Under the pieces are notes generated by a model. That model searched no databases, had not been told where the DNA came from, and worked only from the letters and a program-made list of their open reading frames with translations. Positions 1 through 32,885 of a stretch of DNA of 32,885 nucleotides are shown here, in pieces; position 1 is the first letter of the stretch, and each line of letters opens with the position of its first letter. This DNA comes from a virus (Duplodnaviria; Caudoviricetes), in IMG/VR virus record IMGVR_UViG_3300049171_000190, positions 1 to 32,885 of that record; one strand, 5' to 3'. The translations under genes were made by a program, and so were the position numbers.

Positions 1-177
1 GAAGGCCTCTCCGTCGTCATCTTCCGTCGTGATGGTGATGATCGGGCGGAAGTCCTTGCTGGTCGGCGGATCCATGGCCGAGTCGTAAATTCGGCCAGCG
101 CACAAAGCGCCAATGACCGGATCGGCTTGCAGGTCGCGTGACACCGCAAGCCGCAGCGCCGTTCGGGCAAGACTCAT
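1..177 (-). CDS. Phage neck/tail-completion-type protein, 5' part (runs off the window edge)
   Basis: ATG at 177 directly after the stop of the upstream gene; reads MSLARTALRLAVSRDLQADPVIGALCAGRIYDSAMDP...; position downstream of capsid genes. Confidence 0.55.
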   Translation of the reverse strand, partial: MSLARTALRLAVSRDLQADPVIGALCAGRIYDSAMDPPTSKDFRPIITITTEDDDGEAF

Positions 178-444
178 TTAGACCCTCAGATTGATCTGAG
201 TGGGCTGGGCCACGAACTCGCGTGTCCAGTTGCCGGAACGCCCCCTGCCCTGTGCCTGAGCCATTGCTCCCTCTGCGGTGAAGGAGCCGATGAAGGGGAA
301 CGGCGGTCTGGAACCGTCGCCCGTTCGCCGGGCATCAGGATCGGTCACTGATTGGGCGCGGGCAAGGAGGATAAACTCCTCGCCAAACGCCTCGTCAAAA
401 TCGGGCTGTGCCTCAGCCCATGCCTCGCGGAACAGGCTGGGCAT
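178..444 (-). CDS. Putative head-tail joining protein (88 aa)
   Basis: MPSLFREAWAEAQPDFDEAFGE... starts 4 nt after the previous stop; synteny only. Confidence 0.5.
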   Translation of the reverse strand: MPSLFREAWAEAQPDFDEAFGEEFILLARAQSVTDPDARRTGDGSRPPFPFIGSFTAEGAMAQAQGRGRSGNWTREFVAQPTQINLRV

Positions 445-448
445 GATC

Positions 449-727
449 TTATCGACGCGCCGTCTTGCTCTCAGCAGCCGCGCGCGCAGGCTCTGAGGCA
501 GGGTCCACGTCCACATGGCCGTCATCGTCGGCCATGGCTCGGTCGACCTTCGTCGCCTTCCGGACGGCACCGGCAGCTTCAAACTCGCTGAACTGCTCGT
601 CACTCAGATCTGTGATGGAGCCGGCGGACACGACATCGATCTTTGGTTTCTTTACAACCTTCCCGTCCTTCGTCTCGCCGGGCTCGCGGCAGACATGGAT
701 GGTATTCAACGCAAGGGCCTGGACCAT
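449..727 (-). CDS. Small phage protein after the major capsid (gpFI-like position)
   Basis: ATG at 727 with GGAG RBS; MVQALALNTIHVCREPG...; synteny. Confidence 0.6.
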   Translation of the reverse strand: MVQALALNTIHVCREPGETKDGKVVKKPKIDVVSAGSITDLSDEQFSEFEAAGAVRKATKVDRAMADDDGHVDVDPASEPARAAAESKTARR

Positions 728-780
728 TGCAATTCTCCAATTGCTAGCGGAGTGGCAGGCCCGGCATGCCGGGCCCAAGA

Positions 781-1833
781 TTATGCGATCACCGTCGCCT
801 TCAGCGTGGCGTTCGGGTTCAGCGGCACCATGAGCGGGGCAGACTGCGTGACGATCTGTTCGATCGCTACATCGCCAGGGACGATGTAATCCCGGGGGAA
901 GATCGGCATGGCCTGGAACCGGGCATTCACGTCCTGGATCGCGCCGAAGCAACGATAGCCCTGGACGTTAGGACCGCTGAGCACGATATCCTTGGAGGAC
1001 ATGAACGGGGTCACGCTGCCACCGACCGTGTAATAGTCGTTGTAGACGTAGACCTCGAGGTTGCCGCCCAGATTGCCGACACGGGTCACCTCTTCCATGC
1101 CGAACGTATCGCGGCGGAGCTCGGTGGATGTCGCCCCACGGATATTGTTGTCGAGGAGCTTCATCAGTTCCTCGTCCTGCTCCATGACACCCCAGACATC
1201 GACACCGACCGTGAGACGGTTCGGGCGTCCGCCGAAGGATGCGCGGTGCATCATGTTCGACCAAGCGGAGATGTTGCCGCGGATCGAAACGCCAGCCTCC
1301 CCCCAGCGGGATCCGGCACCGAGCACAATCGTATGGCCGGCGTCACGTCCGAAGTTGATGACGACCGTCGGATAGTCGTCACCGTCGATCGTGACCTGGC
1401 CATCGATTACAGCCTTTGCGGCGAGCCACTCCCACCGGCGCTCGATAGCGGTGCGGTGATAGGCCAGGATGTCCGTCTTGATCGCGTTGTAGCGCGCCTC
1501 AGGATTCGGCTGCTGCGGCTGGAGCAGCGTGCCGGGGCGCTTGGTCAGGGCCCGGCTCGGTGTCACCGGATCACTCGGCTTTACGTAAGCCGGCTTAAAG
1601 CGCCCGACCTTGCTGCCTTCCTCGTAGATCGGACGGCCCTGGGCGAGCGGCGCCACAAAGGGAGCAAGCTTGCGGCCGGCGCGCGGGATCTTCTCGAAGT
1701 CGATATACTCGTCATCGAAGGTGATGACATTGGGGAAGAGGAGATCCAGCCAATAGTTGGACGGGGCATCCTGCTCCTGCATGACAGCGAGCGAAGTGCT
1801 CGTGTTCCAGAGTTCATAACGCTCGAACGCCAT
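781..1833 (-). CDS. Major capsid protein, lambda gpE family
   Basis: 350 aa; LAPFVAP, FKPAYVKP, RRWEWLAA and QSAPLMVP motifs typical of Phage_cap_E; AAGGAAAG RBS. Confidence 0.93.
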   Translation of the reverse strand: MAFERYELWNTSTSLAVMQEQDAPSNYWLDLLFPNVITFDDEYIDFEKIPRAGRKLAPFVAPLAQGRPIYEEGSKVGRFKPAYVKPSDPVTPSRALTKRPGTLLQPQQPNPEARYNAIKTDILAYHRTAIERRWEWLAAKAVIDGQVTIDGDDYPTVVINFGRDAGHTIVLGAGSRWGEAGVSIRGNISAWSNMMHRASFGGRPNRLTVGVDVWGVMEQDEELMKLLDNNIRGATSTELRRDTFGMEEVTRVGNLGGNLEVYVYNDYYTVGGSVTPFMSSKDIVLSGPNVQGYRCFGAIQDVNARFQAMPIFPRDYIVPGDVAIEQIVTQSAPLMVPLNPNATLKATVIA

Positions 1834-1869
1834 GTTCTGCTTTCCTTTCGAGAGTGACGCTCGCCGCCG

Positions 1870-2277
1870 TTAAAGGCGCTTGCGGATGACGATGTTGGTG
1901 GGAGTGGGAGATCCGCGGAACGCGGCCGCTTTCTGGGCGTCCGTTGCGTAATCCGTGTGCCAGGTCAGAGCGTCGGGATTGAAATTGCCGGCGCGATAGA
2001 CCGCGATCCGGTCGTTCTGCCCTGCGGCCGTGGCGACAGCGACAGTCGTGATTCCGATAGGGACGACCGCTGTCGCGGAGGTCTTGGCCATCACAAGGTT
2101 GCCGGTGGCATCAAGACCGACAACAGCGAATGCCGCCAGCGTCGTGCTGGGCCCGACGTTGAAGTCTTCAGTAACCGGGAGGGGAATGGAGGAGTTGAAG
2201 AGCTCCTGCTGGGCGAAGCTGTCGCTGACCTCGTAGCCCGCGATGCCAGCACCAGCGTAAGGGATATTAGTGGCCAT
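1870..2277 (-). CDS. Head decoration protein (lambda gpD position)
   Basis: 135 aa between protease and capsid; VYRAGNFNPDALTW motif. Confidence 0.85.
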   Translation of the reverse strand: MATNIPYAGAGIAGYEVSDSFAQQELFNSSIPLPVTEDFNVGPSTTLAAFAVVGLDATGNLVMAKTSATAVVPIGITTVAVATAAGQNDRIAVYRAGNFNPDALTWHTDYATDAQKAAAFRGSPTPTNIVIRKRL

Positions 2278-2317
2278 GGGTTGACCTTTCTAGCTCGTGT
2301 GGAAGGGATGCAGCCGC

Positions 2318-2737
2318 TTACGAGGCCTTCTTCGCGCCAGTGATGGCTCGATGATCACCAAGGATCTTCGCGACCTTGGCCTGCTCATCATCGGCCTGAC
2401 CGCCCTCGCCGCCGGCGCCGACGACTGGGTTGGGGGTGCCGTTCATGGCCTGCTCGAACCTGTTCGGCTGATCGCCCTTGGCATCAGCCTTCGGAGCCGC
2501 CTTGAGCAGTTCGACGGCCGCAGCCGCGTCCATATCGGTGCTGAAGGCCAGGTGATTGGCCATGCCTTCACGACCCTTGGCCTCTTCAGAGCCGAGGATC
2601 TCCTTGCAGCGGGCCTGCATGGCGGTTGCGCCTTCCTTCATGCCAGTCTCGCGACCGACCTTCTCGCCCTCCGTGCGGCCCTCGGCGCGCGCGGTATCGA
2701 GCGCAGCCTTGTCGGCTGCCTTGTCCTGAGTGGACAT
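2318..2737 (-). CDS. Nested in-frame scaffolding protein (lambda Nu3-like)
   Basis: Internal ATG at 2737 (MSTQDKAADKAALD...) preceded by GAAGGAG, in frame with the S49 gene; Ala/charge-rich helical sequence. Confidence 0.6.
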   Translation of the reverse strand: MSTQDKAADKAALDTARAEGRTEGEKVGRETGMKEGATAMQARCKEILGSEEAKGREGMANHLAFSTDMDAAAAVELLKAAPKADAKGDQPNRFEQAMNGTPNPVVGAGGEGGQADDEQAKVAKILGDHRAITGAKKAS

Positions 2738-3613
2738 CTCTTCATCTCCTTCAGAGAACAATTCAGCCGCGAACGCAGCCGTGGCGTCTTCCAGCGAGCC
2801 GATCTCGTCGGCCAAGCCGTTGGACTGTGCTTGTGTGGCCGTGAACGTGAGCGCTTCCGTCTTGCGGACAGCCTTCTCGTCCATGCCCCTGTTCCGTGCC
2901 ACGGTGGACACGAAAACCCCGTAGAGCTCGTCGATGCGAGCCTGAATGCGGTCTTTCACGTCTTCAGGCAGCGCCTCGTAGGCGTTGCCGTCGACCTTGT
3001 GCTTGCCCGCGTGGATGAAGGTGATCTTGATACCGGCAGCATCGACTGCCTTGCTGATATCGATGTGGGCTGTTACCACGCCGATCGAGCCCACCCCACC
3101 TGTCCGCGAGACGACAATCCTGCCGGCAGCGGACGCGATCGAATAGGCTGCGGAATAGGCACTCTCAGCAGCGAACGCCCGCACGGGCTTCTGCCCTCGA
3201 GCGGCGAATATCATATCGACCAGATCGAAGTTGCCGGCCACGTGCCCGCCAGGGCTGTCGATGATCAGAGCGATACCCCTGACGTTGCCGTCGGCGAGGC
3301 CACGCTCGAACGCCTTCCAGATGTAGGTGTAACCAGTCGCCCAAGAGCCCAGCTGATAACCGAAGTCGTGGAGGAGGACTCCTTTGATCGGGATCAGCAG
3401 AACGCCATTCTTGACGATGTACGGGCGGTACGCCGATCGCCAGTCACTGGTATCGAACCAGAAGTCGTCAGCCATGACAGCTGGCGCTTCTGTCTTCTCA
3501 ATGCTCTCCAGAATGGAAGAGGCCCGCGCCAAGCAGGCCTCGAACATCCCCTTCATTTCGACCGCAATCAGCGAAGGCTGCAGATCGAAGCTGGCAAGCA
3601 GAGAATTATGCAT
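2318..3613 (-). CDS. S49 family prohead protease with C-terminal scaffold domain (lambda gpC-like)
   Basis: IDSPGG, AYSAAYSIAS, GVGSIGV, AGKHKVDGN motifs; start MHNSLL at 3613 overlaps the portal stop. Confidence 0.92.
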   Translation of the reverse strand: MHNSLLASFDLQPSLIAVEMKGMFEACLARASSILESIEKTEAPAVMADDFWFDTSDWRSAYRPYIVKNGVLLIPIKGVLLHDFGYQLGSWATGYTYIWKAFERGLADGNVRGIALIIDSPGGHVAGNFDLVDMIFAARGQKPVRAFAAESAYSAAYSIASAAGRIVVSRTGGVGSIGVVTAHIDISKAVDAAGIKITFIHAGKHKVDGNAYEALPEDVKDRIQARIDELYGVFVSTVARNRGMDEKAVRKTEALTFTATQAQSNGLADEIGSLEDATAAFAAELFSEGDEEMSTQDKAADKAALDTARAEGRTEGEKVGRETGMKEGATAMQARCKEILGSEEAKGREGMANHLAFSTDMDAAAAVELLKAAPKADAKGDQPNRFEQAMNGTPNPVVGAGGEGGQADDEQAKVAKILGDHRAITGAKKAS

Positions 3614-5216
3614 TGGCTTCCGTCTCTTCTTCCTGTGCAGCATTGCCTGCGGCGGATGCCTGGGCTGGCGGCCACGGAAGGCCCGCCTCCTCATAGGCTT
3701 GCTTCTCGTAGGCCAGTTCTCGGGCCGTCTGGTCGATCTGCTCGCGCCAATCCCTGCCCTGCTCGCCTGCCTCGTCAGCCAGAGTGGAAACCTTGTTGTT
3801 GAGGCGCTCAGTTGCCGCCTTGGCTTCCTTCAGTGGGTCCACCCAGCCACGGCCTGCAAAGATCCACTTGCAGCGGGTCCAGGCAATCTGGTTGGCGTAG
3901 TAGTCATCCGGCGTGCAGTCCGGGATCATTCCGCGCTGAACTGCCTCCTCGAACCAGAGGTCGTAAACAACAGCGCACCAGTGATCGATCAGGAACTGAC
4001 GAACTGACGAGAAGTAGCGCCATGCTTCGAGGAGCGCGGCGCGTGCGGACGAATAGTTCGTTTTTGAGAAGTCCCGGAAGACGAGCTCGTACGGCATGTT
4101 CAGGCCGGTGCCGATGCTCCGCAGCATCACGGTCGCGAAGCTGTCCAGCTCCGTCAGTTGCTGGTTAGGAGCAAAGGCCTTGAGCGATGTCCCTGGCGGC
4201 AGCGGGATCATGGTGCCGCCAGACATCTGGATGCGCCATTCATCGAGCGACTGCCGGTACGCTCCCATCGGATCGTCGGTTCGCCCGAGCATATCTGCGA
4301 TCTGCTGCCCCTCCATTGGCGTTTCAAGCGCCGCGAAGATCAGCGAGTTCAGCACCGCCTTGCGGAGCGTTTCGCGGTTCATGTGATCGAACATCTTGAA
4401 GAGCCGTGCCACAGACGTGATCACGGCCTTGCCGCGCGTCTGCCCTACCCGCTCGCTCTCATAGAGGTGGATCACACGCCGGCGCCCCCACGGCATGTAA
4501 GCCGGGATGCGTTCCCATTCCCCAATGCTGGTGCCGATGCCATACCCATAGACATCACCCGGGTGCGTCTTGCGGACATGATACGCCGTCGCTGCCGTCG
4601 TGACCGGATCCAGTTCGATCCCGCCGCGGAAGTTGACGCTCTCGATCTGCCCCATTGGATTAGAAAGGCGAGCCGGATCAACCAGCTGGATGCAGGTGTT
4701 CCAGCGTGATCCGTTCCGCTTCGTCCAGAGAGGCAACGCCAGTGCCTCGCCCGTCGCCGCGATCATGCGCGCTTGAAGACGGGTTGAGGTGTGGAAGTTG
4801 TAGCGCAGGCCTGCGTCGAACCAGTCGGTATCCGCAAAGGTCGCGAACTCGGATTCGACCTCGCGGGCCCAACCATCGACCCAGCCAGCTTCCTTCTTCA
4901 GCCGAATCCTGTCCGGGTTCGGCTTGCAGGTGATCCGGGGACCAATGACGTTGTCGATGAAGGTCCGCTCGGAACCTGCCGCGACACCATTGTTGCGAAC
5001 AAGATCATCGATGCGTCCCGAGATCGTATCGAGTTCAGGCAGCAGGGCGGCATCCGGCGACAGGCGCGCCGCCCCCCATGTCGCCATGTCCTTCGCCAGA
5101 TAGGACGCGGCGTGGTGCGCGGTCTCGACCTCGGGCACGGCCATCAGGTCGCGACCTGTCTGCGCGGGTCGGGCTTTCACGCCAGGCGCGCCTCTATTGT
5201 TCCAGGATGGCTGCAT
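3606..5216 (-). CDS. Portal protein, lambda family
   Basis: 536 aa; DLVRNNG, GQTRG, DFSKTNYSSARAALLE and GWVDPLKE motifs. Confidence 0.95.
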   Translation of the reverse strand: MQPSWNNRGAPGVKARPAQTGRDLMAVPEVETAHHAASYLAKDMATWGAARLSPDAALLPELDTISGRIDDLVRNNGVAAGSERTFIDNVIGPRITCKPNPDRIRLKKEAGWVDGWAREVESEFATFADTDWFDAGLRYNFHTSTRLQARMIAATGEALALPLWTKRNGSRWNTCIQLVDPARLSNPMGQIESVNFRGGIELDPVTTAATAYHVRKTHPGDVYGYGIGTSIGEWERIPAYMPWGRRRVIHLYESERVGQTRGKAVITSVARLFKMFDHMNRETLRKAVLNSLIFAALETPMEGQQIADMLGRTDDPMGAYRQSLDEWRIQMSGGTMIPLPPGTSLKAFAPNQQLTELDSFATVMLRSIGTGLNMPYELVFRDFSKTNYSSARAALLEAWRYFSSVRQFLIDHWCAVVYDLWFEEAVQRGMIPDCTPDDYYANQIAWTRCKWIFAGRGWVDPLKEAKAATERLNNKVSTLADEAGEQGRDWREQIDQTARELAYEKQAYEEAGLPWPPAQASAAGNAAQEEETEANA

Positions 5217-5446
5217 CAGAAGGAAATCACGAAAGGCCCACGGCGGACCGGGACAGGGCTCTCAAGGGTTGCGATCTGCCGCTTGAGATCGGCAACGTAG
5301 GCGCGCAGCTGTCCGATGGTAGCCGCTGTATAGGTAAGTTTGCGTTCGCCGTCCGAGATCGACACGACGGATTTGCCGATCGACAGGCGATGCAAGGCGA
5401 GCTCCGCCTCAGAAAGGCGTTGCTTCAGGGTAGCAAGGTCAATCAT
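5216..5446 (-). CDS. gpW-like head-to-tail joining protein
   Basis: 76 aa between TerL and portal; ALHRLSIGKSVVSI..GERKLTY..LRAYVADLK pattern. Confidence 0.88.
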   Translation of the reverse strand: MIDLATLKQRLSEAELALHRLSIGKSVVSISDGERKLTYTAATIGQLRAYVADLKRQIATLESPVPVRRGPFVISF

Positions 5447-5453
5447 GTCGCTC

Positions 5454-7403
5454 TCAGATGTAAGGATCGGACGCCACTGCCATCGGCTTCATCGGGGGTC
5501 GATGTGCTGGCTGGACAGGCGCCCTCGGCACCGGTTGCTTCAGGTCCGGATCCTTGTTGAGATCTCGGTTCTCTCTCAGCGTAGCCCACCGGCTCGGCTT
5601 CCACGCCGCAACGCCCATGGTCCAGAGCGCCGCACGCGCATACACCCGGCAGTCCAGCGCCTCGTTTCGTTCGTGCTCTTTCTTCCACTCGTACCGTCCA
5701 GTAGAGCGCCGCACGCGCTTCTCGGCGGTCAGCTGCTTGCACCAGTCGGCATCCATGAAATCCGGCACGTGCACGTAACCGGGCGGGAAGCCGTTCTCGG
5801 CAATCTCTTCATCCGTCGGGCGAGAGAGCGCCAGAAAGCGATACAACTCCGCCTTGAACACATCGCCCGTTACCGACCGGAGCCGGATCGCGCGCTTGCG
5901 TGTTCCGAACGGGATGTTCGTCGGCGATCCGACCGGAGCATTGATTTCGTATCCGCGCTTACCCTTCACCGCATAGACGCGGCTCTGGTCCTGCTTCGAG
6001 ATCCACGAATAGACGGCCGTCGTCTGGTCGCCCGTGTCGACGGCCAGCAGATCCAGCTTCAGTTCAACACCAGAAGCATGCACCCAGGTATCGTCGAGCG
6101 CTTCCTCAATCATCTCCCAGGTCTTGGGATCATCCGCCGGCCCATAGGAGACGCGGCGGTCGATAGCCCAACTCTCCAGCCCTTCGCCAAAGCCCCAGAC
6201 ATGAAGTTCAATGCGGGCCGGGCTGGCCTGCACGTCAACGGCGCCCATCAGGAGAGTCACGCCGGACGGCAATGTGCCTGGCTTCCAGGACTCGCGCCTC
6301 TCGTAGATCCTCTCCCAATCGACCTGCTCACCCTTCTCGAACCACGTCTCACCGAGGCGAGTGTTCTTGAAGGTCTTGAGCTTGGAGTCGTCGCCTTGAG
6401 CCGCTTCCCACTCCCGCGCGATATCCTCCCATGACATCCATCCGAGTGGCGAATACAGCGCAGAGATGTGGAAGCCGATCGTGCCGGGATCCTTCGCGTT
6501 GGCAGTCGGGCGCCACACTCCTTCAGGAAGCATAGTCGCCTTGTGTCTCTCCTCGATCAGAGCACCGCAGTGCTCGCAGACATAGTGGACAGTCTCAGGC
6601 TGCCCCCTTTCCCATCGAAGCCGCTCAAACTGAAGCCACTGCCTTTCCTCGCAATGGGGGCAAGGCACGAAGTAGCGGCGCTGATCGGACATCTCGAACT
6701 CGCGCTCGATACGGGACTCTCCATGAACCGTCGGCGTCGAGACCAGAAACATCTTTGCCGTCCGCCCGAATGTCGTGGTGCGGTTGGCTACGAGCGCGAT
6801 CGGATCGCCTTCGCCGTCCACATCGCCTGGATAGGCGTCGATCTCATCGCAGAAGGCATAGCGTGCCGGCATGGAGCGCAAGCCCACCGCGGAGTTTGCC
6901 CCGGTCATCACCAGGATGCCGCCCGGGAAGCTCTTGGCCAGAACGGTGTTGCCGCTGTCCTTCTGCTTCGCTGGCGCGATCAGCTTCGCAAGCTCCGGAC
7001 TGTCCTCGATGAGAGGCCCGATACGCTGCTGAGAAACCTTCTTCGCCGTGTCGACGGTCGGCCAGACACCCATGACAGGCGCCGGCGACCAATGGATGAT
7101 GTAGCCCAACCAGTTGTTGCCTGCTTCCGTGGCTCCAACCTGAGCGCCTTTCATAAACACGACACGGCGTGCCGGATGCGTTGGCGAGAGAGCGTCCATC
7201 ACCTCCCTGAGAAAAGGTGTGCGATCCGTCCGATAAGGGCCTGCCTCAGCGGCCAGTTTCGTGGACAAAATCCGGTACCGGTCAGCCCATTCGGAAACCG
7301 TCAGGACCGGATCGGGCTGAAGCGATCTCCGGATGGCATCCTCAATCGCGTCCGCGCCATCGTAGGTGTGTTCAGGCTCGGACCACCGGGCTTGAGAGAG
7401 CAT
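5454..7403 (-). CDS. terL: Terminase large subunit, lambda gpA family
   Basis: 649 aa; KGAQVGAT Walker A, CDEID Walker B, STPT, CPHC/CEHC, RNEALDC motifs. Confidence 0.96.
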   Translation of the reverse strand: MLSQARWSEPEHTYDGADAIEDAIRRSLQPDPVLTVSEWADRYRILSTKLAAEAGPYRTDRTPFLREVMDALSPTHPARRVVFMKGAQVGATEAGNNWLGYIIHWSPAPVMGVWPTVDTAKKVSQQRIGPLIEDSPELAKLIAPAKQKDSGNTVLAKSFPGGILVMTGANSAVGLRSMPARYAFCDEIDAYPGDVDGEGDPIALVANRTTTFGRTAKMFLVSTPTVHGESRIEREFEMSDQRRYFVPCPHCEERQWLQFERLRWERGQPETVHYVCEHCGALIEERHKATMLPEGVWRPTANAKDPGTIGFHISALYSPLGWMSWEDIAREWEAAQGDDSKLKTFKNTRLGETWFEKGEQVDWERIYERRESWKPGTLPSGVTLLMGAVDVQASPARIELHVWGFGEGLESWAIDRRVSYGPADDPKTWEMIEEALDDTWVHASGVELKLDLLAVDTGDQTTAVYSWISKQDQSRVYAVKGKRGYEINAPVGSPTNIPFGTRKRAIRLRSVTGDVFKAELYRFLALSRPTDEEIAENGFPPGYVHVPDFMDADWCKQLTAEKRVRRSTGRYEWKKEHERNEALDCRVYARAALWTMGVAAWKPSRWATLRENRDLNKDPDLKQPVPRAPVQPAHRPPMKPMAVASDPYI

Positions 7404-7950
7404 CGAGTTCCGCCGCTATGGCTTTCGAGAGAGCTGCATCGAGAGCAGCCGGGTCGCACCCGACCTCTGCAGCTATCGCCGCCACGTGGCGGGTCGGCAG
7501 GCGCTGAACGACCTGTCGGAAGCCGATGAAAGCCTTCTCTACGTGTTGCTGTACCTTGGCCAACGGCACAAGCTCCTTGCGCCGCTGCGCCATCTTCAGA
7601 TCGCGCTCGTAAGCCTTGAGGATCGTATCGGCCGTCCGTGCCATGCCGAAGTCGACCTCGGCGTCTTCCTCGATGCTGGAGCCTTCCGACCGCAGTACCT
7701 TGATGATCAAGCCAACTGCGGCTCGTGCTTCATCCTCAGTGCGAACCACTACCTGCTGCGAACTTGGGTTCGCGGGTTCGCGCACCTTGGTTCGCGCTGG
7801 ATCGGTTGATGCCGCCCAGGCCTTCCGAGCCGCTTCCAGATCAATCGTGCCGTCCGGCAACTCCTTGATGCGCCCGGCTTTAATGGCCTTGCGCACTGCC
7901 GTGTCAGAGACGCCAAGCTGACGAGCTACCTCACGCTTGGAGACGCCCAC
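7372..7950 (-). CDS. terS: Terminase small subunit (Nu1-like, N-terminal HTH)
   Basis: GTG start; SKREVARQLGVSDTAVRKAIKAGRI HTH; overlaps the TerL start. Confidence 0.88.
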   Translation of the reverse strand: MGVSKREVARQLGVSDTAVRKAIKAGRIKELPDGTIDLEAARKAWAASTDPARTKVREPANPSSQQVVVRTEDEARAAVGLIIKVLRSEGSSIEEDAEVDFGMARTADTILKAYERDLKMAQRRKELVPLAKVQQHVEKAFIGFRQVVQRLPTRHVAAIAAEVGCDPAALDAALSKAIAAELDALSSPVVRA

Positions 7951-7964
7951 TGCGAACCTCGAAA

Positions 7965-8034
7965 TTTTGTTTCAGAACTAGCGAAATCCCGGGCGGTTCT
8001 CCGCCCGCATAAGGGGGGTGCTCCAGAAGGACCC
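7965..8034 (-). other. cos packaging site (cosQ + cosN, lambda-like)
   Basis: Minus strand GGGTCCT-N21-GGGCGGAGAACCGCCCGGGATTTCGCTAGTTCTGAAAC parallels lambda GGGTCCT...GGGCGGCGACCTCGCGGGTTTTCGCTATTTATGAAA; directly upstream of terS. Confidence 0.8.
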
Positions 8035-8109
8035 AAGGCCCTAAGAAACATGTTACATCAGCGCAATGCGAGGGGCGTGACCACCCCTCTGATCAGGTGA
8101 ATTACGCTC

Positions 8110-8721
8110 TCACTTCCCGTCGAGAACCCGCAGGAGTTCGTGCCCGAGCCGGTCGGCAAGGTCGCGTTGAGCGACATCGTAGAAAGCTTGCTCTGTAGCC
8201 CCTGTTACCATCTGCTCAGGGATGACAACGCCACTGTCCTGCAGCTCCATCTTGCCGGTCCACGCTCCGCCTTCGACGTTCTGGTAGACATGGCCTCCCA
8301 ACTTCTTGAGCAAGCGTCGACCCTTGATCGGCCCGATGAAGTCCTTGCTATAGCGCTTCGACCGGCCGCTTTTCATGAAGAAGTCGGGGTAGTGCTTGCG
8401 CCTTCCCAGCGGATAGGCAGCGACGCCGCCCCGTGCTTCACGAGGCTTGAAGTACTTGAGGCTGATGTCTCCACCACGAGAGGTGATTGTGTAGGCTAGG
8501 TCGCCGCGCTGAGCAGCTCGCCTGGTCTTCAAGGCTTTTGCGATCGTCTTGCGTTTCAGGCCTGTCTGAGCCGTCAGCGACTTGATCATGGCCGTGCGGG
8601 CCTTGTTGCCCGTGTGGTTCAGAGCTCTTGCAATCGCGACGGGCGCTTTCTTCCCGACAGACGCTATGAGGTTGGCGAGGCGCGAGACATCAACAGTATC
8701 GATCCGAAGCTGTAAGGCCAT
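8110..8721 (-). CDS. Phage protein, minor tail protein Z (gpZ)-like
   Basis: AIARALNHTG..ART motif; basic 203 aa; upstream of cos/terS. Confidence 0.7.
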   Translation of the reverse strand: MALQLRIDTVDVSRLANLIASVGKKAPVAIARALNHTGNKARTAMIKSLTAQTGLKRKTIAKALKTRRAAQRGDLAYTITSRGGDISLKYFKPREARGGVAAYPLGRRKHYPDFFMKSGRSKRYSKDFIGPIKGRRLLKKLGGHVYQNVEGGAWTGKMELQDSGVVIPEQMVTGATEQAFYDVAQRDLADRLGHELLRVLDGK

Positions 8722-9169
8722 GTCGGTCTACCACTCTGCTCTACGCTTGGAGGCGTGTTCCATACAACGTCCGGAGTAACCATTCGGAGCGCCAAACGAA
8801 TCAGGCGAGACAAGTATTCTCTGAATAGTCTTGGGGGACTGACAATGACTATCCGAGTTTCAGCTTGCACCGACGAAGCCTTCTCGAAAAGTCTAGTGCC
8901 GATGGCATACCTACGGCACTGCACTCTTCGATCGGATAATGACAATGCAGTTCGCTGGGACTTGCGGCTCAAGGTGCGCTTGCGGTTCAAGAGAGCGGCC
9001 TATGCCAATGCCCGCGCTGTGAGCTGACTCGACCAGGCTGTGAAGCGGTTCCTTATCGGCCCTACTAGTTTAGCAGCGTCGTGCTCTCTGCCTTTCTCTG
9101 TGAGTTTACGGAATGGGCATATTCCGTGAGGGTATTGATCCTACAGCGGAGACATTGTTAACCAGGGCT

Positions 9170-9289
9170 ATGGATAGCGATCCCAAGAATCATCCGGCTA
9201 ATGATGTCCTTGCGCTAATCTGCAACTTCATTGGACTGATAAGCGCGATCATATGCTTCAGCCTTGTTTTCAACGCCGTGCCTGTTTGA
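9170..9289 (+). CDS. Small single-pass membrane peptide (39 aa)
   Basis: MDSDPKNHPANDVLALICNFIGLISAIICFSLVFNAVPV; read by eye, below the ORF track cutoff. Confidence 0.4.
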   Translation: MDSDPKNHPANDVLALICNFIGLISAIICFSLVFNAVPV

Positions 9290-9316
9290 CCTGTTAGAGA
9301 GGAAGGTCTGTGACTG

Positions 9317-9448
9317 ATGCCTTATGAAGACTTCGATGACCATCCTGGATTAGACCCAGGGAAGGATCGCTTAGCGGGGGTTCTCCGATGGCTTGGCCTG
9401 ATCGGCGGGGTCGCTTTGCTCATATGGGCGGTCAGTATAACCCTGTGA
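9317..9448 (+). CDS. Small single-pass membrane peptide (43 aa)
   Basis: GAGGAAGG RBS; MPYEDFDDHPGLDPGKDRLAGVLRWLGLIGGVALLIWAVSITL. Confidence 0.45.
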   Translation: MPYEDFDDHPGLDPGKDRLAGVLRWLGLIGGVALLIWAVSITL

Positions 9449-9692
9449 GGGCACAGTGCATGTCTTCTCGCTCTTACTACCTCAGCAGCCCTTAAGGTCA
9501 TAAAACTGAGATGCTCGGCCGGTATCCGACCGACATCATGAACATGACCAATCGAGATACTCACGACCACGCCCTGGATGATGAGGACTGCTCCAGCCAT
9601 TGCCCGACATGGTTTATTCTCTCAATGCCTTTTGCGGCCCTGGCTTGTGTTAGTGCCGCCTTACTGATCAGCTAGATTACTTCAGTAAGCCC

Positions 9693-11558
9693 AGTGGTTA
9701 AAATCTAACACTTGGTACCCAATCCGCGATACCCGACCGAAGCCAAAGCGGATATTCGGCCAACGTGGCTTCGTGCCAGGACTGGGCATTTGCGACTGTG
9801 ATGTAATCAGTCAGTCCAGGCGCTGACGTTGATAACGCGTCGGCGCTCTGCTTGGAATACTCATTGTGCGACGAGGGTTGGAAGCCCCTGCACTCTCGTG
9901 ACCGGTGGCGGGTTCCATCTGCCCGAGAGAACCTCGGACTTCGGGCTATAGAGCCGCATCGTCAAGTTGAAGCCGCCTTTCGGCGCCGGCAGCCAGTTGG
10001 CCTCCTTGTCCTTGCCTGGGCTCTCGTTCTGGAAATAGAGGTCGAGCGACCCATCCGGGTTGTACTTGAATGGCATCCAACTGCTGACCGCAAAGCGGTC
10101 GAGGCTGTTCGCCACCTGGAAACCATCCGGATCATAGAGCGTGACCGACCAGAAGGCGTTCACTGGCGGCGTCGCGCCCTTCTCGAAGTGCAGCGTGTAT
10201 TTGTTGGCGCCATCGAGCGGCCTGCCGGCTTCGTCACCGAGATTGAGCGGGTAGACCGCATCCTCAGGCAGGTTCGCGCCGAGACCCTGCTGCGTAACGA
10301 TGGCCCGCTTGAGATAGTAGTTCCCATAAACGCCCATCGTATCGGTGTTCATCGACCAATGGTTGGCGACCCGCGCGAGCGTCGGGAGCTTCCACTCCAT
10401 GAGTTTCTGCCCGGCTTCCGGCGCACTTTCGAGGCCCTTCTTCACCGCTGGCGGAGCCTTCTCGATGTCAAAGCTCTGGCCCGGCACGATGCCGATGCGC
10501 TTCATCTGCGCGAGGATCGGTTCATCGGTGAGATGCGGTGGATGGAGCTTCAGCAACTCGGCGGCGTAGGCGAAGTATTGACCCGCCGACATGGTGTCAG
10601 CCTGAACCTTCGGCGCGGTCTTCATGTCAACGCTGGGATCGATCTTCACCTCGACCGGCCTTGGCGCCTTGCCCCAGTCGGATAGCATCGTGACCTTGTA
10701 GCCAGCTTGGATCTTGTGAACCGCGTCATAGTCCGGCGGCCCATCCGTTTTCGTCCGACCGATAACCCAGACATACGGGGTCGGTGCGCTGATGCGCGTC
10801 ATCTCGGCGGGAACGGTCCCGCTCCAACCGGGCGGGGTGACGAGAAAGTTACCCGCCTGCGTCCCGGTCGTGCGCCATCCGGGGGAGGCAAACACATCCG
10901 TCCACATGTCGAGCATTGGCAGGAGGTAGTAGCGTCCGCTGGTGTCCGGCGCGGAGACAACCAGCGGCTCCTTGGTCAGATCGAGCCACGCAACGGAATA
11001 GAGCGTATCGAAGTTGACCCGCACGACGATCTTCAGATCGGCCGGGGGAAACGACGGGACATTCACGAACGTGTTCATCGGGCCTTTGGCGAACTCTTTC
11101 CCGGGTTCGATGTTCGTGGATTGCTTGCGCGTGATGTCCATCGAGATGAGCGGGTAGAAGTAGATGTAGGCATCGACGCCGATGGCGTGCGCCTCCGCCT
11201 CGGTGATTGGTGGCGATGCGCCCTGGGCTATCGCCCCGTGCGCCAGTGTCGACCCTAAGAGAAGGCCCAAAGACAGTGCGATTGCGTTCCTATTCACGTC
11301 GTCCTCCCGCTTCAGTTGAAGTGATTGCGACGCAACAAGCCCCACCTAGTCATACACCCAACTGGGCTAAGCGAGTGTCCTCTTAAGGATAGTGTGCCCT
11401 GACAAGCTGTACCGTGGAGGCGTCAACCTGCGAATGGGAAAAGCCAAGAATGTCCGGTCCAAGTCAGATCCGGTAGTACGGAGAGGATAGGTGAATGTCC
11501 GCTTTCCACCCAAAGTGCAGGCTTGGTGGTCGGTACCAAGCGTTAGAATTTAACCACT
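9693..11558. mobile_element. Putative non-autonomous transposable module bounded by 27-bp terminal inverted repeats, carrying the DUF1254/DUF1214 gene
   Basis: 9693-9719 AGTGGTTAAAATCTAACACTTGGTACC vs reverse complement of 11532-11558 AGTGGTTAAATTCTAACGCTTGGTACC (25/27); second inner IR 9745-9757 vs 11493-11505 (12/13). Confidence 0.7.
9861..11297 (-). CDS. Exported DUF1254/DUF1214 domain protein
   Basis: GTG at 11297 with GGAGG RBS; signal peptide; VRVNFDTLYSVAWLDL, GLGANLPEDAVYP, FWSVTLYD, NWLPAP motifs. Confidence 0.9.
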   Translation of the reverse strand: MNRNAIALSLGLLLGSTLAHGAIAQGASPPITEAEAHAIGVDAYIYFYPLISMDITRKQSTNIEPGKEFAKGPMNTFVNVPSFPPADLKIVVRVNFDTLYSVAWLDLTKEPLVVSAPDTSGRYYLLPMLDMWTDVFASPGWRTTGTQAGNFLVTPPGWSGTVPAEMTRISAPTPYVWVIGRTKTDGPPDYDAVHKIQAGYKVTMLSDWGKAPRPVEVKIDPSVDMKTAPKVQADTMSAGQYFAYAAELLKLHPPHLTDEPILAQMKRIGIVPGQSFDIEKAPPAVKKGLESAPEAGQKLMEWKLPTLARVANHWSMNTDTMGVYGNYYLKRAIVTQQGLGANLPEDAVYPLNLGDEAGRPLDGANKYTLHFEKGATPPVNAFWSVTLYDPDGFQVANSLDRFAVSSWMPFKYNPDGSLDLYFQNESPGKDKEANWLPAPKGGFNLTMRLYSPKSEVLSGRWNPPPVTRVQGLPTLVAQ

Positions 11559-11578
11559 AGCTTCTCTGCCGTCGGCAT

Positions 11579-12013
11579 TCATTCGGAGCCAGTGGCACGA
11601 TCCGCCGCTGCCTTAGCTTTGCGGTTAGCTCTGCTTTGGGCGAGATCGGCAGTGCGTGAATGCTTCGACCGCTGTTCGATTTTGCGCCGGATCTCATCAA
11701 GCTCTTCTTGGGTGAGGTGTTCAATCCCGATGAATGAGTTCTTTGCACTACTAGCCCTGATAAGCTCATCGAGCTTGGCTTGAATAGCGGCTCCGTCTCG
11801 GTTCTGAGTATTCTGGATCAAAAACACCATCAGGAACGTAATGATTGTCGTTCCTGTATTGATGACCAGCTGCCATCCATCAGAGAACTCGAAGATGGGA
11901 CCGCTGATAACCCAGACCAGCACAATCAGAACACAGAGAGCGAACGTGGCCGGCCGTCCGCCCGCGTGGGCTACTTTCTCTGCAAAGTCTGAAAAATACC
12001 GAGAGACTTGCAT
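11579..12013 (-). CDS. Low-affinity iron permease (Fet4) family protein
   Basis: WQLVINTGTTIITFLMVFLIQNTQNRD..AIQAKLDELI signature. Confidence 0.92.
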   Translation of the reverse strand: MQVSRYFSDFAEKVAHAGGRPATFALCVLIVLVWVISGPIFEFSDGWQLVINTGTTIITFLMVFLIQNTQNRDGAAIQAKLDELIRASSAKNSFIGIEHLTQEELDEIRRKIEQRSKHSRTADLAQSRANRKAKAAADRATGSE

Positions 12014-12657
12014 TCAGGCATGATACTGAGCCTGAGGTTACATTTCAATTTCTATCGCAACAAACCCAGCTCTACGCCAGATCCTCTTCCACATATTGGC
12101 CGGGAGCGATTAGTGAATGATCACACTCAAGGCAGGGCTCGCGAGATCGGCTAAGCCGATAAGCAATACAAAAGTCGTGAGCGCTACTCCAACAAAAAGG
12201 GCAATGATTGAAAGGGCTTGCATAGCACCCACCCACGTTGGACAGGGCCGGAATTCTGTCCTTTGGTAAGCTACAAATCAATGCTCTCCCCGGGGGTACT
12301 TCTTTCTAGCAAAGCTCGCCAGCCCCTCGTCTCAACAGCCCAGCCTCTCGGCAATGCTCTCTTCAACATAGAGGTTGGGGCTTATCTCTATCATCAGAAC
12401 GTGACTGTCTCGGATGTAGGTCTGCATCCAATGCCCGCTTCGACAGCTGCTTCGGCAACGAAGTAATTATGTCCACACAACTCGGCATAGGAGAATTCAG
12501 ACTGCCTATATGTCTTTTTGATTACCTCTTGAGATCACTTAATTTACCTGAGAAATCTACTCTTCGGCAGAGAAACATAAAATTCTATTCGCATCAGAAC
12601 AAATTAGAAGCTTAGTAATTCTTACTAATATCCCTGCTCTAGTGCGGGAGTATTGCC

Positions 12658-13842
12658 ATGGCATGCAGCATCCAGATTACAGGCGTCACCGGTAAGCGTA
12701 CTGCATCTAGCGCCTATGCGACCTCAGTAACGATCTCAGGGACAGCGCAGGAATGCAGAGAGGTCAGAGTCGCACTAATCTGCGCGAGCTATATTGACCA
12801 AGTGGTGCCCGTTGATCCTCAAAATGGCAAATGGTCGGTCGAATTCACCAATCTTGCTCTTTTAAAGTGCGCCTGTCAGGGGACCCCCGGAGCACACCAG
12901 ATTAGTTTACGAGCGATCTGCGAAGAAAATCCGGGGTGCTCGGTTGAGGGCAACTATTGGCTTCCCTGTCAGTATGACTGCCCAACAGTGATCGGGATTA
13001 ACCAATCGAACGATCTGCCGAAGAAACCTCAAGAAGAGATCCCCGCGTGCCTTGACGATCCTGTGCAGGGGACGTTCACCTTCACTCCTAACATGTTCCC
13101 GTCGGGGCCGGGTACATTCACGTGGGACTTCGGAGATGGAACCACTGGCTCGGGCATAGCTGTGAACCATACCTATCCCTTCCCCAGCGTTCTCCCCTAC
13201 ACCGTAACGGTAAAGTTCGAGCCATCGACTCCAGGTTGTGAAGTATCGACCGCAACTCTCGTGCTTAACGTCCCGAAATGTCCGCCGACACCTCCACCGC
13301 CGCCACCGAATGGCAATGGCGACAAGGACGGGGATGGTGATCAGACGCCTCCACCCCCACCCCCACCCTCTGACGGGGATGGTGATAAAGATGGAGACAA
13401 AGATAAAGACGACGATGACGACGACAAGAAAAAGGACGATGATGGAGGCGGATTCAATTTCTGCGCCGCGCTTTTAATTGCGGCCCTTCTTATGTTCGTT
13501 GGCGGGACGCTGCTGCTGGCTTACGGACTTTGTTATAAGCTCGCTTGGGCAATTGGGGTTGGTATAGCCGGTGCCGTTGTCGGCTTCGGTCTCTTCATCC
13601 TGTGGACCATCCTTTGTAGTCGCTCAACACCATGTCCAATTTTGCAGGTCGTCTGGTGCTTCCTGTTGATCTCGATCAGTATCGGCGGCATCGCTGCTGG
13701 GATCCTAGCTTGGATACTCACGAAGGATCCACTCTGTGCAGCGGCATTCTTCGGGGCCGTGGAGGCACTGGGAATCCCGTTTGGATGGCTGACAGTCCTT
13801 ATGAATAAGATCAACTGCAAGCCATCGTGCTTCGGCCTTTAG
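12658..13842 (+). CDS. Cys-rich PKD-domain membrane protein
   Basis: GGGAG RBS; FTWDFGDGTTGSG..VNHTY PKD signature; Pro/Asp-rich linker; about four C-terminal hydrophobic helices. Confidence 0.8.
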   Translation: MACSIQITGVTGKRTASSAYATSVTISGTAQECREVRVALICASYIDQVVPVDPQNGKWSVEFTNLALLKCACQGTPGAHQISLRAICEENPGCSVEGNYWLPCQYDCPTVIGINQSNDLPKKPQEEIPACLDDPVQGTFTFTPNMFPSGPGTFTWDFGDGTTGSGIAVNHTYPFPSVLPYTVTVKFEPSTPGCEVSTATLVLNVPKCPPTPPPPPPNGNGDKDGDGDQTPPPPPPPSDGDGDKDGDKDKDDDDDDKKKDDDGGGFNFCAALLIAALLMFVGGTLLLAYGLCYKLAWAIGVGIAGAVVGFGLFILWTILCSRSTPCPILQVVWCFLLISISIGGIAAGILAWILTKDPLCAAAFFGAVEALGIPFGWLTVLMNKINCKPSCFGL

Positions 13843-14040
13843 GTTTACAGCTCCAGCCTCTCAATGATCTCTCTTAAAGGTAGAGGCTCGAGCTGATCTT
13901 CATCATGAGACAGCCATCGTCTCGGGTGCAGCATTTGTTCTCGGAGGTTATGGGGTAAGATGAACGCTTAGACAGATCGACATTCAGAGCGGGTTCACTC
14001 CCAGGGGCGCACTCTCAATGCATCCCCTTAGGAGGGTAAT

Positions 14041-14346
14041 ATGTTGAAGAAAGTGGTTTTAGCTCTTGCGCTCGCTGCTGCTGGCTTTGCATCCCAGTCG
14101 GCTTCTGCAAGCCCGATAACAGGTCCTGCATTTATCGCTGACGGTTCAGGCCTCTCGGTTCAGCAAATCCAATATTACGATCCGCCGCGTTATGAACGGC
14201 GATACGAAGGCCGGCCACGGCGCTATGAAGAGCGTCCCTACTGGCGCCGTGCTTACGGTCCACCGCCTTGGGCGCGTCCGTGGTGGCGTCGCCATCATGA
14301 ACGCCCATACTGGGAGCGGCGAGAGTACTACGGTCGGCGTTGGTAA
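14041..14346 (+). CDS. Small secreted Arg/Tyr/Pro-rich protein
   Basis: AGGAGG RBS; signal peptide MLKKVVLALALAAAGFASQSASA; low-complexity R/Y/W tail. Confidence 0.8.
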   Translation: MLKKVVLALALAAAGFASQSASASPITGPAFIADGSGLSVQQIQYYDPPRYERRYEGRPRRYEERPYWRRAYGPPPWARPWWRRHHERPYWERREYYGRRW

Positions 14347-14366
14347 GAAAATCTCAGAAGTCAGAG

Positions 14367-14405
14367 AAAAGCCCCGTGAGAGCATCTCGCCGGGGCTATT
14401 TTCTT
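14367..14405. terminator. Bidirectional intrinsic terminator
   Basis: AAAA-GCCCCG...CGGGGC-TATTTTCTT between convergent genes. Confidence 0.65.
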
Positions 14406-14524
14406 GCAAGCTTCGCACTCTGAGAGACAGCAGCCGTAGCTCCGTCTCTCTCACGCGGTCGTAGCTCAAAGCCCATTCAGGCGAGCACACTGCACCACAA
14501 GTCTTCGTGACCGAATAACTACCG

Positions 14525-15088
14525 CTAAGCGGCCTTGGTTTCAAGAGTCTCGAAGACATTTGTCAACAAGAGACGCTCTCCTTCAAGAATACCTGCGTTG
14601 GCTGCTGGGAAATGGCCGAGCACTTCTCCTTGATACCACAGTGCAGCAATGAGCGGCGCTCTGATGCGATCGGCAAAGCGCGTGAGCTGCTTCTCGCGGA
14701 ATGGTCCCATGACGCGATAGAAGGGCCGATCATTGACCACCCTGGCGTCATACACCACTCGGTCGTGATAAGCCCAAAGCTCCTGATGTCCGCACACATC
14801 AGGATCAACGCCGACGAACAGATAACCCGCAGCCGGCCGCTTGCCGACCTCGTACACTCGCCCACGTCGGCGCACCATGTCGGGCTCAACAGGCCGATAG
14901 GTAGCGAACCCAGCCTTCTCTAGGCCCTTCTGTACTTTCGCCTCAGCCTTCGAGTTCACACGGACCACATACCATTTGCGGCTTTCGTCGATCTTAACCG
15001 GGAGACGCTCAAGCCGGATGAAATGGGTGGAAGTCGGCTTCGGCGTCTCATAGCGCTGGCGGTGCTTCTTGCGACGGTTCTTGCTCAT
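14525..15088 (-). CDS. NusG-like (NGN domain) late antiterminator, Q position
   Basis: KWYVVRVNSKAEAKVQKGLEKAGFATYRP...P..GYLFV NGN motif; last gene of the replication operon. Confidence 0.8.
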   Translation of the reverse strand: MSKNRRKKHRQRYETPKPTSTHFIRLERLPVKIDESRKWYVVRVNSKAEAKVQKGLEKAGFATYRPVEPDMVRRRGRVYEVGKRPAAGYLFVGVDPDVCGHQELWAYHDRVVYDARVVNDRPFYRVMGPFREKQLTRFADRIRAPLIAALWYQGEVLGHFPAANAGILEGERLLLTNVFETLETKAA

Positions 15089-15143
15089 GCTGCTGCGTTC
15101 CATTCCATGCGGGCGATAGTGGGGTTGATCGATGCGGTGAAAT

Positions 15144-16139
15144 TCATGAGGAGGCCTCAGTCGGAAACAGCGTCGGAAAGTAGTTGCCGAAGCCCTTCTC
15201 CGCTTTCACTTGCATGGCGACCTTGGGCACCTTGCCCTTGGCCCGATACCAGTCGCGCCATGCATCCCAGGCTCGTGTTCCTTCCATGACCCAGGCCATC
15301 GTGCGCCCGCGCTCCACAGCCGCCGCGGCCTTGCGCTCTTCCTCGAGGAAACCTGCCCAGCCCCTTTCGCGAAGCCAGTTCTGCGGGGCCTTCAGCTTGC
15401 GCCCTCCCCTGCGGCAGTACTCGACATATCGGCTGGCGATCTTGGAGGCGTTGTCCTGATCGTCAGCACGCATGCGGTAGAAGCCGCTCTCGACGCGCTC
15501 CCAGTTGATTGTTGGATCTGCCGGCCATGATTCACGGAAGCGATCAAAGCGAGCGCTTGCCGTCTTGGAGGGGATCCCTTCCAGATCGATCGAAGATCCC
15601 ACACCCAAATCCCCCTTGGGGGTATGGGGGTTTTGTTTTCTTTCAGTCTTTTGTTTTTCTTTCGAGCCGGGTTTACCGGGAGACGGTTCAGCCGGGAGAC
15701 GGTTTTCCAGGCATACGGTACCGTGAACCGGATTTTCAGGCACACGGTGAGCAGCGGTTTCCTCACCTTCTGCATCGGCTTTCTCGATGATCTCAGCCTG
15801 CTCATCAGTGGCTACCTGTCCTGCGGCGGTGGTCTCTTTCATGCTCACAGGCTCATCACAGATCACGTATCCGCAATTGCGGAACTTGCCCGTCTCTTTG
15901 TCGTGCTCATACTCAATCCGGGCATAACCCAACTCACGCAGAACCCGCATGATCTTCTGGAACTTGTCCCGTCCTACATCGAAGCGTTTCTGGAGCTGCT
16001 CAGGCTGAACCTCCCAGTCATGAGGGCGACTGAGCAGATACGTGAGCATCCCGAGCTCGGCAGACTTGAGCCGCTCGTCTTCGAAGACGCCGTTGTCGAT
16101 GGTCGTGTAGTTGCGGGTGCGGCGGCGGCGAATAATCAT
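15144..16139 (-). CDS. Phage replication initiator protein
   Basis: MIIRRRRTRNYTTIDN..LTYLLSRPHDW N-terminal wHTH; internal iterons; start at 16139 adjacent to the HNH stop. Confidence 0.8.
   Translation of the reverse strand: MIIRRRRTRNYTTIDNGVFEDERLKSAELGMLTYLLSRPHDWEVQPEQLQKRFDVGRDKFQKIMRVLRELGYARIEYEHDKETGKFRNCGYVICDEPVSMKETTAAGQVATDEQAEIIEKADAEGEETAAHRVPENPVHGTVCLENRLPAEPSPGKPGSKEKQKTERKQNPHTPKGDLGVGSSIDLEGIPSKTASARFDRFRESWPADPTINWERVESGFYRMRADDQDNASKIASRYVEYCRRGGRKLKAPQNWLRERGWAGFLEEERKAAAAVERGRTMAWVMEGTRAWDAWRDWYRAKGKVPKVAMQVKAEKGFGNYFPTLFPTEASS
15628..15750. repeat. Putative origin of replication: iterons plus AT-rich tract inside the initiator gene
   Basis: CCGGGAGACGGTT at 15676 and 15692; TTTTC(C)AGGCA(T/C)ACGGT twice (~15703, ~15733); T-rich tract 15631-15662. 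Confidence 0.65.
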
Positions 16140-16140
16140 G

Positions 16141-16515
16141 CTACGCTCCGCTCTCGTTGTGGCGGACCAAGCCGCCGACGAACCGCGGGGAGACGATAAC
16201 CAGCACGTCACGATCAACTGGCCCCGGAGCCTCAAGAGCAAACCGATACGGCAGATTGCCAGTTCGCAGGCCCTTCCAGAGACGATACTCTTCGATATCG
16301 AGGCGGCCTTTCTGGTAGTTGCAGGAGTGGCACGACATCACGAGCCCTTCCCGCTTCTTCGCCCCTCGCCAGCGAGGCTTGGTGTGCTCGATTTGGGCTT
16401 GCCGCACGCCGGTGGATAGCCCATTGCCGTCCATCACTGTTTGCTCGCCGCAGTAGTAGCAGCGACCGCCTTGGACATCGAACAGATGCTGAAGTGTCTC
16501 TCGCCAAGCACTCAT
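16141..16515 (-). CDS. HNH endonuclease
   Basis: RCYYCG, IEHTKPRWRG, SCHSCNYQKG; ATGA-coupled start at 16515. Confidence 0.88.
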   Translation of the reverse strand: MSAWRETLQHLFDVQGGRCYYCGEQTVMDGNGLSTGVRQAQIEHTKPRWRGAKKREGLVMSCHSCNYQKGRLDIEEYRLWKGLRTGNLPYRFALEAPGPVDRDVLVIVSPRFVGGLVRHNESGA

Positions 16516-16859
16516 GCCGCCACCCTCGCCTGCTTTCGCACGACGCCCCAATCCTCAAGCATGCGGATCGGCTCGTCGCGGCCATAGGTGACGGCGTAGG
16601 CGATGCCATTCACGATCAGCAGATCGCGAAACGTCTTCTGTTCCTGACGCAGCTTCCCGGCCTCGGTTTTGAGCTCTAGAAAGCCGACGCCCACCCTGCC
16701 GCCGATCACGAGAAGGTCAAAGAGGCCCTTGCAGAGCCCCGCCTGACCGAACGCCTTCTGGTTCGGGATCGCAGCCACGAGGGTGTCTGGAAGGCCGCAG
16801 GCTCGCCAATGATTGATCGTCGCCGATTGAATGGACGCTTCGGACACGCGGAATGTCAT
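16512..16859 (-). CDS. VRR-NUC-like nuclease
   Basis: [30 protein letters not shown]-(D/E)xK pattern. Confidence 0.8.
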
Positions 16860-17209
16860 GCGGCACCTGCCCGACGAAGATGTGCCTCGACAGCCTCTTG
16901 GATGAAGGCAGCAGGCGACATGTCCCGGCCCGCCGCAGCGTTCCTGACAAGCGTCATGGCCCGTTGCGACAGTTCCACCGGGAAGACCGACGCGGACGGC
17001 TGAATGATGATGGCCCGTGCCAGGCCCGGCATACGGCGAATGCGTCCGCGCTCTTCCAAAGCTTCCAGTAGCCGATGGATGTTGGATTTTGAGCGGAGCC
17101 CCACAGCCTCCTTCATCTCGTCAAAGGTGGGAGAAACGCCATGCTGCTCATGATAGGAGACAATGAACCGAAAGAGTTCATCCTGCTTGCGGGTGAGGCC
17201 GGTGGTCAT
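16856..17209 (-). CDS. LexA DNA-binding-domain protein lacking the peptidase domain
   Basis: [13 protein letters not shown]...[34 protein letters not shown] closely parallels the alphaproteobacterial LexA N-terminus. Confidence 0.85.
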
Positions 17210-18030
17210 GCCCGCCCTCCTTTCTGGATCGCGGTCCAATCTGCGTCCCAGAGCGCATCGGCCCAGTCCTGCAAGCCCCAGTCAGGGCCGGGCGTGATTG
17301 TGGCGGCAATCTTCGCGACCACGCGAGAACCATGCAGAATTGTCGTGTGATCCTTCCCGCCCAGGCTCCGCCCAATGGACGGCAGAGACAGCAGCGTGTT
17401 CTGCGTGGCGAGCCACATGGCGATCTGCCGCGCCCTGACAAGTGACTGCGTGCGGCGCTCGGACTTCATGTCGTGGATGGTTACTTGAGAGGCCCGCGAG
17501 GCAGCGCTCAAGCACTCTGCAAAGGTGGCGGTCCGCCTGTCCTGCAGGTTGATCATGGCGTGGCGCCAGAGGGGCGCTACACAGGCGAGTGGATCATTGA
17601 GGATCGGAAGAGCCTCGCCATTGATGACCGGGTCGAATTCCTGCAGGGCTCGGCCTGCCGCTCCAAAGGTCAGGCCGCACAGCATCGCTGCTTTGGCCGG
17701 CTCGGAAGTGAGAGAGCGTACCAGCACCGCCACAGCAACCTGGCGCGCAAGAGCCGCTGGCTTGGTCAGGCTGGTAAGAAGATCATCGAGCGAGATCTCT
17801 GCCCGTGTTGCAACAGCATCGAGGATCAATGCCTCCCGGTCGCTGGTCGCGGCACGATGAGGCACCTCGACTTCTGAGGCAGCCGGCCCAGACTCCGGCT
17901 CATCAGCCGCCGGCAGATCAGGCAACAGGTTCTTCATGCGCGGCCGGCGGGTGAAGAAGGTCGCATTGAGATACGTACGATTGGCCCGCATCTGTGCGAT
18001 CGTGACTGGGTTCGGATATGGAACGGCCAT
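17206..18030 (-). CDS. DnaA C-terminal (domain IV) HTH protein
   Basis: RARQIAMWL...[20 protein letters not shown] signature; a degenerate second copy lies upstream. Confidence 0.85.
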
Positions 18031-18032
18031 GA

Positions 18033-18392
18033 TCAGGCCCCCATCCCGTAGCGGCGCTGGAGTTCTGTCGGCGGCTTCTCTTCACGTACGCGTGCACGTG
18101 CACGTGTGAGAGACCCTTCGCTCTCGGGCGTGGTGCCCTCAATACCAGAGGCCACATCGAGCATGCCGAGTTCCTGCAGGTACAGAGCCAGAATGGCATT
18201 GCTCTCTTGCACGGCCGGCAGATCCTTGCGGCGCAGGCCAACGACCTGCTTGAGCACCTTCACGTCAAAACCCATTGCCTTTGCTTCGGCGTAGATGTCG
18301 CGCTTGTCGGCATTGAGATCGGCGATCTCGCCTTCAACGCGCTCGATGCGGCTGACGAAGGATTTCAGTTGGGAATTTTCTAGACCGCTCAT
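18033..18392 (-). CDS. GapR/DUF2312-like nucleoid-associated protein
   Basis: QLKSFVSRIERVEGEIADLNADKRDIYAEAKAMGFDVKVLKQVV; start at 18392. Confidence 0.9.
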   Translation of the reverse strand: MSGLENSQLKSFVSRIERVEGEIADLNADKRDIYAEAKAMGFDVKVLKQVVGLRRKDLPAVQESNAILALYLQELGMLDVASGIEGTTPESEGSLTRARARVREEKPPTELQRRYGMGA

Positions 18393-18868
18393 GCGACTTG
18401 CCCCTTGATCGGAATGACGACGGCGGCCGGCGCCGTATCCAGGAGGCGATCCATGCATGCGAGGATATGCATCAGATCGCGAATTTCCTTGCGCGCGCTG
18501 GAGCGCTTGGCCGGGTCGTGCATGGCCTCGACTGTGGAAGCGAAAGCCTCGCCCCACTCCTTTGCCGATTTGGCTGTTAGTGTGTGGATGCAGCTTTCTT
18601 CCACCTCGCTCGGGACGAAGAACCCGCCTGCAAGAGATGCCATGTCCTCAGCTGGCGCTAGGCAACCAGTCTCACGCACGAGCTTGCGCACCAGGTCATA
18701 GGAAATCTGATCGTGCTCGTCGGGGTCGCGATAAGCATAGAGCTGGGTCTGAGACTTCTCGACGCCGATGCTGTCCTTGAGGATGTGCTGCACCTTCTTG
18801 ATGCCGCCCATTTCGTTGTAGGTGCGCTCGACAACATCAGCGGTCGAACCAAAGGGACGAACTTTCAT
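18389..18868 (-). CDS. CII-like phage regulatory protein
   Basis: Position downstream of cro; QLYAYRDPD...AEDMASLAGGFFVP pattern. Confidence 0.55.
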   Translation of the reverse strand: MKVRPFGSTADVVERTYNEMGGIKKVQHILKDSIGVEKSQTQLYAYRDPDEHDQISYDLVRKLVRETGCLAPAEDMASLAGGFFVPSEVEESCIHTLTAKSAKEWGEAFASTVEAMHDPAKRSSARKEIRDLMHILACMDRLLDTAPAAVVIPIKGQVA

Positions 18869-19260
18869 CGTTAGGAACCTTGGCGGAAAGAGAGGAAGCT
18901 ATTCCGCTCGACCGTGCCGATGGGGCGGGCGATAACCAGAGCCGTGGAAGCGGGGGCTGACACAGAAGAAAAAGCGCGGGCGGCTTGACAATCGGTTGAA
19001 AGGAGACCGCCCGCGCAGGTACCATCAGCCGGCGACCGGAAGCTGATGGGGGAGGAACGAGGAATGAAGCCATCATGCGTGAGCGCATGGAATCCGGTGA
19101 AGGGTGAATACCTCCAACGAGGCTTTGCCCGAGGTACTCCTCGTGCGCAGGGGCCTCGGCAAATCATCTGTGCTTCAATAACTTTGGGGGAGTCCATTGT
19201 GCTGCTCGCACCTTCCGAAAAAACAACAAGTGGTCTCGTGCGCTGTCGGAGCCGCGTCAG

Positions 19261-19557
19261 TTACGCGGCTTCAACGACGGCGCTTGCCGGAACGTCGTCT
19301 TGAAAAGGGTGTAACGGATCCGGCGTCTCGCTTGGCCGAGGCACGTTGAGCGGCCAGTCGATGCCCTCGGGCCAGTTTTCCGAAAACCAACCCATGACTT
19401 GGTCGTACTTCCTGATGGTGAACGTCTTGTCGTCCAACCGATCAAAGAAGCGCCAGTCGTTCGCAGCAAGGCGAGCGACAGTTACGATTTCGACCTTACG
19501 CGCCGCAGCGTATAACTCGGCACAGGTCAGCAGATGACGACGAAGTTCCTGTTCCAT
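19261..19557 (-). CDS. Cro-like repressor
   Basis: Divergent from cI across the operators; MEQELRRHLL...RFFDRL...MGWFSENWP. Confidence 0.75.
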   Translation of the reverse strand: MEQELRRHLLTCAELYAAARKVEIVTVARLAANDWRFFDRLDDKTFTIRKYDQVMGWFSENWPEGIDWPLNVPRPSETPDPLHPFQDDVPASAVVEAA

Positions 19558-19569
19558 GGAGAACAAGAT

Positions 19570-19644
19570 AGTAGGAAATATCCTATTCAGTCAATAGGAT
19601 ATTTCCTACTGTCAAATTCCGGTCAGAAATCGGATAAATCCGAC
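19570..19644. promoter_or_regulatory. OR operator/promoter region
   Basis: AGTAGGAAATATCCTATT (19570-19587) and its exact reverse complement (19593-19610); degenerate third site ATCGGATAAATCCGAC (19629-19644); minus-strand TTGACA at 19610-19615. Confidence 0.85.
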
Positions 19645-20409
19645 ATGACTGAGACATTCCAGGACCGAGTGAGAAAGCGCGTGGAGGAGCTAGGGCTCCA
19701 GCCGGTTGTAGCTGCCCGCGATGCTGGCCTTGAACGCACTTTCATTATCGACATCATAAAGCCTGATGGGAAAAAGTCGGTCCGCGGCGCTAGCCTGCCA
19801 AAGCTCGCAAAAGCCCTGCAGACAAGCGTCGAGTACCTGACGTTCCAGACAGATGATCCGGGTCCTAGAGCAGCTGGCAGTGGTCAGGTTTCCTCCCCAT
19901 CGCCGCGGATTATGCTCGAGGAACTCCCAGCTGGAGACGCCTTCTCATTCGCGAAGATTGACGGGTCTGTTCAGGCCGGTGCCTTCTTGGCTGTCGAGGC
20001 CTTCGACGATGACTTAGGCGAGGTGATCTCGGCGCCCCGAGATCCATTATTCCCCTTCGCCCGACAGGTTGCCCACAAAGTGAAGGGCGACTCGATGAAT
20101 CAGGCCGAGCCCCAGCCGATGCGCGACGGGGATTACATCATCTGCGCAGCCTGGGAGGATCTCGGACTTAAGGAGAAGAACGGGCTCAACGTCGTGGTGC
20201 AGCAGACTACTGCTGACGGCCAACTCCGCGAGCGTTCCGTCAAAGAGCTGCGAGTGTTCCCCGATCATGTCGAGTTCCACCCTCGGTCCAGCAACCCGGC
20301 TCATAAGCCTATTATCGTGAACCGGGAGTACCATACTGACGACGGCAAAGAGGTCACAATCCTCTCCCTTGTCAGGTTCGTGTTCAACAACCAGGCGCTG
20401 CCGGTCTAG
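19645..20409 (+). CDS. cI: CI-like repressor (HTH + S24 peptidase)
   Basis: N-terminal HTH (LPKLAKALQTSVEYL); VQAG cleavage site, VKGDSMN catalytic Ser, SVK catalytic Lys. Confidence 0.9.
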   Translation: MTETFQDRVRKRVEELGLQPVVAARDAGLERTFIIDIIKPDGKKSVRGASLPKLAKALQTSVEYLTFQTDDPGPRAAGSGQVSSPSPRIMLEELPAGDAFSFAKIDGSVQAGAFLAVEAFDDDLGEVISAPRDPLFPFARQVAHKVKGDSMNQAEPQPMRDGDYIICAAWEDLGLKEKNGLNVVVQQTTADGQLRERSVKELRVFPDHVEFHPRSSNPAHKPIIVNREYHTDDGKEVTILSLVRFVFNNQALPV

Positions 20410-20444
20410 TCCACACGTGCGCGCACAAGATCCCTTATTGCAGC

Positions 20445-20630
20445 CTAAGAAGCCAATCTCTCCTCCAACTGGTCGAGCAAGTTCCTGAGGTGGCCTGGAA
20501 GAGGCTGATCCAACTGAGGTTGATAGAGGGCCCGCAGCGAGTGTCCGAGGATGAAACTCACTTCAGCTTGGGAATAGGTCAGGCAGGGCAAAAACTTACT
20601 GTCCGGACGAATGGCATCATTGTCCGCCAT
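20445..20630 (-). CDS. NepR-like anti-sigma factor domain protein
   Basis: GAGG RBS; LGHSLRALYQPQLDQPLPGHLRNLLDQLE resembles the NepR core IGxxLRxxYxxxxxEPxPxxxxxLLxxL. Confidence 0.65.
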   Translation of the reverse strand: MADNDAIRPDSKFLPCLTYSQAEVSFILGHSLRALYQPQLDQPLPGHLRNLLDQLEERLAS

Positions 20631-20977
20631 GAGACACCTCTAAACGCGTTACGGATAAATCTATGTTAGTCAGCAACTCACATATCCGTGTAGCGTTTCA
20701 GCGGAGCAGCAGAATCTTGTTGCCTCTTTGGAGGGATCTAGCCCTCACGTGCATGCAGGCGCGAGCTTGGTCGAGTCCATGCCCAATAACCAGGTGCCGC
20801 CGGCTTAACGCTCAGGTGGGTGGGTGGAGGCAGCGGAGCGCAGAGGTGGTCGAGCCTCCGTTCGGCTAACCTTGTTTCCCATTTGTTGTGGATAGCCCCG
20901 CCGCACGCGAACTGTGATGTTCCGTATTCGTTTTGCTTTTTGCCTTAGCTATATGATGATGGAGCGTGGTTCGTGGA

Positions 20978-22144
20978 ATGAGTCTGTACATGAAGTTTGA
21001 ACCGACATTCTACGAGTTCTTCGCAGGCGGCGGTATGGCGCGCGCTGGTCTTGGGCCATCGTGGAATTGCCTATTCGCCAACGACTTCGACCACAAAAAG
21101 AGCGCCATCTACCGAGCGAACTGGGGCGACGGCGAGATGAAGACAGCCGACGTCAAGTCGCTCAAACCGTCCGACCTTCCGGGCCAGGCTGATCTCGTCT
21201 GGGGCTCATTCCCCTGCCAAGACCTGTCGTTGGCTGGCGGCGGGGCCGGGCTCAAGGGCGAGCGCTCCGGGACGTTCTATCCATTTTGGCACCTGATGAA
21301 GGGGTTGATCAAGGACGGCCGGGCTCCAAAGCTCATTGTCCTAGAGAACGTCTGCGGTACTCTGACATCGCACGGCGGCAAGGACTTCGCGGCGATCTGC
21401 GACACCTTTGTCCAGGCCGGTTACCGCTATGGGGCGATGGTCATCGACGCGGCCCTGTTCGTGCCCCAGTCGCGTCCGCGCCTGTTTGTTATCGGCGTGC
21501 ACGAAGACATCCCTGTGCCAGCCTCCATTTGCGCCGATGACCCCAATAAGCTGTGGCACACCCGAACCCTGCGGACCGCCGTAGAGGGCCTGTCGGCGAA
21601 GGCGAAACGGAAGTGGATCTGGTGGAGTCTGCCCGTGCCAGATAAGCGGAATATTGGCTTCTCCGACCTCGTCGAGGAGAATCCGGACAGCGTGACTTGG
21701 CGCTCGGCCGCGGAGACCAAGCAACTCCTGGCTATGATGAGCGACGTCAACCTGGCTAAAGTGGAGGCAGCCAAGAAGGCCGGCCGGCCGATGGTCGGGA
21801 CGATCTACAAGCGGACCCGTCATGATGAGGATGGGATCAAGGTGCAACGCGCGGAAATCCGGTTTGACGACATCTCCGGCTGCCTCCGCACGCCAGCTGG
21901 CGGCTCGAGCCGCCAGCTGATCCTGGTTGTGAATGGCAAGAACGTCCGCTCGCGCTTAATCTCTTCGCGAGAAACAGCGCGACTTATGGGACTGCCTGAC
22001 GAGTACATCCTACCGAAAAACTACAACGAGGCGTACCACCTAACCGGGGATGGCGTGGCTGTCCCGGTGGTTCGGCACCTTGCAGCTCATCTATTCGAGC
22101 CGATACTGGATGGACAGAGAATCACATCCAGAGCTGCAGCATGA
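20978..22144 (+). CDS. C5 DNA cytosine methyltransferase
   Basis: FFAGGG (I), SFPCQD (IV), ENV (VI), QSRPR (VIII), RETARLMGLP (IX), GDGVAVP (X); start could be 20966, 20978 or 20990. Confidence 0.95.
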   Translation: MSLYMKFEPTFYEFFAGGGMARAGLGPSWNCLFANDFDHKKSAIYRANWGDGEMKTADVKSLKPSDLPGQADLVWGSFPCQDLSLAGGGAGLKGERSGTFYPFWHLMKGLIKDGRAPKLIVLENVCGTLTSHGGKDFAAICDTFVQAGYRYGAMVIDAALFVPQSRPRLFVIGVHEDIPVPASICADDPNKLWHTRTLRTAVEGLSAKAKRKWIWWSLPVPDKRNIGFSDLVEENPDSVTWRSAAETKQLLAMMSDVNLAKVEAAKKAGRPMVGTIYKRTRHDEDGIKVQRAEIRFDDISGCLRTPAGGSSRQLILVVNGKNVRSRLISSRETARLMGLPDEYILPKNYNEAYHLTGDGVAVPVVRHLAAHLFEPILDGQRITSRAAA

Positions 22145-22998
22145 GCGTCATTCCTTGCGAAAAGAATCAAGACTTCCAAGATCAGGTCGAGGAATTCGCT
22201 GAAGTCTTAAAAACTCGCGCGCATCTGCTCGTGAATATGAGCGAAGAAGAAGTGTATGAGACAGGGCTATTTAGAGCTGCAGTCGAGCGAATCCGGGGTC
22301 AATACTCCGCCACAATGAGAGACAAGCGTGACTTCGTATCTCGCATATTAAATTATATGCAGGATAGAAATTTCATTAATGAGTGGGAATCTTCAGGCGA
22401 CGACAACCGTCATGACTATACAGTCTATATGCAAAGCGGCCGTGTTTCGGTAATTGAACTGAAAGGATGCCTAGACGGCAACAACACGAATATCTTCGAA
22501 AGACCACCAAACGCCAATGAGTTCATCATTTGGAGCGTATGCACAAATCTTGGGGCAGACCCGCGTAAGAATGCTTGGTCAGGAATACATACTCGATTAT
22601 CTGCCGATATTGTCTCACGAGCGCAGTTGGTTGACGGTGTTGTTGTTTGGGACTTCATGTGTGGCACATTGGGGCGACCTTGCCCAAAAATTGGGCGCGA
22701 TGGCGACGAGAGGCGGCTAACAACAGTTGGGCCTTACCAAGTTCCTCCTGCGTGCATCTACTTAATGCCTGCAACTATACCCACTCCACGACATAATCCT
22801 TCCCCAACTGCCCAACCCATTCAGGACGTTGAGTTTCTGCATGCACTGCATGCCTGTTTTTTGGGGCGTGATGATGAGCTAAACTATGTAGACTTCGAGG
22901 TTGCATACAGCGGCAGTAACACAGTGCGGAAAACAGTCGTAAGACGAGCAGGAAGAGTTCAAAAAGAGTCAAGACCGACAGCAATTCAACGGACCTAA
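22141..22998 (+). CDS. Putative type II restriction endonuclease (PD-(D/E)xK)
   Basis: RHDYTV...VIELKG motif; translationally coupled between MTase and Vsr; visibly lower GC than the phage backbone. Confidence 0.65.
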   Translation: MSVIPCEKNQDFQDQVEEFAEVLKTRAHLLVNMSEEEVYETGLFRAAVERIRGQYSATMRDKRDFVSRILNYMQDRNFINEWESSGDDNRHDYTVYMQSGRVSVIELKGCLDGNNTNIFERPPNANEFIIWSVCTNLGADPRKNAWSGIHTRLSADIVSRAQLVDGVVVWDFMCGTLGRPCPKIGRDGDERRLTTVGPYQVPPACIYLMPATIPTPRHNPSPTAQPIQDVEFLHALHACFLGRDDELNYVDFEVAYSGSNTVRKTVVRRAGRVQKESRPTAIQRT

Positions 22999-23384
22999 TG
23001 GACCGCTCAAGCATAATGCGACTGGTAGGCTCGGCAAATACAAAGCCTGAGTTGATCGTAAGGCGCATAGTCCATGGGCTGGGATACCGTTATAGACTCC
23101 ACCGCAAAGATCTTCCAGGCACGCCAGACCTTGCTTTCATCTCAAGGAAAAAGGTTGTTTTCGTGCATGGTTGCTTTTGGCACGGGCATGATTGTGGCAG
23201 AGGCAGCCGGATCCCAAAGACAAATACCGAGTATTGGCAAAATAAGGTTGCAAGAAATAAGAAGCGTGACGCTCGCGCGAAAGCTGAGCTTGAAGCCGTC
23301 GGCTGGGAAGTTCTCATCCTTTGGGAATGTGAGCTAAAAGATATTGAGCGAGTAACGAATGTTCTCCAGCGCTTTCTCTCATGA
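22998..23384 (+). CDS. vsr: Very short patch repair endonuclease
   Basis: NTKPELIVRR, DLPGTPD, FVHGCFWHGH, ILWEC motifs. Confidence 0.95.
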   Translation: MDRSSIMRLVGSANTKPELIVRRIVHGLGYRYRLHRKDLPGTPDLAFISRKKVVFVHGCFWHGHDCGRGSRIPKTNTEYWQNKVARNKKRDARAKAELEAVGWEVLILWECELKDIERVTNVLQRFLS

Positions 23385-23603
23385 CGGGCGCGCACTGCAA
23401 ATATTAACTGAGAAGCTTCTTCCGCCCACCCAGCACTAGTGCCTACGAAGGGCAGTTTCCCCGCAGTTTCGACGCCTCGCTCCTCACACGTTACAGATCA
23501 TACAGCGCAAACAGCTTTTATTTGGCCAAGCTGAAACCAGCCTCCAGCCCCAGACATTCCCATCACGAAGGTTGCTTCCTGGAAAGGCCTTCACGGACTA
23601 GGA

Positions 23604-23648
23604 GGCCTCCTCACCTACTGGGCAACGGCGGGTGAGGAGGCCCTTTTT
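23604..23648 (+). terminator. Intrinsic terminator after the MTase-REase-vsr operon
   Basis: GGCCTCCTCACC / GGTGAGGAGGCC 12-bp stem followed by CTTTTT. Confidence 0.7.
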
Positions 23649-23649
23649 A

Positions 23650-24009
23650 TTACTGAAACAGGTTGCGTTTCGGCAGTCCGGGCAGCCTCAGCCCCGGCGG
23701 GGGCTCCAGCGGTTCAACCTCGATGCCAGGCGAGAGATGAACGATCGCCACCAGGATCGCGGCTGGCCTGATACCCAATTCCTCCTCAATCCCCTTCAGC
23801 AGTTCCTCGTCCTTCGAGACGTATTCGAGGACGCCTAACAGGAAGCCCGGCGACTTGGCTGCATCACGGAGGGTCTCTGGCTGCAGGCCGGTCACGTTTA
23901 GAAACTGAACGATCCGATCATCATCGGTGACAATGAAGTTCAAGACTTGGATCGCGATGCTCTCGGCGTCGCCGCGACCCTGAAATGTCTCGGTCATATT
24001 AGCTTCCAT
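23650..24009 (-). CDS. DUF3572 family protein
   Basis: AESIAIQVLNFI..DDRIVQFLNVTGLQPETLR..PGFLLGVLEY pattern. Confidence 0.8.
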   Translation of the reverse strand: MEANMTETFQGRGDAESIAIQVLNFIVTDDDRIVQFLNVTGLQPETLRDAAKSPGFLLGVLEYVSKDEELLKGIEEELGIRPAAILVAIVHLSPGIEVEPLEPPPGLRLPGLPKRNLFQ

Positions 24010-24289
24010 AGGCCTCTGTGTCGGTCGGTGCCCGAACGTAGATTACATCCTGGTAACTCGCGTGCTCGCAATTGCAGCGCTCGCAGCGAAATTGAATGTG
24101 GTCGAGAACGCCGCTCTCGTAAAAGTCGTCTTTAGTCGCGGGGTCATTCGGCTCGTCGTAGAGGGTCAGGTCGAAGGGATGCTCGTGCTGACACTCCAAG
24201 CACTTCAGTGAGAGACGGAACTTGCGCTCCTGAATGATCGGGCGCACCGCTGAACCACTACGGGACGAAGGCGGGAGGAGGACGGACAC
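23999..24289 (-). CDS. Small Zn-finger protein, SOS-boxed
   Basis: AGGAG RBS and GTG start; CLEC...CERC pair. Confidence 0.7.
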   Translation of the reverse strand: MSVLLPPSSRSGSAVRPIIQERKFRLSLKCLECQHEHPFDLTLYDEPNDPATKDDFYESGVLDHIQFRCERCNCEHASYQDVIYVRAPTDTEAYGS

Positions 24290-24306
24290 TCTTTGCTCCT
24301 GTGAAT

Positions 24307-24321
24307 GTTCCTATTTTGTTC
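24307..24321. promoter_or_regulatory. Alphaproteobacterial LexA (SOS) box
   Basis: GTTC-CTATTTT-GTTC matches GTTC-N7-GTTC exactly; 17 bp upstream of the 24289 start. Confidence 0.8.
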
Positions 24322-24400
24322 ATGGTGAGGTAACCCTAACGGGGAGTCGAGTCCCATAGGAATTTTCCACAGGCATCCACAGGTAGGAACTGAGATGCTT

Positions 24401-24465
24401 GATCAGTATAATAGGATATTTCCTACTTCTTGGTTGACAGTAGGAAATATCCTATTATACTGATC
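24401..24465 (+). promoter_or_regulatory. OL operators and PL-type promoter
   Basis: 27-bp perfect inverted repeat containing the same 18-bp operator as OR; TTGACA (24434) N16 TATACT (24456). Confidence 0.88.
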
Positions 24466-24497
24466 CTCATTCGAATTACTCCCTCGGATGAGCCCCC

Positions 24498-24602
24498 ATG
24501 CAACCCCTCTCCTCCTTTCTCCTTGAAATCGCCCGCGATGGCTTCGCTGTCGTGTTCCTGCTTGGCGTTGTCGGCCTCGGCTGCGTGGCGCTGGGAGGTT
24601 GA
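24498..24602 (+). CDS. Small hydrophobic peptide (34 aa), first gene of the early operon
   Basis: MQPLSSFLLEIARDGFAVVFLLGVVGLGCVALGG; read by eye. Confidence 0.4.
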   Translation: MQPLSSFLLEIARDGFAVVFLLGVVGLGCVALGG

Positions 24603-24603
24603 T

Positions 24604-24852
24604 GTGGGGCACGTTGTTCGCTTCCCGCGCCGTCTGCGGGCCATCCAGCCGATCACCGCCGAGCAGGTCGAAGTCCGGGATGCTCTGATCAGGACGCTCA
24701 GCGAGTTCGATTTGTGCCCTGCCTGCAAAGGCCGAGGGATCTTCGCTTACAAAGGCAGAATGGGTGTCGTAATCTTCGATCGCTGCCCGTGTGGCGGTGA
24801 TGACGACAATCGCATCGACATTGACGGCTCCGATCTTGGAGGGGCCGCCTGA
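24604..24852 (+). CDS. Small Cys-motif (CPACKGRG) phage protein
   Basis: GGAGG RBS and GTG at 24604; CxxCxGxG...CPC. Confidence 0.55.
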   Translation: MGHVVRFPRRLRAIQPITAEQVEVRDALIRTLSEFDLCPACKGRGIFAYKGRMGVVIFDRCPCGGDDDNRIDIDGSDLGGAA

Positions 24853-25232
24853 TGCAAGTCATCATCACAACCAAGGCGGATGCCCGCGCAATCTCGGAAG
24901 CGAACCCGTCTGCGGTCGTTGTTGCGCTCTTGAGAAGGTCTCTCCTTCGCGATGGCGAGAGCGTTTGCCTTCATGAAAACTACTTTCGTTACATCACGGC
25001 CATTCTCGCGCGCCGCAGCATCCCAATCGCATGCACTGAGTTAATCGACCACCTATGGGGCGACGACGCGGACGGCGGCCCCGATAACGCAGAGAGCCGC
25101 ATTCAGAGCACTTACCCGACGCTCGTGCGCAGGCAGATTGCGCGCCTAGGCCTTGGGATCGAGAGCGGATACGGCTTGGGCTATCGGATCGTAGATTTGC
25201 GGGCCGAGCCGAACCAGCAGAGGGCCGCCTGA
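24852..25232 (+). CDS. OmpR/PhoB-type winged-helix DNA-binding protein
   Basis: ELIDHLWGDDADGGP...IESGYGLGYRI pattern of Trans_reg_C. Confidence 0.7.
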   Translation: MQVIITTKADARAISEANPSAVVVALLRRSLLRDGESVCLHENYFRYITAILARRSIPIACTELIDHLWGDDADGGPDNAESRIQSTYPTLVRRQIARLGLGIESGYGLGYRIVDLRAEPNQQRAA

Positions 25233-25338
25233 TGCCCTTTCACACGACTCGCAAAGCATACAGCAGCAACGCTCAGGCCCTCGTGGCAACCGTGCTCGTT
25301 GTGAGCCTTGCTGCGGTCGTCACGCTCGTGGTGCTGCC

Positions 25339-25806
25339 ATGACAATCACCTGCACAGCACTGCCGCTTAAGTACGTCAATCCAATCGGTGTTGATCATCC
25401 AGCCGTGCTGGCTCTGCTCAAGACCAACAGGTCGCGTACATCCTACGCGCCGGCCACGGTAAAGAACCGTGCTTGGGCATCGCGTGAGCTGTACTGCCTC
25501 TGGATTTACGGCCTGCTCCCACACCTGCCGCGTGAGGTTTTCACCTGCCTTCCGCTGCAACTGCCGGAGCGCCCATCATTCGATGAGATCAAGGCTGATC
25601 TAGCAGGCAAGTTGCATGGCTGCAGCTGCCCGACCGAATACGCCTGTCACGCCGCCATTCTCGCTTACGTCGCAAATGCCAGGGGCTATGCGGCGAACCC
25701 TCCCTTGCGCGGCCCGCCGCCGGAGCGCCGCCGCCGATCATCCACTGCCGAGCGCGACGAGCTCGCGCGAGAAGCCTACCGCCGCACCAATCGCTGGGGG
25801 ATTTGA
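25339..25806 (+). CDS. DUF4326-like phage protein
   Basis: LAGKLHGCSCP..ACHAAIL resembles the LxGKxLxCWC..CHADVL motif. Confidence 0.6.
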   Translation: MTITCTALPLKYVNPIGVDHPAVLALLKTNRSRTSYAPATVKNRAWASRELYCLWIYGLLPHLPREVFTCLPLQLPERPSFDEIKADLAGKLHGCSCPTEYACHAAILAYVANARGYAANPPLRGPPPERRRRSSTAERDELAREAYRRTNRWGI

Positions 25807-26143
25807 TGGAAGCCCTTTTTGCCATCGTGCCGGTCATCGTCCTGATTGCCTGGCTCGGCACCGCCTCTCTGCGGCATGAGCGCCGCCGACTCGACCGCAT
25901 CACAGATGAAGTGCGCCGCACCTCTACGCCTGAGCAGCGCGCTCGCGAAGCCTACGACGATCTTTCAACGGAGTGGTGATCCATGCCGCAAGTGTCACCG
26001 CACACAGAAATCGAGAGCCTGAAGGCATGCATCCAGCGCGACAAGGCCAGCCACAAGAGCACCGCTCGCGCTGAGACGCGCCTTCGAGACCTTCTGCACA
26101 AGCAGCTGCGTCGGGAAGTGCGTGCGATGAAGAGGAAAGCCCG

Positions 26144-26428
26144 ATGAGCATGGACCAGGTTGCTCAGAAGCTGCCGACATATCGGCTCGATCAGCGCCGG
26201 CCAGATAAGGGCCAGAAGGTCATGCTGACAGCGCGTGACCACCTTGGGCCTTACCCAATCGATTTCGCATGCGAATGGGATGGCGAGGGATTCCTCAACC
26301 CGAATACAGGAAAGCGCCTTCAGGTGGCAGTTGTTGCCTGGCGTCCGACGCATGTGCTTGACCGCCACAAGCCCTACAAGCCGTCGCGACTGACGTTCCA
26401 TGATGTGCGCTCGCAGGCGAAGTTCTGA
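26144..26428 (+). CDS. Hypothetical phage protein
   Basis: GAGG RBS; coupled to the next gene. Confidence 0.6.
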   Translation: MSMDQVAQKLPTYRLDQRRPDKGQKVMLTARDHLGPYPIDFACEWDGEGFLNPNTGKRLQVAVVAWRPTHVLDRHKPYKPSRLTFHDVRSQAKF

Positions 26429-26820
26429 TGGCCTTCCGTATCTGCGAAGATGTCGGCACTACTAAACGCCGGAAAATGACGCCTCGTCGGGCTCTGAAGA
26501 TTTGGGAAATGTACAAGGGCGTTTGTGCCCTCTGCCACCAGCCAATCGATGGAGCCCGCGAAGACTGGTTCATTGAGCATTTGATCGCTCTCGAGAACGG
26601 CGGATCGGATGAGGACGAGAGCGGCAATCTTGGCCCCGCTCACCTCTGGCACAAGGCCGCGAAGGATGCCGTCGACCACAGCGCCGGTGCCGAAGCCAAG
26701 AGGCGGAAACGCCATCACATCGGGATCAAACAGCGCAAAGGCCCGCCCATGATCGGCAGCCGTGACAGCGGCTGGAAGCGGAAGATGGACGGGACGCTCG
26801 TTCGGAGGGGCAGACAATGA
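26428..26820 (+). CDS. HNH endonuclease-like protein
   Basis: CALC, IEHLIALENGGSD, NLGPAH; C-terminal WKRKMDG tail. Confidence 0.8.
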   Translation: MAFRICEDVGTTKRRKMTPRRALKIWEMYKGVCALCHQPIDGAREDWFIEHLIALENGGSDEDESGNLGPAHLWHKAAKDAVDHSAGAEAKRRKRHHIGIKQRKGPPMIGSRDSGWKRKMDGTLVRRGRQ

Positions 26821-26902
26821 ACTCAGACATCATCATCCCTTCCCCGACCGGAGCTGTGTCTCGCGTACCGGTCGGCGGGGGTTCTGCGATTGAGGTGCGG
26901 AG

Positions 26903-27538
26903 ATGAGCCAGAACACGTCACATGCCGTGATGGCTCAGCGCATCGAGCCGCATGACTCGCTGGATTACTTCCCGACGCCGCCTTGGGCTACGCGGGCTCT
27001 GTGTCAGTGGCTCCAGGCCAATGTGGGTTCGCTGGGCGGGGCGACGGCATGGGAACCTGCCTGCGGCGAGGGCCACATGGCGCGGCCTCTCGCTGAGTAT
27101 TTCCATTTCGTGATGGCCACGGATGTTCATGATTATGGGCATGGCGAGATCTGCGATTTTCTCTTCCCAAATGAATGGGCAGAAGCGGACTGGGATTGGA
27201 TCATCACGAATCCTCCCTTCCGCCTGGCAGAGCAGTTCATTCTGCGCGGCCTTGATCTGGCCACGAGAGGTGTTGCTGTCCTAGTCCGAACATCCTTCCT
27301 CGAAGGTGGTGGGCGATATGCCAACCTGTTTTCGCAGGTGCCGCCATCGGTGATCCTTCAATTCGCAGAGCGCGTCCCAATGCATAAGGGTCGTCTGGAT
27401 CCGAACGGCTCCACCGCAACTGCATATTGCTGGATCATTTGGCGCAAAGACTACGAGGGGCCAACGCGCTTCGGCTGGTTAGCGCCAAGCCGGCGGCGGT
27501 TAGAGCGACCTGAAGATTATCAGGAGATCGCCGCATGA
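26903..27538 (+). CDS. Orphan amino (N6-A/N4-C) DNA methyltransferase
   Basis: DYFPTP, WEPACGEG SAM-binding motif, IITNPPF catalytic motif. Confidence 0.85.
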   Translation: MSQNTSHAVMAQRIEPHDSLDYFPTPPWATRALCQWLQANVGSLGGATAWEPACGEGHMARPLAEYFHFVMATDVHDYGHGEICDFLFPNEWAEADWDWIITNPPFRLAEQFILRGLDLATRGVAVLVRTSFLEGGGRYANLFSQVPPSVILQFAERVPMHKGRLDPNGSTATAYCWIIWRKDYEGPTRFGWLAPSRRRLERPEDYQEIAA

Positions 27539-27667
27539 ACTCCTCCGGCTTTGATCGCCCATATCCACCTTGGCTTCCGGTGTTCGTGCTGATCGCGTGC
27601 GCGTTGCTCGCTGCACTGCTGTTTTGAGCCCCGCCCCTTATTCAAGCAAGCCTCCTGAGAGAAGACC

Positions 27668-28102
27668 ATGACACTAGTGCAAAGACTGATTGAACTGAGA
27701 GAGAAGGCAACTCAAGCGGAATGGTCCGAGGGGTCTGTCTATAGCGGCTCGCAAGAACTACTGGACAGATGCGGCGTCCTGTACGCGGGCGATGACCTTC
27801 AGGTTGAGTTTGAAGGCGACAAGGCCCCTGCAGCTGCCGAACTCGTGTTCGCCCTGCTGACGAACCTCGACACGATCATCGCCGCCCTCCAACCCAAAGC
27901 CGGGGAGATGGAGACCGAAGCCGGGGATATGGAGATCGCACTTATGCCCCTCGCTGCCTGGGCAGACATTATGAAGAGTGATGCGCCAGACGATACGCCG
28001 CTGCCCTCGGGCATCCCACACATTTCATTGACACTTGGCCACGCGCGTAAAGCGAAGACCGCTCTCGCCACCTCTCAGAAGGAGGATGGGGATGTCCGGT
28101 AA
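27668..28102 (+). CDS. Hypothetical phage early protein
   Basis: LIELREKATQAEW N-terminus; RBS present. Confidence 0.65.
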   Translation: MTLVQRLIELREKATQAEWSEGSVYSGSQELLDRCGVLYAGDDLQVEFEGDKAPAAAELVFALLTNLDTIIAALQPKAGEMETEAGDMEIALMPLAAWADIMKSDAPDDTPLPSGIPHISLTLGHARKAKTALATSQKEDGDVR

Positions 28103-28361
28103 GCACACTCCTGGGCCTTGGACATATGAAGTCCACGAGCTTTCCTCTGGCTTCTCCGGGATCGTTTACGACGCGCAAGGATACTGCGTCGGCACGGACC
28201 ATCTGACCGAAGCAGACGCCCGTCTTATCGCCGCCGCGCCTGAAATGCTGGAGGCTCTTCGCCAAATCGGCCTTCGGTATGGCCCCACAGTGACGCTGCA
28301 AGACTGCATTGATCTAGCTCAGTCCATCATCGCCAAAGCTGAAGGCACATCCCATGACTGA
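28092..28361 (+). CDS. Hypothetical phage protein (HTPGPW...ARLIAAAPEMLEAL type)
   Basis: GGAGG RBS; MSGKHTPGPW...DARLIAAAPEMLEAL. Confidence 0.75.
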   Translation: MSGKHTPGPWTYEVHELSSGFSGIVYDAQGYCVGTDHLTEADARLIAAAPEMLEALRQIGLRYGPTVTLQDCIDLAQSIIAKAEGTSHD

Positions 28362-29322
28362 CACCCCTAGAGTATCCCTAGAGAGGGAAGATGATGTGAC
28401 GTCCGTCGCTATCGCTCCTCCTAAGAACTCAGACCGTGCAGGCTCGTCGGATCGTTGCTCGGCAGACGATGAGCTATTCGACCCGACCAAGCCTGTGCGC
28501 CTGCGCAATGGCTGGAAGGCTCGTATCATCTGCGCGGACCGCCGCGACCCTAGTATGCCTATCGTCTACCTCTATGATGATGGCTCTGGGGAAGGTGTCC
28601 GTACTGCATTCGCAAACGGGGCGGCGACAGAACCGCCAGATGATGAGGATGCCGATCTGTGGGAGCCTAACCCTTACGATCTGCTAAACGTCACCGCCGC
28701 CAGCGTCAGCGATGAGCAGTCGAAGACCGAAGACCGGAACGGGCTGAGCCTGCAAGGTGCCAGCGCGGTCGATTGCGAAGCAGTCGAGACGCCCAATCTC
28801 CCCCAGACAGAGGGCGAATATACGGGGCTGATAGAGTCGTTCGAGCGATGGGCGAAGGCACGACATCTCGACACAACCCTCAAGCTGAAGGGTGAGTGGG
28901 GCGATCACCGCTATTTACATGAGCACATCGAAAGCATGTGGCTCGGCTGGAAGTCATGTGGCGAAGCTCTCCAGCAGAAGAACAAGGAACTGGAGGAGGA
29001 GCTTGCTAAGTCTGAGGACGCGCTTAGCGCACTTCGGATTTTATACGACGCTTTCAAATCCCAACTCGAAGCCCTCCGCACTGATCTGGAGCGGAAGGAC
29101 AAGGCGCTGGAGGAACTGCTTGGCGAGAGCGGCAAAGGCAATCTGACTATCCGCGATCTCTGCTACACGGCGTTCATGAAGGCCAAAGGCACGAATGATG
29201 AGGACGGCGGCCCCACCGATTGGTTCACAGACACGTTGCCGACCATCGAAAAAGGGCTTCAGCGGATGCGCACGGAAGCCGCTCTCTCACCCGAAAAGGA
29301 AGAGGGAGTCTCCCATGACTGA
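28354..29322 (+). CDS. Mosaic multi-domain phage early protein containing structured repeat elements
   Basis: FDPTKPVRLRNGWKARIIC domain, coiled coil; ATGACTGA coupling at both ends. Confidence 0.7.
   Translation: MTDTPRVSLEREDDVTSVAIAPPKNSDRAGSSDRCSADDELFDPTKPVRLRNGWKARIICADRRDPSMPIVYLYDDGSGEGVRTAFANGAATEPPDDEDADLWEPNPYDLLNVTAASVSDEQSKTEDRNGLSLQGASAVDCEAVETPNLPQTEGEYTGLIESFERWAKARHLDTTLKLKGEWGDHRYLHEHIESMWLGWKSCGEALQQKNKELEEELAKSEDALSALRILYDAFKSQLEALRTDLERKDKALEELLGESGKGNLTIRDLCYTAFMKAKGTNDEDGGPTDWFTDTLPTIEKGLQRMRTEAALSPEKEEGVSHD
28387..28465. repeat. Left element A, copy 1
   Basis: Homologous to 29353-29435 (first 22 nt 17/22; shared GAAC, TCA.GACC, GCAGG, GGCAG blocks). Confidence 0.55.
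28703..28794. repeat. Right element B, copy 1 (multi-hairpin)
   Basis: GCGTCAGCGATG...GTC-GAA-GAC...CAGCGCGGTC-GATTGC-GAA-GCAGTC-GAGACGCCC. Confidence 0.75.
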
Positions 29323-30394
29323 GAACCTCAAGCACCGGATAGAGACAGCGGAGAAGAGTATGTGCCCTCCTTCGGCCTCCGGCCTCATCGGGAACAGCGT
29401 CACGACCATCGCAGGTCAGAACCGTCGCGGGGCAGCGTCTCACGCAACCAAGCTGAAGGTCCTGGACCTGTTCTCGGGCATCGGCGGCTTCAGTCTCGGC
29501 CTTGAGCGGACAGACGGGTTTGAGACCGTCGCCTTCTGCGAAATCGAACCCTTCCCCCGTCGTGTCCTCGCAAAGCACTGGCCCAATGTCCCGATCTACG
29601 AAGATGTCCGCGAACTCACAGCCGAGCGCCTGGCAGCAGACGGAATTTCCGTTGATGTCATCTGCGGGGGCTTCCCCTGTCAGGACATCAGCCTCGCCGG
29701 CAAAGGTGCTGGACTTGAAGGCGAGCGCAGCGGCCTATGGTCTGAGATCGCCCGACTTACTCGCGAGCTGGGACCGCGATACATCATCGTGGAGAACGTC
29801 TCAGCACTGCTTGGTCGAGGGCTTGGCCAAGTTCTCGGAGACCTGGCCGAGATCGGGTACGATGCGGAGTGGCACTGCATACCGGCTGCCGCCCTTGGCG
29901 CCCCTCACAGACGAGATCGCTTCTGGCTTGTGGCCTACCCCAACGCTGCCGAACGGTGGCCGGTCGGTGAAGCACGTCAACGAGTGGCGTGGTCGGAGTG
30001 CCTATCACAATGGCAAGAAGGTTCAGGTGGATCTGAATCAAGCCGTGAAGATGTGGCCGACACCAGTGGCGCGGGATTGGAAAGCCCCCGGTCGGAGCAG
30101 GATGGAGCGGACAGGCTCGAAAGCTGGCGAGTGCCTTCCTCAAGTGGTTGGTGGCTCTCTGAACCCGACGTGGGTCGAGTGGCTCATGGGGTTCCCGCTC
30201 GAGTGGACCGACTTAAAGGGCTCGGCAATGCCGTCGTCCCGCAAATCCCGGAAATGATCGGTCGCGCCATTCTCGCGGCCCGCGTCAGCGATGGCGATCC
30301 GAAGGACCGAGACCTTGGGCTCGGGGGCTTTAGCCCTGTCAGCGCGATCTGCGAAGCAGAGACGCCCTCCCGCCCCACTCCCATTCAGGAATAG
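29315..30394 (+). CDS. C5 DNA methyltransferase, alpha polypeptide (motifs I-VIII and X)
   Basis: DLFSGIGG, GGFPCQD, ENV, HRRDR, GLGNAVVP; no motif IX in this frame. Confidence 0.9.
   Translation: MTENLKHRIETAEKSMCPPSASGLIGNSVTTIAGQNRRGAASHATKLKVLDLFSGIGGFSLGLERTDGFETVAFCEIEPFPRRVLAKHWPNVPIYEDVRELTAERLAADGISVDVICGGFPCQDISLAGKGAGLEGERSGLWSEIARLTRELGPRYIIVENVSALLGRGLGQVLGDLAEIGYDAEWHCIPAAALGAPHRRDRFWLVAYPNAAERWPVGEARQRVAWSECLSQWQEGSGGSESSREDVADTSGAGLESPRSEQDGADRLESWRVPSSSGWWLSEPDVGRVAHGVPARVDRLKGLGNAVVPQIPEMIGRAILAARVSDGDPKDRDLGLGGFSPVSAICEAETPSRPTPIQE
29353..29435. repeat. Left element A, copy 2
   Basis: Homologous to 28387-28465; GGCC-TCC-GGCC hairpin. Confidence 0.55.
29502..30257 (+). CDS. 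Overlapping +1-frame beta polypeptide of the C5 MTase (motif IX and probable TRD)
   Basis: Open for 251 codons; LWPTP/MWPTP repeats and LNPTWVEWLMGFPLEWT; true start uncertain. Confidence 0.75.
   Translation: MSGQTGLRPSPSAKSNPSPVVSSQSTGPMSRSTKMSANSQPSAWQQTEFPLMSSAGASPVRTSASPAKVLDLKASAAAYGLRSPDLLASWDRDTSSWRTSQHCLVEGLAKFSETWPRSGTMRSGTAYRLPPLAPLTDEIASGLWPTPTLPNGGRSVKHVNEWRGRSAYHNGKKVQVDLNQAVKMWPTPVARDWKAPGRSRMERTGSKAGECLPQVVGGSLNPTWVEWLMGFPLEWTDLKGSAMPSSRKSRK
30282..30367. repeat. Right element B, copy 2 (multi-hairpin)
   Basis: GCGTCAGCGATG...TCC-GAA-GGA...CAGCGCGATC-TGC-GAA-GCA-GAGACGCCC. Confidence 0.75.
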
Positions 30395-30494
30395 GGGGAA
30401 GCATGGGACAGGCTAACCCCTTGATCCTCCCTGTTTCGCTTTCCCCGACCGAACCCAAGTCGGCATTGACTAAGCTGATGGAGTATTGCTCACG

Positions 30495-30770
30495 ATGAGC
30501 GCCGTGCCTTCGCCCTACCTGTCCAAAGCCTCACTGGCCCGGGCCCTCGAAATCAGCGAGAGCACTGTTGATGAGCTTGTGCGGCGAGGCGTTCTGCCAA
30601 GACCAGCCCGCTTGTCATCGGGCTGCGTCCGGTGGCGCTGGGAGATGGTTGACTATGCTCTTGCATCCATGATCCCCGGCAGCAATGCTGCGGCTCAGGA
30701 CGATGCAGATGCGGGAGTGGAACTTGTCATCCAAGCGGCGAAGGAGCGTCGGCGTGGTCGAACTGCCTAA
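30495..30770 (+). CDS. AlpA-like excisionase
   Basis: LSKASLARALEISESTVDELVRRGVLPRP...VRWRW; immediately upstream of and overlapping the integrase. Confidence 0.85.
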   Translation: MSAVPSPYLSKASLARALEISESTVDELVRRGVLPRPARLSSGCVRWRWEMVDYALASMIPGSNAAAQDDADAGVELVIQAAKERRRGRTA

Positions 30771-31791
30771 AGGCGTTCACCGCGTCGTGTCGCGCGGGAA
30801 GGAGTACTATTACTGGCACCCGGGGAGAGGCACACAGAACCCGGGAGAGCGCATCAGGCTGCCGAACGACCCGACAGACCCGGGGTTCTGGGTCGAGTTG
30901 CGAGCGGCCCAAGGCGTCACCAGTAAGCAGCCGGAGATTGTCACGGTCGCGGCAGTGGTGGACCTTTATGAGACTTCCTCCAAATTCCTGAAACTGGCCG
31001 AGGGCTCGAAGGAGCAATACCGGAGGCAGTTCAAGCTTTTGCGGGCTGGGCTGGGCACAACGGCGGCTGAGAAGATCAAGCCGAGCCACATTCGCCGGAT
31101 CGTGGAAGGAATGGCTGATACGCCAAGCGCGGCGAACAACTTCCTGCGGGCTATGCGGGCGCTGTCGTCATGGGGCGTCGTCCATGACCACTTCGCCATG
31201 TCCATCACGGACGGGGTGGAGCCGTTCGAGACGGACGGCGGGCACATGCCCTGGACGGATGAGCAGATTGCGGCGGCGCACGAGCATCTGACGGGCGCGA
31301 TGAGGCGGGGGATTTTGCTGGGGCTTTATACCGGGCAGCGTGGCTCTGATATCGTGCGCATGGGCTGGACCACGCTTGATCGCAGCGGCTTCCGCGTCAA
31401 GCAAAAGAAGACCGGCGTGTGGGTCTATTGCCCTGTTGTCGATGAGTTGGCTGCGGAGATGGCGACGTGGGAGAAAGCGCCTGGGCCGTTCGTGCGCCAG
31501 GAGAGCGGCAAGCCTTATACCCGCAAGCTGTTCTCGAAGCACTTTGCGGAGGTCCGTGACAACATCCCGGCATTGGCCGGGGTCACCATCCATGGGCTGC
31601 GTTCAACAGCCGTGGTAAGGCTGCGGAGAGCCGGACTGAAGACGGCACAGATCCAGGACGTTGTGGGATTGAGCCTGTCGATGATTGAGCGCTACAGCCG
31701 CTTTGCCGATCAGGAGGAAAGCGCTCAGGCCGCGCTCATCGCACTGGCCGAGCATCGCAAGCGGAAACAGGAACAGAACACCAACCTGTAA
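30754..31791 (+). CDS. int: Tyrosine integrase
   Basis: TGQR (R), KQKKT (K), HGLR (HxxR), RY (Y); AAGGAG RBS and GTG at 30754. Confidence 0.95.
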   Translation: MVELPKGVHRVVSRGKEYYYWHPGRGTQNPGERIRLPNDPTDPGFWVELRAAQGVTSKQPEIVTVAAVVDLYETSSKFLKLAEGSKEQYRRQFKLLRAGLGTTAAEKIKPSHIRRIVEGMADTPSAANNFLRAMRALSSWGVVHDHFAMSITDGVEPFETDGGHMPWTDEQIAAAHEHLTGAMRRGILLGLYTGQRGSDIVRMGWTTLDRSGFRVKQKKTGVWVYCPVVDELAAEMATWEKAPGPFVRQESGKPYTRKLFSKHFAEVRDNIPALAGVTIHGLRSTAVVRLRRAGLKTAQIQDVVGLSLSMIERYSRFADQEESAQAALIALAEHRKRKQEQNTNL

Positions 31792-32885
31792 AACAGTTGT
31801 ACAACATGGGCCAAAAAACCTTGTGGATTAAGGCCGGGGCCGAAATCGCAGAGTTCATCTTCGAGTTCCGGCAACGCACCCACATGGCGCACGCGGCCTT
31901 GCGCGTAGAGCACGGAGACCGGCTCGGCGCGCAGATACTTGCCGCGCGTGGCGCGTACGCTCACCACGGGCACAGCCGGATCCACCTCGCGGATGACGCT
32001 TGTCGCCATCTCGCCGCCCTGGTTCGTCTCGACGATCAGCGCATCGGCCTGGAGGCGACGATAGAGCGCGACCGCCTTCGCCGCCCATTCCGGCGGCTTG
32101 AGGCCTGACGCGGAGGAATCCTCCAGCACATAGGCGATGCCGCCCTCATCGATTCCGGCGGCGACGATGCCACAGGCGTCAGCTCGCTTCGATGAAGTCG
32201 CGGGCGGATCGACCGCGACCACGATGCGCATGAGCGGCGGGGCGGCCTCTAGCCTGCATGCCTCGATCATATCGCGTGTCCAGAGCGCGTCGGCACGGTC
32301 CTCGATGATGTCGCCGTCGAGTTCCTGCCGTCCCAGCCGCGTGCCGGAATAGCGCCCGACCACCGTCTCCAAGAACGCTGGCGCAAGATTGGCGGCATTG
32401 TCGGATGTTCTGGCGCGGGAGACTGCGACGGAGGGATCTGCGAGAAAGCGCTTCAGAAGCGGAATGGGCCTTGGCGTCGTCGTCACCATCTGGCGTGGAT
32501 GCTGGCCGAGGCGCAGCCCGAATTGCAGCATGTCCCAGGTTTCCTCCACGTGCTTCCATTTCGCGAGTTCGTCCGCCCAGGCGGCCTCGAATTGCGGCCC
32601 GCGCAGAGAGTCCGGATCCTCGGCAGAGAATACGTAAGCCACCGCGCCGTTCGGCCATTCGAGCTTGCGCAACGACGGCGACCAGGTGGGGCGCTCGTGA
32701 CGCGCGTGGACTGCCAGGATTCCGGCGGGCCCTTCGATCATCACATTGCGCGCATCGGCAAAGGTTTCGCCGATCAACGCAATGCGCCGATGTGGCGCGT
32801 CCGCGAAATCGGGTTCGCCCAGGGCGATGCCGCGCACCCATTCGGATCCGGTGCGGGTTTTGCCCGCCCCTCGCCCTCCCAGCAT
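31725..32885 (-). pseudogene. Host GTA (RcGTA g2-like) large terminase, interrupted near its C-terminus by the prophage; 5' end outside the window
   Basis: GGRGAGKT, LRGPQF, WADELAKW, LQFGLRLG, TTTPRP, VAVDPP, ETNQGG, RAEPV, LEDELCDF motifs; the expected SPDRxDALVWA is absent. Confidence 0.85.
31787..31840. other. Prophage attachment junction with putative arm-type sites
   Basis: TGTAAAACA (31787) and TGTACAACA (31798) direct repeats; terminase homology stops at about 31830. Confidence 0.7.

Follow-up and report, generated by a model that had tools for sequence, protein, structure and literature searches.

Structured elements that face each other across exchangeable genes in tailed phages and recur on conjugative plasmids and microviruses: candidate single-stranded DNA priming signals

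Introduction

REP and REPIN sequences, which occur with RAYT, and the ends of IS200/IS605 elements are recognized as hairpins in single-stranded DNA (ssDNA), REPINs being inverted doublets. The boundary sequences of lambdoid phages and the regulatory cassettes of T4-type phages are conserved short blocks where accessory genes exchange. G4-type primase sites, pas of phiX174, and ssiA/ssiB of ColE1 are ssDNA priming signals. According to the accessible parts of two reports, pas and ssiA/ssiB are folded ssDNA signals on the strand to be copied that are read by host proteins (PMC5778457, PMC3167613), and the complementary strand of phiX174 is primed at a hairpin read by PriA (PMC5778457). The Frpo/ssiD signals of F and ColIb lie on the transferred strand in the leading region. 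Conversion of F is described by Fraikin et al. as rifampicin-resistant and host-driven, and the accessible portion of their preprint names no priming site (bioRxiv 10.64898/2026.01.09.698686). Folded ssDNA sites also lie between variable genes, as with integron attC sites and the DUF1874 motif treated in part of Weinberg et al. 2017 (PMC5737381).

The window analyzed here, meaning the whole stretch of DNA under study, is a 32,885-base provirus record that is 58% complete. A sequence-only reading had proposed that two unrelated cargo sequences in its early region are each preceded by a structured element A and followed by a structured element B, both translated in frame, and that these elements are the left and right ends of a system that captures or shuffles cassettes. 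We followed up this proposal with alignments, covariance models, and comparisons across phages, plasmids, and bacterial genomes.

Results

The window runs from head genes through a replication region, a repressor, and an early accessory run (26.4–30.4 kb) to an excisionase-like gene and a tyrosine integrase, beyond which a terminase-like host gene lies. Microvirga assemblies hold elements resembling those of the window's closest element-bearing relatives, so the host of the window is probably an alphaproteobacterium. The features of the two cassettes are as follows, with the basis of each assignment in brackets.

28350..28361, + strand: overlapping stop/start junction TCCCATGACTGA at the start of ORF1 (sequence match)
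28354..29322, + strand: ORF1, 322 aa, comprising a leader, the A1 peptide, cargo 1, the B1 peptide, and more domains (ORF translation)
28391..28464, − strand: A1, A family, with a tandem-GA arm and a GC-GATA-GC hairpin, partly decayed (A model, 27.8 bits, E 3e-5)
28465..28702, + strand: cargo 1, about 79 codons, with an FDPTKPV... domain (translation; profile searches)
28703..28795, + strand: B1, B-family cloverleaf with a three-way and a four-way junction and GNA loops (alignment and B model)
29311..29322, + strand: overlapping stop/start junction TCCCATGACTGA at the start of ORF2 (sequence match)
29315..30394, + strand: ORF2, 359 aa, comprising a leader, the A2 peptide, a C5-methyltransferase, and the B2 peptide (translation; profile searches)
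29357..29442, − strand: A2, A family, with a GGCC-GGA-GGCC hairpin arm (A model, 32.8 bits, E 2e-6)
29443..30281, + strand: cargo 2, a whole C5-methyltransferase minus its own start and last few codons (profiles; comparison with element-free homologues)
30282..30368, + strand: B2, B-family cloverleaf (alignment and B model)
29356..30368: slot from the A2 outer edge to the B2 outer edge, filled by 375 other letters on a contig of run X1
30486..31791, + strand: end of the prophage, with an excisionase-like gene and a tyrosine integrase, neither of them element-specific (profile searches)

The cargo-bracketing elements are present as had been described, with both ORFs translating through A, cargo, and B, and the element boundaries were refined to those listed. 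A1 and A2 are the two best window matches, both on the minus strand, of a model trained without the window (the next match scores 12.6), and the B model gives 71 bits for B1 and 72 for B2, both being among its training sequences. The stop/start junction that had been singled out as identical in the two ORFs is indeed TCCCATGACTGA at both 28350 and 29311; it is not special, as six copies of CCCATGAC lie on the window's + strand. Profile searching identified cargo 2 as a C5-methyltransferase (PF00145, E 4e-41). Cargo 1 matched neither a curated Pfam family nor a PHROG, and a sequence search for its relatives returned none.

Copies of B were collected with patterns of differing stringency. Among viral sequences, the strict pattern matched 21 stretches and the core pattern at least 123 (about 140 estimated); in bacterial genomes the core pattern matched at least 127 stretches (about 570 estimated, visible chance matches included), and matches to a looser pattern were mostly chance. 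An alignment of 82 copies, selected from 97 plus B2, defined the family as cloverleaves of ~87 nt with strong covariation. An outer stem, GCGNN/N'N'CGC, closes a three-way junction; the inner stem contains A-G mismatches as well as tandem GA ones, and a four-way junction bears three hairpins. Paired bases fill 87.8% of the cells, a value equalled by none of 500 shuffles, and 22 of the 30 pairs show two-sided changes, figures to be read with the knowledge that the filter enforced pair 8:81 and flanking motifs, that the third loop was part of the search pattern, and that relatedness of the copies inflates the covariation scores. Pair 12:77, which the filter did not enforce, is paired in all 82 copies (GC 45, CG 20, TA 17). 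Taken singly, the element copies of the window show no folding advantage over shuffled sequences (z −0.7 to +2.1), so the structural case depends on covariation. On the reverse strand of the elements, 2.1 frames are free of stops on average.

The character of the loops and the strand on which they form agree with the proposal that A and B are ssDNA-type structures folding on opposite strands. In hairpins 2 and 4, whose loops were unconstrained, C(GNA)G triloops were counted in 50 and 51, respectively, of the 82 B copies, and cUNCGg in none. Loops of the d(GNA) type are especially stable in DNA. A reading of the elements as RNA was rejected on the same features: the loops are GNA triloops, the stems pair only as triloops, and cUNCGg is absent. 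At positions −1 and −2 relative to the 5' side of the B stem, G is depleted to 2% and 6% (n = 156), and its near absence there leaves the 3' CC(A) tail of B without a pairing partner. Rfam 15 scans of the elements gave no match at gathering score, in keeping with the earlier remark that no named family was recognized.

The A family is smaller. Its folding strand reads CCC-GA-N-GA-hairpin-GA-N'-G-GA-GGG, with N and N' paired in 26 of 26 copies (GC 16, TA 6, CG 4); the arm of A1 has lost two of its three outer pairs, and convincing pairing was not found in the 5' half of A. It is rarer than B, with 17 viral stretches, two of them judged chance, and a metagenome scan returned 17 stretches of which about 3 are real. 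No match for A was found in plasmids, including four plasmid stretches run with the model, nor in phiX174 or ColE1. We also considered A as the reverse complement of B, and this was rejected for the window, where the B model does not match at A1 or A2. In many other phages, an inverted B serves as the left end.

The arrangement of the elements was analyzed in 27 near-whole phage records, which were chosen for having elements and hence show arrangement rather than prevalence. The two models identified 182 elements in these records, up to 19 per genome and about equally divided between the strands (94 on +). Pairs in which a minus-strand element is followed by a plus-strand element within 1.3 kb, that is, facing pairs, numbered 59, compared with a mean of 28.1 and a maximum of 43 in 5000 shuffles. 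The median gap between minus and plus elements is 413 bp, the cargo length is 130–1200 bp, and within a facing pair the cargo is 5' of either element as read along that element's strand. In 27 of 53 pairs a single open frame runs uninterrupted across the cargo and the two elements, and the cargo often starts close to an apparent natural gene start. In Sphingopyxis phage VSN-002, the 20 kb searched contain four copies, with one facing pair located within gene_19. Outside facing pairs at the 1.3-kb limit are 64 of the 182 elements, and 30 back-to-back pairs occur within the same distance. Among pattern-selected loci, 89 of 108 neighboring B copies are likewise on opposite strands. The view that A is always the left end and B the right is not supported by the makeup of the 59 facing pairs: 52 join B with an inverted B, four join A with A, and only three are mixed. 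B is also found partnerless, either in arrays that keep to one strand of conjugative elements or as one lone copy in ssDNA phages. The cassette is defined by the facing geometry rather than by fixed A and B ends.

Evidence that the cargo varies, as had been predicted, comes from phages and from run X1. Four phages with B copies that are 98–100% identical carry three different cargos, which are joined at the first G of B within 0–2 nt; on the other side, the block shared by these phages runs about 33 nt beyond B to the next ATG, after which the genes differ. The inner edge of A is as sharp as that of B. Among pairs of phage core copies at least 90% alike, 22 of 28 have no common 5' flank, a lack that in some cases could reflect distance alone. 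Methyltransferase genes without elements, from three other phages, begin with an ATG of their own at the point where A2 is joined and stop about five codons past the point where B2 is joined. Run X1 may be the source of the window; each cassette is contained whole in a single contig there, and neither can therefore be a join made by the assembly. A further contig of this run keeps 29319–29355 and 30369–30499 while 29356–30368 is replaced, edge to edge, by 375 letters known by length only. The depth of this replacing contig is 23.9 versus 16, and judging from these depths, the join between the two cassettes (29315–29348) could mix two variants.

Beyond tailed phages, B is found on conjugative elements. 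BLAST with an ICE-type B copy matched 1633 plasmid records, 1431 of them predicted to be conjugative, mostly as partial matches that were not model-checked. The B model identified two copies in F (record positions 58090–58172 and 63478–63560, with 40 of 99 kb searched), three in R46, and five in 18 kb of pKL53-S. The copies of F, like those of R46, all lie on one strand, the template strand of the leading-region genes ssb, psiB, ardA, and ccg. From the position of oriT and part of Samuel et al. 2024 (PMC11541004), we take this template strand to be the transferred strand, which would place B in F and R46 on the strand that enters the recipient. The F copies start about 90 nt beyond the ssiD/Frpo sequence given in Supplementary Table 2 of that paper, and three Frpo* windows in the same table end in a B element, without comment in the accessible part of the text (PMC11541004).

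In bacterial genomes, 54 loci were picked by eye out of 80 with flanks. All copies are on one strand in each of the 26 multi-copy loci among these 54. Six of ten ICE-like loci scanned hold marker genes of the leading type (DUF932, DUF2958, ParB, or SSB), and at all six of these loci the element occupies the template strand of the markers. The sequence that ICE-like copies have in common lies 5' and ends at the 3' foot of the element in 16 of 23 pairs. The microvirus sample is thin, at three genomes. Gokushovirus KT264808 has one B copy (50.5 bits) on the coding strand, intergenic between VP1 and VP2 and immediately downstream of the capsid gene, a position that we take to match the F–G intergenic hairpin region of phiX174, so that in this one gokushovirus B and pas/ssi share a genome position. 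In Microviridae MH572438 the coding strand bears one partial copy (model positions 8–65, 32.3 bits), intergenic and flanked by the scaffold gene and the Rep gene, and a third 4-kb record with a B copy was ruled out as a microvirus by tblastn. B thus appears to sit on strands that exist in single-stranded form, with the transferred and virion strands assigned from gene orientation. The hosts of B-bearing DNA include Enterobacteria, alphaproteobacteria, and Bacteroidota-binned contigs.

We then looked for a partner enzyme. No protein cluster was shared by more than 16 of 28 element records, the count reached by a phage integrase cluster, and annealases are common in element-bearing phages but vary in type. 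Among 50 element-rich phage records, Y1_Tnp was found in one and reverse transcriptase (RVT_1) in none. A neighboring HNH nuclease was rejected as the partner, as B lies within 8 kb at 9 of 80 HNH loci, several of which are training loci. A search for a target motif at the junction yielded at most 0.47 bits, arising from the G depletion, and no fixed tetranucleotide. The earlier remark that no cognate recombinase is adjacent in the window agrees with the phage records, in which no shared recombinase tracks the elements. Given the broad host range and the lack of a shared partner, the simplest inference is that a conserved host protein reads the fold.

Discussion

The described systems resemble these elements in part. 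Like pas and ssiA/ssiB, B combines a strand that is single-stranded with a branched fold, and GNA mini-hairpins like those of B also occur in the phiX174 and ColE1 stretches examined, within which the pas and ssi sites were presumed to lie at their known positions. B differs in that its model matches neither phiX174 nor ColE1, with their known PriA sites, in its larger four-way-junction fold, and in its occurrence as facing pairs inside ORFs of tailed phages. Homology to phiX174 pas and ColE1 ssiA/B was not found, and B is therefore likened to them in its working and not placed in those families. With Frpo/ssiD it shares the transferred strand and the leading region, being directly adjacent in F, but it lies outside the ssiD sequence, lacks a −10/−35 stem, and measures about 87 nt rather than 330–350 nt. 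Delver and Belogurov reportedly described CUP and ERS repeats of IncN plasmids in 1997, and the R46 copies of B may be part of these. The R46 copies lie in the CUP-controlled leading region, and the accessible part of the account of CUP states no structure, priming role, or phage occurrence (PMC5371602).

As sites of gene exchange, attC sites repeat in direct orientation, with one in each cassette, lie between genes, and need IntI, whereas the present elements form inverted pairs, are often translated, and have no shared recombinase. They differ from REP/RAYT and IS200/IS605 in their multi-branch 87-nt fold, in a cargo of whole genes, and in having no Y1 transposase in 49 of the 50 records; the linked reverse transcriptase of a retron or DGR is likewise missing from all 50. 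The exchange blocks of lambdoid and T4-type phages consist of promoter or terminator homology in direct orientation, in contrast to strand-specific folds with a junction at one base. The element by itself would be a new family of a known type of signal; its facing, translated, and swappable use as cassette ends matches no system that we can name. Neither the element nor such cassettes were found described in the literature covered, which excludes older subscription papers and the Weinberg 2017 supplement, and an earlier naming is possible.

We put at about even the chances that A and B are folded ssDNA priming signals read by the host and that facing pairs of them make the bracketed gene a copyable, exchangeable cassette. 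The priming role of A would be taken over from B by analogy, and the role of B in single-strand replication likely predates its use in cassettes. The fold would be read by the PriA primosome or by primase, which are conserved in the hosts. When early-region DNA becomes single-stranded, through resection, in D-loops, or during replication, priming at both ends would give converging, PCR-like copies that begin at the outer edges, producing a unit with the boundaries of the run X1 replacement. Annealing or repair enzymes of phage or host could then put the copied pieces into related genomes, and in-frame fusions would be retained by selection. The weakest step is the joining of new cargo at the 5' base of the element, which might proceed by cutting the 5' tail back as far as the stem, with ligation or a template switch as the next step.

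Other explanations account for some of these observations. An HUH/Y1, RAYT-like, or integron-like enzyme supplied in trans could use the elements as ends for strand transfer, joining a 3'-OH of the target to the 5' base on ssDNA. HUH chemistry accords with joins placed precisely at the 5' base, the inner junctions are sharp, and an IS200-like gene lies near a B copy at one bacterial locus (L273); we nevertheless consider this rather unlikely in view of the near absence of Y1_Tnp, the lack of RVT_1 or of any more widespread cluster, and the lack of a target motif except the G depletion. It would also have to accommodate two unrelated folds that are interchangeable as ends and a lone intergenic copy in a microvirus that would be useless as a transposon end. 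An account without priming is that the elements are resection stops: the cargo breaks, the 5'-ended strands fold and block helicase-nucleases, and the ends are trimmed to the stem and capture a new fragment by end joining. The orientation of 5' ends inward and the sharp inner junctions follow directly from it, the cargo sizes suit it, and an ssDNA hairpin in F is reported, in the accessible part of a preprint, to stall DNA synthesis (bioRxiv 10.64898/2026.01.09.698686). We judge it unlikely, since a simple hairpin would be enough for a stop, while the conservation of the internal loops and of the four-way junction implies that a protein recognizes them, and it leaves unexplained both the single copy in ssDNA phages and the common sequence that ends at the 3' edge in ICE-like loci. 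Priming, as a side point, fits the sharp outer edges better than the sharp inner ones, and the inner join favors strand transfer or resection stops.

The closeness of both F copies to ssiD/Frpo and the Frpo* windows ending in an element raise the alternative that the elements belong, as accessory parts, to single-strand promoters or other expression signals, the mosaic arising from ordinary homologous exchange. The fold has no AT-rich −10/−35 stem, however, the phage copies occur on both strands and inside ORFs, and homology cannot create the initial join of cargo to element at one fixed base, all of which make this decidedly unlikely. The same sharing beyond B to the next ATG, together with the frequency of annealases, would suit boundary or linker blocks of homology for Red-like recombination in which structure is incidental. 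We regard such blocks as very improbable, for they do not account for compensatory changes throughout the fold, strand-specific loops, and a non-random orientation, nor for the same fold in plasmids and microviruses.

Conclusions

A broader, more tentative reading, to which we give somewhat poor chances, is that a universal ssDNA origin of F-like plasmids, ICEs, and some microviruses has been borrowed by tailed phages in facing pairs, with single genes copied by host primosomes as PCR-like amplicons and then swapped between genomes, which would account both for cassettes that move without a recombinase and for a rifampicin-resistant priming signal in conjugation. Should the amplicon model fail, the element family and the geometry of the cassettes still hold. 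The findings bring out a conserved ssDNA structure without a name that is present on F, on IncN, and on numerous further conjugative elements, and the element is a concrete candidate for priming of the incoming conjugative strand under a transcription block. For tailed phages, it offers a defined cause for the fine-scale mosaicism of early regions, where anti-defense genes and methylases turn over.

Cassette composition and other features of the window

Besides the paired elements, the window has the following features:

29502-30257, 251-aa ORF in the +1 frame within the methyltransferase cargo of the second cassette, matching phrog_1008 (E 3e-29)
19567-19613 and 24401-24465, inverted repeats of 21-27 nt that form two pairs and have AATAGGATATTTCCTACT in common
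9693-9719 and 11532-11558, 27-nt inverted repeat (93%) flanking a 494-aa ORF
31725-32885, minus strand, terminase-like gene (Terminase_6N/6C) adjoining the prophage end

The 251-aa ORF is an overprinted gene that moves together with the cassette. In run X1, a sequencing run that is possibly the source of the window, the 34-nt piece at 29315-29348 is a node of depth 35 common to several contigs, and the contigs that meet there have depths of 22.7, 16 and 23.9; two co-existing prophage variants may have been joined in the window at this piece. The 21-27-nt inverted repeats are likely repressor operators. A module of a C5-methyltransferase, phrog_31486 and Vsr (20966-23384) lies between the two pairs. 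The 494-aa ORF, which had no match in the PHROG search, and its flanking repeat are possibly an inserted element. The terminase-like gene is probably a terminase of the host that serves as the integration site, and we infer its gene-transfer-agent label.

Elements in other phages and in plasmid F

Seven copies of the A family, mostly alternating in orientation, were found in a single phage early region (L228, 1977-4517); the L228 record holds no B copies. The cultured Sphingopyxis phage VSN-002 carries four B copies (L556, 7202-14653), and nearly all of its gene_19 is a cassette of inverted B, cargo and B, with Erf, YqaJ, DUF968 and NinB genes upstream. Four AT-richer phage or prophage loci (L133, L154, L168 and L295), two of them from Bacteroidota-binned assemblies, have one B copy each in the searched stretch, followed by an A-rich run. 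Further B-family elements were located as follows, in coordinates of the searched stretches:

L376, 28091-28173 and 33479-33561, inferred transferred strand, unnamed B copies of plasmid F
L555, 1603-1678, intergenic, Microviridae genome
L557, 2712-2766, intergenic, second Microviridae genome

Each of the two Frpo sequences (single-strand promoters) of plasmid F has a B copy shortly beyond it. In Supplementary Table 2 of PMC11541004, Frpo*4 and Frpo*5 have another hairpin-rich motif, starting GCCATCAGACCCTAGCC, in the place that the B element occupies in Frpo*2 and Frpo*6; the motif is possibly a third family with the same function as the B element. In the two Microviridae genomes, the intergenic B-family element is a candidate complementary-strand origin.
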